Position numbers and translations under genes: made by a program | The notes under the pieces: generated by a model | Database searches by the model: none | Told to the model about the DNA's origin: nothing | Seen by the model: only the letters and a program-made list of their open reading frames with translations | NCBI RefSeq assembly: GCF_013122565.1 | Contig: NZ_CP053258.1 | DNA from: Escherichia coli | GTDB taxonomy: Bacteria; Pseudomonadota; Gammaproteobacteria; Enterobacterales; Enterobacteriaceae | Reading direction: 5' to 3' (one strand) | Length of the DNA stretch: 64,000 nt | In this document: positions 1 to 64,000 of the stretch, in pieces | How the letters are laid out: every line of letters begins with the position of its first letter | Position numbering within the stretch: position 1 is the first letter of the stretch

Positions 1-277
1 GAGGGATTTACAGACCAGCGGCATAGTGGGGTTGTCAGCCAGTAAGGTGGGATACAGGCACAGTGATCGACATGGTGAGGTCAACGACAAAAAAAATGTT
101 GCCGTTCTGCCAACAGTTCCTGCCAGCATTCGGGCAACGAAGGGTTCTACTGGTGGATACACATACCAGGGGAATAAAGTCGTTTTAGCCTCTCCTTTAG
201 TAATCACCGGGGGTAATGAAATCAGCATCTGCATCCCTCGTCATGCCAGCCATCAATTTCAGTTGCTTATGTCCTGA

Positions 278-805
278 CTAAAAATAAGATGTGATACCCA
301 GGGTGACGATGTCGCTCATACGTCTTAGTTTCAGCTTGTACATAATGTTGAATTTCTGAATCTTTAATGTTTGTTGCGAAATATTGAGCGTCGACGTGAT
401 ATTGCTTTCATTTTTATTTTTCAGAATCAGTTGCATAATTTTGAACTGATTATGTGAAAAACATAATTCTGAATTCTTATGGGGCAAGTGTTTACCATAA
501 GTAATCTCAAGAAGATTTTTGATACTTTCTTTGCGGCTGACAAAATAAATAGGCGCTTTAGCTTTTAGTTTACTGATGTGATAAGGTGCCAAAACAATAA
601 TTCTCTCGGCATCTAATTTCTCCAGAAATTTAATCGCTTCTTCATCAAGGATATGATTGTGATAGGTATCAATGATAACCTTGAAGGGTTTATTGCCTAC
701 TTTTTTGATCTCTGACAGGGAATTGATTTTTATCATTTCGTGATTATCTTTCAACTGCCAAAAGCCCTGTAAAAGAAAAGAATCTTTCGTCATGAGAAAA
801 ATCAT
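278..805 (-). CDS. gadE: LuxR-family acid-resistance transcriptional activator GadE (175 aa; ORF track extends to 883 but the conserved start is MIFLMTKDSF)
   Basis: Translation matches GadE over its full length as recalled; C-terminal LuxR-type HTH; synteny with hdeD/hdeAB. Confidence 0.9.
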   Translation of the reverse strand: MIFLMTKDSFLLQGFWQLKDNHEMIKINSLSEIKKVGNKPFKVIIDTYHNHILDEEAIKFLEKLDAERIIVLAPYHISKLKAKAPIYFVSRKESIKNLLEITYGKHLPHKNSELCFSHNQFKIMQLILKNKNESNITSTLNISQQTLKIQKFNIMYKLKLRRMSDIVTLGITSYF

Positions 806-1603
806 AACTTGCTCCTTAGCCGTTATCGTTTCGAACATGTCATCCTTTTCATTATTTACATCCTTGTCCGAATCGTTGTTCAATATAGTAAACGCCTATA
901 AGAACTTTGCCCTTCGTGAACTAATACGTCTATTAACACTAATCAATACTTCAGATTTATCCATCACGCACTCCATATATTGATCCTAAGTAAAATTCCT
1001 GGTTGTTATCAATTTGTAAACAGTGAACAAAAAGTTAACGTTTGCGGATTACTGCCCAAGAATAAGTTATCAATAACCAGTTTGTGATCTCTGAAGAATA
1101 TTACTAAAGTTAAAATGTAATCCGATTTAAATATCGAGTCTCCTTGTTTCGACTTAAGCTGGCAATTGGATTGCCAGCTTTCTTTTAACGCATTGAAATT
1201 ACCTGAGTAAATAACGCATTCATGTCTTCAGGTTTTTATATAGCGTCTGGAGACACGGATATTTATGCAATGTAATCAACGCCAGTTGCAATAAAATGAA
1301 CCCGGATTACTTATTTAACCGCCCATATCATCAACGCTTACGGAACTCTTTGTTCACTTTCCCACAGCACTTTTAAAACATTAAACCTGACTACGGAAAA
1401 TATCAGCCATGATAATGTTTGAAATGGCTAATTTGCCATGGAATGAAAAAATTTAGATTAAATTCAGTAGGTTGAAATAATCACCAGCAGGTGATTATTT
1501 CAATGATAGTGCGAAAATGATCTGCAACGCTGTGAAGCGGAGAGAGTATTAATTAGATCATAGTCACATCAAGTGACTATGATCCAGATGACAACCGGGA
1601 TAA
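806..1603. promoter_or_regulatory. Long gadE upstream control region / hdeD-gadE intergenic (~800 bp, AT-rich, no convincing ORF)
   Basis: Non-coding AT-rich stretch between divergent-convergent AFI genes; established knowledge that gadE has an unusually large multi-promoter control region (an antisense sRNA, ArrS, is reported here in K-12 but I cannot place it precisely). Confidence 0.5.
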
Positions 1604-2176
1604 TTATTGCTGCTTAACGAACAAACTGGCGAAGCTGAACAGGCTGGCGGCGCTAAATATCAGTTCAATTCCCACCAGTGTCGAAACCAGCGTTACAGAC
1701 ACCATCGGCGTTGCACCAAGGAATATCCAGGCAATGACGATATCCAGCACACCAATAACGAGCTGTAGCCAGCTGCCTTTCATTGAACGCTGACGATACC
1801 AACTCATCAGGCGAATAACCCCTGCAACACAGAACAAACCGGCAATAAATGCCGCTATGGCAAAAATGCCCAGCTCCGGTGCGCGGATGAAGAAATAGCC
1901 GATCAATAAATAGGCGACTGCGACGAGGAAACCGGATAATACCGGCCAGAAATTATGACTGCGGTTGCTGAATAATCCAACAATAAGCGCAATGCCCGAG
2001 CAGATTAATAATGCACCCACTACCGTGCTTAAAATATCGCCAGAGACGAACGGGAAACTGATACACAGCAACCCGACGATAAACAGCAGCACGGCAATAA
2101 ACTGGATTGCTCTGCGATGTTTTTTAAGCATCTCCAGATCAAACTTCAAAATTGTTGCCTTATCTATATATAACAT
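1604..2176 (-). CDS. hdeD: Acid-resistance inner membrane protein HdeD (190 aa)
   Basis: Multi-TM hydrophobic translation matching HdeD; position divergent from hdeA. Confidence 0.9.
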   Translation of the reverse strand: MLYIDKATILKFDLEMLKKHRRAIQFIAVLLFIVGLLCISFPFVSGDILSTVVGALLICSGIALIVGLFSNRSHNFWPVLSGFLVAVAYLLIGYFFIRAPELGIFAIAAFIAGLFCVAGVIRLMSWYRQRSMKGSWLQLVIGVLDIVIAWIFLGATPMVSVTLVSTLVGIELIFSAASLFSFASLFVKQQ

Positions 2177-2430
2177 AGAACCACCCTATAAAATTAAGAA
2201 GAAAATCCCCTGCTATCAATCTATGCCAAAAACGCGTCTAAGAATGCAGTCGATTTAATAAAAATTTCCTAATTACAGTATCTGATGCATCTGTAACTCA
2301 TTGTATTGAAATAAAAATATCTGATTTTGATATTTTCTATCAACATGACATATACAGAAAACCAGGTTATAACCTCAGTGTCGAAATTGATTCGTGACGG
2401 CTCTTTCACTTTATAGTTGAGGATATTACG

Positions 2431-2763
2431 ATGAAAAAAGTATTAGGCGTTATTCTTGGTGGTCTGCTTCTTCTGCCAGTTGTGAGCAATGCAGCGGATG
2501 CGCAAAAAGCAGCTGATAACAAAAAACCGGTCAACTCCTGGACCTGTGAAGATTTCCTGGCTGTGGATGAATCCTTCCAGCCAACTGCAGTTGGTTTTGC
2601 TGAAGCGCTGAACAACAAAGATAAACCAGAAGATGCGGTTTTAGATGTTCAGGGTATTGCAACCGTAACCCCAGCTATCGTTCAGGCTTGTACTCAGGAT
2701 AAACAAGCCAACTTTAAAGATAAAGTTAAAGGCGAGTGGGACAAAATTAAGAAAGATATGTAA
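2431..2763 (+). CDS. hdeA: Periplasmic acid-stress chaperone HdeA (110 aa, signal peptide)
   Basis: Translation MKKVLGVILGGLLLLPVVSNA... matches HdeA; followed by hdeB. Confidence 0.95.
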   Translation: MKKVLGVILGGLLLLPVVSNAADAQKAADNKKPVNSWTCEDFLAVDESFQPTAVGFAEALNNKDKPEDAVLDVQGIATVTPAIVQACTQDKQANFKDKVKGEWDKIKKDM

Positions 2764-2878
2764 TTCCGGGAATGCGTTACATCGTACTTCCTTGCATATT
2801 GAACAGGCCGGAATATCTTCTTAAAAAGCAGCTATTCCTCCTGTTCATATATAATCTCTATATTGAATGGGTTACAAA

Positions 2879-3205
2879 ATGAATATTTCATCTCTCCGTA
2901 AAGCGTTTATTTTTATGGGCGCTGTAGCGGCTTTGTCACTGGTAAACGCACAATCTGCGCTGGCAGCCAATGAATCCGCTAAAGATATGACTTGCCAGGA
3001 ATTTATTGATCTGAATCCAAAAGCAATGACACCGGTTGCATGGTGGATGCTGCATGAAGAAACAGTATATAAAGGTGGCGATACTGTTACTTTAAATGAA
3101 ACCGATCTCACTCAAATTCCTAAAGTGATCGAATACTGCAAGAAAAACCCGCAGAAAAATTTGTATACCTTCAAAAATCAAGCATCTAATGACTTGCCGA
3201 ATTAA
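2879..3205 (+). CDS. hdeB: Periplasmic acid-stress chaperone HdeB (108 aa from MNISSLRK)
   Basis: Translation matches HdeB; signal peptide; ORF-track start at 2867 is probably 12 nt too long. Confidence 0.9.
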   Translation: MNISSLRKAFIFMGAVAALSLVNAQSALAANESAKDMTCQEFIDLNPKAMTPVAWWMLHEETVYKGGDTVTLNETDLTQIPKVIEYCKKNPQKNLYTFKNQASNDLPN

Positions 3206-3268
3206 TGAGGTACAAGTAAAAAGGAGTAGCAAGTTGAGCCATCTTGCTGCTCCTTTTTGCATTTTTAT

Positions 3269-3916
3269 ATGACAGCAGAATTTATTATACGTCTTATACT
3301 CGCGGCAATTGCCTGTGGCGCTATTGGCATGGAAAGGCAAATGCGCGGCAAAGGAGCAGGGTTACGCACACATGTATTAATTGGCATGGGAAGCGCCCTG
3401 TTTATGATTGTTTCGAAATATGGTTTTGCTGACGTGCTGTCTTTAGATCACGTCGGACTGGACCCCAGCCGTATTGCTGCTCAGGTGGTGACGGGCGTCG
3501 GGTTTATCGGTGCAGGTAACATTCTCGTTCGTAACCAAAATATTGTAGGTCTCACGACGGCAGCGGATATCTGGGTGACCGCCGCCATTGGTATGGTTAT
3601 TGGCAGCGGTATGTACGAACTGGGTATTTATGGTTCAGTGATGACCTTGCTGGTGCTGGAAGTCTTCCATCAATTAACCTTCCGCCTGATGAACAAAAAT
3701 TACCATTTACAGCTGACATTAGTGAACGGTAATACGGTATCAATGCTCGACTGGTTTAAGCAGCAAAAAATAAAAACGGATTTAGTTTCGTTGCAGGAAA
3801 ATGAAGATCATGAAGTGGTCGCCATTGATATCCAGCTTCATGCCACAACGTCGATAGAAGATCTGTTGCGATTATTAAAAGGTATGGCAGGGGTGAAAGG
3901 CGTTTCAATTAGCTAA
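3269..3916 (+). CDS. yhiD: MgtC-family inner membrane protein YhiD (215 aa)
   Basis: Translation from MTAEFIIRL... matches YhiD; hydrophobic N-terminal MgtC-like domain. Confidence 0.85.
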   Translation: MTAEFIIRLILAAIACGAIGMERQMRGKGAGLRTHVLIGMGSALFMIVSKYGFADVLSLDHVGLDPSRIAAQVVTGVGFIGAGNILVRNQNIVGLTTAADIWVTAAIGMVIGSGMYELGIYGSVMTLLVLEVFHQLTFRLMNKNYHLQLTLVNGNTVSMLDWFKQQKIKTDLVSLQENEDHEVVAIDIQLHATTSIEDLLRLLKGMAGVKGVSIS

Positions 3917-3957
3917 TCTGTGTGGCAGCGTAGTCAGACTCACCGTAAGCCTGAAAT

Positions 3958-4488
3958 TCACACCAGATAATCAATATGCTGATGGCGTACCAGCTCATTG
4001 ATCCGCTTAAGATTGAGGATCATCATGATATTGTGTTTATGGCAGTAGAACGTTTTTAGCGATATTTTCAGTTTCTCCAGAATATCTTCCGTTGTCATTT
4101 GATTCGCAATGCAGCTCAGAACCTGATGTTGCTTACGCGAAAGTGACACAGCCGCTTCAGGCACAGAGCAGTAACTGCCATTGATGAGTGCGACAAAATC
4201 AATGATAGTGATAGTCCGCGGAACAAAGGTCACCGGTACTTTCCCCAGACAGCGTTTAATATTAAAGGGGGAGAAAATAATTACATGGACAGGTTTTAAT
4301 CGTTCAATTTGAGTGAGAAAATTAGAATGAAATACATTATTCATTAATGTATCAATAATGACGAAGGCATTCTGATGCAACATTACGTCGATCTCTTCTT
4401 CGTTCTGTATATGAACGACATTACCTTTACTCAGAATGTTTTTCATCGCGGTGAAGAACATCGTATCCCTGGTAATTATAAGAAACAT
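3958..4488 (-). CDS. dctR: LuxR-family regulator DctR/YhiF (176 aa)
   Basis: 176-aa ORF with C-terminal LuxR HTH (…LSRKQHQVLSCIANQMTTEDILEKLKISLKTFYCHKHNIMMILNLKR); synteny between yhiD and slp. Confidence 0.85.
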   Translation of the reverse strand: MFLIITRDTMFFTAMKNILSKGNVVHIQNEEEIDVMLHQNAFVIIDTLMNNVFHSNFLTQIERLKPVHVIIFSPFNIKRCLGKVPVTFVPRTITIIDFVALINGSYCSVPEAAVSLSRKQHQVLSCIANQMTTEDILEKLKISLKTFYCHKHNIMMILNLKRINELVRHQHIDYLV

Positions 4489-4643
4489 AACCGACTCCTG
4501 GTGCAGACATTAACTTTATAATCAGTTTGCCAAAGGTAATTAACAGGACAGGGCTTATAATAATATCAGTTAGCTTACTGTGTATTAATTGGATGTAATG
4601 CATGATGCAGATACTGGGAAAGCACCTGCATCTTTCGGTGGTG

Positions 4644-5210
4644 TTATTTGACCAGCTCAGGTGTTACCTGACTCACTGCATTGGTGTAGTAAGGCACGCC
4701 CCAGCCCGGTTCCGGCCAGAATGCACCATAGCCGTAATCCCACAGGTTATAGGTGGTATTAACCACTTCTCTCAAATGCCACACCTGGATGCCCTGCATA
4801 TTCACTTCCAGGAAGTTATACGGGACTTTATTGATAAAGCCAGGTTGTTCACCCTGAATGGTGCCGAGGATGGTAACAAAGTGATTACGATAGTTCACTG
4901 GATCAAGGAAGCCGCTTTGTCTGGCGAGCAGTCGGCCCTGATAGTTGGCTTCAATATCAGGCTTCGCATAGCTATCCAACGGTAATACAGCGATTTCTAA
5001 CAACGTATCCGTTTTGCCATTGATAACGTTGATAACCTTCCCACCAAAGCGCGCTTGTTGACCAACATATAACCCCGGCTGGTTATGAACAGCAACAAAA
5101 CTTTTTTGAATATCAGGTTGGTTATTGCCTTTGATATTTTGCGGAATTGAACTACATGCGGCAAGCAAAAATGAAAGGCTGAGGATGAGTGCACCTTTTG
5201 TCATGTTCAT
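4644..5210 (-). CDS. slp: Starvation-inducible outer membrane lipoprotein Slp (188 aa from MNMTKGALILSLSFLLAAC)
   Basis: Lipoprotein signal with lipobox LLAAC; matches Slp. Confidence 0.85.
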   Translation of the reverse strand: MNMTKGALILSLSFLLAACSSIPQNIKGNNQPDIQKSFVAVHNQPGLYVGQQARFGGKVINVINGKTDTLLEIAVLPLDSYAKPDIEANYQGRLLARQSGFLDPVNYRNHFVTILGTIQGEQPGFINKVPYNFLEVNMQGIQVWHLREVVNTTYNLWDYGYGAFWPEPGWGVPYYTNAVSQVTPELVK

Positions 5211-5457
5211 GTTACTATCCTTATCAACAAATATTAAAACCATAATAGATATTTCTTTATAGTTTTCATCTGATTCTGAGGCGATATGCCTGATAGTAAC
5301 GTAAACCTGTCTGATGTTTATATCCTTTCTATTTAGGTGAACTCAGTTAATTTTGGGGCATGACATGAGTATCCATCGCCCCATAATATAGCGCTTTGTT
5401 TTAAAAATACATAAAATCTATTTTTATTCAATGATCATAAAGTACTAATGTTAAACA

Positions 5458-6681
5458 TTATGGTATTATATTCTGATAATGATTTGATAAGCGAATTCTT
5501 TTGCCTGTTGGTATTTCTATTTCCACCCCATAATTTATATCTTTTTCATTAGGGAGTGGCCTCTTTAAATATGGAGTGTGTGACATTTTTTTTGGGTTAA
5601 GCGTCTCGTATTGAAATACTTCGAATTGATATTCAGACATTTCTGCCCATGTTTGAATTTTATTGTATCGAGAAAGTGTCGTAAAGGCTTTAACTTGCTT
5701 ATAACATTCTTTTTTGAATTCTTGCTGATATTTTAATATGTTGTTGTATGAAAGATTGGTTATCCTGGCCTCTAAAAATTTAATTATTGTCGAAGCAATT
5801 TCCGCTTTTGCTCGTAAAAAGTTGTCATTAATGGTTAATAATGTTGAAAATAAACCTTCGATTTGTTTGTCAATATATTGTTCATCTTTATGTGATTTGG
5901 GGGTAGGGTGTTCCTTATGTGAAAAAATAGTGTCACATAAATTTGCGTCAGTGAAATTAATATTAAGTAGATCTTCGAAATAAAACCTTGACAAGGTCAG
6001 AACGAACCCGGACAGGTTCTGTCCTGTCATATTGAAATCAATAAAGTTGGTTCCGGCAAAGACTTTCATCCTGTTTTTATTTTCACTGTGCTCAAGATAT
6101 AACTTCGTCATTTTTTGATACAGACTTTGAATATCTTTTATATTAGTTGGTAAGTCAGCTCGTTGTTCAGCAATAAAATTAGTATCTGAAAACATGGTTT
6201 GGACACAGAATGTTATGGGTATTCCCTCTTCTACGCTAATTTTAGTTATGATTGCCTTGTCGGGTTTAGGATTAGCGACAACAATGATTCGACATTCAGC
6301 ACTTTTGTTCTTTTCGTATCTAATGTTACTAATTTGATTAAGTATTTCCTGTGCCTGCCGCGTAGGTGGTGTCGAACTTATCGATTCAATGTTAGTAATA
6401 AGACTTACAAGTTGAGCCACAACTTTGGAGTAGTCTGCATTTGTATATTTGGTGTTCGTGCGGCACGCATAAATTTGTGGGAGGTGTTGCCGCGCTAAAT
6501 CATATTGTTTAGGGTTGTATCCTTCTCCAGAGAATGTGGAATTAATGGGTTGTTGTTCTTCCCGATTATCACAAGGCCACATCGGTGTGTCTGGTGTTTT
6601 AACATTGTCGGTATCTGTTGTGCGGTTATAAATATCGCCGTGATATGTATTTATCATACCTGGGGTAAAGTCAATTGACAT
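5458..6681 (-). CDS. yhiS: Uncharacterized protein YhiS, intact 407-aa form
   Basis: Position between slp and arsC, where K-12 carries yhiS interrupted by IS5; long uninterrupted AT-rich ORF; no IS5 sequence here. Confidence 0.6.
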
Positions 6682-7139
6682 AACATTCCTTATTTGTGAT
6701 CTATTTCGCTAAATTTTTGTAAATAGGAGAATTAGAGCAGGAATGTATTTTCTTCTACGCAGAAATAAACATAATGCGTCATATCTTCCTGATATAATTA
6801 CCTTTGACTTCCCTTTTATCTCCACCCGGTAATATTTGTGTATAAAAAAGGGTATTGATAGTATCGTAAAGGAAAACGTTAACAACTATCAAAAAGCGCT
6901 CATTTTAAAAAGTTATGATGTTCTCCGATAGTGTGTGAAGTGATATTTTTGTGATGTTTTAGATGTGTAATAATAAAATGGGTTAAGGTATCTTATAATT
7001 ATTGAATAATTTGTTGTGTAAAGCACTGATAAATCATAATCCAGTACGTCTTTAAACTGCTGCACTGTATCGCTGATAACTAAGCAGCTCATTGATACAC
7101 CATGCTGGACGCGATAATTGGAATCTCACGCAGGGAGTA

Positions 7140-7265
7140 ATGTGTAAATAGCAAAATCGCCTGATGCGCTACGCCTGTCAGGCCTACAAATAACATACAA
7201 TTAATTGAATTTTCATCACTTTGTAGGTCGGATAAGACGCGCCAGCGTCGCATCCGACATAAATA
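7140..7265. repeat. REP/BIME-type palindromic units in the yhiS-arsC intergenic
   Basis: gcctgatgcgctacgcctgtcaggcctaca and gtaggtcggataagacgcgccagcgtcgcatccgaca are typical enterobacterial REP sequences. Confidence 0.75.
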
Positions 7266-7306
7266 AAGCGCACTTTTCTAACAACCTGTGGGGGGATATA
7301 GCCGCT

Positions 7307-7732
7307 TTATTTCAGGCGATTACCCGCTTCATCAACCACTTTCTCGCCGTCTTCCTTGGTGAACGCGCCTTGTTGCGCATCTGGCAGAATTTCCAGCACC
7401 ACTTCTGAAGGGCGGCACAGGCGAGTTCCCAGCGGCGTCACCACAATCGGGCGATTAATCAGAATCGGGTGCTGAAGCATAAAGTCGATTAACCGATCGT
7501 CAGTAAATTTATCTTCTGCAAGGCCCAGTTCCTCATACGGCTCGACGTTTTTACGCAGCAGCGCGCGTACGGTAATCCCCATATCGGCAATCAGTTTGAC
7601 CAGTTCATCACGCGTCGGTGGGGTTTCCAGATAATAGACAATGGTCGGTTCTGTGCCGCTGTTGCGGATCATCTCCAGCGTATTTCGCGATGTGCCGCAG
7701 GCCGGGTTGTGATAAATGGTAATGTTGCTCAT
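7307..7732 (-). CDS. arsC: Arsenate reductase ArsC (141 aa)
   Basis: Translation MSNITIYHNPACGTSRNTLEMIRN... with catalytic Cys in the CGTSR motif. Confidence 0.9.
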   Translation of the reverse strand: MSNITIYHNPACGTSRNTLEMIRNSGTEPTIVYYLETPPTRDELVKLIADMGITVRALLRKNVEPYEELGLAEDKFTDDRLIDFMLQHPILINRPIVVTPLGTRLCRPSEVVLEILPDAQQGAFTKEDGEKVVDEAGNRLK

Positions 7733-7744
7733 ATCAATATCTCA

Positions 7745-9034
7745 TTACAAAGTGAAAGAGAGACGTAGCGCCAGCGCAGCCAGCGTCACAAACAGCACAG
7801 GCAGGGTCATGATAATCCCTGTACGGAAGTAATATCCCCAGCTGATAGTCATATTCTTCTGCGAAAGTACGTGCAGCCAGAGTAGCGTTGCCATGCTACC
7901 AATTGGGGTAATTTTCGGTCCCAAATCGCAGCCAATCACGTTGGCATAAACCATCGCTTCTTTGATAACGCCAGATGCCGTGCTGCCATCAATGGACAAT
8001 GCGCCAACCAGTACCGTCGGCATATTGTTCATAATAGAAGAGAGGAAGGCGGTAAGGAATCCGGTGCCGAGCGTCGCGGCCCACAGGCCGTTATCCGCCA
8101 GCACGTTGAGTACGCCAGAAAGATATTCCGTTAACCCGGCATTGCGCAGGCCATAAACCACCAGATACATGCCGAGCGAGAAGATGACAATCTGCCAGGG
8201 CGCACCGCGCAGCACTTTACCCGTATTAATCGCATGACCGCGTTTAGCGACGACAAATAATATCAGCGCACCCACTGCCGCAATGGCGCTGACCGGAATG
8301 CCGAGCGGTTCCAGGACGAAAAATCCCACCAGCAGAAGCAGTAAAACAACCCAGCCAGTTTTGAACGTAGCAGGATCTTTAATCGCTTCTGCGGGAGATT
8401 TCAGCAGCGCCATGTCGTAGTTCTGCGGAATATCTTTGCGGAAATAGAGATGCAGCATCATCAGCGTGGCAACAATTGCGGCGATATCCACCGGCACCAT
8501 CACCGAGGCATATTCGCGAAAGCCGAGGCCAAAGAAATCTGCGGAAACGATATTCACCAGGTTGGAGACAATAAGTGGCAGGCTGGCGGTATCGGCAATG
8601 AATCCGGCCGCCATCACGAACGCCAGCGTCGTGCCTTTACTGAACCCTAAAGCCAGCAGCATAGCGATGACAATCGGTGTCAAAATAAGCGCCGCGCCAT
8701 CATTGGCAAACAGGGCGGCAACGGCGGCACCGAGCAGGACAATCCAGGTAAACAGCAAGCGACCACGACCATTACCCCAGCGTGAGACGTGCAGCGCCGC
8801 CCATTCAAAAAAGCCGGACTCATCCAGCAGCAGGCTGATGATAATGACGGCAATAAACGCAGCCGTCGCGTTCCAGACGATATTCCACACCACCGGAATA
8901 TCACCCGGATGAACCATGCCCGTAATTAACGCCAGAACTGCGCCGAGCGTTGCACTCCAGCCGATGCCTAAACCTTTCGGCTGCCAGATAACCAATACGA
9001 TGGTCAGGACAAAGATAGCGCCTGCCAGTAACAT
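7745..9034 (-). CDS. arsB: Arsenite efflux pump ArsB (429 aa from [13 protein letters not shown] track extends 7 codons further upstream)
   Basis: Polytopic membrane protein matching ArsB; operon arsRBC. Confidence 0.9.
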
Positions 9035-9087
9035 AATGCCTCCCGGATAAAACACATGTGCAAATCCATATGTGTTTAGCTAAATTT

Positions 9088-9441
9088 TTAACTGCAAATG
9101 TTCTTACTGTCTGCGGAACAGTTTTGTCGAGCCAGGTTGCGGACAATTGCCTGAATCTTTTCCTGTTCACATCGCCAGGCCTCATCAATAATTTTCGCCG
9201 CCCATGCTGGAATATGCGGCGATAAGCGGTAATGAACCCACTTACCTTGCTTGCGGTCCAGCAATAGCCCACTTTCACGCAGTAATGCCAGATGGCGGGA
9301 TATCTTGGGCTGCGACTGATCGAGGGCAGTGCAGAGATCGCAGACGCATAACTCTCCCAGCTCGCTGAGCAGTAAAACGATGCCCAGACGGGTTTCATCG
9401 GCAAGAATTTTGAACAGTTGGATGGGTAACAGAAATGACAT
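9088..9441 (-). CDS. arsR: ArsR/SmtB-family arsenic-responsive repressor ArsR (117 aa)
   Basis: Translation contains the ELCVCDLC metalloid-binding motif and a winged HTH. Confidence 0.9.
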   Translation of the reverse strand: MSFLLPIQLFKILADETRLGIVLLLSELGELCVCDLCTALDQSQPKISRHLALLRESGLLLDRKQGKWVHYRLSPHIPAWAAKIIDEAWRCEQEKIQAIVRNLARQNCSADSKNICS

Positions 9442-9591
9442 ATTGCGCTCCTGATTGTTGCAGGTAGTGTCTCTCTTCGAAGCGGATAAGTCAAAAACAT
9501 ATATGTTTTAACGAATGCGTATGTGCAGAGAAAGGTAATAGATGTGAGTTAAGAGTTGGGTATTTATTGGAAAAGACCTGAATCAGGACGT

Positions 9592-9620
9592 AAAAAAACC
9601 GACTTTGCGTCGGTTTTTTA
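9592..9620. terminator. Bidirectional rho-independent terminator-like hairpin (A-run, ccgac-ttt-gcg-tcgg stem, T-run)
   Basis: aaaaaaaccgactttgcgtcggtttttta: GC stem flanked by A7 and T6, so it can terminate on either strand. Confidence 0.6.
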
Positions 9621-9736
9621 CTTTCCAGCCCTGAGTTGGTGGCTCTGGCTGGAGTGAGATAGTCATCATCTAACGCATCAATGCTAATACCATACTGAAA
9701 CTATTGCAAGGACGTGCTGGTTTTATAACCCGCAAG

Positions 9737-9756
9737 TACTGTATGATTATCCAGTT
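9737..9756. promoter_or_regulatory. LexA (SOS) box, probably the dinQ promoter operator
   Basis: TACTGTATGATTATCCAGTT fits CTG-N10-CAG with an AT-rich core; lies in the arsR-gor intergenic where K-12 has the LexA-regulated dinQ/agrAB locus. Confidence 0.6.
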
Positions 9757-9831
9757 AGCTCTGAGACATTTTCACTCTGGCAATGCGCTTGACATCCTCC
9801 ACGCCCTGAATGACGAGGATCCCTGCTACGT

Positions 9832-11040
9832 TCAGGCTGTCGCCTGAATCATTTCGGTGGGTTCCTGCTTCAACGAGCGGCCTGACTGCACCCTCTCTCC
9901 ACAGGCAAGAACGGCGTGCCCCGCCGCTAAAATGTTACGAGCGCCGTTTACATCGGCGTTCGCTGTATATCCACATACCTGGCATCTGAATTTACTTTGT
10001 GACAGGCGGTTCTCTTTCGCTGTATGACCACAGTACGCGCAACGCTGGCTTGTATACGCTGGCGGAACAGCAAGCACCTGACCGCCACGCCAGAGCTGCT
10101 TGTACTCAAGCTGGCGGCGCATTTCATACCAGCCCTGATCCAGTATCGAACGGTTTAAACCTGATTTTGCCCGGACATTGCGCCCCGGCTGGCTGACCGT
10201 ACCCGCTGCTGACTTTGACATGTTGCTGACCTTCAAATCCTCAATGACTATCATTGCGTGGTTTTTGCTGACGGTCGTTGTGACTTTGTGAAGGTAGTCC
10301 CTGCGGATATTTGCGATACAGGAATGCAGTCGCTGTATTTTGCGTTTCTGCTTCTGCCAGTTGTTGCTGAATTTGACCCTGCGGCTTAACTGTCGCTGAA
10401 GTCTCGCCAGCGTCTTCTGGTTTTTCTGAAAACTGTTTACAGGCTCAAAGACTGTGCCATCTGACAGCGTGGCGAGTTTAGCCACGCCAGCATCCAGCCC
10501 GACCATTGATGCTGAAGGGTGAACCGGAGTGGATACTTCACTTTCTGTCTGAATACTGATGTACCACTTACCGCAGGACTGGCTGACAGTGACATTTTTC
10601 ACAACTCCCGTGACCTGACGGCTATTCCGGTAGCGCATCCAGCCCAGTTTCGGCAGAAAAATACGGCTGTTTTCCTGATCGAGCTTAACGCCCTGCGGGT
10701 AGCGGAATGCATCATCCTGTCCCCGCTTTTTGAATCGGGGAAAAGCAGCCCGCTTCCGGAAGAAGTTTTTGTAAGCCCGCTCAAGGTCTTTCAGTGACTG
10801 TTGCAATGGCTGTGAGGGCGAATCTTTAAGCCATTGCGTTTCAGTGGCGTTTTTCCACTCAACCAACCAGGAAGCCATTTTCCCGTAAGGGATGTATTTA
10901 TTACCGGCCTCATGATTCTCATTCTGACGTGCCAGAGCACGATTGAAAACGAAACGACATGCGCCTGCGAAGCGCCTAATTTCACGCTCCTGTTGACCAC
11001 CGGGCCTTAACTGGAATTTAAATGCCTGTAGTCGTTTCAC
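9832..11040 (-). CDS. tnpB: IS605-family TnpB/OrfB (RuvC-like nuclease with C-terminal zinc finger, 402 aa)
   Basis: Translation has the OrfB_IS605 layout, including the C-terminal CxxC...CxxC zinc ribbon (CAYCGH...CQVCGY) followed by [10 protein letters not shown]. Confidence 0.8.
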
Positions 11041-11047
11041 AGGTCAA

Positions 11048-11514
11048 ATGATACTTTGGTCTGTGAAAAAAGAAACCGATATCCGGCGTGGAAGGCATTG
11101 TGTTTTCCTGATGCATGTTCACCTGGTCTTTGTCCCAAATACCGACGCCAGATTTTTGACCATGACGCGACAGAAAAACTACGCACTTACTTTTCAAATG
11201 TATGTGCTGATTTTGAAGCTGAACTGGTTGAAATGGATGGCGAACCAGATCACGTCCATTTGTTAATTAACTATCCTCCCAAACTGGCGATATCCAGTCT
11301 GGTAAACAGCCTCAAAGGCGTATCGGGTAGGTTACTGCGACGAGATCGACCAGATATTGCAGTCAGGTATTACTACAAAGGCGTTTTGTTGAGTCCTGGC
11401 TATTTTGCCAGTAGCTGCGGAGGTGCGCCAATATCCGTCATCCGCCAATACATTGAACAACAGCAAACACCTGGTCAGGTGGAAAACCGCGCCTTATATC
11501 CCCGCCCTGAATGA
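11048..11514 (+). pseudogene. tnpA: IS200-like Y1 (HuH) transposase TnpA, apparently disrupted by a -1 frameshift near codon 30
   Basis: N-terminal motif HCVFLMHVHLVFVP is in the frame starting at 11048; the rest (PKYRRQIF...HVHLLINYPPK...LKGVSGRLL) is in the frame starting at 11056; the shift is in an A-run (cccaaatac where cccaaaatac is expected) around 11137-11142. Confidence 0.6.
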
Positions 11515-11535
11515 ACGGGGTTTTACGGCGCACCG

Positions 11536-11613
11536 GATAAAGCAATCATCGTTCTTGGGGCGTTAATTGCGCTGCTGGAACTGCTCCGCTTTCTGCTTCA
11601 GCTTCTGAACTGA
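11536..11613 (+). pseudogene. dinQ: dinQ remnant: type I toxin peptide coding sequence (…DKAIIVLGALIALLELLRFLLQLLN) lacking its own start codon and directly abutting the IS right end
   Basis: In-frame translation up to the stop at 11611-11613 matches the DinQ hydrophobic peptide as recalled (K-12 MIDKAIIVLGALIALLELIRFLLQLLN); no ATG/GTG precedes DKAII here. Confidence 0.6.
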
Positions 11614-11630
11614 TAGCGGAAACGTAACTA

Positions 11631-11662
11631 AGGGCAAAGAGCACACCACTCTTTGCCCTTTA
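11631..11662. terminator. Hairpin terminator between convergent dinQ and gor
   Basis: agggcaaagag-cacaccact-ctctttgccct perfect 11-bp stem immediately 3' of the gor stop (11667) and of dinQ. Confidence 0.65.
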
Positions 11663-11666
11663 ACAT

Positions 11667-13019
11667 TTAACGCATTGTCACGAACTCTTCTGCCGCCGTT
11701 GGGTGAATGGCGACGGTATTGTCGAAGTCTTTTTTGGTTGCGCCCATCTTCAGCGCCACCGCGAAGCCCTGCAACATTTCGTCCATACCAAAGCCAATGC
11801 CGTGAATACCGACAATCTTCTCTTCTGGCCCAACGCACACCAGCTTCATGCGGCACGGCTGGCGGTGAGTGGTGACGGCGGTATACATCGCGGTGAAAGA
11901 GGATTTATACACTTTCACCTGATCGTCGCCGTACTGCTCGCGCGCCTGCGGTTCCGTTAAACCAACAGTACCAATCGGCGGATGGCTGAAGACCACGGTC
12001 GGAATGTTGCTGTAATCCAGATGCTCATCCGGCTTGTTATTAAACAGGCGTTCAGAGAGGCGGCGACCCGCTGCAACTGCCACCGGTGTCAGTTCTACTG
12101 CACCCGTGTTATCGCCCACCGCGTAAATACCTTCAATGTTGGTGTTTTGATATTTATCGACGACGATATAGCCTTTTTCGTTGGTTTTAACGCCAGCGGC
12201 TTCGAGGTTGATGTTGTCATTGGCAGGCTCGCGACCAATCGCCCAAATCAGGCAATCCACCGTTTCACTGCGACCATCTTCCAGCTCCAGCGTCAGGCTA
12301 CCATCGGCATTTTTCACTACCGCTTTCGGGATGGCGTTGGTGTGCAACTGCGAGCCTTCGGCGTTCATCACTTCGACCAGCGTTTCAGAGATCATCGGGT
12401 CGAAGCTGCGCAGCGGCGCATGTTTACGCACAAACAGATGCGTTTTCGCGCCGAGGCCGTTAATCACGCCCGCCAGCTCAACGGCGATGTAACCCGCGCC
12501 AACAACCGCCACGCGCTCTGGCAAAGCAGGAAGGGCGAAGAAGCCATCAGAATCAATACCGTATTCCACGCCCGGAATATCCGGGTGGCTCGGACGACCG
12601 CCGGTGGCGATCAGAATATGATCGGCCGTGATGGTTTCACCGTTAACTTCCAGCGTTTTGGCATCAACGAAGCGGGCAAAGCCTTTGATTACATCAACGT
12701 TATTTTTACCGAGCACGTTTTCATAGGAAGTATGAATACGGTCGATATAGGCGGTACGGCTGGCGATCAACGTTTCCCAGTTGAATTTATTGATCGTGGT
12801 ATCGAAACCATAATCCGGACCGTACATGTGGATCGCTTCACGGATTTGCGCCGCGTGCCACATCACTTTCTTCGGTACGCAGCCGACGTTCACGCAGGTG
12901 CCGCCCAGCTCTTTGGCTTCAATCAGCGCGCATTTCTGACCGTACATAGCCGCGCGGTTGATGGAGGCAATACCGCCGCTGCCGCCGCCGATGGCGATGT
13001 AATCATAGTGTTTAGTCAT
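11667..13019 (-). CDS. gor: Glutathione reductase Gor (450 aa)
   Basis: FAD-binding GGGSGG N-terminus, redox-active [10 protein letters not shown] motif; full-length match to Gor. Confidence 0.95.
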
Positions 13020-13090
13020 GACAGAGTGTCCTTATCGTTGATTACCGCGATTGTAGCGCGAGACGTAATAGGTGCCAGCGATGGCTGCAA

Positions 13091-13933
13091 TTACTCCGGC
13101 ACGATCCAGCTTACGGTGGCGTGCCCGGTGCCAGCCGGAACCAGTTTGCTGTGCAGCCACGGCAGCACGTTATTCATCTGCTGTTCCAGCTTCCACGGCG
13201 GGTTAATCACAATCATGCCGGAAGCGGTCATGCCACGGCGATCGCTGTCTGGCAGTACCGCCAGTTCAATTTGCAGAATTTTGCGAATGCCAGTCGCTTC
13301 CAGGTCGTGGATCATGCGCTTAATTTGCTGACGCAGCACCACTGGATACCACAATGCGTAAGTGCCAGTGGCGAAACGTTTGTAGCCTTCTGCTATCCCG
13401 CTGACCACCGCCTGATAGTCGATTTTCATTTCATACGGCGGGTCGATAAGGATTAAACCACGGCGGGAAACCGGCGGCAGCTTGGCTTTAAGCTGCTGGA
13501 AACCGTCGGCTTTTTCCACGCGTGCGCGGCTGTCTTTCTGAAATTCAGAACGCAGCAACGGGTAATCGCTCGGGTGCAGTTCGGTCAGTTGCAGGCTGTC
13601 CTGTTCACGCAGTAACTGACGAGCAATCAACGGCGAACCGGGGTAGTAACGCAACTGACCGCTACGGTTGAAGTGTTTTACCACATTGATGTACGGCTCA
13701 AGCTCCGCAGGCAAATCGTCCTGCTGCCAGATACGGGCGATACCTTCGAGATATTCGCCGGTACGCTCGGCATGTTCGCTGCCTAACTGATAACGCCCGG
13801 CCCCTGCGTGGGTATCGAGATAGAGAAACGGTTTATCTTTCTCTTTCAGCGACTCGATGATCAGGCTCTGAACGGTATGTTTAAGGACGTCGGCGTGGTT
13901 GCCAGCGTGAAAGCTGTGGCGATAACTGAGCAT
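13091..13933 (-). CDS. rlmJ: 23S rRNA m6A2030 methyltransferase RlmJ/YhiR (280 aa from MLSYRHSFHAGN)
   Basis: Translation matches RlmJ; synteny between gor and prlC. Confidence 0.85.
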   Translation of the reverse strand: MLSYRHSFHAGNHADVLKHTVQSLIIESLKEKDKPFLYLDTHAGAGRYQLGSEHAERTGEYLEGIARIWQQDDLPAELEPYINVVKHFNRSGQLRYYPGSPLIARQLLREQDSLQLTELHPSDYPLLRSEFQKDSRARVEKADGFQQLKAKLPPVSRRGLILIDPPYEMKIDYQAVVSGIAEGYKRFATGTYALWYPVVLRQQIKRMIHDLEATGIRKILQIELAVLPDSDRRGMTASGMIVINPPWKLEQQMNNVLPWLHSKLVPAGTGHATVSWIVPE

Positions 13934-14040
13934 GGGTAAAGGTGTTCCGGTAAGTAAAAATCGGCCCGTATTCGGGGCGCACAAAAGTCTATCAGGACAG
14001 TATACCGAAAAGAGGCCGCCGCCGCGAAAGCGTAACGTTT

Positions 14041-14073
14041 CTCATTGAAATTCACTACACTTAACCCCATGCT
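14041..14073 (+). promoter_or_regulatory. sigma32 heat-shock promoter of prlC
   Basis: CTCATTGAAA -N14- CCCCATGCT matches the sigma32 consensus (CTTGAAA ... CCCCATNT), about 65 bp upstream of the prlC start. Confidence 0.6.
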
Positions 14074-14135
14074 ACACACATTATGTAAAGCGCCTGTTGA
14101 GCGCTTCCTTAACCTCTTTAACCAGGACTGCGCTA

Positions 14136-16178
14136 ATGACGAATCCGTTACTGACTCCCTTTGAATTGCCTCCGTTTTCTAAAATTCTCCCGGAACATGT
14201 CGTTCCAGCCGTGACTAAGGCATTGAACGACTGCCGCGAAAACGTGGAGCGCGTAGTAGCGCAAGGGGCACCGTACACCTGGGAAAATCTCTGCCAGCCG
14301 TTGGCGGAAGTGGACGATGTGCTGGGGCGTATCTTCTCCCCGATCAGCCACCTGAACTCGGTGAAAAATAGCCCGGAACTGCGTGAAGCGTACGAACAAA
14401 CCCTGCCGCTGCTGTCGGAATACAGCACCTGGGTAGGGCAACATGAAGGGCTGTATAAAGCGTATCGCGACCTGCGCGATGGCGATCATTACGCCACGCT
14501 GAACACGGCGCAGAAGAAAGCGGTTGATAACGCACTGCGCGACTTTGAACTCTCTGGCATCGGTCTGCCGAAAGAGAAACAGCAGCGTTACGGCGAAATT
14601 GCTACCCGTCTTTCTGAACTGGGCAACCAGTACAGCAACAACGTCCTCGACGCGACGATGGGCTGGACCAAACTCGTTACCGACGAAGCGGAACTGGCGG
14701 GAATGCCTGAAAGCGCGCTGGCTGCGGCAAAAGCCCAGGCTGAAGCGAAAGAGCTGGAAGGCTACCTGCTGACGCTGGATATCCCAAGCTACCTGCCGGT
14801 AATGACCTACTGCGACAACCAGGCTCTGCGCGAAGAGATGTATCGTGCTTACAGCACCCGCGCTTCCGATCAAGGTCCGAACGCCGGTAAGTGGGACAAC
14901 AGCAAGGTGATGGAAGAGATCCTCGCGCTGCGTCACGAACTGGCGCAACTGCTGGGCTTTGAAAACTACGCCTTTAAATCCCTTGCCACTAAAATGGCAG
15001 AAAACCCGCAGCAGGTGCTTGATTTCTTAACCGATCTGGCAAAACGCGCGCGTCCGCAAGGTGAAAAAGAGCTGGCGCAACTGCGTGCCTTCGCTAAAGC
15101 CGAATTTGGCGTGGATGAGTTGCAGCCGTGGGATATCGCGTACTACAGCGAAAAACAAAAACAGCACCTCTACAGCATCAGTGACGAACAGCTGCGTCCG
15201 TACTTCCCGGAAAACAAAGCGGTTAACGGCCTGTTTGAAGTGGTTAAGCGTATTTACGGCATCACCGCTAAAGAGCGTAAAGATGTTGATGTCTGGCATC
15301 CGGATGTACGTTTCTTCGAACTGTATGACGAGAACAACGAACTGCGCGGTAGCTTCTACCTCGACCTGTATGCCCGTGAAAACAAGCGCGGCGGGGCGTG
15401 GATGGATGACTGCGTAGGCCAGATGCGCAAAGCTGACGGTTCTCTGCAAAAACCGGTCGCGTATCTGACCTGTAACTTTAACCGCCCGGTAAATGGTAAA
15501 CCGGCGCTGTTCACTCACGACGAAGTGATCACCCTGTTCCACGAGTTCGGTCACGGCCTGCACCATATGCTGACCCGCATTGAAACCGCCGGTGTTTCCG
15601 GGATCAGCGGGGTGCCGTGGGATGCGGTCGAACTGCCGAGTCAGTTTATGGAAAACTGGTGCTGGGAGCCGGAGGCGCTGGCGTTTATCTCCGGACACTA
15701 TGAAACCGGCGAACCGCTGCCGAAGGAGCTGCTGGATAAAATGCTGGCGGCGAAGAACTACCAGGCGGCGCTGTTTATTCTGCGCCAGCTGGAGTTCGGC
15801 CTGTTCGATTTCCGCCTCCATGCCGAGTTCCGCCCGGATCAGGGAGCGAAAATCCTCGAAACTCTGGCAGAAATCAAGAAACTGGTTGCCGTAGTACCGT
15901 CTCCATCCTGGGGCCGTTTCCCGCATGCTTTCAGCCATATTTTCGCCGGTGGTTATGCCGCAGGTTACTACAGCTACCTGTGGGCCGACGTGCTGGCGGC
16001 AGATGCCTTCTCGCGCTTTGAGGAAGAGGGCATTTTCAACCGTGAAACCGGGCAGTCGTTCCTCGACAACATTCTGAGCCGTGGCGGTTCAGAAGAGCCG
16101 ATGGATCTGTTCAAACGCTTCCGTGGTCGTGAACCGCAGCTGGATGCGATGCTGGAGCATTACGGCATTAAGGGCTGA
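14136..16178 (+). CDS. prlC: Oligopeptidase A PrlC/OpdA (M3 zinc metallopeptidase, 680 aa from [10 protein letters not shown])
   Basis: HEFGH zinc-binding motif ([13 protein letters not shown]); full-length similarity to OpdA. Confidence 0.95.
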
Positions 16179-16185
16179 TCATTCA

Positions 16186-16938
16186 GTGAAAATCTGCTTA
16201 ATTGATGAAACAGGCACCGGAGACGGTGCCTTATCTGTTCTGGCGGCCCGCTGGGGGCTGGAGCACGATGAAGACAACCTGATGGCGCTGGTGTTAACGC
16301 CGGAACATCTGGAATTGCGCAAGCGTGATGAGCCAAAACTTGGCGGCATCTTTGTTGATTTTGTTGGCGGAGCGATGGCGCACCGACGCAAATTCGGCGG
16401 TGGTCGCGGTGAGGCGGTGGCGAAAGCGGTGGGCATTAAAGGCGATTATTTGCCGGATGTGGTGGACGCCACCGCAGGGCTGGGGCGCGATGCCTTTGTG
16501 CTGGCTTCAGTCGGCTGCCGCGTGCGGATGCTGGAGCGTAATCCAGTCGTTGCCGCATTGCTCGACGACGGCCTGGCGCGTGGTTATGCGGATGCGGAAA
16601 TCGGCGGCTGGTTGCAGGAGCGGTTGCAGTTAATTCACGCCTCCAGCCTGACGGCGCTAACCGATATTACCCCACGCCCGCAGGTGGTCTATCTCGATCC
16701 GATGTTCCCGCATAAGCAGAAAAGCGCGCTGGTGAAAAAAGAGATGCGCGTGTTTCAGTCGCTGGTGGGACCGGATCTTGATGCCGATGGATTACTGGAG
16801 CCTGCACGCTTGCTGGCGACCAAACGCGTGGTGGTAAAGCGCCCGGACTACGCGCCACCGCTGGCGAATGTCGCCACGCCAAACGCGGTAGTCACTAAAG
16901 GGCATCGCTTTGATATTTATGCCGGAACGCCGGTGTAA
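16186..16938 (+). CDS. rsmJ: 16S rRNA m2G1516 methyltransferase RsmJ/YhiQ (250 aa, GTG start)
   Basis: Translation [25 protein letters not shown]... matches RsmJ; GTG at 16186. Confidence 0.85.
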
Positions 16939-16986
16939 AAGTAAAGCGGGGTAGCGATAACGCTACCCTGCTTTCTGCAAGAATAA

Positions 16987-18456
16987 TTAATGGCTTTCCG
17001 GCGTCGCAATCATGCGTTTCAGCCACGGCACCATCAACAGCATCACAACTGCAACGCCCAGCGTGACCAGACCAATCTTACCAAACACGTTGGTATAGAC
17101 GGGCAACGTCTCAAGCGGATCGGTAATGTTGTCCGGCACCGCGGTAAATGTTGCCACATAGCCGCCCAGCAAGAACGCGGCAGCCTGCGTCAGGAACCAC
17201 ATCCCGAGAATAAAGCCCATCAAATGCTGCGGCACCAGGGCAGCAATCATCGCCAGGCCAAGGGCGCTAATAAACAGTTCACCTAAGCTCTGGAATAAGT
17301 ACACCAGCACGATAAACCATGGCGATGTCAGCCCTTGTGCATCCGCAAACCACATTCCCGCAGCTGCCGCCGTCAAAAAGCCCAGTGAGCACATAAACAT
17401 GCCGAGAGTAAATTTCATCGGCATCGAGAGGTCTTTGCCTTTGTTACCCAGATGCGTGTAAATGCCTGCCAGTATTGGGCTGGCGAGTACCACCCAGAAC
17501 GGGTTAAGCGCCTGGAAGCTGACCGGGTTGATGGAAAAACCGAGAATTTCATGATGCACGTTGTTGATGGCAAAGAAGTTCAGCGATGTTGGCATCTGGG
17601 CGTAGAGAATGTAAAACACCACCGCTTCGAGCATCAGGACAAAGGCGACAAACATTTTATTGCGCCCGGTTTTATCCAGCTTGAATGCCTGACGAAAGAA
17701 GATGATGGTGACGACGATGGAGAGAACAATCAGCACCAGATTGGCGACTTCTACGTTGTGCATCAGCCAGGCACAGACGAAGATCATCACCACGCTGCCA
17801 AGTAACACGTACAACAGTTTGCTGAAGCTCATCGGCCGGAAGTCGGGTTCAGAACCAATGTCTTTCACCATTCCACGACAGGCGATGTAAACCAGTAATG
17901 CGATAATTAACCCCGCCCCGCACAGGTTGTAGGTGACAGAATAACCGAATCTATCAGCGATCACAGGGGCCAGCGATAACGCTATCAACGAGCCGATATT
18001 GATCGACATATAGAACAGGGTGAATGCGCCATCAAGCCGCGGATCTTTCGGCGGATAGCACTTCGAAAGCAAGCTGGCTGGGTTAGCTTTAAACAGGCCG
18101 TTACCGACAGCGATAGTCCCCAGGGCGATGAAAATCAGGTCAGGCTTAAGTAGCGACAGGCCGGTCATGAAGTAGCCAATCGCCAGCACAAGTGCTCCGA
18201 GAACGATGGTGCGTTTGGTCCCCAGCAGGTGGTCGCCGACATAGCCGCCAATGGAAATGAGGCCATAGACCAGCGCAGCAAAAGCACCAAAAGTGACAAA
18301 AGCCTGCTCTTGCGAGAATCCAAGCTGTTTAACGAAGAAAACCGCCAGTACGCCCTGCACGCCGTAGTAGCCGAATCGCTCCCATAACTCGACAAAAAAG
18401 ATCATGAAAAATGGGCGAGGTTGCTGCAGCATCCCCATGGGTGTTGTTGTATTCAT
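16987..18456 (-). CDS. dtpB: Proton-dependent di/tripeptide transporter DtpB/YhiP (POT family, 489 aa)
   Basis: 12-TM MFS/POT-type protein matching DtpB; synteny. Confidence 0.9.
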
Positions 18457-18723
18457 ATTTATTAACCTTCCAATACCATCCTGAAAAGTATGAACGCGTA
18501 AGGGATAACGCGCGAAAAAGTTTACATCTGTCAGAGATTCTTAATATTGATGCGGTGAATAGATTAATACACTATTACAACAGAAAATAACCAGCTGATC
18601 ACACTAATGATGGAAAATATGATGGTGTTAAATGTTGTATTGGCAGGGGGTTTTGATTGCGTGCGCAGATCGTAGGCCAGATAAGGTGTTTACGCTGCAT
18701 CAGGTAACAAGGCGCGCCAAAAA

Positions 18724-18750
18724 GCAAAACGCCCGCATATGCGGGCGTTC
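18724..18750 (-). terminator. uspA rho-independent terminator
   Basis: gcccgcatatgcgggcg hairpin followed by a T-rich run on the minus strand just 3' of the uspA stop. Confidence 0.65.
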
Positions 18751-18773
18751 AGGAACACGTCGTGGAGAGAAGA

Positions 18774-19208
18774 TTATTCTTCTTCGTCGCGCAGCGGAAC
18801 AATCAGCATATCAACGTGAACGGTGTTGATCAGCTGACGTGCGGAAGACATCAGTTTGCTCCAGAAGTCCTGGTGGTGACCACAAACCACCAGATCCATA
18901 TCGTATTTCTTGATTGCATCGACCAGAACCTGGCCCAGGTCGCCGCTGCCGCTCAGGGTTTCAGTGATTGGGTAGCCTGCATTAGTGGAAAGCTCGGTCA
19001 GCGCATGATGTGTCTCTTCAGAGATGCGTTTCTGCATATCACCCAGATTCACATCAATAAGCCCGGTGTATAGGTCAGAGTAGTTTACATCTACGTGGAT
19101 CAGAGAAACTTTCGCATTATAGGGGCGAGCCATAGAGACTGCTTTCTCTACCAGAACTTTGCTTTCCGGGGAGAGATCGACCGCGATGAGAATGTGTTTA
19201 TAAGCCAT
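18774..19208 (-). CDS. uspA: Universal stress protein A (144 aa)
   Basis: Translation [24 protein letters not shown]... matches UspA. Confidence 0.95.
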
Positions 19209-19598
19209 AGTGTTACTCCTTCCATAAAGTTGTCGATGACTGGCCAGCTAGCGTTTCTTGTGCCGTTACGTCACCCGCGTCCTGCGAACTACGTGCGCGG
19301 GGCTAACCCAGCCGTAAAGATTCAGTGTTAAGACCATCCTTACCTTATAGCGACCCGGATGATCCGTCAATCCGCCTTGCTTACCCGTTAGATAAACAAA
19401 TTTTCGACATGAATATATTGATAGTGGTTAACCTTCTGGAAAAAAAACAACCTGATCTCCTACACTATCTATAGAGCCGCTCGGATGTTGGTCACCACAA
19501 AAGCGGTTTCTCCAGGACCTGGTGTTAACTGATTGGCAGCGTATCGGGAGCGGTAGCCCCGGGGTGGAACTCCGCGGGCAGGTCGCCGGGGAGGAGGT

Positions 19599-19934
19599 AT
19601 GATAAGCACCGTCGCATTATTTTGGGCTTTATGTGTCGTTTGCATTGTTAACATGGCGCGCTATTTCTCATCACTACGCGCGTTGTTAGTGGTACTGCGT
19701 AACTGCGATCCATTGCTCTATCAATATGTTGATGGAGGGGGCTTTTTTACCTCACATGGTCAACCCAACAAACAGGTGCGTCTCGTTTGGTATATCTATG
19801 CCCAACGTTATCGCGATCATCACGATGATGAGTTTATTCGCCGCTGTGAGCGGGTGCGTCGGCAGTTTATTCTGACCAGCGCATTGTGTGGTCTGGTGGT
19901 GGTCAGCCTGATTGCGTTGATGATTTGGCATTAA
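19599..19934 (+). CDS. uspB: Universal stress protein B (membrane, 111 aa)
   Basis: Translation [23 protein letters not shown]... matches UspB. Confidence 0.9.
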
Positions 19935-19989
19935 GCACTTCAGCAATAATAACGCATAAAAAAAGCGGGCCAGTAAACTGATCCGCTCG

Positions 19990-20110
19990 AGACTGATTAC
20001 AAACGCAAAATTGCCTGATGCGCTACGCTTATCAGGCCTACATAATCTCTGCAATCTATGGAATTTGCATGTTTTTGTAGGCCGGATAAGGCGTTCACGC
20101 CGCATCCGGC
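19990..20110. repeat. BIME (paired REP units) between uspB and pitA
   Basis: gcctgatgcgctacgcttatcaggcctaca ... gtaggccggataaggcgttcacgccgcatccggca. Confidence 0.8.
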
Positions 20111-20177
20111 ATGAACAAAGCGCACTATGTCATAATCTGAAGCGGGCCAGCTGACCCGCTCGTTTTGGTGTGTACGA

Positions 20178-21677
20178 TTACAGGAACTGCAAGGAGAGCC
20201 AGTACAGCCCGCCGGAAAGCAGTACCGCAGCCGGAAGGGTAAACACCCAGGCCATCAGAATGCTGGTCACGGTTTTACGCTGTAAGCCGCCACCATCTAC
20301 CACCATCGTCCCCGCGACAGAAGAGGAGAGTACGTGAGTAGTGGAAACCGGCATCCCGGTATAACTCGCCAGGCCGATAGACACTGCCGCAGTCATCTGG
20401 GCAGACATCCCCTGAGCGTAGGTCATGCCTTTCTTACCGATTTTCTCACCGATAGTCGTTGCCACACGACGCCAGCCAATCATCGTACCGATACCTAACG
20501 CCAGCGCGACCGCCATGATGATCCACACCGGTGCATACTCGATGGTGCTAAGCATGTCGGACTTCAGTTTCTTCAACAGGCGCTGATCGTCAGCACTCAC
20601 GCCAGGCATCTTCACCACTTTGTCGATAGTGTCAGAAACGCACAGCATAATGCGGCGCATCTGGCTACGTTGATCAAGCGACAGCTTGTCGTAGCTTTCC
20701 ACATCGGTAGTCAACATGCCTTTCAGGCGATTGAGCGCGTTAATGGTATTCGACGGATGGCAATGGAACTCCGCAGGTTGCGTTGCGCCAGCTTCCGGAG
20801 CCGGTACTAACTGATCAGCACCGGTAGCTTGTTTCAGCAGCGCAGGATGCTGCTCAAAGTAAGCTTCGACGTTGTTGATGGCATCACGGGTACGGGTAAT
20901 TTCGTAGCCAGTGGCATTCATGTTCACCACGAAGCCTGCTGGTGCGACACCAATCAATACCAACATAACCAGACCAATGCCTTTCTGACCATCGTTCGCG
21001 CCGTGCGAAAACGCCACGCCGATAGCGGAAAGGATCAGCGCAATACGCGTCCAGAACGGCGGCTTTTTCTTGCCGTCTTTCTTTTCACGCTCCGCTGGGG
21101 TCAGGTGGATACGGGCGCGTTTCTTGGTGCCGCTCCAGTAGCGACGCAGCAAGAAAATCAGACCGCCAGCAAACACCAGGCCGACAATAGGGGAAACGAT
21201 CAGAGAACCGAAAATACTTAATACTTTCGGGATATTGAGTGCATCCACCACTGACGTCCCGGTCATCAACGCATTGGTTAAACCAATCCCGATGATCGCG
21301 CCAATCAGCGTATGAGAGCTGGATGCAGGTAAACCAAAGTACCAGGTACCCAGGTTCCAGATAATCGCTGCCAGCAACATAGAGAACACCATGGCAAGGC
21401 CATGAGACGATCCCATATTAAGCAGCAGATCCGTCGGCAGCATATGCACAATGGCATAGGCAACACTCAGACCACCCAGCAAAACACCCAAAAAGTTGAA
21501 CACCGCCGCCATAACCACGGCGAGCTGAGAACGCATCGCGCGGGTATAGATAACGGTTGCCACGGCGTTGGCTGTGTCATGGAAACCATTGATGGCTTCG
21601 TAGAACAGCACAAAAGCCAGTGCAAGCAATAATAACAGCCCGGTATGCAAATCCAGGCCAGCAAACAAATGTAGCAT
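20178..21677 (-). CDS. pitA: Low-affinity inorganic phosphate transporter PitA (499 aa)
   Basis: PiT-family membrane protein; matches PitA. Confidence 0.95.
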
Positions 21678-21908
21678 AGGACGTTACGCCATTTTGAGGA
21701 CATGAACGCGGCGCATTATCAGTGACTTTCGCGGCGCGGGCAAAGTGAAATATAGACTTTTTTTGATTTGCCTCCTGTATGGATTTCACTCAAAAAATAA
21801 TTATCTTATATAATTCAGGCAAATACTTCCTTTTAGTAATATTGATGCTGGTGCGACCACTGAGGAATCTTTACAATTCACGCCCGTTTTTTCTTAGAGG
21901 AGCGCAAC

Positions 21909-33714: not shown

Positions 33715-33990
33715 ATGAGAACCAAGGTACAGGCTTTACGGAAGAAACAAAAAAATACATTGGATCAAATATTTAAAACTCCTGTTCCTCAAGGGATCAA
33801 GTGGTCTGATATAGAGTCACTGGTTAAAGCATTAGGCGGAGAAATTAAGGAAGGAAGAGGTTCGCGTTGTAAGTTCATACTAAATATGAGCGTTGCGTGT
33901 TTCCATCGGCCTCATCCGTCGCCAGATACCGATAAAGGCGCTGTAGAAAGCGTGCGTGACTGGTTACTAAGTATAGGGGTAAAACCATGA
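33715..33990 (+). CDS. Putative HicA-like (YcfA family) type II toxin, 91 aa
   Basis: Small basic protein with a ...GSRCKF...FHRPHP...LLSIGV... pattern resembling HicA mRNA interferases; 4-nt overlap (atga) with the following RHH gene. Confidence 0.5.
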   Translation: MRTKVQALRKKQKNTLDQIFKTPVPQGIKWSDIESLVKALGGEIKEGRGSRCKFILNMSVACFHRPHPSPDTDKGAVESVRDWLLSIGVKP

Positions 33991-34346
33991 TCAAACTGAA
34001 GACGCCAAACTCTATGGAGATTGCCGGGCAACCTGCTGTTATCACTTACGTGCCAGAACTGAATGCATTTCGTGGCAAATTCCTGGGCTTGTCAGGTTAT
34101 TGTGATTTTGTCTCTGACAGCATTCAGGGGCTGCAAAAAGAAGGGGAACTTTCCCTGCTAGAGTATCTTGAGGATTGTAAAGCTGCGGGTATTGAGCCGT
34201 ATGCGCGTACAGAAAAGATTAAGACCTTTACGTTACGCTATCCAGAATCGCTGAGTGAACGCCTTAATAATGCGGCTGCGCAGCAACAAGTCTCTGTTAA
34301 TACCTATATTATTGAAACACTGAATGAGCGTTTGAATCATTTATAA
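33987..34346 (+). CDS. Putative HicB-like antitoxin with C-terminal ribbon-helix-helix, 119 aa
   Basis: C-terminal RYPESLSERLNNAAAQQQVSVNTYIIETLNERL is a CopG/RHH-type DNA-binding motif; translationally coupled to the upstream small ORF. Confidence 0.5.
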   Translation: MIKLKTPNSMEIAGQPAVITYVPELNAFRGKFLGLSGYCDFVSDSIQGLQKEGELSLLEYLEDCKAAGIEPYARTEKIKTFTLRYPESLSERLNNAAAQQQVSVNTYIIETLNERLNHL

Positions 34347-34465
34347 ATTTTAGCGGCGTACATTACGCAGAATATCTGCCTTTACAGGATCTATCTATGC
34401 AACTGAACTTAATTTTATAAATTAAGTTCAGTTAATATCTTTTCTTTCCTCGTTTTAGAAATAAC

Positions 34466-37269
<2,804 letters not shown>

Positions 37270-37273
<4 letters not shown>

Positions 37274-38214
37274 GCGTGCGCTCCTTCATGACGACGAATG
37301 CGCGGGTCCAGCGCGGCGTTTAGCAAATCGACAATCAAATTACAGACCACAAAAACCACCACCATCATCAGCGTAAAGCACTGGATCACCGGATAGTCAC
37401 GGTTAAAAATCGCCGACACCGCATAGCGCCCGACGCCCGGCCAGGCAAAGATGTTTTCGATAATCATCGTCCCGCCAATCAGTTCGCCAATGTGCATCCC
37501 CACGGCGGTGATCATCGGCAGCGAGGCATTGCGCAGAATATGACGACGTTCGGTCTGTTTGTCGTTCAGGCCGCGCAGCCGCGCCCAGGTGACGTGACGC
37601 TGACCGGCGACGTCCAGCATACTGGCGCGCAGCAGCCGCGCGTTAATCGCCAGCGACATAAAGGCAATGGAAACCGCAGGCAAAATGATGTGCTGCCAGC
37701 CGCCGTAGCCCATCGCGGGTAGCCATTGCAGATACACCGAAAACGCCATCACCAGTAAAAACGCCAGCCAGAAGTTAGGCATCGACACGCCAAGAAACGC
37801 GATGAAACGTACGGCGAAATCCGGCAGACGATCGCGATGGCGCGCCGCCCAGATACCGAGCGGCACGGAAGTGAGCAGAATTAATACCAGCGCGGCACCT
37901 GCAAGTTCCAGCGTGGCGGGCAGGAAGTTCAGCATATCGTCCAGCACCGGGCGTTGGCTGGCGAATGAGATACCAAAGTCAAGATGCAGCGCCTTCCACA
38001 ACCAGGTACCGTACTGGACGTACAGCGGCTGATCCAGTCCCAGCATGGTGCGGGTAGAGGCCAGCATCTCCGGCGTCGGCGGCAGGTTAGACAGACGCAA
38101 ATAATCGAGCGCCGGGTCGCCGGTACCGAGGCGCAGCATCAGAAAAATGATCACCGAGGCGGCGAGCACCATCGGGATCAGCAGCAGAAAGCGGCGTAAT
38201 ACGTAACGCAACAT
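37270..38214 (-). CDS. nikB: Nickel ABC transporter permease NikB
   Basis: Membrane permease; operon position. Confidence 0.9.
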
Positions 38215-39788
38215 TAAGGTTTCACCGGTTTAATCTGTTCGAACGGAATTTCGGTGGCGATCGGCGCGTAGGGGATGTTACCCAGCTCCGGTTTTGATAC
38301 CACCATCATTGAGATGTAACTGATAGGCAGATAAACCGCCTCGTCATGCAGACGGGTCAGAATGTCGCGATACAGTGCCTGACGTTGTGCTTCGTCATGG
38401 GTCGCCAGCACTTCGCCGATCTCTTTATCAATCAGCGGCTTGTCGGCTAATCCTTGCTGTGCCTGGAAATCAGCGTGCGACGGTACGCGCATTGAACTCA
38501 GGAAGGCGTGTGGATCGTATGGCGCGCCCCAGGTGCGGTGGAAAATCATGCCAAAACGACCGTCGCGCTGACGAGCATAGATACTGCTCTCTTCTTCGCC
38601 AATCAGCGAGACATCTGCGCCAATCTGGCGCATATCAGCCTGAATGATTTCCGCCATCGATTTGCTTAACGCATCGGTGCCGATGAACGAAAGTTCAATG
38701 CGCAGCGGCTGACCATTTTTCTCGCGGATGTCTTTGCCCGCAGGAAGCGTCCAACCGGCTTTTTCGAGCAACTCTTTCGCTTTCTGCGGATCGTACTGGC
38801 GCGGTTTCAGGCCGAGGTTGGCGTAGGGCACAGAAGGGGCAAACAGGGTGTCGGCGACCTGCTGGGTGCCATACAACGCGTTATCAATCAGCGATTTTTT
38901 GTTTACCGCGTAATTAAGAGCTTCACGTACTGCCAGCTCGTTGGTAGGGGCTTTGGCGGTGTTGAGCGCCAGCATCACGGTTTCGATCGGCTGTGACAGT
39001 TGGGTGTGGTACGCCGGATTCTGGCTAAAGCGGGCGAAAGTATCGAGCGGTAATAACCCTTCATTACCGTACAGCAGGTCGATATCGCCAGTTTCAAACG
39101 CCACCGCGCGGGTAGTCGGGTCCGGGATCACGTTAAAGGTGATCTTTTTAATCGCCGGCTTTTCGCCCCAGTAGTTTTCGTTACGGACGAAGACATCGTA
39201 CTGATTCAGTTTCGATTCCTGCAAAACCCACGGCCCGGTGCCAATCGGCGCTTTAATCCCGTTCATGGTTTCATGGTTTTTAAACTGCGAGGGGGCGATA
39301 AAGCGGAAAGGACGTGGCAGGGCCAGTTCTTGCAGGAAAGGATAGTAGGCGCTTTTCAGGGTGATTTGCAGCTCGTTTTTACTGAGTGCTTTGACATCAA
39401 CAATCTGGTTTGCCAGCTCCAGCCAGGCGTGACGTTGACGGTTATCGAGCACTGCGCGGAAGTTTTCTGCCGCCGCCTCTGCATCAAACGGTTCGCCGTT
39501 AGAGAATTTCACGTCATCACGCAGGGTGAAGGTCCAGGTTTTACCATCTTCTGAATGAGTCCAGCTTTTTGCCAGCCACGGGATCACCGAACCGTCTGCC
39601 TGATATTTCACCAATGGTTCATAAACCATGCTCTGGGCGAACATCTGGTTAGGCGTGTAAAGGTGCGGGTTTAGTGGCCCGACATTCACCGGCCAGGCGG
39701 TGGTGATTTCATCTGGTGCAGCGGCATGGACGATAAAAGACGCACAAGCCAGCAGCGCAAATAGAGTGCGGCGGAGTGTGGAGAGCAT
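38214..39788 (-). CDS. nikA: Periplasmic nickel-binding protein NikA (524 aa)
   Basis: Signal peptide plus family-5 solute-binding protein; operon position. Confidence 0.9.
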
Positions 39789-39825
39789 GGTAACCCCAAT
39801 GGATTAAAATAGATGGCGGAAATAA

Positions 39826-39853
39826 GTATGACGATTTTAAGTATTCGTCATAC
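39826..39853. promoter_or_regulatory. NikR operator in the nikA promoter
   Basis: GTATGA-N16-TCATAC perfect dyad (gtatgacgattttaagtattcgtcatac), 38-65 bp upstream of the nikA start. Confidence 0.8.
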
Positions 39854-39898
39854 TGATTACCTGTTCTGGATCAATAGATGGGCAGTCGGGTGGGCGGA

Positions 39899-40486
39899 TC
39901 AGTTAACTGAATCGATCCATTGCACACTGTCGGCGGTGAGCGTAAAGGGAGTAGGGGTGCAGATCGCCAGGCTTAAATTTTCTAGCTGACAATGGCTGAC
40001 TGACAGCGAGGAGTGATAGGTGCTGTCTACGCTGACGATTTGCCAGGCGCTGCCACCACGCTGTTTAACGATGGCTTCTTTGCGCGTCCAGATGCGCCAG
40101 AACATTTCCAGTTGCTGATCAGGATGCACGGCGTCCATCTCAGCGTGTTCCCCGAGGCTGAATACGGCGTTCGCCAGCCAGCGCCAGTTGGCGCGCGGGC
40201 GAATCACTTCGATATCGCAGCCGACTTCGCCTTCATCGCTCAACAGCAGGGCGATATCGTCACCGCTATGGCTTAAGTTGAACCATAGCGGCGTTTCCGG
40301 CGCGAATGCCGGTTTGCCTTGTTCGCCATAGATGATCTCCGGTAGCGGGGAAAGCGTGTGCGAAAGCAATGCACGCCCCGCCAGCCAGCGTTCGCGTCGT
40401 GGACCTTGCGGTGCTTGCTCGCGTAAACCCGGTGGCAGTGGAGCTGCGCTTAAGGTCGAAACTTTCCCCAGAACTATCCGATACAT
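39899..40486 (-). CDS. acpT: 4'-phosphopantetheinyl transferase AcpT/YhhU (195 aa)
   Basis: Translation matches AcpT; synteny next to nikA. Confidence 0.85.
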   Translation of the reverse strand: MYRIVLGKVSTLSAAPLPPGLREQAPQGPRRERWLAGRALLSHTLSPLPEIIYGEQGKPAFAPETPLWFNLSHSGDDIALLLSDEGEVGCDIEVIRPRANWRWLANAVFSLGEHAEMDAVHPDQQLEMFWRIWTRKEAIVKQRGGSAWQIVSVDSTYHSSLSVSHCQLENLSLAICTPTPFTLTADSVQWIDSVN

Positions 40487-40540
40487 ATCAGGGCCAACGT
40501 ATAATGGAAAATGAAAGTGCGTATCGTATCACTTGTCGCC

Positions 40541-41590
40541 TCATCCCGGTAACCGACTTTTCGGTCTGCCCGGTCCCAGTAAAATCGCCAGTTTGCTACC
40601 GCCTTTCGTAGTTTCCATCCAGATTTTACACACGCTGGTTAATGGCACCGAAAGTAGCATCCCTACCGGGCCGAGCAGCCATCCCCAAATTAACAATGAA
40701 AGAAATACCACCATGGTGGACATCCCCAGGCGATGGCCCATCATCCGTGGCTCTAAAATATTGCCGATGACCATATGGACAACTAAAAACAATGCGCCGA
40801 CCAGAATACATTCGTAAATACCATTAAACAGCAGCACCTGAATCATTGGCGGTACGGCGGAAATTACCGCGCCGATATTAGGCACGTAGTTGAGCAAAAA
40901 CGCCAGTACTGCCCACATCAGCGCAAACTGCACCCCCATCAGCTCCAGCCCCAGCCAGACGATGACACCCGTCCATAAACTGAGTAGCGTCTTTAACGCC
41001 AGATAATGCGAAACGCCTTTAAGTGCGCGGTGTAATCCCGCGATGTGAATCTGTGGGTTATTCAGCGCAAAACGCATTTTGTAAGGGACGTGGCGCACTT
41101 CAAACAGCATAAAAACTACGGTCATCACCAGCAGAATTACGCTCGCCATTGCCCCGGAAAGCCCGGTCATTAGCGCCGTGGTGAAGGTAACCACTTTTTC
41201 CGAGTCCATCCGCTGCAGCATTCGCTCTGGCGACATATGCAAATTAAGAAAAGGCAACATCTCCTGCAATTTAAAAAGTTTGCGCGTCAGCTCCTTATTA
41301 AACTTCGGCAGCATAGAGATAAATTCGTTAAACGATGCCGCCAGTACGCCAACCAGCGCGGTTAGTGCGATCAGCATCACCACCACCACAATCGTAATGG
41401 CAACGGGGCGTTTTACTCCCCGTCGAACAAACCAGGTAACGAGCGGGTTGAGGACGATGGCAAAAAACAGCGCCAGTAACAGCTGCACAATGATATCTGC
41501 CGCTGCGTGAATGCCCGCGAGGATCACTACCAGCGAGGCCAGCTTGAGCAGAATGTGCATGCCCGTTTTATCGGGTTGAGGGGTTTCCAT
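40541..41590 (-). CDS. yhhT: AI-2E (UPF0118) family transporter YhhT (349 aa from METPQPDKTG)
   Basis: Polytopic membrane protein; synteny. Confidence 0.8.
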   Translation of the reverse strand: METPQPDKTGMHILLKLASLVVILAGIHAAADIIVQLLLALFFAIVLNPLVTWFVRRGVKRPVAITIVVVVMLIALTALVGVLAASFNEFISMLPKFNKELTRKLFKLQEMLPFLNLHMSPERMLQRMDSEKVVTFTTALMTGLSGAMASVILLVMTVVFMLFEVRHVPYKMRFALNNPQIHIAGLHRALKGVSHYLALKTLLSLWTGVIVWLGLELMGVQFALMWAVLAFLLNYVPNIGAVISAVPPMIQVLLFNGIYECILVGALFLVVHMVIGNILEPRMMGHRLGMSTMVVFLSLLIWGWLLGPVGMLLSVPLTSVCKIWMETTKGGSKLAILLGPGRPKSRLPG

Positions 41591-41709
41591 TGGGGCTTCC
41601 TTGTGACTTTTTGTATTAAGTGTAGCGGGAGTCACGCCAGCAATATTCTGATTCTTACTGCTGATTTTCACGTCAGCACGTGGTAAAAATGAAACACTGT
41701 TGTAAAAAT

Positions 41710-42927
41710 GTGGTGATCCTCATGCCCGAACCCGCGCTAAACGGATTGCGCCTGAATTTGCGCATTGTCTCCATTGTCATGTTTAACTTCGCCAGCTACC
41801 TCACTATCGGGTTGCCGCTCGCTGTATTACCGGGCTATGTCCATGATGTGATGGGCTTTAGCGCTTTCTGGGCAGGAGTGGTTATCAGCCTGCAATATTT
41901 CGCCACCTTGCTGAGCCGCCCTCATGCCGGACGTTACGCCGATTTGCTGGGACCCAAAAAGATTGTCGTCTTCGGTTTATGCGGCTGCTTTTTGAGCGGT
42001 CTGGGATATCTGACGGCAGGATTAACCGCCAGTCTGCCCGTCATCAGCCTGTTATTACTTTGCCTGGGACGCGTCATCCTTGGGATTGGGCAAAGTTTTG
42101 CCGGAACGGGATCGACCCTGTGGGGCGTTGGCGTGGTTGGCTCGCTGCATATCGGGCGGGTGATTTCGTGGAACGGCATTGTCACTTACGGGGCGATGGC
42201 GATGGGTGCGCCGTTAGGTGTCGTGTTTTATCACTGGGGCGGCTTGCAGGCGTTAGCGTTAATCATTATGGGCGTGGCGCTGGTGGCCATTTTGTTGGCG
42301 ATCCCGCGTCCGACGGTAAAAGCCAGTAAAGGCAAACCGCTGCCGTTTCGCGCGGTGCTTGGGCGTGTCTGGCTGTACGGTATGGCGCTGGCACTGGCTT
42401 CCGCCGGATTTGGCGTTATCGCCACCTTTATCACGCTGTTTTATGACGCTAAAGGTTGGGACGGTGCGGCTTTCGCGCTGACGCTGTTTAGCTGTGCGTT
42501 TGTCGGTACGCGTTTGTTATTCCCTAACGGCATTAACCGTATCGGCGGCTTAAACGTAGCGATGATTTGCTTTAGCGTTGAGATAATCGGCCTGCTACTG
42601 GTTGGCGTGGCGACTATGCCGTGGATGGCGAAAATCGGCGTCTTACTGGCGGGGGCAGGGTTTTCGCTAGTGTTCCCGGCATTGGGCGTAGTGGCGGTAA
42701 AAGCGGTTCCACAGCAAAATCAGGGGGCGGCGCTGGCAACTTACACCGTATTTATGGATTTATCGCTTGGCGTGACCGGACCACTGGCTGGGCTGGTGAT
42801 GAGCTGGGCGGGCGTCCCGGTGATTTATCTGGCGGCGGCGGGACTGGTCGCAATCGCGTTATTACTGACGTGGCGATTAAAAAAACGGCCTCCGGAACAC
42901 GTCCCTGAGGCCGCCTCATCATCTTAA
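41710..42927 (+). CDS. yhhS: MFS transporter YhhS (about 405 aa, probable GTG start)
   Basis: 12-TM MFS-type translation; synteny. Confidence 0.8.
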   Translation: MVILMPEPALNGLRLNLRIVSIVMFNFASYLTIGLPLAVLPGYVHDVMGFSAFWAGVVISLQYFATLLSRPHAGRYADLLGPKKIVVFGLCGCFLSGLGYLTAGLTASLPVISLLLLCLGRVILGIGQSFAGTGSTLWGVGVVGSLHIGRVISWNGIVTYGAMAMGAPLGVVFYHWGGLQALALIIMGVALVAILLAIPRPTVKASKGKPLPFRAVLGRVWLYGMALALASAGFGVIATFITLFYDAKGWDGAAFALTLFSCAFVGTRLLFPNGINRIGGLNVAMICFSVEIIGLLLVGVATMPWMAKIGVLLAGAGFSLVFPALGVVAVKAVPQQNQGAALATYTVFMDLSLGVTGPLAGLVMSWAGVPVIYLAAAGLVAIALLLTWRLKKRPPEHVPEAASSS

Positions 42928-42930
42928 AAC

Positions 42931-43488
42931 TTACTGAATAACCAGCGTATTAATGATGTTTTCTGCGGTGGTCTGCGCTTTTTGCTGATCATCAGCTGGC
43001 AGAGTAATTTGCATGGTCAGCAGTTGATTACCCACGTTACCCAGAATAACGGAAGAGTACGCCGTCTGGCCTTTCGCGGAGATAATACTGTCTAACTGCT
43101 GCATTTTGTGACCTTTCAGCTCAATGGCTTTATTGGTTACCACTTGCAGCTGCGGATCGCGGCTACGTTGCTGATCTTCCAGACGCTTCGCCAGCACCGC
43201 CAGATCTTCTTTCGGATCATCGCCCATGATGACGATGACTGCTTTCTGCCCGGTGGCGTCGGACCAGACATGCATGTTATTGGCCTGCGTTCCCAGCTTA
43301 CCGCTCTGGTCGGTCATATCCGCTGGCAGCGAGAAACTTAACTTGCCATCAAGCAGGTTGACGGGATTCCCGGTAGCGTTACTTTCCGCGACCGAACCCT
43401 GCGCCGTAGCGTTAGTGTCTTTATCATCACAGGCCGCAAGCCCCATAACCAGCAGGCCAATTCCGACATATTTAACCAGATTGCGCAT
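42931..43488 (-). CDS. dcrB: Periplasmic lipoprotein DcrB (185 aa from [20 protein letters not shown])
   Basis: Lipobox LAAC; matches DcrB. Confidence 0.85.
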
Positions 43489-43560
43489 TGACTTCTTCCT
43501 TTCGATAAACGGCCATAACGGCTCATTCATCCATCTTATCACAACTCTGATAACGAACCT

Positions 43561-44226
43561 TTAACTCGCCTGCAAAGCGTTGATTTCGGATTTATCTGCC
43601 AGTCTTTTCAACAGCATATTGAGTAATACGCCATACATTGGCAGGAAGAAAACGATACTGATTAACACTTTGAAACAGTAATCGACCAGCGCGATTTCCA
43701 TCCAGTGTTCAGCCATAAAGGCATCCGGGCTACGCCAGAAGGCAATGAAGAAAAAGGCCAGCGTGTCGCTGACGTTACCGAACAGTGTGGACGCTGTCGG
43801 TGCCAGCCACCAGCGGCGACTCTGACGCAGGCGGTTAAAAACGTGCACGTCGAGGATCTGTCCCAGCGCGTAGGCCATGAAACTGGCGGTGGCGATACGG
43901 GCGACAAACAGGTTGAAGTGGGCGAGTGCGCCGAATCCCTGCCATGAACCCATATAGAATAGCGACGAGATGACGTAGGAGATCAGCAATGCCGGGATCA
44001 TCACCGCAAAGATGATACGACGGGCCAGCGGTGCGCCAAAAATACGTACGGTCAGGTCGGTAGCGAGAAAGATAAACGGAAAGCTAAACGCGCCCCAGGT
44101 GGTATGGAAACCAAAAATGGAGACGGGAAGCTGAACCAGATAGTTACTGGAGGTGATCACCAGCAGATGAAATAACGATAACCAGAACAACGCCTTATAG
44201 CGTTGAGTTTGCGAGAAAACGTTCAT
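43561..44226 (-). CDS. yhhQ: Queuosine-precursor transporter YhhQ (221 aa)
   Basis: Hydrophobic membrane protein; synteny. Confidence 0.85.
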   Translation of the reverse strand: MNVFSQTQRYKALFWLSLFHLLVITSSNYLVQLPVSIFGFHTTWGAFSFPFIFLATDLTVRIFGAPLARRIIFAVMIPALLISYVISSLFYMGSWQGFGALAHFNLFVARIATASFMAYALGQILDVHVFNRLRQSRRWWLAPTASTLFGNVSDTLAFFFIAFWRSPDAFMAEHWMEIALVDYCFKVLISIVFFLPMYGVLLNMLLKRLADKSEINALQAS

Positions 44227-44446
44227 ATTGTACCTTTTTGATTAACCATTGGGGTGAGGGAACCCAATACGTACGACACGTCTGTTACCTTAACATAATA
44301 ACGTGCTTACCCTTTTTTCGAGCCGCCGCATGATACTGCTTTACGTTGACAATGCAATGGTTAATTTTCACGCAATCGTTAACCTGGTTTGCTTACGGAC
44401 TCACAGGGCGTAAACTAGCGCCGTTTTTTTATGTGATGAGAAGAAA

Positions 44447-44692
44447 ATGACCGATCTCTTTTCCAGCCCTGACCACACACTCGACGCGCTTGGCCTGCGC
44501 TGCCCGGAACCCGTAATGATGGTGCGCAAAACTGTGCGCAATATGCAGCCAGGTGAAACGTTGCTGATTATTGCTGACGATCCGGCGACGACCCGCGATA
44601 TTCCTGGGTTTTGTACCTTTATGGAACACGAACTGGTTGCTAAAGAGACGGATGGACTGCCTTATCGTTATTTGATTCGTAAATCGGGGTAA
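44447..44692 (+). CDS. tusA: Sulfur carrier protein TusA (81 aa)
   Basis: Conserved CPEP active-site motif ([14 protein letters not shown]). Confidence 0.95.
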
Positions 44693-44719
44693 GGTGGATC
44701 AGGCTAGCGGACCGATCGC

Positions 44720-44890
44720 GCTCAATTTTGCGGCTTGCAACCGGTTTGTAGGATGGATAAAACGTTCAAGCTGCATCTGGCGATACGGTGCGCAATGCCT
44801 GATGCGACGCTGTCGCGTCTTATCATGCCTACGAGTTTGATGCCCTGTGTAGGCTGGATAAGGCGTTCACGCCGCATCCGGCACGCAAAC
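44720..44890. repeat. REP/BIME cluster downstream of tusA
   Basis: gcctgatgcgacgctgtcgcgtcttatcatgcctac and gtaggctggataaggcgttcacgccgcatccggca. Confidence 0.8.
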
Positions 44891-44898
44891 GTATTGGA

Positions 44899-45216
44899 AT
44901 GCAAAAAATGGATTATTTAATTCCAGTTTGTCTGGCATTGCTTGGATTGCTGGCGATCTTCACCCCCAATTGGCTGATCCCTGTTTTTATCGTCGTGGGT
45001 GGATGGCTGGGAGTACTTGTCTGGGGCTGGCTCTGGCTAATGATATTTTTACCTTTACTTAACGGTGTCGGGCTTGCTTATGCCCTGTGGTTGATGTTCA
45101 AAAGGCCATCATTAGCATCCCGCCTGGTTGCTGCATTTAGTGTTATCTCCGTCATTCTGATGTTAGCGCTATATTACGCTATCCTGACCATGCCGCCGTT
45201 CCCGCCTCAGCATTAA
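44899..45216 (+). CDS. Hypothetical small membrane protein (105 aa, Trp-rich, 2-3 predicted TM helices)
   Basis: ORF with a strongly hydrophobic translation (…WLIPVFIVVGGWLGVLVWGWLWLMIFLPLL…); not recognised as a K-12 gene at this position. Confidence 0.4.
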   Translation: MQKMDYLIPVCLALLGLLAIFTPNWLIPVFIVVGGWLGVLVWGWLWLMIFLPLLNGVGLAYALWLMFKRPSLASRLVAAFSVISVILMLALYYAILTMPPFPPQH

Positions 45217-45275
45217 GCCCTGTATACGGAAATGATGCCAGAAGTGCCGCCGGGGCACTCTGGCGGCAAAAAGGT

Positions 45276-45842
45276 TTAACTTTCCCAGGTAATATCCAGC
45301 AACTCACTCTTCTCGTCGAAAGTAAATACCAGCAACTGATCCGAGATATCTTTTGATATCCCATAATCCACAGTCATTTTTAACCTGCCTGGAGCAGGGG
45401 CGGCTATCCAGAGATGAACGCCACGTAAAGTGATTTGCTTTGCACAAGCCTCGTGCGTAGGTGGAGTTATATCTAGAGATTGCAATGTTTCAGCATCGAG
45501 TTCATCTAAATGAAACTCAATAAACTCATCAACAAACGCATTTGTTCCTTTCTTTTGCGCAAGTATGTTGCGGATAATTTCAGTACATGCAGGGAGGCTA
45601 TCCAGGAGTGGAACGATTTTCTCAATGGGGGTATTTGGCAGGACATCTTCAAAAATATTTAGCCAGACAGTTCGTTTTTCATTGTTAAGCGTAACGGGTA
45701 CGTATTCCGCGAAACCCTCTGACTTATCAACAGCGAGCCTTCCCCAGTAATTTGAATTTAACGTAATCATCCATTGATTCCATTTATATGTTATGTAATG
45801 AGATGCTGCGAAGCCCGTATTAGATAGCTTCGCAGGGCTCAC
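45276..45842 (-). CDS. Hypothetical soluble protein (188 aa if the GTG at 45842 is used; about 164 aa from the internal ATG, MITLNSNYWGRL...)
   Basis: Long ORF immediately downstream of zntA on the same strand; no recognisable motifs; the first ~20 codons of the long form overlap a 9-bp-stem hairpin. Confidence 0.4.
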   Translation of the reverse strand: MSPAKLSNTGFAASHYITYKWNQWMITLNSNYWGRLAVDKSEGFAEYVPVTLNNEKRTVWLNIFEDVLPNTPIEKIVPLLDSLPACTEIIRNILAQKKGTNAFVDEFIEFHLDELDAETLQSLDITPPTHEACAKQITLRGVHLWIAAPAPGRLKMTVDYGISKDISDQLLVFTFDEKSELLDITWES

Positions 45843-45878
45843 CGTATATCATGGTCAGGATGACAGCAATCCGAAAAA

Positions 45879-48080
45879 CTACCCCTTCCTGCGCAACAAT
45901 CTTAACGCATTCGCCGTCACCAGCACCGTCGCACCCGTATCTGCCAGCACTGCCAGCCATAGTCCGGTCATCCCTAAAAGCGTGGTGACGAGGAAGATCC
46001 CTTTCAGCCCCAGCGCAATGGTGATGTTCTGGCGGATATTGGCGTGAGTGGCGCGTGCCAGTTCAATCATTTGCACCAGGCCGCGCAGGTGGTTATGGGT
46101 TAATGCTGCGTCGGCGGTTTCCAGCGCCACGTCTGTGCCGCTACCCATTGCAATCCCAATGGCGGCAGCTTTCATCGCTGGCGCGTCGTTAATACCATCA
46201 CCGACCATCGCCAGGGGCGCATGTTGATTCAGCTTGGTCACCGCTTTGACTTTATCTTCCGGCAAGAGGCCCGCTTTAAACTCCAGCCCCAGCTCCCCGG
46301 CAATTGCGGCCGCTGCGCGTGGATTATCGCCGGTGAGGATCACTCCTTTAACCCCCAGCGCGTTCAGTTCACTGATGGCAGTTGCAGCATCGGCGCGCAG
46401 GGTATCCTGTAACGCAATGACACCAAGCACGTCATTGTTACGTACTACCAGCACTACCGTTTGCCCGGCGCTTTCCAGTTCGTTAATTAAACCAGCAAAT
46501 GCATCAGCGGGATGTTTCCCGGCAGCGCATATCAACACGCGCTCACCGTTAACCTGCGCTTCAATGCCAGACCCGACCAGCGCCCGCTGTGATTCGGCGG
46601 CGGGAATGGCGAGTGCAGCAACCTGTGCTTCTCGCACGATGGCCTGCGCCAGTGGATGCGTCGCGCCTTGCTCGACCGCCGCCGCCAGTGTCAGCAGTTC
46701 AGATTCACTAATACCCGTTGCCGGATGAATCGCGGTAACGCGCGGTTTACCGACGGTCAGCGTACCGGTTTTATCAAACGCCACCTGGGTAACATGACCC
46801 AGCTGTTCCAGCGCCGCTCCGCCTTTAATCAACGCCCCACGACGCGCTGCCGCCGCCAGCCCGGAGGTAATCGCCGCAGGCGTTGAGATAACTAACGCAC
46901 ACGGGCAGCCAATCAGCAGCAGCGTCAGCCCTTTATAAATCCACTCCTGCCAGCTGGCGGCAAACAGCAGCGGTGGCACCAGCGTCACCAGCAGAGCGAC
47001 GGCCATAATCGCGGGCGTATAGATACGGCTGAAACGGTCGATAAACCGCTCAATGGGTGCGCGACGCTCTTCGGCTTCTTCGATCAGTTTTAGAATCCGG
47101 TCAATGGCGCTGGCACCCGGTTCTGACAGCACTTCCAGCGTTACCAGACGGTCTACGCTGGTGGCACCAGCAGGGACTTTATCGCCCGTCGCGCGCTCCA
47201 CCGGAATGGATTCTCCGGTCAGGGCGCTTTCATCAAAACTGGCAAACGGTGAGAGCAGTTTACCGTCGGCAGGCAAACGTCCACCTGCGGCGACTTCAAT
47301 CATATCGCCAGGGCGCAGGCTGTTAATCGCCACCTCTTCCCGCTCACCGTTACGCAGGCGCGTGGCGGTTTCTGGTTTCAGCGCCATTAACGCGCTAACG
47401 CCCTGACGCGCGCGGCTGGCGGCCCAGCCTTCCAGTCGTTCACCAATCAAAAACAGCAGCAACACCATCGCAGCTTCAGCCGTTGCGCCAATAAACAGTG
47501 CACCAATAGCGGCTACGCTCATTAAGGTTTCAATGGCGAAGTAGCTGCCGGATTTGATCAGCCGTAATGCCTGACGAGCAATCGGGTACAGCCCAACCAG
47601 CGTGGTCGCGATAAACGCCAGTTGCCCGAACGGATGATTAAATTGCTCCAAACCCCAGCTGATTGCCATCATCACGATAAGCGTAATCAGCGGCAGATTC
47701 TCTTTCAGGCGCGATGCTTGTGGCTCGTCGGCGGCCTGCTCATCGCGCAGGGAATAGCCCGCTTTTTGCACCGCAGATTCAACTTGTGCACGGATGTCAT
47801 TGTCGGCATCAACCACCAGTTTTTCGGTGGCGAACAACACCTGTACCTGATTCACGCCTGCAAGCTGGCGCACGGCATTTTCTACCTTGCGCGCACAGGC
47901 GGCGCAGTCCATGCCGCTGACTTTCCAGCTATAGCGGGTGCCGGAGACGTTTTCAGAGAGAGTTGGCGTGCTGGAACATGCGCCGTCGCAGCAACAGTCG
48001 TTGGCGTTCTGTACCGTGGTTAGCGGTTTGAACGCAGCAAATTGAGGGGCTTTCTTGCCGTGATTGTCAGGAGTCGACAT
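45879..48080 (-). CDS. zntA: Zn(II)/Cd(II)/Pb(II)-translocating P-type ATPase ZntA (about 732 aa)
   Basis: N-terminal CCCDGAC and GMDCAAC metal-binding motifs, CPC transmembrane motif, DKTGT phosphorylation site. Confidence 0.95.
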   Translation of the reverse strand: MSTPDNHGKKAPQFAAFKPLTTVQNANDCCCDGACSSTPTLSENVSGTRYSWKVSGMDCAACARKVENAVRQLAGVNQVQVLFATEKLVVDADNDIRAQVESAVQKAGYSLRDEQAADEPQASRLKENLPLITLIVMMAISWGLEQFNHPFGQLAFIATTLVGLYPIARQALRLIKSGSYFAIETLMSVAAIGALFIGATAEAAMVLLLFLIGERLEGWAASRARQGVSALMALKPETATRLRNGEREEVAINSLRPGDMIEVAAGGRLPADGKLLSPFASFDESALTGESIPVERATGDKVPAGATSVDRLVTLEVLSEPGASAIDRILKLIEEAEERRAPIERFIDRFSRIYTPAIMAVALLVTLVPPLLFAASWQEWIYKGLTLLLIGCPCALVISTPAAITSGLAAAARRGALIKGGAALEQLGHVTQVAFDKTGTLTVGKPRVTAIHPATGISESELLTLAAAVEQGATHPLAQAIVREAQVAALAIPAAESQRALVGSGIEAQVNGERVLICAAGKHPADAFAGLINELESAGQTVVLVVRNNDVLGVIALQDTLRADAATAISELNALGVKGVILTGDNPRAAAAIAGELGLEFKAGLLPEDKVKAVTKLNQHAPLAMVGDGINDAPAMKAAAIGIAMGSGTDVALETADAALTHNHLRGLVQMIELARATHANIRQNITIALGLKGIFLVTTLLGMTGLWLAVLADTGATVLVTANALRLLRRKG

Positions 48081-48122
48081 GGCATCCTCCGGTTAAGTTT
48101 TTTCTCATTAACCGAAGGATAC

Positions 48123-48144
48123 ACTCTGGAGTCGACTCCAGAGT
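48123..48144. promoter_or_regulatory. ZntR (MerR-family) operator within the zntA promoter
   Basis: Perfect 22-bp palindrome ACTCTGGAGTCGACTCCAGAGT between a TTGACT -35 and a TATCCT-like -10 on the minus strand, giving the long spacer typical of MerR-type promoters. Confidence 0.7.
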
Positions 48145-48153
48145 CAAGTTTTA

Positions 48154-48780
48154 TCAGAGATACAGCGAGCGGACGATGAGGAAGTGACCGGCAAAGTAGC
48201 AGGCCGCAGCAATCGCGTTATCCGCATGGAAGCGTCGGCGATAGTGGCTACCCAGCCAGACAAAGTTACTGATAAACAGCAACGAAGCGCCAACAAACGC
48301 AGAGAGTGCCGGAGCGGTCGGACGGAAGAACCACAGTTCACCTGCCAGCCACACCATCACCAGCGTCATGCCGATAAACGTGCAGATAGGCCAACGATAC
48401 TCTTCCAGCCGCGTCCAGATAATCGCCAGTAACAGCGCGCCCAGAACCAGCAACACCAGTGGCAGAGGCCAGAAGAAAGAGAGCGTCATCTGACTGGCGA
48501 AATAGATGGTGTACAGCAGGTGCGAGAGGAAAAACGCGCCGATGGCGTACATCAGACGTTGACGTGGCAACAGGGTTAGCGCATCGCCCAGCAGTGAGGC
48601 GCACAGCCCTGCCAGCACCAGATAGCTAATGGCGTCGAACATCGGCGCTTGCCAGGCCAGTAACAGCAGGAGAAGAAGGGTTAACGGTTTAAACACCCAG
48701 CGTTGCCAGGTAGGCCCACGATACGATGCATCCACAGATAGCCATGCGGAAAGACAGACAGCGATAAACGACCAAAGCAT
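48154..48780 (-). CDS. yhhN: Inner membrane protein YhhN (208 aa)
   Basis: Polytopic membrane protein; synteny. Confidence 0.8.
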
Positions 48781-48920
48781 CTTAGTTCCTTGAATTCGTT
48801 ATTTTTTCGTAAGCGGAATGCCTACGGTCTTGCTTCCAGTTTAGTGGCGAGGGTGGACGGATGACAACACCATAACTGGCAGGGTATGCTTATTTCCGCA
48901 TTTTCCGATGAGGGATAAAG

Positions 48921-49280
48921 ATGAGCAAACCACCTCTTTTCTTTATTGTTATCATTGGCTTAATTGTCGTCGCCGCATCGTTTCGTTTTATGCAACAGCG
49001 ACGGGAAAAAGCTGATAATGATATGGCACCGCTCCAGCAAAAGCTGGTGGTGGTGAGCAACAAGCGGGAAAAACCGATTAACGATCGCCGTTCGCGCCAG
49101 CAGGAAGTGACTCCGGCAGGCACCAGTATGCGCTATGAGGCAAGCTTCAAACCGCAAAGCGGAGGAATGGAGCAGACGTTTCGCCTCGACGCCCAGCAGT
49201 ACCACGCCCTGACAGTGGGCGATAAAGGTACGCTGAGCTATAAAGGAACGCGCTTTGTCAGCTTTGTTGGCGAACAATAA
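48921..49280 (+). CDS. yhhM: DUF2500-family protein YhhM (119 aa)
   Basis: N-terminal TM segment; synteny. Confidence 0.75.
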   Translation: MSKPPLFFIVIIGLIVVAASFRFMQQRREKADNDMAPLQQKLVVVSNKREKPINDRRSRQQEVTPAGTSMRYEASFKPQSGGMEQTFRLDAQQYHALTVGDKGTLSYKGTRFVSFVGEQ

Positions 49281-49282
49281 TG

Positions 49283-49552
49283 CTATTTTTTGAGGTTAAT
49301 TTTCTTCTGCCAGGCCAATAGTTCAAACACGCCGAAAAGGAAAATACGCACCTTTTCGGCGGTGGTTAGCTGCGGACTATCCTTCGGTAGGGTCGATTTG
49401 AGTAGCGCCAGTTGCATGGCATGCATCAGCACGGTAAAGATCAGCGCCACGTTAACGAAAATATTCAGCGGACGCGGGAAGGGATGCACCAGGTTGAGGA
49501 TTAAAAATCCCCAAACGCAGAGCATTAACAAACGTCCAATATTAATCAGCAT
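49283..49552 (-). CDS. yhhL: Small membrane protein YhhL (89 aa from MLINIGRLLM)
   Basis: Hydrophobic small protein; synteny upstream of rsmD. Confidence 0.7.
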   Translation of the reverse strand: MLINIGRLLMLCVWGFLILNLVHPFPRPLNIFVNVALIFTVLMHAMQLALLKSTLPKDSPQLTTAEKVRIFLFGVFELLAWQKKINLKK

Positions 49553-50138
49553 CACTTTCTCCTTGTGCTTCGCGTTGATACAGCCGATAAGCCACCTGAC
49601 CCGCCACTTTTTCCCGATATAATGACCAGTTCGCCGGAACGGTGGGCAGACCGTTTTCGACTTCGCTTTCGACATAAATCAGGGCTTCGTCAGCCAGCCA
49701 GTCGTTATCTTCCAGTAAATTTATCGTCTCTTCTAACAAGCCACGGCGGAACGGTGGATCGACAAACACGATATTATGCGGTGTGCCTTTTTGCGCCAGG
49801 AATGACATCGCGTTGCTGTTCACCACGCGTGCATTGCCTGCTTTTAGTGTCGCCAGATTCTTAATTAACTGCTGAGAAACCGCGCGATCCATCTCAATCA
49901 ACGTGGCCCCCGCAGCGTAGCGCGATAACGCTTCCAGTCCCAGCGCGCCGCTTCCGGCGAAGCAATCCAGACATTGGGCGTCAACAATGACCGGAGCCAG
50001 CCAGTTAAATAACGTTTCGCGTACGCGGTCGGTGGTGGGGCGCAGACCTGGGCTATCAGGAACCGGGAGTTTACGGCCTCGCCACTGCCCGCCAATAATG
50101 CGGATTTGGCCGCTGCCGGAATGATTCGGTTTTTTCAT
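49542..50138 (-). CDS. rsmD: 16S rRNA m2G966 methyltransferase RsmD (198 aa)
   Basis: SAM-MTase motifs (LDCFAGSGALGLEALSR; DPPF); synteny divergent from ftsY. Confidence 0.9.
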   Translation of the reverse strand: MKKPNHSGSGQIRIIGGQWRGRKLPVPDSPGLRPTTDRVRETLFNWLAPVIVDAQCLDCFAGSGALGLEALSRYAAGATLIEMDRAVSQQLIKNLATLKAGNARVVNSNAMSFLAQKGTPHNIVFVDPPFRRGLLEETINLLEDNDWLADEALIYVESEVENGLPTVPANWSLYREKVAGQVAYRLYQREAQGESDAD

Positions 50139-50287
50139 AATAAATTGCTCAATCCGCCAGATAACACATACTTGCAGGCGGTGATGTGAATTAAGTTAAG
50201 TGATAGACTATTTCATCATTTTTTTAGCTGCTATGTACATAGCGTTAACGCTGTGCCATGAAGCAACAGCGAGGAGTGTAGTCGCAA

Positions 50288-51784
50288 ATGGCGAAAGAAA
50301 AAAAACGTGGCTTTTTTTCCTGGCTGGGCTTTGGTCAAAAAGAGCAGACCCCGGAAAAAGAGACAGAAGTTCAGAATGAACAACCGGTTGTAGAAGAAAT
50401 CGTTCAGGCGCAAGAGCCTGCGAAGGCTTCGGAACACGCCGTTGAAGAGCAGCCGCAGGCGCATACTGAGGCCGAAGCGGAAACTTTTGCTGCCGAAGTT
50501 GTGGAAGTCACTGAACAGGTTGCTGAAAGTGAAAAAGCGCAGCCTGAAGCGGAAGTCGTTGCACAGCCGGAACTGGTCGCAGAAGAAACGCCGGAGCCAG
50601 TGGCTATCGAGCGTGAAGAGCTGCCGTTGCCGGAAGACGTCAACGCCGAAGCGGTTTCGCCAGAAGAGTGGCAGGCCGCAGCGGAAACCGTAGAGATTGT
50701 CGAAGCGGCGGAAGAAGAAGCGGCTAAAGAAGAAATCGCCGACGAAGAGCTGGAAGCACAGGCGCTGGCTGCCGAAGCGGCAGAAGAGGCGGTGATGGTG
50801 GTTCCTCCGGCAGAAGAAGAGCAGCCGGTGGAAGAAATCGCTCAGGAGCAGGAAAAACCGACCAAAGAAGGTTTCTTCGCGCGCCTGAAACGCAGCCTGT
50901 TAAAAACCAAAGAAAATCTCGGTTCCGGATTTATCAGCCTGTTCCGCGGTAAAAAAATCGACGATGATTTGTTTGAGGAGCTGGAAGAGCAGCTTTTGAT
51001 CGCCGATGTGGGCGTGGAAACCACACGTAAAATTATCACCAATCTGACGGAAGGCGCATCCCGCAAGCAGCTTCGTGATGCCGAGGCGCTCTATGGCCTG
51101 CTGAAAGAAGAGATGGGTGAGATTCTGGCGAAAGTCGATGAGCCGCTGAATGTTGAAGGCAAAGCGCCGTTTGTGATCCTGATGGTGGGCGTCAACGGTG
51201 TGGGTAAAACCACGACGATTGGTAAGCTGGCACGTCAGTTTGAGCAGCAGGGTAAATCGGTGATGCTGGCGGCGGGCGATACTTTCCGTGCAGCAGCGGT
51301 TGAGCAGCTTCAGGTCTGGGGTCAGCGCAACAATATTCCGGTGATTGCCCAGCATACCGGGGCGGATTCCGCTTCGGTTATCTTCGACGCCATTCAGGCA
51401 GCTAAAGCGCGTAATATCGACGTCCTGATTGCCGATACCGCCGGACGCCTGCAGAACAAATCGCACCTGATGGAAGAGTTGAAGAAAATCGTCCGCGTGA
51501 TGAAGAAACTCGACGTTGAAGCGCCGCATGAAGTTATGCTGACTATCGATGCCAGCACCGGGCAGAACGCGGTAAGCCAGGCCAAACTGTTTCACGAAGC
51601 CGTTGGCTTAACCGGCATCACGCTAACGAAACTGGACGGCACGGCGAAAGGCGGGGTAATTTTCTCGGTGGCTGACCAGTTTGGTATCCCTATCCGCTAC
51701 ATTGGTGTCGGCGAACGTATTGAGGATTTGCGTCCGTTTAAGGCGGACGACTTTATAGAGGCACTTTTTGCCCGAGAGGATTAA
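50288..51784 (+). CDS. ftsY: Signal recognition particle receptor FtsY (acidic A-domain plus NG GTPase domain)
   Basis: Glu/Ala-rich N-terminal low-complexity domain; GTPase motifs GVNGVGKTT and DTAGR. Confidence 0.95.
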   Translation: MAKEKKRGFFSWLGFGQKEQTPEKETEVQNEQPVVEEIVQAQEPAKASEHAVEEQPQAHTEAEAETFAAEVVEVTEQVAESEKAQPEAEVVAQPELVAEETPEPVAIEREELPLPEDVNAEAVSPEEWQAAAETVEIVEAAEEEAAKEEIADEELEAQALAAEAAEEAVMVVPPAEEEQPVEEIAQEQEKPTKEGFFARLKRSLLKTKENLGSGFISLFRGKKIDDDLFEELEEQLLIADVGVETTRKIITNLTEGASRKQLRDAEALYGLLKEEMGEILAKVDEPLNVEGKAPFVILMVGVNGVGKTTTIGKLARQFEQQGKSVMLAAGDTFRAAAVEQLQVWGQRNNIPVIAQHTGADSASVIFDAIQAAKARNIDVLIADTAGRLQNKSHLMEELKKIVRVMKKLDVEAPHEVMLTIDASTGQNAVSQAKLFHEAVGLTGITLTKLDGTAKGGVIFSVADQFGIPIRYIGVGERIEDLRPFKADDFIEALFARED

Positions 51785-51786
51785 CA

Positions 51787-52455
51787 ATGATTCGCTTTGA
51801 ACATGTCAGCAAGGCTTATCTCGGTGGGAGACAGGCGCTGCAGGGCGTTACGTTCCATATGCAGCCGGGTGAGATGGCGTTTCTGACCGGTCATTCTGGC
51901 GCAGGGAAAAGTACCCTCCTGAAGCTGATCTGTGGGATTGAGCGGCCCAGCGCCGGGAAAATCTGGTTTAGCGGCCATGACATCACGCGTCTGAAAAACC
52001 GTGAAGTTCCGTTTCTGCGCCGCCAGATTGGCATGATTTTCCAGGATCACCATCTACTGATGGACCGTACTGTCTACGATAACGTGGCGATCCCGCTTAT
52101 TATCGCCGGTGCCAGCGGTGACGATATTCGTCGCCGGGTGTCGGCGGCACTGGATAAAGTCGGGCTACTGGACAAAGCGAAGAACTTCCCTATTCAGCTT
52201 TCTGGCGGTGAACAACAGCGTGTTGGCATTGCCCGCGCGGTGGTGAACAAGCCCGCGGTACTGCTGGCGGACGAACCGACTGGTAACCTGGACGACGCGT
52301 TGTCGGAAGGGATTCTACGTCTGTTTGAAGAGTTTAACCGCGTAGGGGTAACCGTATTGATGGCAACGCACGACATCAACCTGATTTCACGGCGTTCCTA
52401 TCGCATGCTCACCCTGAGCGATGGTCACTTGCATGGAGGCGTGGGCCATGAATAA
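51787..52455 (+). CDS. ftsE: Cell-division ABC ATPase FtsE (222 aa)
   Basis: Walker [18 protein letters not shown] signature. Confidence 0.95.
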
Positions 52456-53506
52456 GCGCGATGCAATCAATCATATTCGGCAGTTTGGCGGGCGTCTGGA
52501 TCGCTTCCGTAAATCGGTCGGCGGCTCTGGCGACGGCGGTCGTAACGCGCCGAAACGCGCGAAATCCTCGCCAAAACCGGTAAATCGCAAAACCAACGTT
52601 TTCAACGAACAGGTGCGCTATGCCTTCCACGGCGCATTGCAGGATCTGAAAAGCAAACCGTTCGCCACGTTTTTAACGGTGATGGTTATCGCCATCTCCC
52701 TGACGCTGCCCAGCGTCTGTTATATGGTGTACAAAAACGTTAACCAGGCGGCGACGCAGTATTATCCGTCACCGCAAATCACTGTTTACTTGCAAAAAAC
52801 GCTGGACGATGACGCCGCTGCGGGCGTGGTGGCACAGTTGCAGGCCGAGCAAGGCGTGGAGAAAGTGAACTATCTTTCTCGTGAAGATGCACTGGGCGAG
52901 TTCCGTAACTGGTCTGGTTTTGGTGGTGCGCTGGATATGCTGGAAGAAAACCCGCTTCCGGCAGTGGCGGTGGTGATCCCGAAACTCGATTTTCAGGGGA
53001 CGGAGTCACTCAATACGCTGCGCGACCGTATCACGCAGATTAACGGCATTGACGAAGTGCGGATGGATGACAGCTGGTTTGCCCGCCTGGCGGCGTTGAC
53101 CGGGCTGGTCGGGCGCGTTTCGGCGATGATCGGCGTGTTGATGGTGGCGGCAGTGTTCCTCGTCATCGGTAACAGTGTACGCCTGAGTATCTTTGCTCGT
53201 CGTGACTCCATTAACGTGCAGAAACTGATTGGTGCAACGGATGGTTTCATCCTGCGCCCGTTCCTGTACGGTGGCGCATTGCTGGGGTTTTCTGGCGCAT
53301 TGTTGTCACTAATTTTGTCAGAAATTCTGGTACTGCGATTGTCATCGGCGGTTGCGGAAGTGGCACAGGTTTTCGGAACGAAGTTTGATATCAATGGCTT
53401 ATCGTTCGATGAATGCCTGCTATTGCTGCTGGTATGCTCGATGATTGGCTGGGTGGCAGCGTGGCTTGCCACGGTACAACATTTACGCCACTTTACGCCT
53501 GAATAA
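52448..53506 (+). CDS. ftsX: Cell-division permease-like protein FtsX (352 aa from MNKRDAINH)
   Basis: 4-TM FtsX-type translation; 8-nt overlap with ftsE. Confidence 0.9.
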
Positions 53507-53628
53507 TAAAAGCGTGTTATACTCTTTCCCTGCAATGGGTTCCGTAGCAGGGAAAGAGATCCCGTTGTCTCTTCCCGGTATTTCATCTCTATGTCACATT
53601 TTGTGCGTAATTTATTCACAAGCTTGCA

Positions 53629-53658
53629 TTGAACTTGTGGATAAAATCACGGTCTGAT
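53629..53658 (+). promoter_or_regulatory. rpoH sigmaE-dependent promoter (P3) overlapping a DnaA box
   Basis: GAACTT -N16- TCTGA matches the sigmaE consensus; the embedded tgtggataa is the reverse complement of the DnaA box TTATCCACA. Confidence 0.7.
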
Positions 53659-53750
53659 AAAACAGTGAATGATAACCTCGTTGCTCTTAAGCTCTGGCAC
53701 AGTTGTTGCTACCACTGAAGCGCCAGAAGATATCGATTGAGAGGATTTGA

Positions 53751-54605
53751 ATGACTGACAAAATGCAAAGTTTAGCTTTAGCCCCAGTTGGCAACCTGGA
53801 TTCCTACATCCGGGCAGCTAACGCGTGGCCGATGTTGTCGGCTGACGAGGAGCGGGCGCTGGCTGAAAAGCTGCATTACCATGGCGATCTGGAAGCAGCT
53901 AAAACGCTGATCCTGTCTCACCTGCGGTTTGTTGTTCATATTGCTCGTAATTATGCGGGCTATGGCCTGCCACAGGCGGATTTGATTCAGGAAGGTAACA
54001 TCGGCCTGATGAAAGCAGTGCGCCGTTTCAACCCGGAAGTGGGTGTGCGCCTGGTCTCCTTCGCCGTTCACTGGATCAAAGCAGAGATCCACGAATACGT
54101 TCTGCGTAACTGGCGTATCGTCAAAGTTGCGACCACCAAAGCGCAGCGCAAACTGTTCTTCAACCTGCGTAAAACCAAGCAGCGTCTGGGCTGGTTTAAC
54201 CAGGATGAAGTCGAAATGGTGGCCCGTGAACTGGGCGTAACCAGCAAAGACGTACGTGAGATGGAATCACGTATGGCGGCACAGGACATGACCTTTGACC
54301 TGTCTTCCGACGACGATTCCGACAGCCAGCCGATGGCACCGGTGCTCTATCTGCAGGATAAATCATCTAACTTTGCCGACGGCATTGAAGATGATAACTG
54401 GGAAGAGCAGGCAGCAAACCGTCTGACCGACGCGATGCAGGGTCTGGACGAACGCAGCCAGGACATCATCCGCGCGCGCTGGCTGGACGAAGACAACAAG
54501 TCCACGTTGCAGGAACTGGCTGACCGTTACGGTGTTTCCGCTGAGCGTGTGCGCCAGCTGGAAAAGAACGCGATGAAAAAACTGCGCGCTGCTATTGAAG
54601 CGTAA
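53751..54605 (+). CDS. rpoH: RNA polymerase sigma-32 (heat-shock sigma factor RpoH, 284 aa)
   Basis: Full-length match to RpoH, including the [14 protein letters not shown] region. Confidence 0.95.
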
Positions 54606-54874
54606 TTTCTGCTATTAAGCAGAGAACCCTGGATGAGAGTCCGGGGTTTTGTTTTTTGGGCCTCTGTAATAATCAATTTCCCCTCCGGCAAAACGCCAAT
54701 CCCCACGCAGATTGTTAATAAACTGTCAAAATAGCTATTCCAATATCATAAAAATCGGGTATGTTTTAGCAGAGTATGCTGCTAAAGCACGGGTAGTCAT
54801 GCATAAAACGAAATAAAGTGCTGAACAACAACATCACAACACACGTAATAACCAGAAGAATGGGGATTCTCAGG

Positions 54875-55978
54875 ATGAACATAAAGGGTAAAGCGTTACT
54901 GGCAGGATGTATCGCGCTGGCATTCAGCAATATGGCTCTGGCAGAAGATATTAAAGTCGCTGTCGTGGGCGCAATGTCCGGGCCGGTGGCACAGTACGGT
55001 GACCAGGAGTTTACTGGCGCTGAGCAGGCGGTAGCGGATATCAACGCTAAAGGCGGCATTAAAGGCAACAAACTGCAAATCGTAAAATATGACGATGCCT
55101 GTGACCCGAAACAGGCGGTTGCGGTGGCGAACAAAGTCGTTAACGACGGCATTAAATACGTGATTGGTCACCTCTGTTCTTCATCAACGCAGCCTGCGTC
55201 TGACATCTACGAAGACGAAGGCATTTTAATGATCACCCCAGCGGCAACCGCGCCGGAGCTGACCGCCCGTGGCTATCAGCTGATCCTGCGCACCACCGGC
55301 CTGGACTCCGACCAAGGGCCGACGGCGGCGAAATATATTCTTGAGAAAGTGAAACCGCAGCGTATTGCTATCGTTCACGACAAACAGCAATACGGCGAAG
55401 GTCTGGCGCGAGCGGTGCAGGACGGCCTGAAGAAAGGCAATGCTAACGTGGTGTTCTTTGATGGTATCACCGCCGGGGAAAAAGATTTCTCAACGCTGGT
55501 GGCGCGTCTGAAAAAAGAGAATATCGACTTCGTTTACTACGGCGGTTATCACCCGGAAATGGGGCAAATCCTGCGTCAGGCACGCGCGGCAGGGCTGAAA
55601 ACTCAGTTTATGGGGCCGGAAGGTGTGGCTAACGTTTCGCTGTCTAACATTGCGGGCGAATCAGCGGAAGGGCTGCTGGTGACCAAGCCGAAGAACTACG
55701 ATCAGGTTCCGGCGAACAAACCCATTGTTGATGCGATCAAAGCGAAAAAACAGGACCCAAGCGGCGCATTCGTCTGGACTACCTACGCCGCGCTGCAATC
55801 TTTGCAGGCGGGTCTGAATCAGTCTGACGATCCGGCAGAAATCGCCAAATACCTGAAAGCGAACTCCGTGGATACCGTGATGGGGCCGCTGACGTGGGAT
55901 GAGAAAGGCGATCTGAAAGGCTTTGAGTTCGGCGTATTTGACTGGCACGCCAACGGCACGGCGACCGATGCGAAGTAA
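54875..55978 (+). CDS. livJ: Leu/Ile/Val periplasmic binding protein LivJ (367 aa from [11 protein letters not shown])
   Basis: Signal peptide plus type-I periplasmic binding protein; about 80% identical to the downstream LivK paralog. Confidence 0.9.
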
Positions 55979-56127
55979 CGGATAGATAAATGAAAATGCC
56001 CGATGCGCTTAACGTCCATCGGGTTTTTTTATGTTTGTCGAAATGGTTGTAGAAAGATTAAACAATCCAGGATATGCTTATTGTACGGTGATGTGCCGTA
56101 CATATTATACGGAGCAGGAGAGTTCAC

Positions 56128-56394
56128 ATGTCTGCTGTTAAAAAGCAGCGTATCGATCTGCGTTTAACTGACGATGACAAAAGTATGATTGAGGAAGCTG
56201 CAGCGATATCTAATCAGTCCGTCAGCCAATTTATGTTGAACAGCGCTTCGCAGCGGGCTGCGGAAGTGATTGAACAGCATCGGCGGGTGATCCTCAATGA
56301 GGAATCCTGGACGCGGGTGATGGATGCGCTGAGTAATCCACCGTCACCAGGTGAAAAGCTAAAACGTGCGGCAAAACGTCTTCAGGGAATGTAA
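56128..56394 (+). CDS. DUF1778 (RHH-like) antitoxin of a GNAT-type toxin-antitoxin pair (88 aa); resembles AtaR/TacA-type antitoxins
   Basis: Small protein followed 7 bp later by a GNAT acetyltransferase ORF; typical antitoxin-toxin order and size; not present at this junction in K-12 (recollection). Confidence 0.6.
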   Translation: MSAVKKQRIDLRLTDDDKSMIEEAAAISNQSVSQFMLNSASQRAAEVIEQHRRVILNEESWTRVMDALSNPPSPGEKLKRAAKRLQGM

Positions 56395-56400
56395 TAATTT

Positions 56401-64000: not shown

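Follow-up and report, generated by a model that had tools for sequence, protein, structure and literature searches.

The present analysis revealed that the open reading frame at positions 5458-6681 (minus strand) of the window, i.e., the whole 64-kb stretch of Escherichia coli DNA that was analysed, is with high confidence an intact, pre-insertion yhiS gene at the edge of the acid fitness island, beside slp, and that the K-12 copy of this gene is a derived form broken by the insertion sequence IS5. An equally firm joint judgement holds that the frame is yhiS, that it is a genuine protein-coding gene under relaxed purifying selection, that IS5 is the derived state and the window ORF the pre-insertion allele, and that the gene is dispensable, having been lost to inactivation in at least five independent events within E. 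coli. The finding itself matters little, since for this gene without assigned function the strain shows a state that is common outside K-12; an intact copy is nothing unusual, and the finding is already known in substance. Functional work on yhiS has to use an intact allele such as that of the window, because every published experiment on the gene concerned the K-12 pseudogene.

Genomic context and coding status of yhiS

The yhiS coding sequence (5458..6681, minus strand) is listed as an uninterrupted frame with an ATG start, 407 codons, and a stop, and a Shine-Dalgarno-like AAGGA, read from the sequence (6687..6691, minus strand), lies 5 nt upstream of the ATG. The gene is co-directional with slp (4644..5210, minus strand), its downstream neighbour and the conserved comparator used below, and is placed between slp and its upstream neighbour arsC (7307..7732, minus strand), a position that assigns it to the yhiS orthologous group. 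The gene order hdeB, yhiD, dctR, slp, yhiS, arsC, arsB, and arsR is that of K-12 on the opposite strand. The claim of the sequence-only reading that an intact 407-aa yhiS without IS5 is present was thus borne out, with a good ribosome-binding site and with slp and arsC on the two flanks.

Of the two intergenic regions, that between arsC and yhiS (6682..7306; 35.8% GC) is the presumed site of the yhiS promoter, and that between yhiS and slp (5211..5457; 29.6% GC) contains the slp-dctR control region. Alignments revealed that only the yhiS-proximal ~310 bp of the upstream region is common to strains with a different upstream neighbour. A scan of the yhiS locus for promoter-like sites gave no excess over chance (12 sites versus 9.8 +/- 3.6), a scan for terminator-like hairpins found none after yhiS, and an Rfam search returned no match in the locus.

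The GC content of yhiS is 35.0%, compared with 51.8% for the rest of the window, 39-46% for the island genes, and 40.7% for the island part of the window. The very AT-rich composition that had been proposed to match the island is therefore real as regards low GC, but the match is inexact, since yhiS is more AT-rich than the island genes themselves. The frame contains no in-frame stop, compared with a mean of 28.5 expected when its 1,221 nt are shuffled at the mononucleotide level, and not one of 20,000 such shuffles left the frame open, indicating that a 407-codon frame at this GC content is not due to chance. In the actual sequence, 18-45 stops are present in each of the remaining five frames.

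Comparison with K-12 and the IS5 insertion

In K-12, the annotation of yhiS (b3504, UniProt P37635) consists of two pseudogene fragments (yhiS_1 and yhiS_2) flanking an IS5 transposase (insH) between slp and arsC, in agreement with the earlier statement that the K-12 gene is split by IS5. The K-12 and window genes share locus, orientation, and, once IS5 is removed, a length of 407 codons; they differ in the IS5 and the CTAA duplication within codons 248-249, both of which are lacking in the window allele. The K-12 element is a 1,195-bp IS5 with a duplicated CTAA target, and its junctions read ...GTCACCTAA, followed by IS5, followed by CTAAATTTGCG. BLAST showed the window to be collinear with K-12 over the whole locus except for these 1,195 bp and the CTAA duplication. 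The alignment of the window ORF with the K-12 fragments, proposed at the outset as the check on its identity, was full-length and gap-free over 1,224 nt, so that the ORF is yhiS and not an unrelated gene. With IS5 and one CTAA removed, the K-12 sequence reads through as 407 open codons, with an identity to the window ORF of 94.6% in nucleotides and 90.9% in amino acids (37 amino-acid differences), and IS5 is the sole lesion of K-12 yhiS.

The equivalent of the K-12 insertion site in the window (5937..5940) reads ATAA instead of CTAA, owing to a codon 249 that is GGT (Gly) in K-12 but TGT (Cys) in the present allele, and the tetranucleotide used by the K-12 IS5 is therefore absent. IS5 sites have been named as CTAA and CTAG, and yhiS is listed as one of eleven loci with IS5 in BW25113 (PMC11677980). 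When the K-12 IS5 with short flanking sequences was compared by BLAST with the entire 64 kb, only the yhiS flanks were matched, and the IS5 terminal pattern, allowing up to 3 mismatches, had no match in the window. With neither IS5 nor CTAA at codons 248-249, the window gene falls outside the IS5-interrupted, K-12-type class of yhiS. All sampled non-K-12 alleles, including one at 61% protein identity, likewise lack this IS5.

The polarity of the change is read from the target duplication, the frame restored by in silico removal of IS5, and the confinement of the K-12 yhiS::IS5 junction to 351 of 5,426 complete genomes, rather than from an outgroup copy. The same removal and the same junction count support the proposal that the window retains the ancestral form of the gene.

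The insertion also has a consequence for island stability, as IS5 at K-12 yhiS forms one end of spontaneous acid fitness island deletions of 14 kb and 16.4 kb (bioRxiv 10.1101/063271; 10.1101/2023.11.30.569415). K-12 derivatives delete 14-16 kb of the island from this IS5 during laboratory evolution or strain engineering; without IS5 at yhiS, the K-12 route of IS5-mediated whole-island deletion is not open to the present strain.

Distribution of intact and disrupted alleles

The survey set comprised 5,426 complete RefSeq E. coli genomes, a collection biased toward clinical and laboratory strains. Besides the K-12 IS5 junction, the junction of a 0.9-kb deletion was found in 1,054 of these genomes; the deletion takes out the equivalent of window positions 5391-6302 and leaves the first ~379 nt of yhiS. 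At least 80% of the yhiS ORF was present in one piece in 3,995 genomes. An initial reading of this count, that intact copies form a large majority, was dropped after translation of sampled copies showed many 1-nt frameshifts. PGAP pseudogene flags were also unusable as a proxy for intactness, two copies flagged as 'frameshifted' being actually open.

Intactness was instead estimated from 30 genomes evenly spaced along the ranking, in which every copy was classified or translated. The frame was intact at 407 codons in 13 genomes and disrupted by a frameshift or nonsense mutation in 8, by an insertion sequence in 3 (IS5 twice, IS1 once), and by deletion in 5, and the locus was missing from 1. 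Intact yhiS thus makes up ~43% of this small sample, with a Wilson 95% interval of about 27-61%.

The exact protein of the window is already in NCBI (WP_171460200.1/QJU26496.1), and the nearest allele in complete genomes is that of O145:H28, at 97.5% nucleotide identity. None of the complete RefSeq genomes carries the window allele at 99% identity or above, indicating that it is a rare variant. It belongs to the same family as the intact 407-aa YhiS annotated as 'hypothetical protein' (e.g., WP_000020596.1 and the O145:H28 allele) in thousands of E. coli and Shigella assemblies. The inactivated forms, i.e., the 371-aa WP_001303709.1, the 281-aa product, the remnant of the 0.9-kb deletion, and the IS1-carrying copy, share its locus and ancestry, but the window allele has none of their lesions.

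Taxonomic range

All named matches in a search of 5.8 billion proteins were from E. coli or Shigella, and the word-indexed matches (135 of 135) came either from E. coli/Shigella or from metagenome sequences without a name. When 1.84 billion cluster representatives were searched exhaustively with phmmer, one full-length YhiS cluster only was recovered; the remaining matches were YhiS fragments, a divergent fragment of 93 aa, and a pentapeptide-repeat protein that is unrelated, and no full-length relative outside the family was found in that search. A match assigned to 'Ensifer sp.' (a 409-bp low-coverage contig, 96% identical) was evidently E. coli contamination and was discarded. Two exact peptide patterns applied to one genome per GTDB species retrieved, as a candidate outgroup yhiS, the contaminant contig only, which suggests that yhiS is absent from other Escherichia species. 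Judged from these searches, yhiS is apparently a lineage-restricted (Escherichia/Shigella) orphan gene.

Predicted features of the YhiS protein

The most distinctive part of YhiS is a pentapeptide-repeat-like segment of ten consecutive pentads at residues 206-255 (5917..6066, minus strand). Leucine, phenylalanine, or methionine occupies every fifth residue from F208 to F253, and the residue just before it is N or D in 6 of the 10 pentads; the segment thus contains at least 8 tandem units with a central L/F preceded by N/D or a small residue. A period-5 hydrophobic run of 10 was reached by only 9 of 20,000 shuffles (p ~4.5e-4). The Pfam pentapeptide model PF00805 matched YhiS below its threshold (E 0.21; 11.6 bits versus the 20.2-bit gathering cut-off), as it did in 29 of 32 alleles, with a best E of 0.037 over the 32. 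This sub-threshold hit was the only one in Pfam, and searches of NCBIfam, PHROGs, and PADLOC gave no match.

A profile search of the PDB with YhiS ranked the Rfr domain 2f3l (E 0.005), TL15 (3n90; 0.2), and QnrB1 (2xtx; 2.4), and up to E 10 it returned generic pentapeptide-repeat proteins only. The weak Pfam and PDB matches all lie within residues 203-256. A bona fide pentapeptide-repeat protein, P0173, matched YhiS at E 2.3e-4. The stretch is also the most constrained part of yhiS (pN/pS 0.22-0.30). YhiS therefore resembles the pentapeptide-repeat proteins of PF00805 in its ten pentads with central L/F/M, often preceded by N/D, but it differs from them in scoring below threshold, in the involvement of only ~50 of 407 residues (~2.5 turns if the segment is a beta-helix), and in flanking domains that have no counterpart in those proteins.

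The AlphaFold2 model, built from a 32-sequence alignment, was uninformative (mean pLDDT 33.7, pTM 0.30), and at the pentad segment this low-confidence model showed coil or helix at pLDDT 23-30 and no beta-helix. Neither a signal peptide nor a membrane helix was predicted, the maximum Kyte-Doolittle(19) value being 1.02, and T, D, P, and N are abundant in the first 60 residues. The gene product would be a soluble protein of ~46 kDa with a T/N/D/P-rich N-terminus, a central alpha/beta part, the ten-pentad beta-helix-like stretch, and a helical C-terminal third of ~150 residues, and the repeat stretch would most plausibly serve as a rigid binding surface for another macromolecule. This structural picture, including the repeat module as a predicted binding surface, is put forward tentatively, as somewhat less likely than not.

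Sequence diversity and selection

Eight alleles were compared, namely, those of the window, K-12 without IS5, and O145, together with five more whose protein identity is as low as 61%. The dN/dS ratio was 0.25-0.49 over all allele pairs and 0.27-0.45 for pairs with the window, and raw pN/pS of the window pairs reached 0.49; the latter was below 1 in every test against the window (one-sided Fisher p 4e-4 to 6e-15). With dN/dS at 0.27-0.49 and significantly below 1, the description of the window gene as 'potentially functional' appears fair. Constraint varied along the protein, pN/pS being 0.22-0.30 at residues 177-296, 0.33 at the extreme N-terminus, and 0.6-0.9 at residues 37-176 and 317-376, and no 40-codon window exceeded 0.88, giving no sign of positive selection.

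Diversity at yhiS is very high for E. coli, with a mean pairwise dS of 0.31 and dN of 0.11 over the 8 loci, compared with a dS of 0.034 and dN of 0.001 for slp and a dS of 0.071 and dN of 0.005 for dctR at the same loci. The gene is thus far more polymorphic than slp and dctR and, unlike them, often lost. The neighbouring arsC is intermediate (dS 0.14-0.32 versus the window), so that the variable segment does not end at yhiS but continues on the ars side, where the gene upstream of yhiS is itself polymorphic, being either arsC or an alternative arsenic-type neighbour. Block-wise identity further showed that the alleles are mosaic; for example, the window and one other allele (L008) are 100% identical over nt 1-120 and 79% over nt 481-600. 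Among the sampled genomes, distinct intact YhiS proteins diverge by as much as 25%, and alleles overall by up to 39%. Alleles with identities as low as 75% still encode exactly 407 aa, as do nearly all full-length homologs.

Within one species, YhiS protein identity thus falls to 75% or less, beside a nearly invariant slp.

Selection on yhiS is weak at best, given that over half of the sampled genomes have lost the frame and that omega is high for E. coli. The alternative that survives best is that the frame is open but functionless, i.e., an H-NS-silenced orphan in slow neutral decay that has not yet been hit in this strain. Lesions in 17 of the 30 sampled genomes, of at least five independent kinds, fit such a decay, as do an omega of 0.3-0.5 and the behaviour of lineages with the first frameshift, which then accumulate Q44* and A-tract insertions. 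There is also no known phenotype: the protein (P37635, b3504) is listed as uncharacterised, and both deletion and overexpression, with the Keio yhiS deletion and the ASKA clone, left the chlorhexidine MIC unchanged (PMC8170033). Against decay, omega is significantly below 1 in every comparison, the 407-codon frame at 35% GC has stayed open in alleles whose dS reaches 0.3-0.6, with ~28 stops expected at random, and constraint is uneven along the protein, with residues 177-296 held far more tightly than the remainder. Neutral decay is accordingly possible but doubtful, and the reading of yhiS as a coding gene under relaxed purifying selection is retained.

In the opposite direction, it may be supposed that yhiS is under long-term balancing or niche-specific selection and is not a decaying leftover, with very old mosaic allele classes maintained and the gene repeatedly discarded. 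This supposition is considered unlikely; if true, the pentapeptide-repeat surface of YhiS would interact with an external partner that itself varies, e.g., a phage, a competitor, or a host factor, and intact alleles such as that of the window would mark strains still using that interaction. What mild interest yhiS has lies solely in its combination of constraint with extreme polymorphism and frequent loss, and an orphan gene that is highly diverse, still constrained, and lost by over half of strains may deserve attention in population genomics.

Relationship to the acid fitness island

The sequence-only reading had called yhiS an acid-fitness-island gene, a label that held in part. One paper lists yhiS together with the island (bioRxiv 10.1101/063271), and the gene has the low GC and the absence from relatives outside Escherichia/Shigella by which the island can be recognized. 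On the other hand, yhiS lies immediately outside slp and thus outside the slp-to-gadA block, and a comparative study of STEC took the 'unknown gene Z4907' as the one bordering the island (PMC9729726), which we infer to be the yhiS ortholog from its position next to slp. Membership of yhiS in the island depends on the definition used, and usage differs.

With respect to regulation, YdeO binding near slp/yhiS has been reported, and YdeO overexpression in K-12 induced slp and dctR but not the yhiS pseudogene (PMC4222967). The yhiS locus has been named among the high-affinity StpA/H-NS sites (bioRxiv 10.64898/2026.02.10.705075), and a mutation in the arsC/yhiS intergenic region has been seen to sweep through K-12 populations during evolution, one of which was a control (PMC6928379). 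A GAD-box consensus had no match in the window, even beside known Gad-regulated genes, and is hence uninformative. As suggested by the K-12 literature, the AT-rich yhiS locus would be bound and silenced by H-NS/StpA without responding to YdeO, in which case YhiS is probably made only under special conditions, i.e., when H-NS/StpA silencing is lifted. Like yhiS, the island genes slp-dctR, yhiD, hdeBA, hdeD, and gadE are low in GC, contiguous, bound by H-NS/StpA, and found in Escherichia/Shigella only; yhiS differs from them in usually being placed outside the border and in not being induced by YdeO.

A role for yhiS in acid resistance, in which it would share its regulation with slp-dctR and the Gad/Hde genes and aid acid survival, would be in keeping with its co-directional position adjoining slp-dctR, its island-like low GC, the YdeO-bound region beside it (PMC4222967), and its grouping with the island in one paper (bioRxiv 10.1101/063271). 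Such a role is nevertheless quite unlikely, as yhiS did not respond when YdeO overexpression induced slp and dctR (PMC4222967), the island border has been set at the unknown gene beside slp (PMC9729726), and YhiS has no similarity to any acid-resistance protein. Moreover, ~57% of the sampled genomes lack a working yhiS and yet keep slp and dctR.

Comparison with type III effectors

Salmonella PipB2 and E. coli EspX are pentapeptide-repeat type III effectors, and yhiS might by analogy be a relic or an active substrate of type III secretion. The gene is AT-rich, H-NS-bound, and taxonomically restricted; its product has a short pentapeptide-like module and a well-conserved, T/N/D/P/I-rich N-terminus without a signal peptide; and its high allelic diversity and repeated loss are common for host-interaction genes. 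An effector role is nevertheless judged very improbable. PipB2 and SopA both have solved structures and were not among the PDB matches, which up to E 10 gave generic pentapeptide-repeat proteins only; no 40-codon window with pN/pS above 0.88 pointed to positive selection; and intact alleles occur in strains of many backgrounds.

Homopolymer tracts and frameshifts

The frameshifted alleles trace to short homopolymer tracts in the coding region. The common frameshift, a widespread haplotype, is the loss of one T from a T7 tract at CDS nt 755-761, resulting in a 281-aa product; the window has a T6 tract at CDS nt 755-760 (5922..5927, minus strand) where other alleles have T7. The second is the loss of one A at nt 1089-1096, resulting in the 371-aa O157-type WP_001303709.1; the window retains A8 at this position (CDS nt 1089-1096, codons 363-366; 5586..5593, minus strand). 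Among isolates, tract lengths were A7/A9/A10 at nt ~368-375, T7/T6 at 755-761, and A8/A7/A6 at 1089-1096, and the latter two tracts thus both vary in length and shift the frame. All 8 sampled copies with the 761 deletion also carry a linked synonymous CCA to CCC change at codon 364, which points to a single origin of the deletion; recurrent slippage at nt 761 was judged unlikely given this linked SNP. Copies already carrying the first frameshift have gained further lesions, namely, Q44* and +2 or +3 A in the third tract.

That yhiS is a contingency (phase-variable) gene switched by homopolymer slippage would accord with three tracts of variable length, two of which cause the common frameshifts, but is highly improbable, because the codon 364 CCC shared by 8 of 8 copies indicates one inherited event, the tracts of at most 8 nt are short for efficient slippage, and the frameshifted copies gather further lesions that are irreversible.

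The K-12 IS5 insertion and the common frameshift both fall at the end of the pentapeptide-like stretch, and in both cases the C-terminal ~150 residues of YhiS are lost.

Length variation and annotation of yhiS

The yhiS gene contains three homopolymer tracts whose length depends on the isolate, as seen across the comparison loci L011-L027. The first tract (CDS nt ~368-375, window 6307-6314) occurs as A7, A9, or A10 among isolates and is interrupted in the window allele, the second (CDS nt 755-761, window 5921-5927) occurs as T7 or T6 and reads T6 followed by C in the window, and the third (CDS nt 1089-1096, window 5586-5593) occurs as A8, A7, or A6 and is retained as a full A8 in the window. 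In E. coli O145 RM9873-C1 (L004) and Res13-Sevr-PER07-33 (L024), yhiS was labeled by PGAP as a "frameshifted" pseudogene ending 107 nt early, and both genes translate to 407 aa and, compared with the window, contain neither an indel nor a stop. PGAP appears to have used the truncated O157-type protein of 371 aa as its yhiS reference, and pseudogene flags in public annotations are therefore unreliable for this gene. In addition, a 409-bp contig with 0.77x coverage in the "Ensifer sp. MPMI2T" assembly (NZ_SRXN01000179.1) encoded the C-terminal 93 residues of YhiS with 96% identity, and is almost certainly E. coli contamination of that assembly.

Genomic neighborhood of yhiS

In many strains (L003, L005, L007, L008, and L011), an ArsP-type permease and a divergent ArsR/SmtB regulator replace arsC upstream of yhiS, with both upstream sets present in L008, and the part of the upstream intergenic region that is homologous to the window ends ~310 bp from the yhiS start. 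In the inspected strains carrying the 0.9-kb yhiS deletion (e.g., L002), the junction of which was found in 1,054 of 5,426 complete RefSeq E. coli genomes, arsR and arsB were also missing, dinQ directly followed arsC, and the chu haem-uptake genes adjoined dctR. The window harbored no chu operon between dctR and yhiD.

Core-gene identity, tested at window 12000-16000 and 40000-44000, stayed below 99% in every complete RefSeq E. coli genome, the closest showing 97.9% for prlC-gor-rlmJ and 98.8% for yhhS-yhhQ, which indicates, as judged from core-gene identity, that the source strain belongs to a lineage absent from this collection.

Mobile element and small RNAs

An IS200/IS605-family element (window 9789-11535) with Pfam OrfB_IS605, Cas12f1-like TNB, and HTH domains separates the AgrB antisense RNA (9590-9673) from the dinQ toxin gene (~11530-11613) and comprises tnpB (9832-11040, minus strand) and a tnpA-like ORF (11056-11514, plus strand). 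K-12 has no insertion at this AgrB-dinQ site, and the element was found at the identical site with 97.2% identity in a few E. coli (88-3493 and O169:H41 strains). Rfam revealed a single Agr-type RNA in the window, AgrB (108 bits). Since two tandem K-12 segments (L001 ~8541-8650 and 8772-8880) both align to one stretch here (9580-9689), the window seems to carry one agr copy as opposed to two in K-12. At the window start, just past gadE, an ES205 sRNA (89-160, minus strand) was also matched by Rfam at 105 bits (gathering score, 86).

What the first reader, a model, noticed from the sequence alone, without database searches (positions are those of the whole stretch)
9592..9700. Bidirectional terminator and possible single agr-like antisense RNA remnant next to the IS
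In the arsR-proximal part of the intergenic region there is one strong hairpin with a flanking A-run and T-run (aaaaaaaccgactttgcgtcggtttttta). It could terminate a short minus-strand sRNA starting near the LexA-box region, which is the expected position and orientation of the agrA/agrB antisense RNAs of dinQ in K-12. Only one such terminator is visible, so one agr copy may have been lost with the IS insertion. An antitoxin RNA retained without a functional toxin would be an interesting decay intermediate.
Basis: inference. Interest (0 to 1): 0.3.

Follow-up and report, generated by a model that had tools for sequence, protein, structure and literature searches.

The report
Orphan Agr antitoxin RNA gene
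The hairpin is the terminator of a complete, single copy of the known Escherichia coli small RNA Agr, the antisense antitoxin of the DinQ toxin; the toxin gene beside it has been destroyed by a mobile element, so this is an ordinary, already-described RNA left without its local target.

Summary
Window 9590-9673 (minus strand) is a full-length match to Rfam RF02891 (AgrB) at 108 bits against a gathering score of 40. The reported hairpin (9592-9619) is its Rho-independent terminator, and it is the only Agr copy in the 64 kb.

The gene is intact, not a remnant. It has a TTGCAA-17-TAGCAT promoter identical to that of K-12 agrA, and it is 97.6% identical to K-12 agrA and 95.2% to agrB.

The neighbouring toxin gene dinQ is dead. 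An IS609-like element (9789-11535) lies in it, and 165 nt of the dinQ transcript (+36 to +200) are missing. That stretch holds the Agr target, the ribosome binding site and the start codon. Only the LexA-controlled promoter with +1 to +35, and codons 3-27, remain.

"One copy lost with the IS insertion" is not supported. Six E. coli genomes carry the same IS at the same junctions with two agr copies. Single-copy agr with intact dinQ and no IS also occurs (ATCC 11775, GF3-3, 2013C-3250), and about 29% of complete genomes lack the spacer between the copies.

The retained allele would pair near-perfectly with a dinQ target type found in 364 genomes.

Verdict: a known family in a rare decayed allele; low interest.

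The parts
9590..9673 (-). Agr small RNA gene (single copy, agrA-like allele), 84 nt. The predicted 5' end is at 9673 and the 3' end at about 9590-9592.
   Evidence: Rfam RF02891 AgrB, 108 bits, model positions 1-84 of 84. It is 97.6% identical to K-12 agrA and 95.2% to K-12 agrB. It folds at -30.6 kcal/mol, z = -6.4.
9592..9619 (-). Rho-independent terminator of Agr.
   Evidence: Read directly from the sequence. Folds on both strands. Corresponds to the terminal stem of the Rfam consensus structure. The same hairpin is described as the agrA/agrB terminator in K-12 (PMC3567139).
9624..9653 (-). Central stem-loop of Agr (CUCCAGCC...GGCUGGAA).
   Evidence: Rfam consensus structure with all pairs formed, and the minimum-free-energy fold.
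9643..9673 (-). 5' antisense (target-recognition) region of Agr. Its variable core is TAGTCATCATC on the plus strand.
   Evidence: It aligns with the 31-nt repeat shared by the agr genes and the dinQ 5' UTR. No complementary partner with 3 or fewer mismatches exists elsewhere in the 64 kb.
9681..9709 (-). Agr promoter: -35 TTGCAA (9704-9709), 17-nt spacer, -10 TAGCAT (9681-9686), with 7 nt to the start at 9673.
   Evidence: Read from the sequence. This stretch is identical to the one upstream of K-12 agrA. It matches 8 of 12 consensus positions, below the scanner's cut-off of 9, so one search did not list it.
9739..9788 (+). Retained dinQ promoter: LexA box CTG-N10-CAG at 9739-9754, -10 TATGAT at 9742-9747, and dinQ transcript +1 to +35 (9754-9788). 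It now runs straight into the IS.
   Evidence: K-12 dinQ +1 to +35 aligns to 9754-9788 at 97%. The +1 position is derived from the numbering in PMC5066626, where the SD is G184-G187, applied to L001.
9789..11535 (-). IS609-like IS200/IS605-family element. tnpB (9832-11040, minus strand) is intact at 402 aa. tnpA (11048-11514, plus strand) is frameshifted near 11134. The element takes the place of dinQ +36 to +200.
   Evidence: It is 98.5-98.8% identical to IS609-type copies at other E. coli loci over window 9787/9789 to 11540/11544. Homology to K-12 breaks at 9788 and resumes at 11536.
11536..11613 (+). dinQ remnant: codons 3-27 plus the stop codon. It has no start codon, no Shine-Dalgarno sequence and no Agr target.
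   Evidence: tblastn aligns DinQ residues 3-27 at 96%. blastn aligns dinQ +201 to +331 to 11536-11666. The sequence was also read directly.
11630..11660 (.). Hairpin terminator shared by dinQ and gor.
   Evidence: Terminator scan: 14-bp stem. PMC3567139 places the dinQ terminator just beyond the gor stop codon.

Best explanation
Window 9590-9673 (minus strand) encodes one intact copy of the Agr small RNA, the antisense antitoxin of the SOS-inducible type I toxin DinQ. In strains with a working system, the first 31-36 nt of Agr pair with the dinQ 5' UTR and keep the processed, translatable +44 mRNA from being made and translated. That mechanism was shown in K-12 and is inferred here. In this genome the partner is gone. 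An IS609-like element sits inside dinQ, and the 165 nt holding the processing site, the Agr target, the ribosome binding site and the start codon are deleted. Agr is therefore an orphan antitoxin with no local target. The single-copy state is a natural, common haplotype of this locus and is not a by-product of the IS. The retained allele is the type that is the cognate antitoxin in strains such as LR536431; ATCC 11775 carries a one-nucleotide variant of it. It is not a degenerate spare.
For: Identity as Agr:
- Rfam AgrB at 108 bits, full length, and the only copy in the window.
- The fold is far more stable than shuffles.
- The promoter stretch is identical to that of K-12 agrA.
- The gene order arsC-arsB-arsR-agr-PdinQ-dinQ-gor is the same as in K-12.

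Toxin loss:
- K-12 dinQ +1 to +35 and +201 to +331 align on either side of the IS, and +36 to +200 is absent.
- No second dinQ-like ORF and no Agr-complementary site exists in the 64 kb.
- The deleted segment is present in 5415 of 5426 complete E. coli genomes, so its loss is rare.

Copy number is independent of the IS:
- The same IS at the same junctions occurs with two Rfam-scored agr copies in F9792 and five other genomes.
- A single agr with intact dinQ and no IS occurs in 2013C-3250, GF3-3 and ATCC 11775.
- The spacer between the copies is found in 3842 of 5426 genomes, by both megablast and blastn.

The allele is of a functional type:
- The window's Agr pairs at 28 Watson-Crick plus 1 G-U of 31 positions with the dinQ target of LR536431.
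- The predicted duplex energy is -58.2 kcal/mol, the same as K-12 AgrB with K-12 dinQ.
- That target type is at least 99% identical in 364 genomes.

Mechanism in K-12: PMC3567139 and PMC5066626.
Against: No expression data exist for this genome, so transcription of the orphan is inferred from the intact promoter alone. Only 64 kb of the genome could be searched, so a trans target elsewhere cannot be excluded; dinQ-like 'dql' genes are reported in Enterobacteriaceae (PMC5066626). The order of events cannot be resolved. F9792 has the same IS junctions with two agr copies, which is also compatible with one copy being lost by agrB/agrA recombination after the toxin died. The figure of about 29% of genomes without the spacer mixes true single-copy loci with B2-type loci in which agr is fused to the dinQ target repeat.
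Confidence: 0.85

Rival explanations
1. The second agr copy was lost after, and because, the toxin was inactivated. An F9792-like ancestor (two agr copies, IS609 in dinQ) lost one copy by homologous recombination between the roughly 75-bp near-identical parts of the tandem agr genes. Such a deletion must keep the 5' region and promoter of the dinQ-proximal copy and the arsR-side flank, which is what is seen. On this view the locus is a two-step decay intermediate.
For: The IS junctions, including the 165-nt deletion, are identical in the window and in F9792-type genomes, which carry two copies. The window's variable core TAGTCATCATC differs at one position from the dinQ-proximal copy of F9792 and K-12, TAGCCATCATC. 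The geometry matches a repeat-mediated deletion. In K-12, losing the arsR-proximal copy is harmful while dinQ is active (PMC3567139), so the loss would be tolerated only once dinQ is dead.
Against: The same single-copy architecture exists with intact dinQ in ATCC 11775, GF3-3 and 2013C-3250, so toxin death is not required. Among the E. coli haplotypes sampled, the window's agr-PdinQ stretch is closest to single-copy ATCC 11775 (97.2%) and less close to F9792 (94.8%). The window and F9792 differ by about 3% across the IS and its flanks, so F9792 is not a near ancestor.
Confidence: 0.25
2. One reading: the IS insertion, or the deletion that came with it, physically removed one agr copy.
For: A 165-nt deletion does adjoin the right end of the IS, so the insertion was followed or accompanied by loss of flanking DNA.
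Against: That deletion lies on the dinQ side only. From the IS end at 9789 back to arsR, the sequence is collinear with IS-free single-copy loci, and it includes the full dinQ promoter and the Agr promoter. Genomes with the identical IS junctions keep two copies. In two-copy strains the second copy lies on the arsR side of the retained one, away from the IS.
Confidence: 0.05
3. Agr is kept because it has another job in this strain. It might, for example, repress a dinQ-like toxin mRNA elsewhere in the genome, or act in trans on another transcript.
For: The orphan shows no decay: promoter, structure and terminator are all intact. It is identical except for one nucleotide in a second assembly whose flanks differ. 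A family of dinQ-like genes with similar 5' UTRs is reported in Enterobacteriaceae (PMC5066626).
Against: No complementary site with 3 or fewer mismatches exists in the 64 kb. An 84-nt gene can stay intact by chance for a long time. No trans target of Agr came up in the papers read here.
Confidence: 0.1

Closest known systems
agrA of E. coli K-12 (the dinQ-proximal Agr RNA; Weel-Sneve et al. 2013, PMC3567139)
   Same: 82 of 84 nt are identical. The promoter stretch is identical. The position next to the dinQ promoter with its LexA box is the same, and so is the terminator.
   Different: In K-12, agrA is the mismatched paralogue that does not protect against DinQ. Here it is the only copy. Its core differs by one base (T for C at 9663). 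That base turns a G-U wobble into a Watson-Crick pair with the TAGTCGTCATC type of dinQ target seen in other strains. No dinQ target remains in this locus.
agrB of E. coli K-12 / Rfam RF02891 (AgrB family), the antitoxin of the dinQ-agrB type I toxin-antitoxin system
   Same: Same family by covariance model (108 bits). Same three-part build: an antisense 5' region, a stem-loop and a terminator. Same strand and same intergenic region.
   Different: 80 of 84 nt are identical. The variable core of the antisense region differs (TAGTCATC against GAGTTCTT), so it would pair poorly with K-12 dinQ: -45.9 against -58.2 kcal/mol. The arsR-proximal gene position is empty.
Single-copy agr-dinQ loci of E. 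coli ATCC 11775, GF3-3 and 2013C-3250
   Same: One agr gene lies between arsR (or arsC) and the dinQ promoter, with the same flanks. ATCC 11775 is 97.2% identical over agr plus PdinQ.
   Different: Those strains keep a complete dinQ with a matching target. The window has the IS609 insertion and the deletion instead.
IS609-disrupted dinQ allele of E. coli O169:H41 strains (F9792, F6326-C1, 2014EL-1345-2 and others)
   Same: The IS-to-host junctions are identical at both ends, and the same dinQ +36 to +200 segment is lost.
   Different: Those strains have two agr copies, about 3% sequence divergence from the window, and a different tnpA frameshift.

Membership tests
Agr RNAs (Rfam RF02891 AgrB; agrA/agrB of E. 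coli) | Sequence and secondary structure match the family covariance model above the curated threshold. | tested here: met
   108 bits against a gathering score of 40, model positions 1-84 of 84, E = 1.4e-19. The whole-window scan gave the same hit.
Agr RNAs (Rfam RF02891 AgrB; agrA/agrB of E. coli) | Located in the arsR-gor intergenic region and transcribed opposite to dinQ. | tested here: met
   arsR lies at 9088-9441 (minus strand) and gor at 11667-13019 (minus strand); agr is on the minus strand and the dinQ promoter and remnant are on the plus strand.
Agr RNAs (Rfam RF02891 AgrB; agrA/agrB of E. coli) | Has its own sigma-70 promoter and a Rho-independent terminator. | tested here: met
   TTGCAA-17-TAGCAT at 9681-9709, identical to K-12 agrA. 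Terminator hairpin at 9592-9619. This is sequence evidence only.
Agr RNAs (Rfam RF02891 AgrB; agrA/agrB of E. coli) | A transcript of about 85 nt is detectable. | not testable with these tools
   No expression data are available for this genome.
dinQ-agrB type I toxin-antitoxin system (a working module) | The 5' 31-36 nt of Agr are complementary to the 5' UTR of a dinQ mRNA in the same genome. | tested here: not met
   dinQ +36 to +200, which includes the target at about +88 to +120, is absent. There is no other match with 3 or fewer mismatches in the 64 kb. The rest of the genome is not available.
dinQ-agrB type I toxin-antitoxin system (a working module) | An intact toxin ORF (27-aa DinQ) with a Shine-Dalgarno sequence and a GTG start, under the LexA-controlled promoter. 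| tested here: not met
   Only codons 3-27 remain (11536-11613), and 1.75 kb of IS separates them from the promoter. There is no canonical start codon (ATG, GTG or TTG) between the in-frame tnpA stop at 11512-11514 and the remnant.
dinQ-agrB type I toxin-antitoxin system (a working module) | The antitoxin protects against toxin-dependent UV sensitivity and slow growth. | not testable with these tools
   This needs genetics. It was shown only for K-12 agrB (PMC3567139).
IS200/IS605 family (IS609-like). This is the neighbouring element, not the finding itself. | Carries tnpA (a Y1 HUH transposase) and tnpB, and is closely similar to known copies. | tested here: met
   It is 98.5-98.8% identical to copies annotated as IS609 or IS200/IS605 at other loci. 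The tnpB product hits the Pfam families OrfB_IS605 and Cas12f1-like_TNB. tnpA is frameshifted.

The most novel reading that the evidence does not exclude
The Agr copies may be alternative specificity alleles of the antitoxin, not 'one functional copy plus one degenerate copy'. On this reading the variable core co-evolves with the dinQ target, and the cognate copy switches between the two gene positions in different E. coli lineages. The window's intact orphan would then be kept by selection for a trans target, for example a dinQ-like toxin elsewhere, rather than by chance. The first half is suggested by 10 of the 13 related loci sampled, the ones that retain a dinQ target. The second half is untested.
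Probability: 0.12. Interest if true: 0.45.

Novelty: already known. Interest (0 to 1): 0.15.

Why it matters
This matters little on its own. The RNA is a textbook type I antitoxin with an Rfam model, and annotating it simply fills a gap, since RefSeq lists no feature over it. The allele is a clean natural example of an antitoxin RNA outliving its toxin. It could be used to ask whether Agr has any function apart from DinQ. The side observation may be worth a short population study: which agr copy matches dinQ differs among E. coli lineages, so the 'agrA is degenerate' view may be specific to K-12.

Tried and rejected
- The consensus terminator and promoter scan listed neither the Agr terminator nor its promoter. 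The hairpin's A and T runs pair with each other, and the promoter matches only 8 of 12 positions. I relied on folding and on Rfam instead.
- An exact search of the GTDB representative genomes for the junction between the dinQ promoter and the IS found nothing.
- The best E. coli match to the flanking 9.5 kb is 98.2%.
- An exact-protein look-up of TnpB found one NCBI assembly, GCA_052983875.1, with the same single-agr and IS arrangement.
- I first took the roughly 29% of genomes without the inter-copy spacer to be single-copy. This had to be corrected. Part of them are B2-type loci where agr is fused to the dinQ target repeat. A rough split gives about 768 genomes that are single-copy with a full dinQ 5' region and about 811 that are partial or fused. 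This split is an inference from counts, not a direct tally.
- I considered independent IS insertions at the same target site, to explain the 3% divergence between the window and F9792. The identical deletion end-point argues against this, and it is left unresolved.
- I considered whether the dinQ remnant could be translated as a read-through or fusion product. The tnpA stop codon is in frame 7 codons upstream, no canonical start codon follows it, and tnpA is frameshifted. I rejected this.
- The sub-threshold Rfam hits (Spy779816, HgcC, and plus-strand AgrB) are the terminator hairpin or chance matches.

Full report
**Locus**

The window carries arsC (7307-7732), arsB (7745-9055) and arsR (9088-9441) on the minus strand. 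These are followed by a 390-bp non-coding stretch and then an IS200/IS605-type element: tnpB at 9832-11040 (minus strand), and tnpA at 11048-11514 (plus strand), which is frameshifted. A short stretch comes next, then gor at 11667-13019 on the minus strand. This is the arsR-gor region of Escherichia coli. In K-12 it holds dinQ, agrA and agrB (PMC3567139). The neighbouring 9.5 kb matches complete E. coli genomes at 98.2% at best. The source is therefore E. coli or a very close relative that is not in that collection.

**The observation**

The hairpin is real and lies at 9592-9619. It has a ccgac/gtcgg core and a 5-nt loop, with seven A on one side and six T on the other. The 46-nt stretch around it folds well on both strands (-18.3 and -16.6 kcal/mol), and none of 200 shuffles did as well.

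A scan of 9000-12000 against Rfam found a full-length AgrB (RF02891) match at 9590-9673 on the minus strand. It scores 108 bits against a gathering score of 40, E = 1.4e-19, and every consensus pair is formed. A scan of the whole window at gathering thresholds found this hit and no second Agr. The 84-nt RNA folds at -30.6 kcal/mol, z = -6.4.

Upstream on the minus strand lies TTGCAA (9704-9709), a 17-nt spacer, TAGCAT (9681-9686), and then 7 nt to the predicted start at 9673. This stretch is identical to the one upstream of K-12 agrA. The gene is complete, not a remnant. Its 84 nt are 97.6% identical to K-12 agrA and 95.2% to K-12 agrB.

**The toxin side**

The K-12 dinQ transcript was numbered from PMC5066626, where the SD is G184-G187. 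It aligns to the window in two pieces: +1 to +35 at 9754-9788, and +201 to +331 at 11536-11666. Nothing matches +36 to +200.

The missing 165 nt hold four things:
- the +44 processing site;
- the Agr target (about +88 to +120);
- the Shine-Dalgarno sequence;
- the GTG start and codon 2.

Only DinQ residues 3-27 remain (11536-11610, with the stop at 11611-11613). No canonical start codon (ATG, GTG or TTG) lies upstream before the in-frame tnpA stop at 11512-11514. The LexA box (CTG-N10-CAG, 9739-9754) and the -10 element are intact. They now read into the right end of the IS.

The IS spans about 9789-11535. It is 98.5-98.8% identical to IS609-type copies at other E. coli loci. No Agr-complementary site with 3 or fewer mismatches, and no other DinQ-like ORF, exists in the 64 kb. 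By sequence, Agr is an antitoxin without its local toxin. The deleted dinQ segment is present in 5415 of 5426 complete E. coli genomes, so this state is rare.

**Was the second copy lost with the IS?**

The evidence says no, or at least not through the IS itself.

1. Six complete genomes carry the same IS at the same two junctions with the same deletion. They are the O169:H41 strains F9792, F8111-1SC3, F6326-C1 and 2014EL-1345-2, plus 88-3493 and LR882990. Their locus is about 233 bp longer than the window's. Rfam finds two Agr genes in F9792.
2. Single-copy agr occurs with an intact dinQ and no IS in 2013C-3250, GF3-3 and the type strain ATCC 11775. GF3-3 is also the best match to the window's flank.
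3. The 147-bp spacer between agrB and agrA is found in 3842 of 5426 genomes, by both megablast and sensitive blastn. Roughly 29% of genomes therefore lack a tandem pair. Some of these are B2-type loci (Nissle 1917, FCI29) in which arsRB is deleted and the 3' part of agr is fused directly to the dinQ target repeat.
4. In the window, the 115 bp between the Agr start and the IS end are collinear with IS-free loci. In two-copy strains the absent copy lies on the arsR side, away from the IS.

Among the E. coli haplotypes sampled, the window's agr-PdinQ stretch is closest to single-copy ATCC 11775, at 97.2%.

A weaker alternative cannot be excluded. A copy may have been lost by recombination between the tandem repeats after dinQ had died, because F9792-type alleles show that the IS event can coexist with two copies.

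**What kind of Agr is retained?**

The 31-nt repeat shared by the agr genes and the dinQ 5' UTR has a variable core that follows GGAGTGAGA. I compared this core in 13 related loci. Ten of them still have a dinQ target. In each of those ten strains, one agr copy matches the target at all but the two constant mismatch positions, or through G-U wobbles. Which copy matches differs between strains:
- the arsR-proximal copy in K-12 and PT62;
- the dinQ-proximal copy in CE10, 13E0767, O157:H7 and LR536431;
- the only copy in 2013C-3250, GF3-3 and ATCC 11775.

The window's core is TAGTCATCATC. It occurs with 100% identity over 70 nt in four complete genomes. In LR536431 it faces a dinQ target with core TAGTCGTCATC, giving 28 Watson-Crick pairs plus 1 G-U out of 31. 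The predicted duplex energy is -58.2 kcal/mol, the same as K-12 AgrB with K-12 dinQ. With K-12 dinQ the window's Agr gives -45.9 kcal/mol. That is close to the K-12 AgrA-dinQ pair (-42.7), which is ineffective in experiments (PMC5066626). The LR536431 target type is at least 99% identical in 364 genomes.

The retained RNA is therefore of a type that acts, by inference, as the cognate antitoxin in other lineages. The target it once faced in this lineage cannot be recovered.

**A second occurrence**

An exact look-up of the window's TnpB protein found one NCBI assembly, GCA_052983875.1, with the same arrangement: a single Agr, the IS, and the dinQ remnant. It is identical to the window from 9578 to about 11800 except at one base. 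It differs at 19 positions in 9506-9577 and by 1-2% further out. The orphan allele thus sits in at least two backgrounds, with a recombination breakpoint at the Agr terminator.

**How it most likely works**

Shown in K-12 (PMC3567139, PMC5066626): Agr RNAs are constitutive. AgrB pairs through its 5' end with dinQ mRNA, which blocks accumulation and translation of the active +44 form. Loss of agrB causes DinQ-dependent UV sensitivity and slow growth.

Inferred here: the gene is transcribed from 9673 and terminates at the hairpin, which also shields the arsR promoter region from read-through. With no dinQ target present, the RNA has nothing to act on locally.

The hairpin's symmetry makes it formally bidirectional. 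However, no plus-strand transcript that would need it is evident.

**Verdict**

The proposed link between the IS and the copy number is not supported. Novelty: already known. Interest: low.

Noticed in passing
window 9643-9673, compared with loci L001-L012 and L014: The variable core of the Agr antisense region covaries with the dinQ target within each strain, and the agr position holding the matching copy differs between lineages. It is arsR-proximal in K-12 and PT62, dinQ-proximal in CE10, 13E0767, O157:H7 and LR536431, and the only copy in 2013C-3250, GF3-3 and ATCC 11775. The published view that agrA is a degenerate copy may hold only for K-12-like strains.
   Followed up: partly
L004 (Nissle 1917) 930-1110; L007 (FCI29) 930-1085: In these B2 strains arsR and arsB are deleted, and the 3' part of agr is joined directly to the dinQ target repeat. 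No agr promoter, LexA box or dinQ promoter is left, yet the dinQ ORF is intact and annotated. About 811 complete genomes cover less than 80% of the dinQ 5' region.
   Followed up: partly
window 9789-11535: The IS609-like element has an intact 402-aa tnpB and a frameshifted tnpA (near 11134). The copy at the identical junctions in F9792 differs by about 3% and has a different tnpA frameshift. It is unexplained how identical junctions, including the 165-nt deletion, go together with that much divergence.
   Followed up: partly
window 9862-9905 (minus strand): A sub-threshold RAGATH-18 match (29.6 bits against a gathering score of 44.9) overlaps the 3' end of tnpB. From my own knowledge, that is where a TnpB guide (omega) RNA would lie. 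The LexA-controlled dinQ promoter at 9739-9754 now points into this end, antisense to it.
   Followed up: no
window 9506-9577 and L013: The arsR-agr spacer is unusually divergent. It has 19 differences in 70 bp against GCA_052983875.1, which is otherwise identical from 9578 to 11800, and it is about 90% identical to most E. coli (96% to CE10). This looks like a recombination breakpoint at the Agr terminator.
   Followed up: partly
window 11536-11613; L003 4839-4907: RefSeq annotates a 22-aa 'DinQ' over the equivalent remnant in F9792, apparently starting at a non-canonical ATC codon. In the window the remnant is in frame with the tnpA stop 7 codons upstream and has no Shine-Dalgarno sequence. 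The annotation is probably driven by homology alone.
   Followed up: partly
window 89-160 (minus strand): Rfam hit to the ES205 sRNA (105 bits against a gathering score of 86). It is unrelated to this finding.
   Followed up: no

Follow-up and report, generated by a model that had tools for sequence, protein, structure and literature searches.

An apparent dinQ null allele in Escherichia coli carrying IS609 and a 166-bp deletion between two of its target motifs

Organization of the interrupted locus

The window analysed here is a 64,000-nucleotide stretch of Escherichia coli DNA. Within it, the spacer between arsR and gor, the position of dinQ in K-12, is occupied by an element of the IS200/IS605 family, IS609. 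Alignment with K-12 places this element between dinQ +35 and +202, and the parts of dinQ that remain on either side are the following:

9737-9756, plus strand: LexA operator of the dinQ promoter, CTG-N10-CAG (TACTGTATGATTATCCAGTT), identical to K-12 by alignment
9754-9788, plus strand: retained dinQ leader, +1 to +35, which holds the inhibitory "sequence 1" (U16-C28) and abuts the right end of IS609
11536-11613, plus strand: DinQ coding remnant, codons 3-27 and the stop codon, assigned by alignment with K-12 dinQ and by translation
11630-11660: hairpin of the common dinQ/gor terminator, kept, assigned by a terminator scan and the K-12 alignment

Transcript coordinates are those published for dinQ (PMC5066626; PMC3567139), with +1 placed from the statement that the GUG starts at G195 (PMC5066626) and from the K-12 alignment. 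The LexA operator has been described (PMC3567139). A promoter consensus scan did not pick up the dinQ promoter, so that the promoter and +1 rest on published mapping.

The left junction reads GCGC followed directly by the IS and the right junction reads IS followed by ATAAAGCA; the 166 bp that separate these flanks in K-12, dinQ +36 to +201, are absent, and the alignment thus rules out a plain insertion without deletion. The missing segment contains the +44 processing site, the AgrB pairing site (G88-A119), the Shine-Dalgarno sequence (G184-G187), the GUG start (G195) and codon 2. No copy of the missing leader and start, and no intact dinQ start or 5' UTR, is present elsewhere within the 64-kb window. 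As a result the LexA-controlled promoter with its 35-nt leader and the start-less DinQ frame now lie 1.75 kb apart. Downstream of a TGA at 11512-11514 this frame reads TGFYGAPDKAIIVLGALIALLELLRFLLQLLN up to its stop codon, with no ATG, GTG, TTG or Shine-Dalgarno sequence, and the last base of the IS supplies the G of its Asp codon. It matches the NCBIfam toxin_DinQ model NF041472 with 47 bits (cut-off 30) over profile positions 2-22 of 22.

A sequence-only reading of this DNA had proposed that an element of about 1.75 kb, with divergent tnpB and tnpA, parts the SOS promoter of dinQ from a start-less, DinQ-like frame on the gor side; it had placed the LexA box at 9737-9756 on the arsR side and had found the remnant to be in frame with the tnpA stop codon. 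The K-12 alignment, family searches, open reading frames and translation agree with all of this. That reading had also regarded the toxin frame as uncoupled from its promoter and 5' UTR, and as left without a start, by the insertion. The separation and the insertion are real, but mere uncoupling by an insertion alone does not describe the locus, since +36 to +201 is deleted. The alignment of the arsR-gor interval both defines the insertion point and reveals the accompanying deletion.

The locus shares with dinQ-agrAB of K-12 its position between arsR and gor, the LexA box, residues 3-27 of DinQ except for one substitution (I19L) and the terminator. It differs in the absence of +36 to +201 and in having one agr gene instead of two. 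Because +36 to +201 is deleted and no in-frame start codon is present, the locus is a remnant and not a functional dinQ-agrB member. We therefore regard dinQ as very probably a null allele of an SOS-inducible type I toxin here, one produced by IS609 together with a 166-bp deletion, and the DinQ peptide would not be produced from the interrupted locus. dinQ::IS609 is a genuine, though ordinary, case of a type I toxin inactivated by an IS, and the strain offers a background for comparing DinQ-dependent phenotypes. No report of dinQ disrupted by an IS was found in the literature.

The inserted element and its target

The features of the element and its target are as follows:

9789-11536, minus strand: IS609, IS200/IS605 family, 1748 bp; its active "top" strand is the minus strand of the window
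9789-9830, minus strand: right end (RE), with an imperfect subterminal hairpin at 9794-9820 and the top-strand terminus ...GTCAA
9832-11040, minus strand: tnpB (insQ), intact open reading frame of 402 aa, divergent from tnpA
11048-11514, plus strand: tnpA pseudogene, ending at the copy-specific TGA at 11512-11514
11490-11536, minus strand: left end (LE), with a hairpin at 11500-11520
11537-11540, minus strand: TTAT target and left cleavage tetranucleotide (ATAA on the plus strand), equal to dinQ +202 to +205

Over its full 1748 bp the element shares 98.5-98.8% identity with E. coli copies at other loci, including ydcO, yedK, yfeD and yeaR, and the name IS609 is taken from the "IS609 family" labels that RefSeq gives to some of these near-identical copies. 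Its ends were set from seven copies and four empty sites, and the plus strand of all copies begins TTGACATCCTCC. The limits of 9780-11535 proposed from sequence alone had the place approximately right, the actual ones being 9789-11536. These empirically set ends and the TTAT target help in annotating IS609, which is common in E. coli, and the guide of its TnpB.

TnpB is intact and matches NCBIfam NF040570 with 381.7 bits (cut-off 100). It carries the RuvC triad (D183, E267, D363) and the CxxC motifs of a zinc finger at 334 and 353. Its pN/pS of 0.25-0.6 against most copies is a figure that very few changes underlie. The neighbouring tnpA, by contrast with this intact gene, has lost one base after 11134, which turns GTCACCAGA into GTCCCAAA in the seven-copy alignment and the translations and cuts the HUH/Tyr core off from the N-terminal strand. 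This frameshift explains why TnpA (Y1, HUH) matches NF033573 over profile positions 17-126 only (116.2 bits, cut-off 55), and why the gene is called a pseudogene; with tnpA frameshifted, the element would be unable to move by itself. The literature searched yielded no biochemistry of IS609.

Two changes in the LE hairpin, an inserted T at 11512 and a G-to-A substitution at 11514, occur in the seven-copy alignment only in copies located in dinQ. The T insertion brings the DinQ remnant into frame with the tnpA stop codon, with no evident consequence. In single-strand DNA folding the variant LE hairpin reaches -8.0 kcal/mol against -9.6 kcal/mol for the usual one, and the RE hairpin is weaker (-3.1 to -4.5 kcal/mol); z-scores are not striking at either end, the sequences being short. 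The idea that the LE mutation immobilised the element is unsupported, as the variant hairpin still folds.

IS609 inserts 3' of TTAT with neither duplication nor deletion at all four of the other filled/empty pairs (yedK, yeaR, the gene for a TetR-family regulator next to ytfB, and yfeD-gltX). The present copy is likewise a fixed-tetranucleotide insertion that lacks a target duplication and terminal inverted repeats. The sequence-only reading had named TTAC as the target motif, within ggttttac at 11518-11525. That octamer actually occupies 11519-11526, and its TTAC is internal to the left end of the element and lies on the non-active strand; the empty sites give TTAT, on the opposite strand. 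The dinQ copy thus agrees with other IS609 copies in its ends, its TTAT target, the absence of target duplication and the divergence of tnpA and tnpB. It departs from them in the LE indel, which only the dinQ copy has, in the tnpA frameshift found here, and in the 166-bp flank deletion, seen at none of the four other sites tested.

IS608 of Helicobacter pylori is the mechanistic model for "peel and paste" single-strand transposition (PMC3201880). IS609 resembles IS608 in its subterminal hairpins, in insertion 3' of a tetranucleotide that is retained beside the left end, and in a right end finishing in TCAA. It differs in its target (TTAT instead of TTAC), in its divergent genes, which are co-directional in IS608, and in the distance on the LE top strand from the hairpin foot to the cleavage site, 16 nt instead of 19 nt. 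On the 5' side of the left hairpin foot IS609 has AAAA (AAAG in IS608), four bases that fit a TTAT rather than a TTAC target.

Distribution and descent of the allele

The same two junctions are present in six complete E. coli genomes, and both of those with a serotype are O169:H41. A chance pattern or an assembly artefact is excluded by the presence of both junctions in six independent complete genomes. Among 5426 genomes, the 43-nt LE variant occurs in the six dinQ::IS609 genomes alone, at a single place in each. The shared junctions and the LE indel unique to the dinQ copies indicate one inherited allele, identical by descent, and the uniqueness of this indel rules out that IS609 entered dinQ separately in the window lineage and in the O169:H41 lineage. 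The norm is an uninterrupted leader, as 4604 of the 5426 genomes cover at least 80% of a K-12 leader-plus-start probe. dinQ::IS609 is an ordinary, rare, inherited allele. No complete E. coli genome matches the flanks in the window at more than 98.0% identity.

Origin of the 166-bp deletion

In the arsR-gor spacer of K-12, ATAA in the needed orientation occurs only at -500, -28, +36 and +202, and the deletion runs exactly from the TTAT at +36 to the next TTAT at +202 (motif background about 0.0056 per position). Both junctions are as expected of IS609 insertions at these consecutive sites, and a 5-bp direct repeat, ATAAA, is present at both deletion ends. Three routes could have led here: insertion at +36 followed by slippage at ATAAA, a deletion made by the transposase, or insertion of two copies followed by recombination. 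The junctions of the present allele and of the candidate intermediates are:

insertion at +202, leader retained in full: AACGGGTGATTG / TTGACATCC
insertion at +36, downstream segment retained in full: GCGCACCGG / ATAAACGCTTTC
present allele: GGCAATGCGC / TTGACATCC

Intermediate alleles are absent among complete E. coli genomes, the LE variant is absent from GTDB species representatives, and a degenerate pattern for the right junction, which allows for an insertion at +36 as well as at +202, has no match in metagenome contigs.

A two-step route is possible, if doubtful. The left junction is that of an exact +36 insertion, which would have cut off the LexA promoter together with inhibitory sequence 1. 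dinQ mRNA becomes translatable once its first 44 nt are lost (PMC5066626; PMC3567139), and tnpA is directed towards dinQ. The leader remaining downstream of tnpA would then give read-through RNAs like the translatable +44 form, DinQ would be made independently of the SOS response, and a selected deletion between the ATAAA repeats would have removed the start. However, AgrB would still repress read-through transcripts, the slippage must have used precisely the repeat that abuts the IS, and the intermediate was found neither in complete E. coli genomes nor in metagenome contigs.

We consider it unlikely that the TnpA of IS609 made the deletion. In this route, with the element already at one TTAT, the enzyme would cut one in-place end and, like a target, the neighbouring TTAT, join the end to the new flank by strand exchange and release a 166-nt single-stranded circle. 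The boundaries are precisely TTAT to TTAT, and the strand transfer required is the normal half-reaction of integration (PMC3201880; PMC5027513). Moreover, had the first insertion been at +202, the deletion ends would lack microhomology, and the ATAA boundary would require a site-specific process. Against this, all four other IS609 sites are clean insertions, the ATAAA repeat permits ordinary slippage instead, and intermediates are missing from complete E. coli genomes, GTDB representatives and metagenome contigs; nor was any adjacent deletion by an IS200/IS605 element found to be reported in the literature searched. That the TTAT-to-TTAT deletion records a reaction of Y1 transposases undescribed in vivo, in which an in-place end is joined to a nearby target and a circle of host DNA is excised, has in our judgement a low probability. 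If true, elements of the IS200/IS605 family could delete neighbouring DNA precisely, with the target motif as the boundary. As it stands, the target-to-target deletion is a small mechanistic curiosity and leaves current understanding unchanged.

A well-established way in which deletions arise is recombination between IS copies in direct repeat. Two copies of IS609 in the same orientation, at +36 and +202, would yield the present allele if homologous recombination dropped one of them along with the 166 bp, and each junction is indeed a perfect IS609 insertion junction. This origin is rather unlikely, as it needs two rare insertions 166 bp apart, and complete E. coli genomes, GTDB representatives and metagenome contigs yielded neither of the single insertions nor the double one.

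Annotation of the remnant

In strain F9792, the only carrier whose annotation coordinates were inspected, RefSeq calls a 22-aa DinQ CDS at the remnant, starting at ATC, and a gene caller agrees. The start-less remnant already passes the NF041472 cut-off because the profile is only 22 positions long, and the RefSeq call is probably an annotation artefact. Transcription from tnpA likely reads through into the remnant, and translation from a near-cognate codon is formally conceivable. That the remnant still works, with a shortened DinQ (about 22 aa) initiated at a non-canonical codon of such read-through RNA, is nevertheless hardly credible despite the annotated CDS and the profile score, given the missing start codon and Shine-Dalgarno sequence, the shortness of the profile and the deletion of every known regulatory part of the dinQ mRNA.

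Apparent loss of the AgrB antitoxin

The window contains one agr gene:

9590-9673, minus strand: sole agr small-RNA gene, full-length match to Rfam RF02891 (AgrB) with 108 bits

This is the single match to RF02891 above threshold, and the window has no second agr copy, against agrA and agrB in K-12. In alignments with K-12 and F9792 the arsR-side flank of this gene is agrB-like and its 5' antisense region agrA-like, which points to the loss of about 231 bp between the agrA and agrB repeats. From these alignments, the AgrB antitoxin appears to be gone from the window lineage as well, leaving one AgrA-type gene. F9792, the carrier examined, keeps both agr genes. Comparison of the two lineages suggests that the toxin was lost first and the antitoxin second: with the toxin dead, AgrB would have become dispensable and may have been lost when the agrA and agrB repeats recombined. 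The sequence-only reading had mentioned neither the single agr gene nor the tnpA pseudogene and the 166-bp deletion.

In this allele a membrane toxin induced by the SOS response would have been cleanly knocked out in nature, the loss of its antitoxin sRNA coming afterwards, and the locus would be a small example of the decay of a chromosomal type I toxin-antitoxin system, akin to the IS-inactivated hok loci of K-12. In E. coli K-12 and B, insertion elements are reported to have inactivated hok loci (Pedersen and Gerdes, 1999, cited in PMC7232551). There, too, an insertion sequence silences a type I toxin gene of the chromosome; toxin and IS families are different, and dinQ adds the target-to-target deletion and the loss of the antitoxin sRNA.

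A predicted TnpB guide RNA

By analogy with ISDra2, the right end and its flank would encode a guide RNA for TnpB:

9769-9950, extent approximate, minus strand: putative TnpB guide RNA (omega RNA or reRNA)
putative TnpB target for such a guide: TTAT followed by GCGCATTGCCAGAGTG

The TnpB/reRNA model of ISDra2 is published (PMC8612924), whereas the guide and nuclease activity of IS609 are predictions; the literature searched yielded neither the adjacent motif (TAM) nor the activity of the IS609 TnpB. IS609 shares with ISDra2 the RuvC and zinc-finger motifs of TnpB and the position of the gene beside the right end. A guide drawn from the flank and a transposase target that doubles as the adjacent motif are likenesses that would be expected. 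The predicted omega RNA comprises the 3' end of tnpB and the RE, followed by a flank-derived guide running from 9788 to about 9769 (GCGCATTGCCAGAGTGAAAA). A match to Rfam RAGATH-18 at 9862-9905 scores 29.6 bits, below the gathering score of 44.9. For the intact TnpB, the guide RNA would end in GCGCAUUGCCAGAGUG and the adjacent motif would be TTAT. Such a guide fits wild-type dinQ as well as any excision joint and would thereby help to keep the insertion in place.

The arsR-gor interval

The arsR-gor interval of the window corresponds to the K-12 arsR-dinQ-gor region in reversed orientation and includes the following features:

9088-13019: arsR (minus strand), a 2.2-kb spacer and gor (minus strand), left to right
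9590-9673, minus: sole agr gene (Rfam AgrB, 108 bits)
9754-9788: retained dinQ leader, +1 to +35
9832-11040, minus: tnpB ORF, 402 aa (NCBIfam TnpB RNA-guided endonuclease family, 381.7 bits, cut-off 100)
11048-11514, plus: split tnpA ORF (NCBIfam IS200/IS605 TnpA, 116.2 bits, cut-off 55)
11545-11613: 22-aa "damage-inducible type I toxin DinQ" CDS (RefSeq and gene caller), also at 3831-3899 of the locus (L002) of F9792, a complete genome with the same allele, and at 2428-2496 of comparison locus L012

The transposon genes run in opposite directions, with the tnpA start only a few bases from the tnpB ORF, and the TnpA match is confined to profile positions 17-126. From 9789 to ~11540 the sequence is 98.5-98.8% identical to an element found at many loci (megablast, 5426 complete E. 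coli genomes), labeled IS609 by RefSeq in some of the matching copies. Family matches and identity thus bear out the divergent tnpB/tnpA element of IS605 type recognized in the sequence-only reading.

The dinQ lesion

The dinQ primary transcript contains inhibitory sequence 1 (U16-C28), an activating cleavage site at +44, the AgrB pairing site (G88-A119), a Shine-Dalgarno sequence (G184-G187) and a GUG start at G195 (PMC5066626; see also PMC3567139). On this published scale, +1 is window 9754. K-12 aligns as CTGGCAATGCGC/ATAAACGC...(166 bp)...GGGTGATTG/ATAAAGCAATC and the window as CTGGCAATGCGC/IS609/ATAAAGCAATC. The insertion point and any accompanying deletion, which had been left to such an alignment, are now fixed: IS609 lies between +35 and +202, and the 166 bp from +36 to +201 are missing, the sequence picking up again at +202. 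Judged from this alignment, only codons 3-27 are left of the DinQ-making parts. The missing segment is absent from the rest of the 64-kb window, where the one match to it is a 33-nt stretch of the agr repeat, a similarity that was expected, so the dinQ start and 5' UTR do not survive elsewhere within it.

The remnant matches the DinQ family (NCBIfam, 47 bits, cut-off 30), and its frame contains no ATG, GTG or TTG after the TGA at 11512-11514, as the start-less remnant described earlier implied. The LexA operator on the arsR side (9737-9756), also reported there, is identical to that of K-12. The earlier observation was correct and its main claim, inactivation of dinQ by an IS, is right. Most E. 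coli keep the leader intact: of 5426 complete genomes, 4604 cover at least 80% of a K-12 probe across this segment.

IS609 and the dinQ-agrAB system have been described before, as have type I toxins inactivated by an IS, for example at the hok loci of K-12 (Pedersen and Gerdes, 1999, as cited in PMC7232551). Literature searches found no paper on this dinQ::IS609 allele, which is of modest interest. In six carrier genomes RefSeq already annotates a 22-aa "DinQ" next to the transposon genes; the CDS of F9792 starts at ATC directly after the IS. This CDS is probably an annotation artefact, because the NCBIfam DinQ profile is itself only 22 positions long.

Ends and target of IS609

The ends were set by aligning seven copies with their flanks, all of which share the first bases TTGACATCCTCC and the last bases ...GGCGCACCGG, with ATAA next in the flank. 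Filled and empty alleles were compared at four other sites (yedK, yeaQ-yeaR, a TetR-family gene adjoining ytfB, and yfeD-gltX); in 4/4 the empty site consists of left flank, ATAA and right flank, with no duplication or loss. The element is therefore 1748 bp long (9789-11536) and inserts 3' of 5'-TTAT-3' on the active strand, here the window minus strand. After insertion TTAT adjoins the left end (11537-11540), and the right end terminates in GTCAA on the active strand. As in the IS608 model (PMC3201880; PMC5027513), the target tetranucleotide adjoins the left end, the right end closes with TCAA and the hairpins are subterminal. The TTAC formerly placed at the junction (11523-11526) is internal to the left end and is ruled out as target by the four filled/empty pairs.

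In ordinary copies (L003, L004 and L007; tnpA from locus position 1560), tnpA has no stop inside the element, and its frame crosses the left-end hairpin into the host flank, giving a site-specific C-terminal tail; RefSeq flags such genes as "incomplete, missing C-terminus". The internal TGA occurs only in the dinQ copies and is made by a T insertion at 11512 (compare window 11470-11540).

Origin of the deletion

The only unusual feature of the allele is a deletion spanning exactly one target site to the next. The 876-bp K-12 spacer offers just four ATAA sites in the required orientation, at dinQ -500, -28, +36 and +202; the left junction is exactly that of an insertion at +36 and the right junction exactly that of one at +202. 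Against a background of ~0.0056 motifs per position, these TTAT-to-TTAT ends are unlikely to be a coincidence.

One possible route is an insertion at +36 and then slippage involving the 5-bp direct repeat ATAAA, present at both +36 and +202. Such an element would cut dinQ off from its LexA promoter and inhibitory sequence 1 and leave the remaining leader downstream of tnpA; the resulting dinQ RNA could be translatable and SOS-independent, an attractive rationale for selection of a second hit. The transposase may instead have removed the 166 bp by exchanging strands between an end of the element and the adjacent target site, the normal integration half-reaction done in place (PMC3201880), although insertions at the four other IS609 sites are clean. 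Homologous recombination between two IS609 copies may give the same product. No intermediate alleles were found in complete E. coli genomes, GTDB species representatives or metagenome contigs.

Descent of the allele

The same two junctions occur in six complete E. coli genomes (F9792, F8111-1SC3, F6326-C1, 2014EL-1345-2, 88-3493 and LR882990), two of them labeled O169:H41. The window and F9792 copies share the T insertion (11512) and a G-to-A change (11514) in the left-end hairpin loop, and a 43-nt probe for this variant matches, among complete E. coli genomes, only the six carriers, once each, at dinQ. This restriction points to one ancestral event rather than recurrent insertion.

The window and F9792 lineages are otherwise well separated: divergence is 1.4% over the flank with the dinQ remnant and gor, 4.9% across arsBR and 2.7% in the IS itself. 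Each also has its own tnpA frameshift, located after 11134 in the window copy and, in F9792, where the window has 11380. That of the window (GTCCCAAATACC, 11130-11140) is identical in the yfeD-gltX copy of strain AR13438 (L005) and absent from the F9792 dinQ copy, and the window copy has 19-24 mismatches to copies elsewhere vs 47 to that of F9792. Together these features suggest gene conversion among IS609 copies; the shared frameshift could also reflect a defective subfamily moved in trans. All seven copies have an intact tnpB.

There are two agr genes in both K-12 and F9792 but a single one in the window, with an agrB-like arsR-side flank and an agrA-like 5' antisense region, as recombination between the agrA and agrB direct repeats would leave. 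dinQ is regulated by AgrB, not AgrA (PMC3567139). Since the two lineages share the dinQ lesion and not the agr loss, the toxin was likely lost first and the antitoxin later. The F9792 agrB antisense region (L002 ~1680-1720) shows many differences from the K-12 locus, L001 (gagaatgcccacatctaacgg vs gagagagttcttatctaacag), which may mean that constraint relaxed once the toxin was gone, or just that F9792 carries another allele.

Remaining capacity of the element

With tnpA broken, movement would require transposase from another copy, and the 64-kb window holds no second IS609. The left end need not be dead, as the variant hairpin is predicted still to fold (-8.0 vs -9.6 kcal/mol for the usual form). 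Transcription from the LexA promoter would now enter the IS609 right end, running antisense to both tnpB and its presumed guide RNA. The dinQ locus is presumably placed relative to oriC as in K-12; on such a chromosome the active strand would be on the leading-strand template, disfavoured for excision in IS608 studies. Both excision and insertion of IS608 favour the lagging-strand template (PMC5027513).

The catalytic and zinc-finger residues expected of TnpB are present. In ISDra2 the guide RNA comprises the tnpB 3' end, the right end and ~16-20 nt of flank, and the transposase target serves as adjacent motif (PMC8612924). By analogy, the IS609 guide would carry GCGCATTGCCAGAGTGAAAA, which K-12 matches over 22 nt with TTAT just before. 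An RNA-TnpB complex would then cleave both the wild-type dinQ allele and any joint left by excision, each matched by the guide, and so favour retention of the insertion. The putative guide RNA site gives a sub-threshold Rfam hit to RAGATH-18; literature searches returned nothing on IS609 TnpB targeting.

Other differences from K-12 in the window

At 33643-34460, ~0.8 kb replaces the ~6.7-kb rhsB-yhhH-yhhI block of K-12. Between tusA and zntA (44684-45886) the window has ~1.2 kb vs ~115 bp, and between livJ and panZ (56128-56928) a TacA-type antitoxin (PF08681, 90 bits) and a GNAT acetyltransferase (TacT-like toxin), where K-12 has only ~185 bp. The first two segments encode:

33715-33990: HicA-family toxin (Pfam PF07927, 37 bits)
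33987-34346: overlapping 119-aa ORF in HicB-type antitoxin position
44899-45216: 105-aa hydrophobic ORF, no NCBIfam match
45276-45842, minus: 188-aa ORF, no NCBIfam match

The yhiS gene, split by IS5 in K-12, is unbroken across that insertion point in the window (~5938; continuous alignment).

Follow-up and report, generated by a model that had tools for sequence, protein, structure and literature searches.

Among the closest described systems, IS608 of H. pylori and ISDra2 of D. radiodurans insert 3' of a short specific sequence, without duplicating it, and carry subterminal hairpins. In E. coli the catalogued element is IS609, whose K-12-type copy lies adjacent to ydcO and carries tnpA and insQ. 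A search of the literature on insQ/TnpB in E. coli returned nothing relevant; the papers on IS609 are inventories, apart from one mutation-accumulation study that saw no transposition of the single copy in K-12 (PMC5009759).

Here we characterize an IS609 copy in the window, that is, the whole 64,000-nucleotide stretch of DNA that was analysed. A first-pass annotation of the letters had described the tnpA gene of an IS element, encoding a Y1 HuH transposase, as split by a -1 frameshift. We conclude, with high confidence, that this tnpA is a pseudogene in a non-autonomous copy which retains an open tnpB and its ends; the pseudogene reading is the best explanation of the locus.

By its genes, its ends and its DNA identity to annotated E. 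coli copies (97-98.8%), window 9789-11536 (1748 bp) is a copy of IS609, of the IS200/IS605 family, on the minus strand and with divergent tnpA and tnpB. The top strand of the element corresponds to the minus strand of the window, with LE at 11536 and RE at 9789, where the minus-strand terminus reads ...GGATGTCAA. Over its whole length the element is 98.7% identical to the ydcO-adjacent copy (L002), which PGAP names 'IS200/IS605-like element IS609 family transposase' and on which the comparison with the named element rests. IS609 was matched by megablast in 5,424 of 5,426 complete E. coli genomes, which together have about 8,000 copies bearing tnpA. Within the window, a BLAST search of the element against the whole sequence returned only the element itself; in a set of genome contigs, neither a gapped tnpA pattern that allowed for both alleles nor an invariant 30-mer of the gene gave a match.

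The boundaries of the element were set by rebuilding the empty sites of two other insertions, at yajI and at yfeD, in which left flank, ATAAA and right flank form 200/200 contiguous bases in IS-free genomes. Each rebuilt site holds a single ATAAA/TTTAT, so the target site is not duplicated; the absence of terminal inverted repeats and of duplication, and the site-specific 3' insertion, are thus those of the IS200/IS605 family at these two sites. At the window's own locus the insertion was accompanied by a 165-bp loss, and the empty-site test was carried out at yajI and yfeD instead. IS609 inserts directly 3' of TTTAT on the tnpB-sense strand, while its opposite end reads ...GTCAA. In the window, the pentanucleotide 5'-TTTAT-3' (ATAAA on the plus strand) occupies 11537-11541 on the minus strand, directly 5' of LE, and is not duplicated. 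The same motif occurs once in both rebuilt empty sites and adjoins every copy examined, and the data therefore yield a clean TTTAT target for IS609. We presume that TTTAT is the left cleavage site of TnpA and the TAM of TnpB, the latter role by analogy with known IS200/IS605 elements.

Subterminal hairpins can be drawn at both ends on the same strand, with weak statistical support. The LE hairpin (11500-11520) reads CCCCGTTC-ATTCA-GGGCGGGG on the minus strand and has a DNA fold z of -1.87. The RE hairpin (9795-9820, minus strand) was identified from sequence as ATCCTCGTCATTCAGGGCGTGGAGGAT, followed by GTCAA at the tip. A TCATTCAGGGCG core is common to both hairpins and is flanked in RE by complementary arms, read by eye, in a stem that the MFE fold does not choose as the main helix. 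The LE and RE hairpins (9808-9821 and 11512-11516) differ among IS609 copies, partly in parallel: the window carries CCCTGAATGA at both ends and K-12-type copies carry CCCTGAAGGA at both. Mixed types also exist, the copy of E. coli 88-3493 (L001) combining a window-type LE with a K-12-type RE and one of the yajI/yfeD copies (L004) showing the reverse. The RE-flank guide sequence of the window copy would be GCGCATTGCCAGAG....

The tnpA gene lies on the plus strand. Its 5' segment (11048-11134, frame A) runs from Met1 to Val29, ends in HLVFV and includes the first beta-strand, HCVFLMHVHLVFV; the ATG at 11048 is equivalent to the start that PGAP gives for tnpA in the in-frame copy L002. From this ATG, frame A reads MILWSVKKETDIRRGRHCVFLMHVHLVFVPNTDARF... 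and continues to a stop at 11264-11266, for a total of 72 aa. Frame B is open from 11056 to a stop at 11512-11514 and reads ...CPKYRRQIFDHD...PDHVHLLINYPPK...GGAPISVIRQYIEQQ (also given as ...CPKYRRQIFDHDATEKL...EPDHVHLLINYPPK...SCGGAPISVIRQYIEQQQTPGQVENRALYPRPE). The 3' segment of the gene in this frame (11135-11514) comprises KYRRQIF..., the HVH of the HuH motif, the RQYIEQQ helix of the catalytic Tyr and the TGA at 11512-11514. Frame B lies in the -1 frame with respect to frame A, and re-reading both confirmed that the N-terminal strand belongs to the frame of 11048 and the remainder to the frame open from 11056, as the annotation had stated.

Profile searches of the separate and the joined frames lead to the same view. 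Frame B alone matches Pfam Y1_Tnp (PF01797) over positions 11-121 of 121 (E 3.9e-35), and frame A alone has no Pfam profile match. The protein repaired by one base matches NCBIfam transpos_IS200 (NF033573) over positions 2-126 of 126, with 138.9 bits against a cutoff of 55, and aligns end to end with the structures 2F4F and 2EC2 of Sulfolobus, 2A6M of IS608 and 2XM3 of ISDra2. Frames, Pfam match and repaired-protein match thus agree that this is a Y1 HuH transposase gene whose coding capacity is present but broken by a frameshift. A promoter scan found no sigma-70-like site in 10900-11700.

The 3' end of the gene differs from that of its relatives. TnpA of relatives stops just past QQQTP(G/S/D), at 138-146 aa, and both relatives and the same-locus copy L001 have TAG after QQQTPG. 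The window has CAG at this position (11476-11478, plus strand). With CAG, the reading frame of E. coli-type IS609 continues through the LE hairpin, mostly into flanking DNA, and the proteins in databases have variable C-terminal tails (160-254 aa); this loss of the stop probably explains the 'missing C-terminus' flag that PGAP sets even on in-frame copies. The TGA stop of the window and of L001 comes from an additional T at 11512, in the loop of the LE hairpin.

Alignment with in-frame IS609 copies places the 1-nt deletion between 11134 and 11135 on the plus strand, where in-frame copies have GTCACCAAATAC or GTCACCAGATAC and the window has GTC-CCAAATAC. L002 reads GTC ACC AGA TAC and L001 reads GTT ACT AAA TAC, both giving a V-T-K/R-Y peptide. 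The missing base is the A of the Thr30 codon ACC, outside any homopolymer, and it was placed there because this is the only alignment that needs no extra substitutions. Across 11120-11150 the deleted state is GTCCCAAAT and its undeleted equivalent GTCACCAAAT; the undeleted equivalent of 11132-11139 is GTCACCAAA. On this alignment, the ancestral peptide is HLVFV-T-K/R-YRR rather than HLVFV-P-K-YRR. Twelve in-frame proteins, from Escherichia, Salmonella, Morganella, Photorhabdus, Proteus, Klebsiella and Yersinia, carry HLVFV(T/A)(K/R)YR in a single frame.

This placement revises the first-pass annotation, which had attributed the frameshift to a lost A of the A-run in cccaaatac, at about 11137-11145. 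The string actually lies three bases to the left, at 11134-11142, and the in-frame copies show that the A of ACC was lost, not a base of the run. Repair to cccaaaatac does restore the frame, and the resulting V-P-K-Y is similar to what distant relatives have (e.g. CPKYRR in IS608), but copies of the element's own family have T-K/R, from ACC, and the IS609 clade has T or A in place of the proline. A fourth A in the run was rejected: it would agree with an in-frame IS609 copy only after two more substitutions, whereas restoring ACC needs none. The annotation had named, as a finding that would overturn it, a reference IS that normally encodes the N-terminal motif in this way; the split stands, since the reference-type IS609 and all relatives examined encode the region in a single frame.

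We assessed how widely the lesion occurs by searching for the exact 76-nt stretch 11100-11175, deletion included. Of the complete E. coli records, 212 contain it and 849 contain the exact in-frame version of L002; most of the approximately 4,790 other records with the segment are 1-3 positions away from either version. Eight of the 212 deletion-allele records were fetched, four with the element at yajI, where the IS splits a DUF3251 gene, and four with the element at yfeD-gltX, and PGAP flags all eight copies as 'frameshifted; internal stop'. On the strength of these comparisons the split is real and is a genuine 1-nt deletion. The deletion allele is old and widespread, and is found at no fewer than three chromosomal loci in Escherichia (yajI, yfeD-gltX and agrB-dinQ).

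The most plausible routes by which the allele spread are in-trans mobilisation of a defective element, gene conversion between IS609 copies, or both, and patterns of variation among the copies bear on this. The yajI and yfeD copies have the deletion and a TGA nonsense codon in common, yet differ at about 1.8% of positions. Two such diverged loci sharing both lesions would therefore reflect either transposition in trans of a doubly defective element or gene conversion. Overall, identity of the window copy is higher with the in-frame L002 (98.7%) than with the E. coli deletion copies (97.9%), so that a single origin of the deletion would need recombination between copies. In variable sites inspected across the dozen copies fetched, the window agrees with L002 at 10009-10054 and at 10606, and with the yajI/yfeD copies (L003/L004) at 10412 and at the deletion, while a further copy at the yfeD locus (L010) has yajI-type variants at 11050 and 11054. 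From this mosaicism, recombination between IS609 copies clearly occurs.

An independent origin of the deletion in the window copy, as opposed to inheritance or copying from yajI/yfeD-type elements, would fit the absence from the window of six other variants shared at yajI and yfeD, the TGA included, and its backbone closer to the in-frame L002. We regard it as unlikely: the site is neither a repeat nor a run, which makes loss of the same base twice improbable, and the clear mosaicism between copies makes recombination the simpler route. Recurrence would in any case alter the history alone and not the nature of the feature.

Further changes indicate that tnpA is decaying in the copies that carry the deletion. 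In the window, a G>T change at 11390 turns the codon 11389-11391 (plus strand) into TTG (Leu), where other copies have TGG (Trp) in LWSPGYF. Among the copies and relatives compared, this W->L change is unique to the window allele, the copy in GCA_052983875.1 included. The corresponding W115 column, in LW(S/T)xxYF, is nearly invariant in relatives and holds Trp in 2F4F, 2EC2 and 2A6M, and W->L is probably a second damaging change. The eight sampled E. coli deletion copies all share the TGA at the equivalent of 11333, a codon that the window does not have. Between deletion copies, tnpA dN/dS is about 1.2-1.5; when the deep-branching L001 is one of the pair, it is 0.26-0.34, the numbers of substitutions being very small. 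By these ratios and lesions, the tnpA of the deletion copies is evolving neutrally and decaying. L001 itself, which shares the window's locus and junctions, lost its frame in another way, through loss of a G at 11380, so that inactivation of tnpA has happened at least twice in the IS609 family.

Based on these observations, we propose that the 1-nt deletion parts the first beta-strand from the HuH/Tyr core, so that normal translation would give no full-length Y1 transposase, and that tnpA would subsequently have gained W->L in a near-invariant motif. TnpA activity would thus be lost and, because the lesion blocks full-length transposase, the copy would be non-autonomous.

The pseudogene reading must be weighed against -1 ribosomal frameshifting on C_CCA_AAT (11134-11140), by which an attenuated but autonomous element would make low levels of full-length TnpA. 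This heptamer lies precisely at the lesion and, read in the zero frame, conforms to X_XXY_YYZ; slippage would restore exactly the wild-type length with P-N replacing T-K, and the allele is present at three loci. Trace synthesis of a P-N TnpA, in a self-attenuated lineage that spread autonomously to these loci, is nevertheless very improbable in our judgement. Of what defines a programmed frameshift, the slippery heptamer is there, but a downstream stimulatory RNA structure is not (MFE -12.7, shuffle mean -12.3, z -0.16; 79/200 shuffles fold at least as well), nor is a conserved two-frame state under purifying selection: the single frame is ancestral and found in most copies, and a split frame is a derived, minority condition. 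Downstream of the lesion, the window copy has W->L, every one of the eight sampled E. coli deletion copies has an in-frame TGA, and dN/dS is 1 or higher. In E. coli, moreover, ribosomes slip poorly where the A site must shift from AAU to AAA, A_AAG being the better sequence. We know of no recoding-controlled transposase previously reported in the IS200/IS605 family, and this would be the first if the frameshifting reading were true.

A sequencing or assembly error, with the gene really in frame and one base miscalled, is scarcely credible, even though single-base indels are the commonest assembly error. The first-pass annotation had offered a homopolymer error as one option, a suggestion that fails on three counts: the missing base, GTC[A]CC, lies outside the run; the identical 76-nt allele is in the 212 complete records; and a look-up with the exact TnpB sequence retrieved one other assembly, GCA_052983875.1 (contig JBRJJH010000007.1), with the IS at the same locus and 100% identity over a 1753-bp span (element plus ATAAA), deletion and W->L included. 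The tract identical to this assembly covers 9651-11825 of the window (2175 bp), and the flanks differ by 1.7% on the left and 2.4% on the right. Because of this divergence, the window and GCA_052983875.1 represent different genomes. The arrangement points to a recently exchanged segment of about 2.2 kb, shared through homologous exchange between diverged Escherichia lineages. Over the stretches checked (11560-14000 and 30000-42000), even the best of the 5,426 complete RefSeq E. coli genomes reaches no more than 98.0-98.3% identity to the host backbone, which places the host in an Escherichia lineage not represented among them.

Production of a functional, shortened TnpA from an internal start in frame B (e.g. 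TTG at 11056) is the least probable reading, with next to no chance of being correct, since this frame, although open for 152 codons and containing the HuH and Tyr motifs, has unrelated sequence in place of the first beta-strand of the core sheet, begins its Pfam coverage at model position 11 (against 2-126 for the repaired protein), has no Shine-Dalgarno-like sequence ahead of 11056 and also carries W->L.

On the other hand, tnpB (insQ; 9832-11040, minus strand) is intact, as the annotation had claimed: it is an open reading frame of 402 aa with a GTG start, all domains and a complete profile match. Pfam identifies HTH_OrfB_IS605, OrfB_IS605 and Cas12f1-like_TNB, so that the combination of OrfB_IS605 with a zinc-ribbon/TNB domain, by which an accessory tnpB is recognized, is present. 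NCBIfam guided_TnpB matches over the complete profile with 381.7 bits, and the protein matches the ISDra2 TnpB structure 8EXA with E 4e-56. The motifs GLDAGV and VIEDL, one further 10-residue motif and two CxxC pairs are visible in the sequence. Relative to other copies, the window tnpB has no stop or indel.

Selection on this gene appears less certain. Pairwise dN/dS of tnpB between copies is 0.3-0.5, while in the window lineage 6/8 of the changes unique to its tnpB, counted from variant tables, are nonsynonymous. This suggests that tnpB, though open, may no longer be under selection in the window lineage. It is also damaged in 3/8 of the sampled E. coli deletion copies. The annotation had added that tnpB often outlives tnpA, with which this copy is consistent, although a single copy is no specific demonstration of it. 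For RNA features, Rfam gave no curated omega-RNA family in 8800-12000, where AgrB alone scored above threshold. Below threshold, RAGATH-18 scored 29.6 bits (gathering score 44.9; E 0.008) within the 3' end of tnpB, at 9862-9905 on the minus strand, which is where a TnpB element should have its omega-RNA scaffold.

The annotation's remaining option, a non-autonomous copy that can be mobilised in trans, stands in its first part, as the lesions and the intact ends fit non-autonomy. For a TnpA supplied in trans, the copy would still offer TTTAT, a hairpin at either end and the terminal TCAA, and mobilisation should be possible in principle by analogy with the IS608 and ISDra2 models, in which TnpA reportedly acts on such end features (Ton-Hoang 2005, Barabas 2008, He 2015).

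The insertion site has itself been altered. More than simply interrupting the dinQ locus, the IS609 copy has taken the place of part of it (window 9777-9788 and 11537-11613, compared with 2300-2560 of the O157:H7 locus, L005). With respect to this empty site, 160 bp and one of two ATAAA (TTTAT) motifs are missing, and the lost stretch holds the start codon, the first four codons and the 5' leader of dinQ, leaving codons 5-27 of this type I toxin gene (11542-11613). Both end points of the deletion lie exactly at IS609 target motifs, which is consistent with insertion of two copies that later recombined with each other, or with an event mediated by TnpA. Six E. coli genomes (e.g. 88-3493) have these dinQ junctions as well.

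The antitoxin RNA gene is kept at this locus though the dinQ toxin gene is without its start. AgrB, the antisense regulator of dinQ, is matched by Rfam with 108 bits at 9590-9673 on the minus strand. The arsR-side flank of the window aligns twice to the O157:H7 locus (L005 1588-1981 and 2102-2311), which suggests that the window has a single agr gene where O157:H7 has the agrA/agrB pair.

Taken together, the locus is of an already known kind, an ordinary instance of a catalogued element whose deletion allele is labelled 'frameshifted' in RefSeq. It should be annotated as a non-autonomous IS609 copy with a frameshifted tnpA pseudogene, rather than as two ORFs or as an assembly error. The occurrence of a defective allele at several loci, the mosaic copies and the loss of dinQ are leads on in-trans mobilisation, gene conversion and IS-mediated deletion, respectively. 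The side findings hold no new kind of system, but have some value for work on TnpB and on IS200/IS605 elements.

Compared with K-12-type IS609, the window element has the same divergent layout, with start codons 7 bp apart, the same ends, the same 402-aa TnpB and 98.7% DNA identity. It differs in the one base missing from tnpA codon 30, in W->L, in two changes of the RE hairpin, in the extra T at 11512 of the LE hairpin with its TGA stop, and in its location between agrB and dinQ. The frameshifted IS609 pseudogenes of RefSeq (e.g. IAI39 at yajI and RM14723 at yfeD-gltX) have the same 1-nt deletion in an identical 76-nt context; copies of that type add the TGA and five other shared variants, whereas the window has its own W->L. 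The TnpB-only or tnpA-less derivatives, IS1341-type and PATE-like, belong to the same outcome class, with intact ends, an open tnpB, no working tnpA and a presumed dependence on transposase in trans, but in the window tnpA is still present as a recent pseudogene and has not been deleted. With IS608 and ISDra2 the window element has in common the Y1 HuH TnpA fold family (E 2e-18 to 2A6M and 4.5e-16 to 2XM3), insertion 3' of a short specific sequence without duplication, and subterminal hairpins; its RE ends in TCAA, as in IS608. It departs from both in its target, TTTAT instead of TTAC or TTGAT, and in its inactivated tnpA, and its gene order is divergent, like that of IS605 and IS606, and not tandem.

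What the first reader, a model, noticed from the sequence alone, without database searches (positions are those of the whole stretch)
33715..34346. HicA/HicB-like two-gene module occupies the site where K-12 has rhsB-yhhH-yhhI
Between yhhJ and nikR, K-12 carries the large RhsB element (recollection). Here there is only a ~0.65-kb cassette of two translationally coupled small genes (atga overlap): a 91-aa basic protein with a HicA/YcfA-like C-terminal pattern (GSRCKF...FHRPHP...LLSIGV) and a 119-aa protein ending in a clear ribbon-helix-helix motif. The toxin-first order and the sizes fit HicAB type II toxin-antitoxin systems. The 91-aa protein has a ~35-residue N-terminal extension and lacks the canonical GSHH histidines at the usual position, so it may be a divergent variant.
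Basis: partly seen in the sequence, partly recalled or inferred. Interest (0 to 1): 0.45.

Follow-up and report, generated by a model that had tools for sequence, protein, structure and literature searches.

The report
Annotated HicAB toxin-antitoxin cassette, His-less clade
The two small overlapping genes between yhhJ and nikR are an ordinary, already annotated HicA/HicB toxin-antitoxin pair carried by about 38% of complete E. coli genomes; the one unusual point is that its toxin clade has arginine where studied HicA toxins have their catalytic histidine.

Summary
The window has a 91-aa ORF (33715-33990) and a 119-aa ORF (33987-34346) that overlap by ATGA. They sit in 817 bp of low-GC DNA between the yhhJ stop and the nikR stop, exactly where K-12 carries rhsB-yhhH-yrhC'-yhhI.

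Both proteins pass Pfam's curated cut-offs (HicA_toxin, HicB). RefSeq names them HicA and HicB family proteins in 2071 of 5426 complete E. coli genomes. A 79%-identical pair is listed in Gerdes' published "Class 4" hicAB catalogue.

AlphaFold models support both assignments:
- **Antitoxin:** a HicB-like N-terminal domain followed by a ribbon-helix-helix.

Four TGAnnTCATA repeats cover the promoter. The core TGAnnTCA motif recurs upstream of homologues in Citrobacter and Serratia.

This is a large clade (1114 clusters) with a conserved helical N-terminal extension. It has an almost invariant G-S-R in place of the catalytic G-S-H, and a clade-specific His64 predicted on the neighbouring strand. 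No experimental work on this clade was found.

In 792 E. coli genomes hicA carries a stop at codon 2 while hicB is intact.

Verdict: a known kind that is already annotated, of low to moderate interest.

The parts
33643..34459 (.). Cassette-specific DNA: everything between the yhhJ stop and the point 6 nt from the nikR stop. It is absent from K-12 and has 40-46% GC against 53-58% in the flanks.
   Evidence: BLAST of the window against the K-12 locus; composition profile.
33654..33681 (+). Sigma-70-like promoter, TTGACT-16 nt-TACTAT. This is a consensus match only.
   Evidence: Promoter scan. In the allele found in 792 genomes, the -10 hexamer and repeat 2 are removed by a 14-bp deletion.
33655..33704 (+). 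Putative HicB operator array: four direct TGAnnTCATA repeats at 33655, 33668, 33682 and 33695, spaced 13/14/13 nt. Each holds a TGA-N2-TCA half-palindrome. Repeats 1 and 4 are exact reverse complements in their 8-nt cores.
   Evidence: All four matches to the pattern in the 64-kb window lie here. Repeat finder. The TGAnnTCA core recurs in the same arrangement upstream of hicA in Citrobacter and Serratia. Binding was not tested.
33704..33708 (+). AAGGA Shine-Dalgarno-like sequence, 6 nt upstream of the hicA ATG.
   Evidence: Read directly from the sequence.
33715..33990 (+). hicA: a 91-aa HicA-family protein of the 'long, G-S-R' clade. Residues 1-29 form a helical extension and residues 30-86 form the alpha-beta-beta-beta-alpha dsRBD-like core. 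Key residues are G49-S50-R51 and H64-R65-P66-H67-P68.
33987..34346 (+). hicB: a 119-aa HicB-family antitoxin. The N-terminal domain has four strands and a long helix (about residues 9-67). The C-terminal part is an Arc-like ribbon-helix-helix (about residues 76-118).
   Evidence: Pfam PF05534, 56.7 bits against a cut-off of 21. AF2 pLDDT 87. Foldseek top hits are BpsHicB, EcHicB and YpHicB3. The profile aligns to Arc and AmrZ. PHROG 9151 'HicB-like antitoxin'.
34401..34443 (+). Perfect 15-bp inverted repeat with a 3-nt loop, followed by a T-rich tail. It is a likely intrinsic terminator of hicAB, facing the convergent nikR.
   Evidence: Terminator scan and inverted-repeat finder. Function was not tested.

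Best explanation
This is a chromosomal type II toxin-antitoxin cassette of the HicAB family. [quoted passage not shown] It sits in a variable site between yhhJ and nikR.

Proposed working (the anatomy is shown; each functional step is inferred by homology):
1. A sigma-70 promoter drives a bicistronic, translationally coupled hicA-hicB mRNA.
2. HicB dimerises through its RHH and binds the four TGAnnTCATA repeats that overlap the -35, the -10 and the leader, so the operon represses itself.
3. The N-terminal domain of HicB caps the RNA-binding face of HicA and keeps it inactive.
4. When HicB is depleted, free HicA binds and most likely cleaves cellular RNA, which arrests growth.

The toxin belongs to a large, mobile sub-clade also found on plasmids and temperate phages. 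The clade differs from every characterised HicA in two ways:
- It has a conserved helical N-terminal extension.
- It has Arg51 at the start of strand beta2, where characterised HicAs have the essential catalytic His. An almost invariant His64 is predicted on the adjacent strand, next to the canonical P-H67-P.

I infer that His64, assisted by Arg51, has taken over the catalytic role. The protein would then still be an RNase toxin with a re-arranged active site.
For: **Family assignment**
- Both proteins exceed Pfam's curated cut-offs.
- RefSeq annotates them as HicA and HicB family proteins in 2071 of 5426 complete genomes.
- PHROG 'toxin' and 'HicB-like antitoxin' families match over the full length.
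- Clade members are listed in Table S1 of PMC10865869 as Class 4 (and Class 3) hicAB, including a 79%-identical Klebsiella pair.

**Fold**
- The HicA model has pLDDT 96.5 with the alpha-beta-beta-beta-alpha core.
- The HicB model has pLDDT 87, and solved HicB structures are its top Foldseek hits.
- The C-terminus aligns to Arc and AmrZ.

**Operon logic**
- The ATGA overlap is conserved in Citrobacter, Serratia and Azospirillum loci.
- All four TGAnnTCATA sites of the 64-kb window lie in the 50-bp promoter region, and the core motif is conserved in two other genera.

**Selection**
- dN is 0.09-0.17 with saturated dS.
- G49, S50, R51, H64, P66 and H67 are each kept in at least 136 of 142 representatives that share 50% identity or less.

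**Toxin-like population signature**
- Independent hicA lesions occur with an intact, identical HicB: a stop at codon 2 in 792 genomes, a frameshift at codons 49/50, and an IS66 insertion.

**Mobility**
- The clade is found on 223 plasmid records and 51 phage records.
Against: - No experiment on this locus or this clade was found.
- The residue shown to be essential for toxicity or RNase activity in B. pseudomallei, Y. pestis, S. pneumoniae and N. gonorrhoeae HicA is Arg here (papers read; alignment). RNase activity therefore cannot simply be transferred by homology.
- The proximity of His64 to Arg51 is deduced from the predicted strand register (beta2 51-56, beta3 59-64). It was not measured in coordinates.
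- There is no NCBIfam equivalog and no PADLOC match.
- The promoter and terminator are consensus matches only.
- The frequent nonsense allele could equally mean that the toxin is dispensable and decaying neutrally.
Confidence: 0.8

Rival explanations
1. The pair is a HicAB homologue whose toxin does not cleave RNA. In this view the G-S-R clade HicA acts by stoichiometric RNA binding (for example to mRNA, tmRNA or ribosomal RNA) or on another target. Alternatively it serves mainly as a co-repressor that modulates HicB's DNA binding.
For: Arg replaces the catalytic His in 96% of clade representatives. The dsRBD fold is basically an RNA-binding fold (paper text). In gonococcal HicA the canonical 'PHP' His could be mutated without loss of toxicity, so His67 need not be catalytic.
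Against: His64, Arg65 and His67 are almost invariant and lie next to Arg51. That pattern fits a preserved catalytic centre better than a mere binding surface. The independent hicA knock-outs with hicB retained look like selection against an active toxin.
Confidence: 0.2
2. The cassette works primarily as an anti-phage abortive-infection or defence module rather than as a 'stress' or addiction TA. On this view its presence in a variable chromosomal site reflects defence-gene turnover.
For: The site is polymorphic, with at least three alternative cargos: hicAB, the RhsB element and a PTS-sugar cluster. It is a catalogued Rhs locus. The DNA is low in GC. Homologues occur in temperate phages and plasmids. 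PMC10865869 argues that HicA modules are often defensive.
Against: There is no PADLOC hit. No defence genes flank the cassette, which lies between an ABC-transporter operon and the nik operon. No phage data exist. This rival concerns biological role and is compatible with the best explanation's mechanism.
Confidence: 0.3
3. The cassette is a decaying or domesticated remnant. In this view HicA is no longer toxic in E. coli, and HicB persists as a stand-alone RHH regulator or as an anti-addiction antidote.
For: About 38% of carriers (792 of 2071) have TAA at hicA codon 2 together with a 14-bp operator deletion, yet encode an identical HicB (WP_000593555.1). Frameshift and IS-disrupted alleles also exist.
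Against: In this window and about 1276 other genomes hicA matches the window allele across the G-S-R region; full-length intactness was not checked in each genome. All clade-invariant residues are present. dN is far below dS. Close plasmid-borne homologues that an orphan HicB could neutralise are rare in enterobacteria, with 220 of 223 plasmid hits below 60% identity.
Confidence: 0.12

Closest known systems
Class 4 hicAB modules (Gerdes 2024, mBio, PMC10865869): hicA upstream of a hicB with a C-terminal RHH. Examples are Y. pestis HicA3/HicB3 (PDB 4P78), B. pseudomallei HicAB (6G26) and S. pneumoniae HicAB (5YRZ).
   Same: Gene order and the close linkage or overlap are the same. The toxin has the dsRBD-like fold. 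HicB has an N-terminal domain plus an RHH. Repeats lie in the promoter. Clade members, including a 79%-identical Klebsiella variicola pair, are listed in that paper's Table S1.
   Different: The toxin is 91 aa rather than about 58-66 aa, because of a conserved helical N-terminal extension. It has G-S-R instead of G-S-H at the start of beta2, plus a clade-specific His64. No sequence-level PDB hit was found for the single protein.
E. coli K-12 HicA/HicB (yncN/ydcQ; PDB 6HPB), the founding translation-independent mRNA interferase.
   Different: K-12 HicB has an HTH (Class 3), not an RHH. K-12 HicA has the catalytic His23. The two lie at different chromosomal loci. Sequence similarity is too low for phmmer to detect.
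Phage and plasmid members of the same long-HicA clade (PHROG 8887/9151): Burkholderia phage ST79, Ralstonia phages, and plasmids of Sinorhizobium, Rhizobium, Piscirickettsia and Deinococcus.
   Same: These share the 84-91-aa architecture and about 50% identity over residues 8-91, and they have an adjacent HicB.
   Different: They are carried on mobile replicons, whereas the E. coli copy sits in a fixed chromosomal site that it shares with Citrobacter. The Azospirillum locus shows no TGAnnTCA motifs upstream of hicA.

Membership tests
HicA_toxin homology family (Pfam PF07927) | Match to the family HMM above the curated gathering score | tested here: met
   37.7 bits against a cut-off of 27, E = 2.2e-9, residues 30-80. 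RefSeq names it a HicA family toxin.
HicA_toxin homology family (Pfam PF07927) | [quoted passage not shown] | tested here: met
Characterised HicA mRNA interferases (His-dependent RNases) | Catalytic histidine at the start of strand beta2 in a G-x-H motif (His23 in Ec, His24 in Bps and Ng, His28 in Yp, His36 in Stp) | tested here: not met
   The profile alignment places R51 opposite His24 of BpsHicA (Ala in the crystallised mutant) and opposite His28 of YpHicA3. Arg is present in 136 of 142 clade representatives and His in only 2. The essential role of this His is taken from the papers read.
Characterised HicA mRNA interferases (His-dependent RNases) | Conserved glycine two residues before that position (Gly22 in Bps and Ng) | tested here: met
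   G49 is invariant in alignment A1 and present in 140 of 142 representatives.
Characterised HicA mRNA interferases (His-dependent RNases) | Growth arrest on expression and RNA cleavage in vitro | not testable with these tools
   No experimental report on this locus or clade was found.
HicB antitoxin family (Pfam PF05534, with the HicB N-terminal fold) | Match to the family HMM above the curated gathering score, and a C-terminal DNA-binding domain | tested here: met
   PF05534 scores 56.7 bits against a cut-off of 21, over residues 60-112. The Arc and AmrZ RHH domains align to residues 77-118. AF2 predicts helices 87-99 and 104-118.
HicB antitoxin family (Pfam PF05534, with the HicB N-terminal fold) | N-terminal partial RNase-H-like beta-sheet plus helix domain that binds HicA | tested here: inconclusive
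   The model shows four strands and a long helix. The top Foldseek hits are BpsHicB, EcHicB, YpHicB3 and TTHA0281 with probability about 1.0, but E is only 5e-3 to 0.3 and TM about 0.44. There was no Pfam match to an N-domain model. Complex formation was not modelled.
Class 4 hicAB operon (Gerdes 2024) | hicA immediately upstream of a hicB that carries a C-terminal RHH, in a bicistronic arrangement | tested here: met
   ATGA overlap at 33987-33990. The same -4 overlap is seen in homologous loci. Close homologues are listed as Class 4 in Table S1.
Type II toxin-antitoxin system (general) | Autorepression by the antitoxin at operator repeats in the promoter | tested here: inconclusive
   Four TGAnnTCATA repeats overlap the promoter, and they are the only matches in the window. 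The core motif is conserved in Citrobacter and Serratia. Binding itself was not testable.
Type II toxin-antitoxin system (general) | Labile antitoxin that neutralises a stable toxin by direct binding | not testable with these tools
   This needs co-expression, pull-down and stability assays.

The most novel reading that the evidence does not exclude
The long 'G-S-R' HicA clade is a functionally distinct branch in which the catalytic histidine has moved from the start of strand beta2 to the cross-strand position at the end of beta3 (His64). The branch has 1114 clusters at 50% identity and is found on chromosomes, plasmids and temperate phages. In this reading Arg51 now stabilises the transition state or binds phosphate, and the conserved N-terminal helix adds a new RNA- or partner-binding surface. 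The clade could then differ from classical HicA in substrate or cleavage specificity, and nobody appears to have tested it.
Probability: 0.35. Interest if true: 0.45.

Novelty: already known. Interest (0 to 1): 0.25.

Why it matters
The finding itself matters little. The cassette is recognised by standard profiles, named by RefSeq in more than 2000 E. coli genomes, and close relatives are in a published HicA catalogue. Three things are useful.

- **Untested clade:** it points to a very widespread HicA clade that lacks the histidine every mutational study has found essential. No member of this clade seems to have been tested, so 'HicA family toxin' annotations for it assume an activity that has not been shown.
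- **Natural allelic series:** E. coli offers an intact hicA, a hicA with a stop at codon 2 plus an operator deletion, and a frameshift at the G-S-R codons. All three keep an identical hicB. This is convenient for asking whether the toxin is active and why the antitoxin is kept.
- **Cargo-swapping site:** the yhhJ/nikR junction is a clean three-way site carrying hicAB, the RhsB element or a PTS-sugar cluster.

Tried and rejected
**Searches that found nothing**
- Single-sequence PDB search for the toxin gave no hit. Only the profile search reached HicA structures, at E = 0.03.
- NCBIfam gave no family for HicA and only a sub-threshold BrnA hit for HicB.
- PADLOC gave nothing. Rfam gave nothing in 33400-34700.
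- Literature searches by protein accession and by hicAB+nikR found no study of this locus. A search for PPECC42 returned only the HicAB review, not the primary ExPEC study, so I could not tell which hicAB locus that work used.

**Papers that turned out not to apply**
- The Erwinia amylovora study, in which 'HicA' was non-toxic, concerns a 59-aa + 136-aa pair. That pair is the classical size class, not this clade, so I did not use it.
- The EHEC transcriptome paper reporting hicAB induction does not say which hicAB locus was measured, so I did not use it.

**Ideas considered and dropped**
- *Vertical inheritance from the Escherichia/Citrobacter ancestor.* The site is the same in both. However, hicAB synonymous divergence is saturated while the flanks have dS of about 1.0-1.2, so I leave this open.
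- *An orphan HicB acting as an anti-addiction factor.* Close plasmid homologues are rare, so I demoted it.

**Artefacts and weak results**
- My first regex count suggested 16 'GSG' variants. That was a pattern artefact, and the alignment-based count gives 136 Arg of 142.
- The top hit of the representative search is a 1981-aa repetitive artefact and was ignored.

Full report

Yes. The ORF list and the sequence show a 91-aa ORF at 33715-33990 and a 119-aa ORF at 33987-34346 on the + strand, sharing the four bases ATGA. They lie between the stop of yhhJ (33640-33642) and the stop of the convergent nikR (34466).

The RefSeq record of a 99.9%-identical genome annotates the same two CDSs (WP_001259385.1, 91 aa; WP_000593555.1, 119 aa). 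It names them 'type II toxin-antitoxin system HicA family toxin' and 'HicB family antitoxin'.

MG1655 has nikR-rhsB-yhhH-yrhC'-yhhI-yhhJ here. BLAST of the window against that stretch shows homology ending at 33642 and resuming at 34460. The 817 bp of cassette DNA and the 6.7-kb Rhs element are therefore flush, alternative occupants of the same site. The cassette has 40-46% GC against 53-58% in the flanks.

**2. How common is it, and what else sits at the site?**

- **hicAB:** 2071 of 5426 complete E. coli genomes carry the 632-bp cassette. It is always chromosomal and almost always a single copy per genome.
- **RhsB element:** 2117 genomes carry the K-12-type nikR/rhsB junction.
- **PTS-sugar cluster:** the APEC strain BEN2908 has a third cargo, a 5.9-kb cluster of GntR regulator, PTS IIA/IIB/IIC, FGGY kinase, HPr and aldolase.

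The nikR/yhhJ interval is listed as one of eleven Rhs loci of E. coli in PMC2935791. Citrobacter has hicAB in the same yhhJ/nikR interval. Serratia has it between murJ and argS. An Azospirillum contig has it next to a resolvase and a phage portal gene.

**3. Family assignment**

- **Sequence profiles:**
  - Pfam gives HicA_toxin at 37.7 bits (cut-off 27) over residues 30-80 of the first protein.
  - Pfam gives HicB at 56.7 bits (cut-off 21) over residues 60-112 of the second, with weaker Arc and CopG RHH hits.
  - PHROG families 'toxin' (E = 7e-27, residues 11-91) and 'HicB-like antitoxin' (E = 2e-12) match over the full length.
- **Toxin fold:**
  - AlphaFold2 on a 74-sequence alignment gives pLDDT 96.5.
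  - The model has helices 2-6 and 10-19, followed by an alpha(30-39)-beta(43-46)-beta(51-56)-beta(59-64)-alpha(74-86) core.
- **Antitoxin fold:**
  - The model (pLDDT 87) has four strands and a long helix, followed by two RHH helices.
  - Its best Foldseek hits are B. pseudomallei HicB, E. coli HicB, Y. pestis HicB3 and TTHA0281.
  - Its C-terminus aligns to Arc and AmrZ.
- **Published catalogue:**
  - The architecture is Gerdes' Class 4: hicA first, HicB with an RHH.
  - Table S1 of that paper lists close relatives, for example Klebsiella variicola PIA10432.1/PIA10431.1 with a -4 overlap.

**4. What is unusual**

Single-sequence searches find no solved relative of the toxin. The protein belongs to a distinct clade. 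A full HMMER scan of 1.84 billion cluster representatives finds 1114 clusters at E <= 1e-3 and 263 at E <= 1e-10.

In an alignment of 142 of the best representatives, all carry the N-terminal extension. Conservation across these representatives is as follows.

| Residue | Representatives that keep it (of 142) |
|---|---|
| L16 | 120 |
| F20 | 121 |
| P23 | 137 |
| W30 | 138 |
| G49 | 140 |
| S50 | 139 |
| R51 | 136 |
| H64 | 139 |
| P66 | 139 |
| H67 | 137 |

A profile of the clade aligns its 'G-S-r' to two reference motifs:
- the G-S-(H24A) of the crystallised B. pseudomallei HicA mutant;
- the G-S-H28 of Y. pestis HicA3.

That histidine lies at the start of beta2. It is the residue whose mutation abolishes toxicity or RNase activity in every HicA examined, according to the review PMC11594946 and the gonococcal study PMC12297915.

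Arg51 therefore replaces the catalytic His. The canonical 'P-H-P' after beta3 is kept (H67). In gonococcal HicA the equivalent His40 was dispensable for toxicity.

The clade-specific His64 aligns to Thr in the B. pseudomallei and Y. pestis proteins. With beta2 at 51-56 and beta3 at 59-64 forming a tight hairpin, residue 64 is the cross-strand neighbour of residue 51. Its side chain should therefore point to the same face. This is an inference from strand register. I could not measure it, because model coordinates are not exposed.

In the stored part of Gerdes' table, 'GSH' occurs 318 times and 'GDH' 54 times, while 'HRPHP' occurs 34 times. The clade is thus a catalogued minority. That paper's text has no hit for 'catalytic', 'histidine' or 'active site'.

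**5. Regulation**

A sigma-70-like promoter (TTGACT-16 nt-TACTAT, 33654-33681) is predicted. Four direct repeats of TGAnnTCATA start at 33655, 33668, 33682 and 33695. They cover the -35, the -10 and the leader.

These four are the only matches to that pattern on either strand of the whole 64-kb window, where about two are expected by chance. The 8-nt cores of repeats 1 and 4 are exact reverse complements.

The same TGAnnTCA units recur at comparable distances from the start codon in two other genera, although the surrounding DNA differs:
- Citrobacter: -61, -34 and -21.
- Serratia: -72, -59, -32 and -19.

This is the footprint expected for an RHH autorepressor. Binding itself is inferred.

A perfect 15-bp hairpin with a T-rich tail (34401-34443) is a plausible terminator.

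**6. Selection and allelic variation**

Between E. coli and Citrobacter or Serratia, dN is 0.09-0.17 for both genes and dS is saturated. The flanking yhhJ and nikR have dS of about 1.0-1.2. Both genes are therefore under purifying selection. A simple vertical history of the cassette cannot be claimed.

Within E. coli there are at least three hicA allele types:
- **Window type.** About 1276 genomes match the window allele through the G-S-R region.
- **Stop at codon 2.**
  - 792 genomes carry an allele whose second codon is TAA ('M*TQVQALRKK...').
  - Its promoter has lost 14 bp, namely repeat 2 and the -10 hexamer.
  - RefSeq rescues a 76-aa CDS from a CTG start in this allele.
  - There is no in-frame ATG, GTG or TTG before Met58.
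  - All differences from the window allele lie in the promoter region and the 5' half of hicA. The 3' half of hicA is identical, and the encoded HicB is the same protein (WP_000593555.1), which implies a recombination breakpoint inside hicA.
- **Frameshift at the G-S-R codons.**
  - A minor allele has a frameshift at codons 49/50, giving a 55-aa product.
  - It occurs in 6-7 complete genomes but in many draft assemblies.

One genome has an IS66-family element between hicA and hicB. Repeated loss of the toxin with the antitoxin retained is what one expects of an active TA module, but it does not prove activity.

**7. Mechanism and rivals**

The most likely account (0.8 for 'HicAB-family type II TA module') is as follows:
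1. The two genes are co-transcribed and translationally coupled.
2. HicB dimers repress the promoter through the four repeats.
3. The HicB N-domain masks HicA.
4. Free HicA attacks RNA.

The step that cannot be carried over from characterised homologues is catalysis. I consider an RNase with a re-arranged centre (His64 with Arg51) more likely than a non-catalytic RNA binder. The reason is that the His-Arg-Pro-His cluster is almost invariant across a very deep clade. This remains untested.

A defence (abortive infection) role is compatible with the variable site, the low GC content and the phage and plasmid relatives. It has no direct support: there is no PADLOC hit and no defence genes lie nearby.

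**8. Novelty and verdict**

The cassette is an already annotated member of a well-known family. Standard tools name it, and the published HicA survey lists its relatives.

The residual interest lies in the untested His-less clade and in the natural hicA-null alleles. Interest is 0.25. The most novel reading not excluded is a relocated active site with possibly new specificity. I give it a probability of about 0.35 and an interest of about 0.45 if true.

Noticed in passing
L009:1430-1775 (E. coli 94-3024), equivalent to window 33668-33720: A hicA allele with TAA at codon 2 and a 14-bp deletion that removes operator repeat 2 and the -10 hexamer is present in 792 of 5426 complete E. coli genomes. 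RefSeq annotates a 76-aa 'HicA family toxin' from a CTG start there, which is probably an annotation rescue of a pseudogene.
   Followed up: yes
Alignment A4 (window 33640-33995 against L009): All differences between the window allele and the codon-2-stop allele lie in the promoter and the 5' half of hicA. The 3' half of hicA is identical and the encoded HicB is the same protein accession. This mosaic implies a recombination breakpoint inside hicA.
   Followed up: partly
L011:1615-1680, equivalent to window 33855-33865: A frameshift allele falls exactly at the G49/S50 codons of the conserved G-S-R motif and gives a 55-aa product (P0094). It is rare in complete genomes (6-7) but is listed in 858 index blocks of the large assembly collection.
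   Followed up: partly
L010 (E. coli VTB97074v) 41-3384: An IS66-family element (ISCro1-like, with tnpA/tnpB/transposase) is inserted between hicA and hicB, separating the toxin gene from the antitoxin gene.
   Followed up: no
L013 (APEC BEN2908) 3200-8800: A third alternative cargo occupies the yhhJ/nikR site. It is a 5.9-kb cluster of GntR regulator, PTS IIA/IIB/IIC, FGGY kinase, HPr and class II aldolase, so the site is polymorphic in at least three ways.
   Followed up: partly
window 34401-34433: A perfect 15-bp AT-rich inverted repeat with a 3-nt loop lies inside the cassette-specific DNA between hicB and nikR. It is probably the hicAB terminator, and being palindromic it could also serve nikR.
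   Followed up: partly
hicA and hicB of the window against L003 (Citrobacter): Synonymous divergence of hicA and hicB between E. coli and Citrobacter is saturated, while the adjacent yhhJ and nikR have dS of about 1.0-1.2. The cassette therefore has a deeper or different history than its flanks, even though the insertion site is shared.
   Followed up: partly
P0241 (top hit of the representative search): A 1981-aa 'protein' made of 29 copies of a repeat of roughly 68 residues scored E = 3e-69 against HicA residues 4-55. It looks like a translated DNA repeat array, that is, a low-complexity artefact and not a relative.
   Followed up: partly
PLSDB records NZ_OL790696.1 and NZ_CP134663.1: Two E. 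coli 'plasmids' of 4.8-4.9 Mb in the plasmid collection carry the cassette. Their size suggests they are chromosomes filed as plasmids.
   Followed up: no
window 32434-33642: The mechanical ORF for yhhJ starts at a GTG at 32434 (402 aa). RefSeq annotates 374 aa, which corresponds to a start at about 32518, overlapping the rbbA stop. This is a trivial start-codon difference.
   Followed up: no

What the first reader, a model, noticed from the sequence alone, without database searches (positions are those of the whole stretch)
39826..39853. Perfect NikR operator dyad in the nikA promoter
GTATGA-N16-TCATAC is present with both half-sites perfect, immediately upstream of nikA; this is consistent with nickel-dependent repression by the NikR encoded at the end of the operon.
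Basis: partly seen in the sequence, partly recalled or inferred. Interest (0 to 1): 0.15.

Follow-up and report, generated by a model that had tools for sequence, protein, structure and literature searches.

The report
Known E. coli NikR operator at nikA
This is the textbook binding site where the nickel sensor NikR switches off the E. coli nickel-uptake operon; it is real, correctly interpreted, and already fully characterised, so it is ordinary.

Summary
GTATGA-N16-TCATAC sits at 39826-39853, once in the window, with 0 of 100 shuffles matching and about 0.004 expected. The window is E. coli chromosome. nikABCDE-nikR are all on the minus strand (nikA 39788..38214, nikR 34867..34466), so the dyad lies 37 bp upstream of the nikA ATG in the sense of transcription. 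The 110-bp acpT-nikA intergenic region is identical to K-12 MG1655. The window's NikR is 100% identical to the protein crystallised on this operator (PDB 2HZV). Published work shows nanomolar Ni-NikR binding to exactly this sequence.

New detail from this check:
- The perfect palindrome is 10 bp per arm (39825-39834 / 39845-39854).
- A -10-like TAAAAT (39839..39834) lies inside the spacer.
- An FNR box (39874..39861) lies 7 bp upstream. With the published -40.5 FNR position, the start is about 39827, so the operator covers about -26 to +2. This implies promoter occlusion.

In 80 nikA loci from other species, 75 carry the dyad with at most one mismatch. All 75 such sites in 1.04 Mb are upstream of nikA, with none elsewhere.

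Verdict: already known, low interest.

The parts
39826..39853 (-). NikR operator, GTATGA-N16-TCATAC. On the nikA sense strand it reads GTATGACGAATACTTAAAATCGTCATAC.
   Evidence: Exact and unique match, 0 of 100 shuffles. Identical to K-12. Literature consensus and binding data. Conserved upstream of nikA in 75 of 80 species loci.
39825..39834 (.). Promoter-proximal arm of the perfect 10-bp inverted repeat (AGTATGACGA on the + strand). It contains one NikR half-site.
   Evidence: Half-site positions carry 1.4-2.0 bits across 71 distinct orthologous sites.
39845..39854 (.). Promoter-distal arm of the perfect 10-bp inverted repeat (TCGTCATACT on the + strand). It contains the other NikR half-site.
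39834..39839 (-). -10-like hexamer TAAAAT inside the operator spacer (operator positions 15-20).
   Evidence: Read directly from the sequence. TAnnnT at the same operator positions in 70 of 75 orthologous promoters. Spacer positions 15, 16, 18, 19 and 20 carry 1.7-1.9 bits, whereas positions 12-14 carry 0.3-0.5. Assigning it as the -10 is an inference.
39827..39827 (-). Inferred nikA transcription start (A, operator position 27).
   Evidence: Inferred from two things. The FNR site centre at 39867.5, combined with the published FNR position of -40.5 for nikABCDE (PMC3688515), gives 39827. This is also 7 nt downstream of the TAAAAT hexamer. It was not measured here.
39861..39874 (-). FNR box TTGATccagAACAG (8 of 10 matches to TTGAT-N4-ATCAA), 7 bp upstream of the operator.
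   Evidence: Sequence. nikABCDE is listed as directly FNR-activated, with ChIP evidence, at -40.5. The box is in the same register (-40.5 relative to operator position 27) in 57 of 75 orthologous promoters by best score. In 9 more the TTGAT half-site is in that register but was scored 6 bp off.
38214..39788 (-). nikA, the periplasmic nickel-binding protein; first gene of the regulated operon.
   Evidence: NCBIfam TIGR02294 equivalog, 838 bits against a cut-off of 393. RefSeq annotation.
34873..38214 (-). nikB (38214..37270), nikC (37273..36440), nikD (36440..35676) and nikE (35679..34873): the permease and ATPase subunits. Their reading frames overlap or abut.
   Evidence: all are above the equivalog cut-offs.
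34466..34867 (-). nikR, the nickel-responsive ribbon-helix-helix repressor that binds the operator.
   Evidence: NF002815 and TIGR02793 equivalogs. 133/133 identical to PDB 1Q5V/2HZV. H76, H87, H89 and C95 (high-affinity Ni site) and E30 and D34 (second site) are present (residue roles from PMC7055735).

Best explanation
This is the single, well-characterised operator of the E. coli nickel repressor NikR, in the FNR-dependent promoter of nikABCDE-nikR.

How it works:
- Each domain inserts its beta-sheet into the major groove of one GTATGA half-site. The two half-sites are two helical turns apart.
- The spacer between the half-sites contains the -10 hexamer (TAAAAT), and the promoter-proximal half-site contains the transcription start. 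Bound NikR therefore occludes RNA polymerase and overrides activation by FNR, which is bound 7 bp upstream at -40.5.
- The result is that the nickel importer is made only when the cell is anaerobic (FNR active, hydrogenases need nickel) and nickel is not yet in excess.
- nikR is the last gene of the operon, so repression also lowers read-through nikR transcription.

Shown by others' experiments: binding, nickel dependence and the structure of the complex. Shown here: sequence identity to the characterised system and the phylogenetic footprint. Inferred here: the exact -10 and +1 assignment, and hence occlusion as the mode of repression.
For: - The motif is exact and unique, with 0 of 100 shuffles matching and 0.0037 expected.
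- The window is E. coli: the region is found in 5425 of 5426 complete genomes, and the intergenic region is identical to K-12.
- All six nik genes are above NCBIfam equivalog cut-offs.
- NikR is 100% identical to the PDB 2HZV chain, and the metal ligands are present.
- Literature: Ni-NikR binds GTATGA-N16-TCATAC with nM affinity; the complex is crystallised in the cis conformation with one DNA-binding domain per half-site; EcNikR represses the single target nikABCDE.
- FNR directly activates nikABCDE from -40.5.
- Within E. coli, the 66-bp core is at least 99% identical in 5140 of 5425 genomes. In the two variants examined (97.0% and 95.5% identical over the core, the lowest rows of a listing spread across the whole ranking), all changes fall outside the half-sites.
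- Across species, 75 of 80 nikA loci have the dyad with at most one mismatch. All 75 such sites in 1.04 Mb are upstream of nikA, against about 2.3 expected anywhere and 0.05 expected in the upstream segments.
- The half-sites stay conserved in Alphaproteobacteria and Halomonas, where the -10 and FNR elements are not.
Against: Nothing contradicts it. Four limits apply.
- No binding experiment can be done here.
- The primary papers (Chivers & Sauer 2000; Schreiter 2006; Rowe 2005) were not held in the library, so binding data are cited through reviews.
- The consensus promoter scan found no sigma-70 promoter in the region. This is expected for an activator-dependent promoter with no -35, but it means the -10 and +1 placement rests on the published -40.5 value plus conservation.
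- No independent nikR promoter was detected by the simple scan.
Confidence: 0.97

Rival explanations
1. The 10-bp palindrome acts at the RNA level, as a hairpin that terminates or attenuates read-through transcripts from acpT. acpT ends 45 bp upstream on the same strand. This role could replace or add to the protein-binding role.
For: As RNA, the nikA-sense strand folds into the 10-bp stem at -16.6 kcal/mol, with z = -5.0 and 0 of 200 shuffles folding as well. A U-rich stretch, UUAUUU, follows it. No other terminator-like site was found between acpT and nikA.
Against: - Any perfect palindrome folds well, so the z-score is uninformative.
- The stem is AT-rich (4 G-C pairs of 10) with a 10-nt loop, and the terminator scan did not call it.
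- In orthologs, half-site changes are one-sided and break pairing (A3/C26 in 9 of 57 distinct sites), and inner positions such as 10/19 are mostly A/A. This is the pattern of protein recognition, not of a conserved stem.
- The inferred nikA start lies inside the 3' arm, so nikA mRNA lacks the hairpin.
- Direct NikR binding is published.
Confidence: 0.03
2. The dyad is a chance palindrome, or the site of some other regulator such as FNR, NarL or Fur, and has nothing to do with NikR.
For: None specific. The region does carry a separate FNR box.
Against: - 0.0037 sites are expected by chance and 0 of 100 shuffles matched.
- The dyad tracks nikA across genera with no off-target site in 1.04 Mb.
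- It persists where the FNR box is absent.
- The FNR site is a distinct sequence 7 bp away.
- The literature assigns this sequence to NikR.
Confidence: 0.005

Closest known systems
E. coli K-12 nikABCDE operator of NikR (Chivers & Sauer 2000; complex structure PDB 2HZV, Schreiter et al. 2006)
   Same: The DNA is identical across the whole 110-bp acpT-nikA intergenic region. NikR is identical. Operon order and reading-frame junctions are the same.
   Different: Nothing at the locus itself. The strain background differs from K-12: hicAB lies next to nikR, and the surrounding 25 kb is at best 97.8% identical to any complete E. coli genome.
Enterobacterial NikR box consensus GTATGAT-N13/14-ATCATAC (comparative genomics; quoted in PMC545781)
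   Same: The same half-sites and spacing. My 71 distinct orthologous sites give the consensus GTATGATGAAT...TAAAATCGTCATAC.
   Different: E. coli has C/G rather than T/A at positions 7/22. That pairing gives this site its perfect 10-bp arms.
Helicobacter pylori NikR operators (ureA, nixA and others) and the delta-proteobacterial NikR box GTGTTAC-N13/14-GTAACAC
   Same: The same protein family (ribbon-helix-helix plus a tetrameric nickel-binding domain) and the same dyad geometry, with two half-sites about two helical turns apart.
   Different: The half-site sequences differ. HpNikR is pleiotropic and can activate as well as repress, whereas EcNikR has one repressed target.

Membership tests
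E. coli-type NikR operator | Dyad GTATGA-N16-TCATAC with both half-sites and 16-bp spacing. | tested here: met
   Exact match at 39826-39853. Consensus as stated in PMC7055735 and PMC4486848.
E. coli-type NikR operator | Located in the promoter of a nickel-uptake operon, overlapping core promoter elements. | tested here: met
   The dyad is 37 bp upstream of the nikA ATG. A -10-like TAAAAT lies in the spacer and an FNR box at -40.5 sits 7 bp upstream. The overlap with the -10 and +1 is inferred, not mapped here.
E. coli-type NikR operator | A cognate NikR is encoded in the genome, with the ribbon-helix-helix domain and the nickel ligands intact. | tested here: met
   nikR at 34867..34466. NF002815 scores 235 bits against a cut-off of 83. 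133/133 identical to the PDB 2HZV chain. H76, H87, H89 and C95 are present.
E. coli-type NikR operator | The site is conserved upstream of orthologous nikA genes (phylogenetic footprint). | tested here: met
   75 of 80 loci carry it with at most one mismatch. There are no off-target sites in 1.04 Mb, and the half-sites carry 1.4-2.0 bits per position.
E. coli-type NikR operator | Nickel-dependent binding by NikR, and nickel-dependent repression in vivo. | not testable with these tools
   Reported in the literature for the identical sequence (refs 38-40 of PMC7055735; PMC3177205). The primary papers are not held.
Class II FNR-activated promoter | An FNR box (TTGAT-N4-ATCAA) centred near -41.5 or -40.5, with FNR occupancy. 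| tested here: met
   TTGATccagAACAG at 39874..39861 matches 8 of 10 positions. The ChIP and expression category 'directly activated', at -40.5, comes from PMC3688515. Occupancy itself was not testable here.
Intrinsic (Rho-independent) terminator | A GC-rich stem, a short loop and a following U-run. | tested here: not met
   The terminator scan did not call it. The stem has 4 G-C pairs of 10 and the loop is 10 nt. There is no compensatory pattern in orthologs.

The most novel reading that the evidence does not exclude
The most novel reading not excluded is that the operator palindrome also works as an RNA hairpin. E. coli's C7/G22 pair lengthens its arms to 10 perfect bp. The hairpin would insulate nikA from acpT read-through transcription, so the same 30 bp would act both as a protein operator on DNA and as a weak terminator or pause on RNA. 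A more modest alternative concerns some other Escherichia lineages, where the nikA leader has gained an ERIC-like repeat (L008) or an 81-bp tandem array (L006) between the operator and the ATG. These insertions could alter post-transcriptional control of nickel uptake.
Probability: 0.04. Interest if true: 0.3.

Novelty: already known. Interest (0 to 1): 0.05.

Why it matters
It matters only as a correct annotation. The site links nickel import to nickel sufficiency and, through the adjacent FNR box, to anaerobiosis and hydrogenase synthesis. It is also a standard part for nickel biosensors. Nothing here changes current understanding. The cross-species footprint simply reconfirms that the half-sites, and not the spacer, are the NikR-specific determinant. 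It also shows that in Enterobacterales the spacer is constrained by an embedded -10 element.

Tried and rejected
- I looked for further NikR-like sites in the window with up to 3 mismatches. There were 24 against 19 expected, so no enrichment. The best other site has 2 mismatches, at 33853-33880. Rejected as chance.
- The consensus sigma-70 promoter and terminator scan of 39700-40000 found nothing. The promoter was therefore placed using the published FNR position and conservation.
- I tried to read the primary papers: Schreiter 2006 (PMC1564233), Rowe 2005 (by DOI and as PMC1236639) and Phillips 2008 (PMC5914170). None is held. A search for NikR+nikABCDE+FNR+NarL+promoter returned 0 papers. 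NarL-dependent repression and the separate weak nikR promoter are therefore known to me only from memory and are not used as evidence.
- I considered a plain DNA-pattern scan of genome contigs and rejected it. A 12-14-base pattern would give roughly 1,000-4,000 chance hits in 298 Gb and would have no denominator. The NikA-anchored scan was used instead.
- The scan for an internal nikR promoter in 34250-35300 gave only chance-level hits on the wrong side of the gene.
- The RNA-hairpin or terminator reading was tested and rated unlikely.

Full report
**Observation.** The sequence GTATGACGATTTTAAGTATTCGTCATAC occupies window 39826-39853. It is the only exact match to GTATGA-N16-TCATAC in the 64 kb, and none of 100 dinucleotide-preserving shuffles produced a match. 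From base composition, 0.0037 sites are expected. Relaxing to three mismatches gives 24 sites against 19 +/- 4.5 expected, so the window has no second site. The arms AGTATGACGA (39825-39834) and TCGTCATACT (39845-39854) are perfectly complementary over 10 bp with a 10-bp spacer, and the symmetry continues at 88% to 17 nt.

**Context.** The window is E. coli chromosome. A 701-bp stretch around the site is found in 5425 of 5426 complete E. coli genomes, always on the chromosome, under the annotations acpT and nikA. All the nik genes are on the minus strand:
- nikA 39788..38214
- nikB 38214..37270
- nikC 37273..36440
- nikD 36440..35676
- nikE 35679..34873
- nikR 34867..34466

Their reading frames overlap or abut. 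Each scores well above the curated cut-off of the corresponding NCBIfam equivalog model: NikA 838 bits against 393, and NikR 235 bits against 83. RefSeq names them identically in matching genomes. The dyad ends 37 bp before the nikA ATG, inside a 110-bp acpT-nikA intergenic region. nikR is indeed the last gene of the cluster.

**Identity with the characterised system.** The whole intergenic region is identical to K-12 MG1655. The window's NikR is identical at 133 of 133 residues to the chain deposited in PDB 1Q5V, 2HZA, 2HZV and 3OD2. It carries the high-affinity nickel ligands H76, H87, H89 and C95 and the second-site residues E30 and D34 (residue roles from PMC7055735).

The literature states the following:
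- The nickel- and DNA-bound structure shows the cis conformation, with each ribbon-helix-helix domain on one half-site of the two-fold symmetric operator.
- In E. coli, NikR represses a single target, nikABCDE, through this 'well-defined palindrome' (PMC3177205).

The primary papers themselves are not held in the library.

**Promoter anatomy (partly inferred).** Read on the nikA sense strand, the region is ...cTATTGATccagAACAGgtaatcaGTATGAcgaatactTAAAATcgTCATACttatttcc...ATG.
- TTGATccagAACAG (39874..39861) matches the FNR consensus at 8 of 10 positions and is centred at 39867.5.
- Myers et al. 2013 list nikABCDE among operons directly activated by FNR, with the site at -40.5 (PMC3688515). That places +1 at 39827.
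- This start is exactly 7 nt downstream of a -10-like TAAAAT (39839..39834) inside the operator spacer.
- The operator therefore spans about -26 to +2.
- The simple sigma-70 scan finds no promoter here, as expected for an activator-dependent promoter without a -35 hexamer.

From this I infer that bound NikR occludes the -10 and +1 region and overrides FNR activation.

**Variation within E. coli.** The 66-bp core (FNR box plus operator) is at least 99% identical in 5140 of 5425 genomes and 95-99% identical in the remainder. I fetched two variants, SCU-109 (97.0% identical over the core) and 1424KP (95.5%); these were the lowest rows of a listing spread across the whole ranking. In both, the substitutions fall one base upstream of the FNR box, between the FNR box and the operator, further upstream, and (in 1424KP only) at spacer position 11. 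None touches a half-site.

**Cross-species footprint.** A NikA-anchored scan of one genome per species returned 80 loci, with NikA identity from 99% down to 49%.
- 75 of the 80 carry the dyad with 16-bp spacing and at most one mismatch: 53 perfect and 22 with one mismatch.
- All 75 such sites in the 1.04 Mb of fetched DNA lie upstream of nikA. 73 end 8-41 bp before the predicted start codon. The other two, L008 and L006, end 149 and 471 bp before it because of insertions in the leader.
- Chance predicts about 2.3 sites anywhere and 0.05 in the upstream segments.
- Information content is 1.4-2.0 bits at all twelve half-site positions. It is 0.3-0.5 bits at spacer positions 12-14, but 1.7-1.9 bits at spacer positions 15, 16, 18, 19 and 20.
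- That spacer signal is TAnnnT, present in 70 of 75 loci. It supports the -10 assignment.
- The FNR box is in the same register in 57 of 75 loci by best score. In nine more the TTGAT half-site is in register.
- In the alphaproteobacterial loci (Rhizobium, Consotaella, Fulvimarina, Stappia) and in Halomonas, the half-sites and spacing persist while the TAnAAT and FNR elements do not. In several of these loci nikR is divergent from nikA and shares the intergenic region with it. The dyad is therefore the element that travels with nikA and nikR.
- The five loci without a site with at most one mismatch are Samsonia (2 mismatches), Stappia (15-bp spacer), and the most distant homologs at about 50% identity (Desulfovibrio, Paenibacillus, Domibacillus).

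**Rivals.** acpT ends 45 bp upstream on the same strand, so I tested whether the palindrome could be an RNA hairpin or terminator. It folds at -16.6 kcal/mol with z = -5, but any perfect palindrome does. Several points count against the rival:
- The stem is AT-rich with a 10-nt loop, and the terminator scan does not call it.
- In orthologs, the changes in the half-sites are one-sided and break pairing (TCATAC to TCACAC in 9 of 57 distinct sites), and inner symmetric positions are mostly non-complementary.
- The inferred start lies within the 3' arm, so nikA mRNA would not contain the hairpin.

I rate an additional RNA role at about 3%. Chance or another regulator is excluded by the statistics and by the published binding data.

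**Comparison and novelty.** This is not merely like the E. coli NikR operator. It is that operator, base for base, with the identical repressor. Every defining feature I could test is met. The one I cannot test, nickel-dependent binding and repression, is published for the identical sequence. The finding is already known.

**Noticed in passing.** These are listed separately below: repeat-element insertions in the nikA leader of two other Escherichia lineages; a perfect 15-bp AT-rich palindrome between the convergent nikR and hicB genes; the hicAB module next to nikR; and the unexpectedly modest 97.8% best identity of the surrounding 25 kb to any complete E. coli genome.

Noticed in passing
L008 5856-5975 (Escherichia sp. 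MOD1-EC7003): About 112 bp is inserted between the intact FNR box and NikR operator and the nikA start codon, so the operator ends 149 bp before the ATG instead of 37. The insert is a dispersed intergenic repeat, with a median of 7 copies per E. coli genome at about 83% identity. From memory it resembles the ERIC/IRU element.
   Followed up: partly
L006 5530-5960 (Escherichia sp. E1V33): About 434 bp is inserted at the same place in the nikA leader. It includes an 81-bp GC-rich unit repeated 3.1 times in tandem at 5643-5894. The operator is intact but ends 471 bp upstream of nikA.
   Followed up: partly
window 34401-34433: A perfect AT-rich palindrome with 15-bp arms and a 3-nt loop (AACTGAACTTAATTT-TAT-AAATTAAGTTCAGTT) lies between the convergent nikR (-) and hicB (+) genes. 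The scan called it terminator-like on the + strand. It may be a bidirectional terminator.
   Followed up: no
window ~33700-34350: A hicA/hicB type II toxin-antitoxin pair lies between yhhJ and nikR, judged by the matching layout of strains Combat11I9 and 6EVA. From memory, K-12 has the rhsB region here instead.
   Followed up: no
window 27000-51900: The best match of this 25 kb to any of 5426 complete E. coli genomes is only 97.8% identical, and only 8 records have a best-matching place at 99% or above. The query also hits a median of 12 places per genome, so it contains a repeated element. By contrast, the nik promoter region is 100% identical to K-12. The source strain seems to belong to a lineage poorly represented among complete E. 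coli assemblies, or the region is mosaic.
   Followed up: no
L071-L076 (Rhizobium, Stappia, Fulvimarina and relatives): In five of these six loci nikR lies upstream of nikA on the opposite strand; in L074 (Stappia) it is upstream on the same strand. The GTATGA-N16-TCATAC dyad (15-bp spacer in L074) lies just upstream of nikA, with no enterobacterial -10 or FNR elements in register. A single operator may therefore control both genes there.
   Followed up: partly
L001 7489-13701 (E. coli Combat11I9) compared with window 40541-41671: Upstream of acpT, strain Combat11I9 has a cluster of fatty-acid/aryl-polyene-like genes (ketoacyl-ACP synthases, FabG2, an ApeP dehydratase, an MMPL transporter). 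The window, like K-12 and 6EVA, has yhhT there. This is a variable junction right next to acpT.
   Followed up: no

Follow-up and report, generated by a model that had tools for sequence, protein, structure and literature searches.

In the 64,000-nt stretch of Escherichia coli DNA analysed here (contig NZ_CP053258.1; hereafter the window), the gap between tusA and zntA contains two convergent open reading frames, ORF1 on the plus strand and ORF2 on the minus strand. K-12 has no gene at this junction, as the preliminary description had suggested, and its tusA-zntA spacer is only 101 nt long. This raises the question of whether the two frames are genes, how they came to occupy the junction and what their products could do. 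While the preliminary description presented the pair as unannotated, the exact ORF1 and ORF2 proteins are already present in GenBank/RefSeq. The locus is laid out as follows:

44447..44692, plus strand: tusA, sulfur carrier (ORF list and RefSeq annotation of homologous loci)
44747..44886, no strand: BIME-like cluster separating tusA from ORF1, its three REP units alternating in orientation (repeats, Rfam, REP consensus)
44908..45216, plus strand: ORF1, small membrane protein of 102 aa (conserved start, annotation, dN/dS, homologs)
45236..45265, no strand: GC-rich hairpin between the convergent ORF1 and ORF2 stop codons (RNA fold)
45276..45770, minus strand: ORF2, acidic soluble alpha/beta protein of 164 aa (conserved start, annotation, dN/dS, AF2)
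45771..45878, minus strand: conserved zntA-ORF2 intergenic leader (sequence conservation and RNAalifold)
45879..48080, minus strand: zntA, Zn/Cd/Pb P-type ATPase (ORF list and RefSeq annotation of homologous loci)
48116..48147, minus strand: zntA promoter with the ZntR-type palindrome TTGACT-ctggagtcgactccagagtg-TATCCT (sequence reading)

Two convergent frames and their products

ORF1, whose upstream same-strand neighbour is tusA, encodes a protein identical to WP_171460688.1 / QJU27952.1, annotated as 'hypothetical protein'. It had been portrayed as a very hydrophobic, Trp-rich protein of 105 aa. The composition stands, with a GRAVY of 1.45 (102-aa form), 6 Trp (5.7%), a basic pI of 9.0 and about four hydrophobic segments. 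The length does not: the long form (44899-45216, plus strand) begins at an upstream in-frame ATG that is specific to the window, and we rejected this start because a 1-nt indel removes the ATG from the reading frame in other alleles; the start at 44908 is the conserved one. In one strain, a duplication of 9 nt within ORF1 preserves the frame, and no Rfam sRNA overlaps the gene.

ORF2, whose upstream same-strand neighbour is zntA, encodes a protein identical to WP_250880413.1 / QJU26529.1, with the RefSeq name 'DUF2004 domain-containing protein'. The internal ATG at 45770 (MITLNS...), previously favoured over an upstream GTG, proved to be the conserved start, and in all lineages the RefSeq protein is 164-165 aa long. 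The GTG-extended form of 188 aa (45276-45842, minus strand, as for zntA) was rejected on comparative grounds; the 24 codons upstream of the ATG are found in no homolog, some GenBank calls excepted. The protein has a pI of 4.55, and the GC content of its gene is 42% versus 50% for the window. An AF2 model built from 85 sequences reached a pLDDT of 96.3 and a pTM of 0.90, while a model from 5 sequences only was unusable (pLDDT 53). The predicted fold matched no PDB or viral structure, and PDB sequence searches with three profiles returned nothing relevant.

The two stop codons are separated by the hairpin at 45236..45265 (-26.1 kcal/mol, z = -2.4 on the plus strand). It was not picked up by the terminator scan; it could serve as a 3' end for transcripts from both sides, though it has no U-tract.

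From comparison of the sequences we conclude that both frames are real accessory genes, since dN/dS is 0.13-0.44 for ORF1 and 0.16-0.28 for ORF2, dS resembles that of the flanks and the ORF2 model is confident. Indeed, nonsynonymous changes are in deficit in both (Fisher p 3e-9 to 2e-2), and the frames remain unbroken in lineages whose dS reaches 0.5.

Inheritance and loss at the junction

The comparison across E. coli that the preliminary description had called for shows that the pair is polymorphic, K-12 and most E. coli having neither gene. Among 5426 complete E. coli genomes, all matched by a locus-spanning query that includes zntA, ORF1 alone is present in 317 and ORF2 alone in one, and none has both. 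ORF2 alone is found in strain 6EVA and in one 'E. fergusonii' genome. E. albertii and Escherichia sp. carry the pair at this junction, too. Both ORFs have dS values (0.2-0.5) that match the ones for tusA and zntA when the same genomes are compared, which argues for vertical inheritance of the locus.

A GTDB scan with a closer alignment yielded 9 loci. On one metagenomic contig (L015), zntA (77% identical as protein) is followed after 49 nt by an ORF2 homolog (55% identity) and then by tusA. A second contig (L014) carries an ORF1 homolog (36% identity, E = 5e-14) 35 nt 3' of tusA and, convergent with it, an ORF2 homolog (58% identity), the 3' ends overlapping by 4 nt. There, the gene upstream of the ORF2 homolog has no ZntA-like end, and the gap of 140 nt includes a good Shine-Dalgarno sequence. 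As these homologs adjoin tusA, the two contigs suggest that the locus may be older than the genus Escherichia.

Between tusA and ORF1, a REP cluster had been proposed, and three units were found at 44747-44886. A direct repeat occupies 44747-44781 and 44848-44882, with an inverted unit in between; the REP-derived Rfam family naRNA4 matches 44751-44829 and 44852-44886, below its gathering score. At 44849-44882 the sequence fits the canonical REP with 1 mismatch, and no such match is expected by chance. A further REP-type Rfam match, on the minus strand and reaching 44927 at the 5' end of ORF1, is weak (E = 0.39). The pair is not bracketed by REP elements, as had been stated: they lie on the tusA side only, and repeat, Rfam and consensus searches found none between ORF1 and zntA. 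They are also absent from the ORF2-only allele and from contig L014.

Deletion end-points are visible in the junction alignment, and one end-point of the K-12 deletion falls at the first REP. We propose that both genes were already at the junction in the Escherichia ancestor and were later deleted from most E. coli. In K-12, a single deletion of about 1.13 kb would have taken both genes, reaching from the first REP as far as the stop codon of zntA, and other lineages would have lost ORF2 only or ORF1 only. The idea of an orphan immunity-like or membrane-peptide cassette found no support, given the vertical inheritance and the lack of an adjacent toxin, of plasmid or phage copies and of PADLOC or PHROGs matches. 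A mobile cassette was rejected, as neither bracketing repeats nor copies on plasmids or phages were found and dS equals that of the flanks; the plasmid and phage searches gave no Escherichia match, only Listeria chromosomal-type records being matched. The junction is an ordinary gene-content polymorphism shaped by differential loss, not a mobile cassette.

The ORF2 family and a possible link to zntA

Searches of Pfam, NCBIfam, PADLOC and PHROGs with ORF1 and ORF2 gave only chance-level matches. Among 1.84 billion representatives, relatives of ORF2 form 129 clusters at E<=1e-3. The family is small, uniformly acidic (median pI 4.28) and scattered over Proteobacteria, Actinobacteria, Firmicutes and Bacteroidota. 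Two residues, D135 and E163, never vary, at least 90% of members keep G10, D144 and S164, and the C-terminus is a conserved Glu-Ser end; some members carry LRR or TPR repeat fusions.

'DUF2004 domain-containing protein' is a database name only: PF09406 did not match ORF2 in Pfam, and no DUF2004-type model in Pfam-A or NCBIfam did so. The RefSeq 'DUF2004' relatives from E. fergusonii, E. albertii, Chryseobacterium and Listeria monocytogenes (WP_014600520.1) are nonetheless full-length homologs of ORF2. The Listeria homolog has lntA-side genes on one flank and a PBP gene on the other, away from zntA. Literature searches on DUF2004, DUF2262, DUF6985, the protein accessions and the locus context found nothing useful; lmo0440 appears only as a flank of an 'inert' integration site.

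The sequences point to a marginal relation between the ORF2 family and Pfam DUF2262/DUF6985. At E<=0.01, DUF2262 (PF10020) matches 12/85 family members. The Chryseobacterium clade scores 27.6-29.5 bits on this model, under the gathering cut-off of 29.8, and weakly on DUF6985; hhalign aligns the Escherichia clade to it over 152 columns (probability 97.7%, E = 1.5e-12). ORF2 itself matches neither model even at E<=1 and falls outside the DUF2262 membership cut-off, while its homology to model-matching sequences is that of a superfamily-level relation. At most, ORF2 may be seen as a self-contained cytoplasmic binding or catalytic protein without a fixed genomic partner.

Upstream of ORF2, the ZntR-type promoter is intact and is the sole recognisable promoter on that strand; we take its palindrome to be the ZntR operator of K-12 PzntA. 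The zntA-ORF2 gap is 108 nt long, and the terminator scan detected no intrinsic-terminator-like site in it. A distal gene co-transcribed with zntA had been suggested: for ORF2 the position (strand, gap and conserved adjacency) favours it, co-transcription itself being presumed from this layout. A promoter scan of 44300-46100 returned none, though tusA must have one there; since the scan missed this expected promoter, it leaves room for internal ones. On contig L014, the different upstream gene, the 140-nt gap and the good Shine-Dalgarno sequence indicate that ORF2 can be expressed on its own.

The leader differs between the window and E. albertii at 10/108 positions, while 34-39% of synonymous sites differ, a conservation 3.6-4x above that of synonymous sites. 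The hairpin that had been noticed near the GTG was recovered at 45806-45835, with a 10-bp stem, in a region that folds with z = -3.2. A long-range helix (45846-45861 with 45769-45789) encloses this inner hairpin and pairs with the A and U of the ORF2 AUG. The RNAalifold consensus, from an alignment of 3-4 independent lineages, contains 1 compensatory and 3 one-sided compatible changes; the outer helix is invariant, so that covariation cannot support it. No Rfam family corresponds to the leader.

Our preferred reading, to which we give a probability of roughly 0.6, is that ORF1 and ORF2 are ancestral, independently maintained tail genes of convergent units, lost by deletion. The two transcription units would run from tusA to ORF1 and from zntA to ORF2. 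ORF1 would be a small inner-membrane protein with about four transmembrane segments, encoded 3' of tusA across the REP/BIME cluster, and ORF2 an acidic 164-aa cytoplasmic alpha/beta protein encoded behind zntA and a structured 108-nt leader. To judge from the layout, ORF2 would be made mainly through read-through from the ZntR-controlled zntA promoter; the outer helix would occlude the start codon, and the leader would thus limit ORF2 translation or couple it.

Competing readings and known systems

It is extremely improbable that ORF1 and ORF2 are open merely by chance, or are pseudogenes undergoing decay, within a spacer rich in REP elements. Frameshifted or shortened forms of ORF1 do occur in some lineages (P0033-P0035, P0038), constraint on the ORFs is weaker than on the flanking genes and both are missing from most E. 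coli, but the nonsynonymous deficit is significant, the frames persist at the divergence given above, and cross-phylum homologs and a confident fold prediction exist; a spurious-ORF reading was rejected on dN/dS and cross-phylum homology. As real genes, the two could form one module, a membrane component and a soluble partner that need each other, and the tail-to-tail arrangement is kept both in Escherichia species and on L014, at 58%/36% identity and with the 4-nt overlap. We consider this very unlikely. Convergent orientation means separate transcripts, ORF1 stands alone with intact frames in the 317 E. coli genomes, ORF2 stands alone in 6EVA, the 'E. fergusonii' genome and L015, and no ORF1-like gene lies beside the distant ORF2 relatives. 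Each ORF being retained alone under purifying selection in different lineages, these sequences indicate that the two are not an obligate pair.

Two further readings concern ORF2. It could be an orphan immunity protein or inhibitor acting against competitors' interbacterial toxin and kept without that toxin, with ORF1 unrelated or accessory. The family is indeed small, cytoplasmic and strongly acidic throughout, rare and scattered over four phyla, and includes the LRR/TPR fusions; ORF2 has a low GC content relative to the window, the Chryseobacterium copy sits within a long series of small genes, all on one strand and lacking Pfam matches (the only array-like context), and neighbours include one DUF4261 (Bacillota MAG) and one NADAR (Clostridia MAG). 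Yet no toxin, Rhs, CdiA, LXG or secretion gene adjoins ORF2 in the window or in about 11 distant-homolog contexts, PADLOC matched neither ORF1 nor ORF2 and Pfam immunity (Imm) families matched 0/85 members at E<=0.01. Inheritance at a fixed core position in Escherichia, tusA-adjoining homologs that suggest a gene older than the genus, and absence from true plasmids and phages also speak against immunity, as do the invariant acidic residues and fixed C-terminus across phyla, unlike fast-evolving immunity interfaces. We regard this reading as unlikely. Quite unlikely, too, is a role as an accessory that assists ZntA with Zn/Cd/Pb, such as buffering or chaperoning the metal in the cytoplasm through conserved Asp, Glu and His. 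This reading draws on the position directly 3' of zntA, and co-oriented with it, in Escherichia and L015, on the ZntR-type promoter, and on H87 (76%), E90 (85%), D135 (100%), D144 (92%) and E163 (100%) as plausible hard-metal ligands. However, non-enteric family members do not adjoin metal transporters, L014 has a different gene upstream, only 1/5426 complete E. coli genomes has ORF2, Pfam and NCBIfam searches found no metal-binding motif or family in it, and its Cys residues are not kept outside the close clade. We give little credence to the fuller version, in which ORF2 would be a ZntR-regulon protein whose leader is opened by ribosomes ending zntA, and a putative Zn/Cd/Pb partner of the pump.

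Distant ORF2 family members have no metal-transport association, which speaks against a zntA link. As most E. coli are without ORF2, any role alongside ZntA would be dispensable. A general link to exporters was rejected: one Rhodococcus homolog lies behind an MFS pump, but a second Rhodococcus locus has no pump.

With independently maintained, ancestral tail genes as the preferred reading, the tusA-zntA locus is a tidy case in which genes at a core-genome junction have been lost differentially; it also corrects the view of this interval as unannotated or as a mobile cassette. Natural presence/absence backgrounds exist in E. albertii, in E. fergusonii and in a small number of E. coli strains. 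The ORF2 family is of note for being cross-phylum, with invariant acidic residues, a fixed C-terminus and a confident fold that has no PDB match. The locus would matter more if ORF2 were tied to ZntA or had a new activity; if the ZntR-regulon and metal-partner reading were true, a DUF2262-like family with no solved or viral counterpart to its predicted fold would gain its first function.

Among known systems, ORF2 is similar in size (about 160-170 aa) to the uncharacterised bacterial families DUF2262 (PF10020) and DUF6985 (PF22481); since both are without known function, the relationship is uninformative on its activity. ORF1, with 102 aa and about four segments, departs from type I toxins, which have fewer than about 60 aa, a single TM helix and an antisense RNA. 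The zntA-ORF2 arrangement has the layout of an operon (same strand, short gap, no terminator, conserved adjacency), with L014 as the exception. The cluster 3' of tusA consists of copies of the palindromic REP consensus of about 35 nt in alternating orientation, and its three units resemble the REP/BIME elements that E. coli transcription units have within them or at their ends; here they are one-sided and do not bracket the gene pair. Finally, like polymorphic-toxin immunity proteins, ORF2 is small, acidic, cytoplasmic and patchily distributed, with occasional LRR/TPR fusions among its relatives. It differs from them in having neither a toxin neighbour nor an immunity array, in matching no described immunity or defence family (PADLOC, Imm), and in being inherited vertically at a fixed chromosomal site.

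Two convergent genes between tusA and zntA

In the window, 1186 nt separate tusA from zntA and hold two convergent ORFs: ORF1, which follows tusA and encodes a small hydrophobic Trp-rich membrane protein, and ORF2, which follows zntA and encodes an acidic soluble protein.

Features of the tusA-zntA interval
44447-44692, plus strand: tusA, flank of the interval
44747-44886: three REP units in alternating orientation (direct repeat, Rfam and canonical REP matches)
44899-45216, plus strand: hydrophobic ORF (ORF1)
45236-45265: GC-rich hairpin between the stop codons of ORF1 and ORF2
45276-45842, minus strand: convergent ORF (ORF2, long form)
45771-45878, minus strand: zntA-ORF2 intergenic leader, 108 nt
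45806-45835: 10-bp hairpin
45879-48080, minus strand: zntA, flank of the interval

The coordinates, ORFs, REP cluster and hairpin of the preliminary description were each recovered, and its observation is accurate on all but two points, the bracketing by REPs and whether the ORFs are annotated. The REP cluster comprises a direct repeat (copies at 44747-44781 and 44848-44882), REP-type Rfam naRNA4 matches, all under the gathering score, and, at 44849-44882, a canonical REP match with a single mismatch (0 expected by chance). On the zntA side, Rfam, repeat and REP-consensus searches found no REP, and thus the pair is not bracketed by such elements. Away from this locus, positions 20077-20110 match the query consensus of the canonical REP perfectly, with no mismatch. 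As to annotation, both exact proteins are already public, from an E. coli database record: ORF2 as WP_250880413.1 (164 aa) and QJU26529.1 (188 aa), named 'DUF2004 domain-containing protein', and ORF1 as WP_171460688.1 and QJU27952.1, named 'hypothetical protein'. The two genes are therefore missing from K-12 rather than unannotated. Indeed, the zntA-tusA spacer of K-12 MG1655 is just 101 nt long and holds no gene.

All RefSeq calls and all homologs of ORF2 start with M(M)ITLNS..., which places its conserved start at the ATG at 45770 (164 aa), the internal ATG already favoured; the GTG-extended 188-aa form is found only among some GenBank calls. ORF1 has an in-frame ATG at 44899 in the window alone, since a 1-nt indel puts it out of frame in the other alleles; its conserved start is 44908 (102 aa).

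Altogether, ORF1 and ORF2 are genuine protein-coding genes and are moderately constrained. Pairwise Nei-Gojobori comparisons of alleles from the window, E. albertii, Escherichia sp. and E. coli gave dN/dS values of 0.16-0.28 for ORF2, 0.13-0.44 for ORF1 and 0.00-0.13 for tusA and zntA, with a significant nonsynonymous deficit (Fisher p 3e-9 to 2e-2). Both frames stay open across lineages at dS up to 0.5. One strain, E. coli ESDR8 (L028, 403-720), has an extra in-frame 9-nt duplication within the N-terminal repeat segment of ORF1. ORF1 decays in places, since some lineages carry frameshifted or truncated forms. Finally, the AlphaFold2 model of ORF2 (85-sequence alignment) reached a pLDDT of 96.3 and a pTM of 0.90.

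History of the junction

Compared for presence or absence across 5426 complete E. coli genomes, the junction proved polymorphic: ORF1 stands alone in 317 (88-94% nucleotide identity, e.g. strain 042), ORF2 alone in 1 (strain 6EVA), and none carries both. The full order, tusA-REP-ORF1 with convergent ORF2-zntA, is found in E. albertii and in Escherichia sp. and 'E. coli' drafts. ORF2 alone also occurs in one 'E. fergusonii' genome (L007, CP031282.1); its dS to the window is just 0.12, low for another species, and zntA is split there into ORFs of 468 and 218 aa (1764-3964) by a frameshift or a sequencing error.

In the nucleotide alignment of the junction alleles, the missing stretch reaches the zntA stop codon both in the K-12 allele, where it begins at the first REP, and in the ORF1-only allele, where it begins just past ORF1; in the ORF2-only allele, REP and ORF1 are replaced by another short spacer. 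Because the deletion end-point sits in the final zntA codons, the last residues of ZntA vary among alleles: LLRRKG* in the window (45879-45890), LLRRR* in K-12 (L025) and LRRK* in ORF1-only strains (L002). The K-12 spacer (L025, 4651-4751) contains a GC-rich imperfect palindrome, ccctcaccctaaccctctccccagaggggcgagggg, which we take to resemble a 'Box C'-type repeat; E. albertii has only part of it, and the window lacks it.

Between the window and E. albertii, the two ORFs have dS values of 0.45 and 0.34, and the flanks 0.38 and 0.56. Within a genome pair, dS of the ORFs equals that of the adjacent core genes, which indicates that the ORFs were inherited vertically together with them. With dS in step with the flanks and no ORF2-family match on Escherichia plasmids or phages, the earlier reading of the pair as a cassette is not plausible. 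Even so, ORF2 is poorer in GC (42%) than the adjacent zntA (58%) or the window as a whole (50%).

Both genes look older than the genus Escherichia, since homologs are found on two metagenomic contigs. On L015, zntA (product 77% identical to the window ZntA) is followed after 49 nt by an ORF2 homolog (55% identity), and then come a REP-like sequence and tusA. On L014, the ORF2 homolog (58% identity) overlaps at its 3′ end with an ORF1 homolog of 83 aa that runs convergently (36% identity, E = 5e-14) and lies 35 nt after tusA, in the orientation of tusA. The layout reads as two convergent units, tusA→ORF1 and zntA→ORF2. The gene upstream of ORF2 on L014 has no ZntA-like end, and ORF2 has there its own 140-nt upstream region and a good Shine-Dalgarno sequence; its linkage to zntA is thus not universal.

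The zntA-ORF2 leader

The leader differs between the window and E. albertii at 10 of its 108 positions, against 34-39% of synonymous sites in ORF2 and zntA, and is thus 3.6-4x more conserved than these. RNAalifold predicts an inner hairpin and an invariant outer helix that encloses it. In the hairpin, one C-G pair is replaced by U-A (a compensatory change), three changes are compatible and one-sided, and one cell is broken. In the helix, the sequence just past the zntA stop pairs with AUGG..UCA..GGAU, a stretch that takes in the A and U of the ORF2 AUG. The support for this structure is suggestive only, because the outer helix never varies and just 3-4 independent lineages are represented. The leader matched no Rfam family, and a scan found no terminator-like site in the gap. 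Upstream of zntA, the palindrome-bearing promoter (48116-48147), presumably of the ZntR type given its likeness to the K-12 promoter, is intact. We infer from this arrangement that transcripts reading through from zntA would express ORF2, with the leader perhaps limiting or coupling its translation. The earlier interpretation is right in part: that ORF2 is a distal gene of zntA is plausible, with L014 as an exception, and a cassette is not.

Two protein families and their possible roles

ORF1 (102 aa, basic, pI 9.0, GRAVY 1.45) has about four hydrophobic segments, 6 Trp and one charged loop only, KRPSLASR, from which the positive-inside rule suggests that its conserved C-terminal PPFPxQH motif faces the periplasm. 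Residues 1-20 look like residues 21-40 (xYLIPV / xWLIPV; 44908-45030), and the L014 homolog (755-1006) lacks the first of these ~20-residue copies. It is the sole homolog found besides named relatives that are all Escherichia (single word-index search). Pfam, NCBIfam, PADLOC and PHROG gave no family match.

Close relatives of ORF2 are confined to Escherichia and one metagenomic sequence. Among 1.84 billion representatives, searched exhaustively with a profile, just 129 clusters reached E<=1e-3, mostly of 160-170 aa and 20-35% identity, with named hosts including Chryseobacterium, Rhodococcus, Listeria, Isobaculum and MAGs of Clostridia, Bacillota and Accumulibacter. The family is uniformly acidic (median pI 4.28; ORF2 4.55), with invariant D135 and E163, G10, D144 and S164 conserved at >=90%, E90 at 85% and H87 at 76%, and a C-terminal end that is almost always Glu-Ser. 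ORF2 matched no Pfam or NCBIfam model at a significant E-value, nor PADLOC or PHROG, and a literature search found nothing on the family. DUF2262 is matched by 12 of 85 relatives; a Chryseobacterium clade, which aligns with the Escherichia clade at an hhalign probability of 97.7%, falls just under the DUF2262 cut-off and scores weakly on DUF6985. The predicted fold, a four-strand N-terminal meander, six helices and a four-strand C-terminal meander, is modelled confidently and has no significant counterpart in the PDB (Foldseek best E = 0.05, TM < 0.3; no match in sequence searches) or among viral BFVD structures (none at E<=0.001).

The neighbourhoods of distant members vary by locus. In Rhodococcus, the relative follows an MFS pump at one locus and not at another; in Isobaculum, it lies between adhE and rtcB; in Chryseobacterium, inside a run of small unknown genes; in two MAGs, it adjoins a DUF4261 protein or a NADAR protein; on three further contigs, it stands beside unrelated genes. 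In L. monocytogenes (L034, NZ_LR134402.1, 5920-6423), the homolog, lmo0440 by position, has lntA-side genes on one side and a PBP gene on the other, with inlAB nearby; 'plasmid' or 'phage' records with this homolog are chromosome-sized or chromosomal fragments. On the metagenomic contig L029 (3360-5498), the relative sits within a fatty-acid beta-oxidation cluster, near a 23S_rRNA_IVP-family gene, which suggests solitary small genes intercalated into operons.

These contexts bear on what ORF2 might be. Its small size, acidity, patchy distribution and low GC, and the fusion of a few family members to LRR or TPR repeats, are generic traits that would fit an orphan immunity protein; this explanation fails on its testable defining features, as no toxin or secretion gene was found at any distant locus inspected and ORF2 matches no known immunity family. 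A metal-handling protein beside ZntA is an attractive minority possibility. It is favoured by the synteny with zntA among enterics and by conserved carboxylate and His residues; the differing contexts elsewhere and the dispensability of the gene in E. coli count against it. That ORF1 and ORF2 form an obligate module is contradicted by the persistence of each gene alone under purifying selection. The best-supported explanation is that they are independent accessory genes, each the tail of one of two convergent units, which were present in the ancestor of Escherichia and have been lost differentially by deletion in E. coli. The finding is an ordinary accessory-gene polymorphism of two uncharacterised families.

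Follow-up and report, generated by a model that had tools for sequence, protein, structure and literature searches.

A palindromic ZntR operator in the zntA promoter within a 64-kb stretch of Escherichia coli DNA

The 64-kb window, that is, the whole stretch of Escherichia coli DNA analysed here, carries on its minus strand the genes yhhN and zntA, separated by a 73-nt intergenic region in which the zntA promoter (PzntA) is located (Table 1). The downstream gene is identified as zntA, encoding the Zn/Cd/Pb efflux ATPase, both by its RefSeq annotation and by the NCBIfam model NF033775, against which the open reading frame (ORF) scores 1447 bits at a cut-off of 1240; its product is 98.5% identical to ZntA of strain K-12. 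The 1.2 kb around the operator described below has a match in 5,425 of 5,426 complete E. coli genomes, where the RefSeq annotation names yhhN and zntA. The intergenic region is identical to that of K-12 MG1655, and the flanking coding DNA agrees with it at 97.9%. The upstream gene closes with tandem stop codons (TGA TAA; window positions 48148-48156), 6 nt from the -35 hexamer of PzntA. Elsewhere in the window, two RNAs score above the Rfam gathering score, namely the AgrB antisense RNA (9590-9673, minus strand, 108 bits) and the ES205 sRNA (89-160, minus strand, 105 bits).

Table 1. Features at and around the zntA promoter, in window coordinates.
Feature	Position	Strand	Basis or remark
yhhN, co-directional upstream gene	48154..48780	-	Pfam YhhN, 1.2e-46; context only, outside the operator
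-35 hexamer TTGACT of PzntA	48142..48147	-	Sequence and PMC3431237; ACT shared with the start of the palindrome
Operator assigned to ZntR	48123..48144	.	11+11 dyad, centre between 48133 and 48134; equals the published ZntR consensus
20-bp spacer	48122..48141	-	Direct count; 17-bp sigma-70 optimum plus 3 bp
-10 hexamer TATCCT	48116..48121	-	Matches TATAAT at 4/6 positions
Expected transcription start	48108..48109	-	A residues 7-8 nt past the -10; promoter geometry only
Shine-Dalgarno GGAGG	48086..48090	-	5 nt ahead of the zntA ATG
zntA, Zn(II)/Cd(II)/Pb(II) P-type ATPase, regulated gene	45879..48080	-	733 aa; NCBIfam NF033775
164-aa ORF	45770..45276	-	Co-directional with zntA, 108 nt past the zntA stop

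The ~660 bp directly 3' of zntA (45220-45880) occurs in only one of 5,426 complete E. coli genomes, that of strain 6EVA, at 97.5% identity, and the G+C content of the segment is 0.434 versus 0.582 for zntA. Within it lies the 164-aa ORF, a horizontally acquired gene whose copy in 6EVA bears the RefSeq label 'DUF2004 domain-containing'; this label is unsupported for the ORF here, for which zero Pfam or NCBIfam matches were obtained. At the junction with the rare segment, the C-terminus of ZntA is changed (45879-45890), the protein comprising 733 aa and ending in ...LRLLRRKG versus 732 aa and ...LRLLRRR in K-12. In the gap between zntA and the 164-aa ORF, a simple scan detected neither a sigma-70-like promoter nor a terminator-like site, and the ORF might be co-transcribed from PzntA.

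The element at 48123-48144, ACTCTGGAGTCGACTCCAGAGT, is a 22-bp inverted repeat whose 11-nt arms match perfectly with zero gap, as the sequence-only reading had stated; the repeat ends at 22 bp, the flanking c48122 and c48145 being non-complementary. Analytically, 64 kb should contain ~0.015 palindromes with arms of at least 11 nt. Such a palindrome arose in 3 of 200 runs when the window was simulated by a first-order Markov model, and ACTCTGGAGTCGACTCCAGAGT at up to 3 mismatches found zero matches in 100 dinucleotide shuffles. These figures bear on the possibility that the element arose by chance or belongs to a dispersed, REP/BIME-like repeat family and has no specific function, a notion favoured by the abundance of extragenic palindromic repeats in E. 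coli intergenic DNA and by the nearby tusA-zntA gap, which holds sequence matching ~30 places per genome. A REP/BIME element would be present in many copies per genome, whereas the operator is found at a single locus; it is, moreover, identical to an experimentally defined site and kept as far as Vibrio with symmetric substitutions. The search of the E. coli genomes gave a median of 2 places in each, explained by the self-match of the palindrome on the opposite strand; for strain 2022H048, the only variant among the records listed, in which the palindrome is broken, it gave 1 place, so that the operator is effectively single-copy and the apparent second genomic site is rejected. The chance or dispersed-repeat reading, whose probability is put at next to nil, is refuted by statistics, copy number and conservation.

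Just one further perfect 22-bp palindrome is present in the 64 kb, at 18728-18749 (AACGCCCGCATATGCGGGCGTT). With 64% G+C and the tail TTGCTTTTT on the minus strand, 25 nt past a 144-aa minus-strand ORF (19208..18774), it looks like the classic shape of an intrinsic terminator, as judged from its sequence; REP-like sequence adjoins it at ~18660-18705.

The minus strand reads TTGACT-N20-TATCCT, followed by 35 nt to the zntA ATG at 48080. The measurement of the spacer that the sequence-only reading had called for was carried out and gave 20 bp (48141..48122) between TTGACT and TATCCT; the spacer is over-long, as had been proposed, with its length corrected to 20 bp rather than 22. The palindrome had likewise been placed between the two hexamers, which holds on the side of the -10, where the dyad stops 1 nt short, but not on the other side, where the dyad begins inside the -35 and shares with it the 3 nt ACT that close the hexamer. 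Of the 22 bp of the dyad, 3 belong to the -35 and 19 to the 20-bp spacer. PzntA combines recognisable sigma-70 hexamers, a spacer in the 19-20 bp range and a dyad overlapping that spacer. The generic sigma-70 scan, in which only spacers of 16-18 nt were admitted, did not report PzntA, and an over-long spacer predicts such a miss. Judged by promoter geometry only, zntA transcription is predicted to start at A48109/A48108. The Shine-Dalgarno sequence CCGGAGGATGC is kept in Citrobacter and Enterobacter.

The published spacer lengths of PzntA disagree, as 20 bp is given in PMC3431237 (with TTGACT as the -35), PMC1526738 and PMC7911910, versus 19 bp in PMC9189660. Upstream of the zntA orthologues of Citrobacter, Enterobacter, Photorhabdus and Vibrio, the same architecture, TTGACY-N20-NANNNT together with the dyad, is retained (Table 2), and outside the promoter the DNA of the five genera is unalignable. 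When registers were compared across the five genera, the 20-bp spacer was alone in giving every -10 its A2 and T6 (5/5), with 4/6 matches to TATAAT in each, whereas the 19-bp register gave 0-2/6 matches and kept neither A2 nor T6. Since only the 20-bp register fits the five genera and the direct count, the 19 bp of PMC9189660 is unsupported by sequence. This comparative test decides the discrepancy in the literature for 20 bp and in that respect goes beyond confirmation; the cross-species footprint and the register test support the over-long spacer of 20 bp without recourse to published data.

Table 2. Promoter elements upstream of zntA orthologues in five genera.
Source	-35	Operator	Spacer	-10
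Window / E. coli	TTGACT	ACTCTGGAGTCGACTCCAGAGT	20 bp	TATCCT
Citrobacter werkmanii	TTGACT	identical 22-mer	20 bp	TATCCT
Enterobacter sp. Bisph1	TTGACT	identical 22-mer	20 bp	CATACT
Photorhabdus caribbeanensis	TTGACT	ACTCTGGAGTAGGCTCCAAAGT	20 bp	TAGAGT
Vibrio bivalvicida	TTGACC	ACCTTGGAGTAGGCTCCAAGGT	20 bp	TACACT

The columns that are invariant across the five genera comprise TTGAC, the TGGAG/CTCCA cores of the arms, and A2 and T6 of the -10. In the Vibrio operator, two symmetric double substitutions (positions 3/20 and 4/19) preserve the dyad, and symmetry is lost over the 4 bp at its middle (TCGA to TAGG); the central bases are asymmetric in Photorhabdus as well. The kept arms and the asymmetric centre fit recognition of the arms by a dimeric protein that deforms the middle of the site. 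Within E. coli, 5,397 of 5,425 genomes carry the 52-nt promoter at 100% identity, and in 5,069 of the 5,425 the surrounding 1.2 kb shows just 95-99% identity. As divergence of at least 1% would often change a neutral 52-mer, this identity, although counted over genomes that are not phylogenetically independent, points to purifying selection. E. coli 2022H048 (NZ_AP029609.1), one of the 28 genomes in 5,425 whose 52-nt promoter departs from that of the window, carries a natural operator variant, ACTCTGGAGTCGACTCTAGAGT; a C-to-T change at position 17 converts CTCCAG to CTCTAG in the right arm, within the otherwise invariant CTCCA core. Distant P1B-ATPase genes carry MerR-type promoters of their own, at L036 1130-1161 (Microcoleus), L060 1437-1468 (Synechococcales) and L074 1425-1455 (Ramlibacter); in the two cyanobacterial loci, Microcoleus and Synechococcales, the spacer of 20 bp holds a 22-bp dyad of another sequence, ACTTTGACATCAATGTCAAGGT-like and common to both, and the Ramlibacter locus has a 19-bp spacer.

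An additional candidate was considered downstream of the operator, where GTCGACTCCTGA (48067-48078, minus strand), beginning at the third base of the zntA ATG, is an 11/12 direct copy of the right half-site. It sits 52 nt downstream, and 10 of 2,000 shuffles do as well; in Citrobacter the copy is degraded by 2 mismatches, and Enterobacter, Photorhabdus and Vibrio lack it. Because of this decay and absence, it is not taken as a functional auxiliary half-site; the codons for MSTPD probably produce the resemblance by coincidence.

The palindrome could also be read at the level of RNA, as a hairpin serving as an intrinsic terminator, either of yhhN (minus strand) or of antisense transcription (plus strand). 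As RNA, the operator hairpin folds at -13.7 kcal/mol, and the simple scan, in which no other terminator-like site appeared between yhhN and zntA, classed it among terminator-like sites for the plus strand, with 9 pairs (5 G-C) and the tail CAAGTTTTAT. This weak T-run is confined to the plus strand, where there is no gene to terminate, all upstream sequence being antisense to the 2.2-kb zntA, whereas in the sense of yhhN the tail is GTATCCTTCGGT, without a T-run; a stem-loop with a U-tract on the strand of the terminated gene was hence not found at this element. The terminator-like palindrome at 18728-18749 is of another kind in its G+C content and tail. Moreover, the position of the element is tied to zntA across species, its distance to that gene being kept, but not to the 3' end of the gene upstream, from which it lies 6 nt after yhhN in E. 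coli and 190 nt after a yhhN-like ORF in Photorhabdus (a gap in which no terminator-like site was seen), while in Vibrio it comes after a different, unrelated 414-aa ORF. Conserved hexamers at a fixed 20-bp spacing, as well as the loss of central symmetry in Photorhabdus and Vibrio, would not be predicted by a terminator, and in a Y. pestis microarray study yhhN-zntA behaves as one co-expressed unit (PMC2231364). The terminator reading, thought very improbable, is rejected on account of the missing T-run in the yhhN sense, the missing plus-strand gene and the position that follows zntA.

Since yhhN has no terminator of its own and stops 6 nt before the -35, its transcripts must enter the operator. 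A further proposal, regarded as unlikely, holds that the 9-bp hairpin, perhaps together with a roadblock of operator-bound apo-ZntR, would set or stabilise the 3' end of the yhhN mRNA and shield zntA from Zn-independent read-through; in a related proposal, confined to the strain of the window, the ZntR-controlled transcript would extend into the 164-aa gene. In the same leader region, an inverted repeat of 26 nt (48071-48096 / 48108-48133) is 73% complementary, and CGGTTAA...TTAACCG brackets the zntA 5' leader just ahead of the Shine-Dalgarno sequence; Citrobacter retains the two arms around a loop that differs, and one mismatch is present in Enterobacter. As a 5'-UTR hairpin, this candidate is rejected, because the predicted start falls within its 5' arm and folding from 48112 resembles shuffles (z = 0.29); with the start so placed, the full stem would exist only in yhhN read-through transcripts.

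The palindrome is almost certainly the operator of ZntR, a MerR-family zinc sensor, inside the sigma-70 promoter of zntA, with binding and activation being taken from the literature. The assignment to ZntR made in the sequence-only reading is supported by the ZntA ORF, the identity with K-12, the published consensus and the conservation, and none of the data run counter to it. The primary mapping of PzntA is reportedly that of Brocklehurst et al. (1999, PMID 10048032), which PMC9189660 and PMC3431237 cite along with Outten et al. (1999, PMID 10608803). The raw sequence had sufficed for recognising a MerR-type promoter, and finding a ZntR operator here confirms the window as the E. coli yhhN-zntA locus. 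In a full-text literature search for the 22-mer, PMC1526738 was the sole match; it describes the ZntR-binding consensus within the 20-bp promoter spacer, to which ACTCTGGAGTCGACTCCAGAGT is identical at 22/22 positions. An Enterobacter promoter with the identical operator and a 20-bp spacer is reported in PMC7911910, together with footprinting of PzntA by ZntR, and a passage of PMC3431237 cites DNase I protection of PzntA by ZntR. In vivo, when compared with a zntR knockout, ZntR represses PzntA at low Zn and activates it ~10-fold at high Zn (PMC9189660). The ZntR operator of PzntA is thus already well characterised, and the site in the window is an ordinary, already known one.

No ZntR homologue was found in the 64-kb window (tblastn best E = 0.24), as expected from K-12, where zntR (3,438,705-3,439,130) lies ~167 kb from zntA; the presence of zntR in the window's own genome is assumed from E. 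coli generally. E. coli ZntR matches the ZntR equivalog models. In the proposed mechanism, a dimer of ZntR, whose gene lies elsewhere on the chromosome, would occupy the two 11-bp half-sites, which would reach from the 3' end of the -35 across nearly all of the 20-bp spacer. With 3 bp more than the 17-bp optimum, the hexamers would be too distant from one another and off helical phase (~100 degrees and ~1 nm in B-DNA), so that the promoter by itself would be weak. Apo-ZntR would repress PzntA slightly, and ZntR bound to Zn(II), or to Cd(II) or Pb(II), would kink and underwind the centre of the operator; this distortion would realign the hexamers for RNA polymerase and switch on zntA, and the pump would export the excess metal. 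The kink-and-underwind geometry is attributed to ZntR by analogy with structures of CueR and BmrR. The PDB holds DNA complexes of CueR and CadR and none of ZntR, for which the only entry is 1Q08, comprising residues 43-141 without the DNA-binding domain and without DNA. It is by inference that ZntR is taken to accommodate a 20-bp rather than a 19-bp spacer.

PzntA with ZntR is a textbook case of a promoter activated through distortion of its DNA, and it serves as a standard part in whole-cell biosensors for Zn, Cd and Pb. The closest comparison is the PzntA/ZntR system of E. coli K-12 itself, with which the window shares the 22-mer, TTGACT, the 20-bp spacer, TATCCT and the downstream gene; there are zero differences in the promoter, and the strain of the window differs downstream, in the ZntA C-terminus and the 164-aa ORF. 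A second comparison is offered by PcopA and CueR (PDB 4WLS, 4WLW, 6LDI and 6XH7), in which, as at PzntA, a MerR-family dimer recognises a dyad in an over-long spacer; CueR, to which ZntR is homologous (E = 5e-22), activates PcopA by DNA bending and underwinding, and the target is a P1B-type metal-efflux ATPase as well. CueR promoters, however, have a 19-bp spacer and respond to +1 ions (PMC8169799), in contrast to 20 bp and +2 ions at PzntA. Similarly, PmerT with MerR (Tn501, Tn21), the archetype of the family, shares with PzntA the TTGACT -35 (PMC3431237), the dyad in the spacer and the switch from repressor to activator. MerR promoters differ in their 19-bp spacer, in a shorter, interrupted dyad and in a divergent, autoregulated merR beside the operator, whereas zntR is unlinked and reported to be non-autoregulated (PMC1526738).
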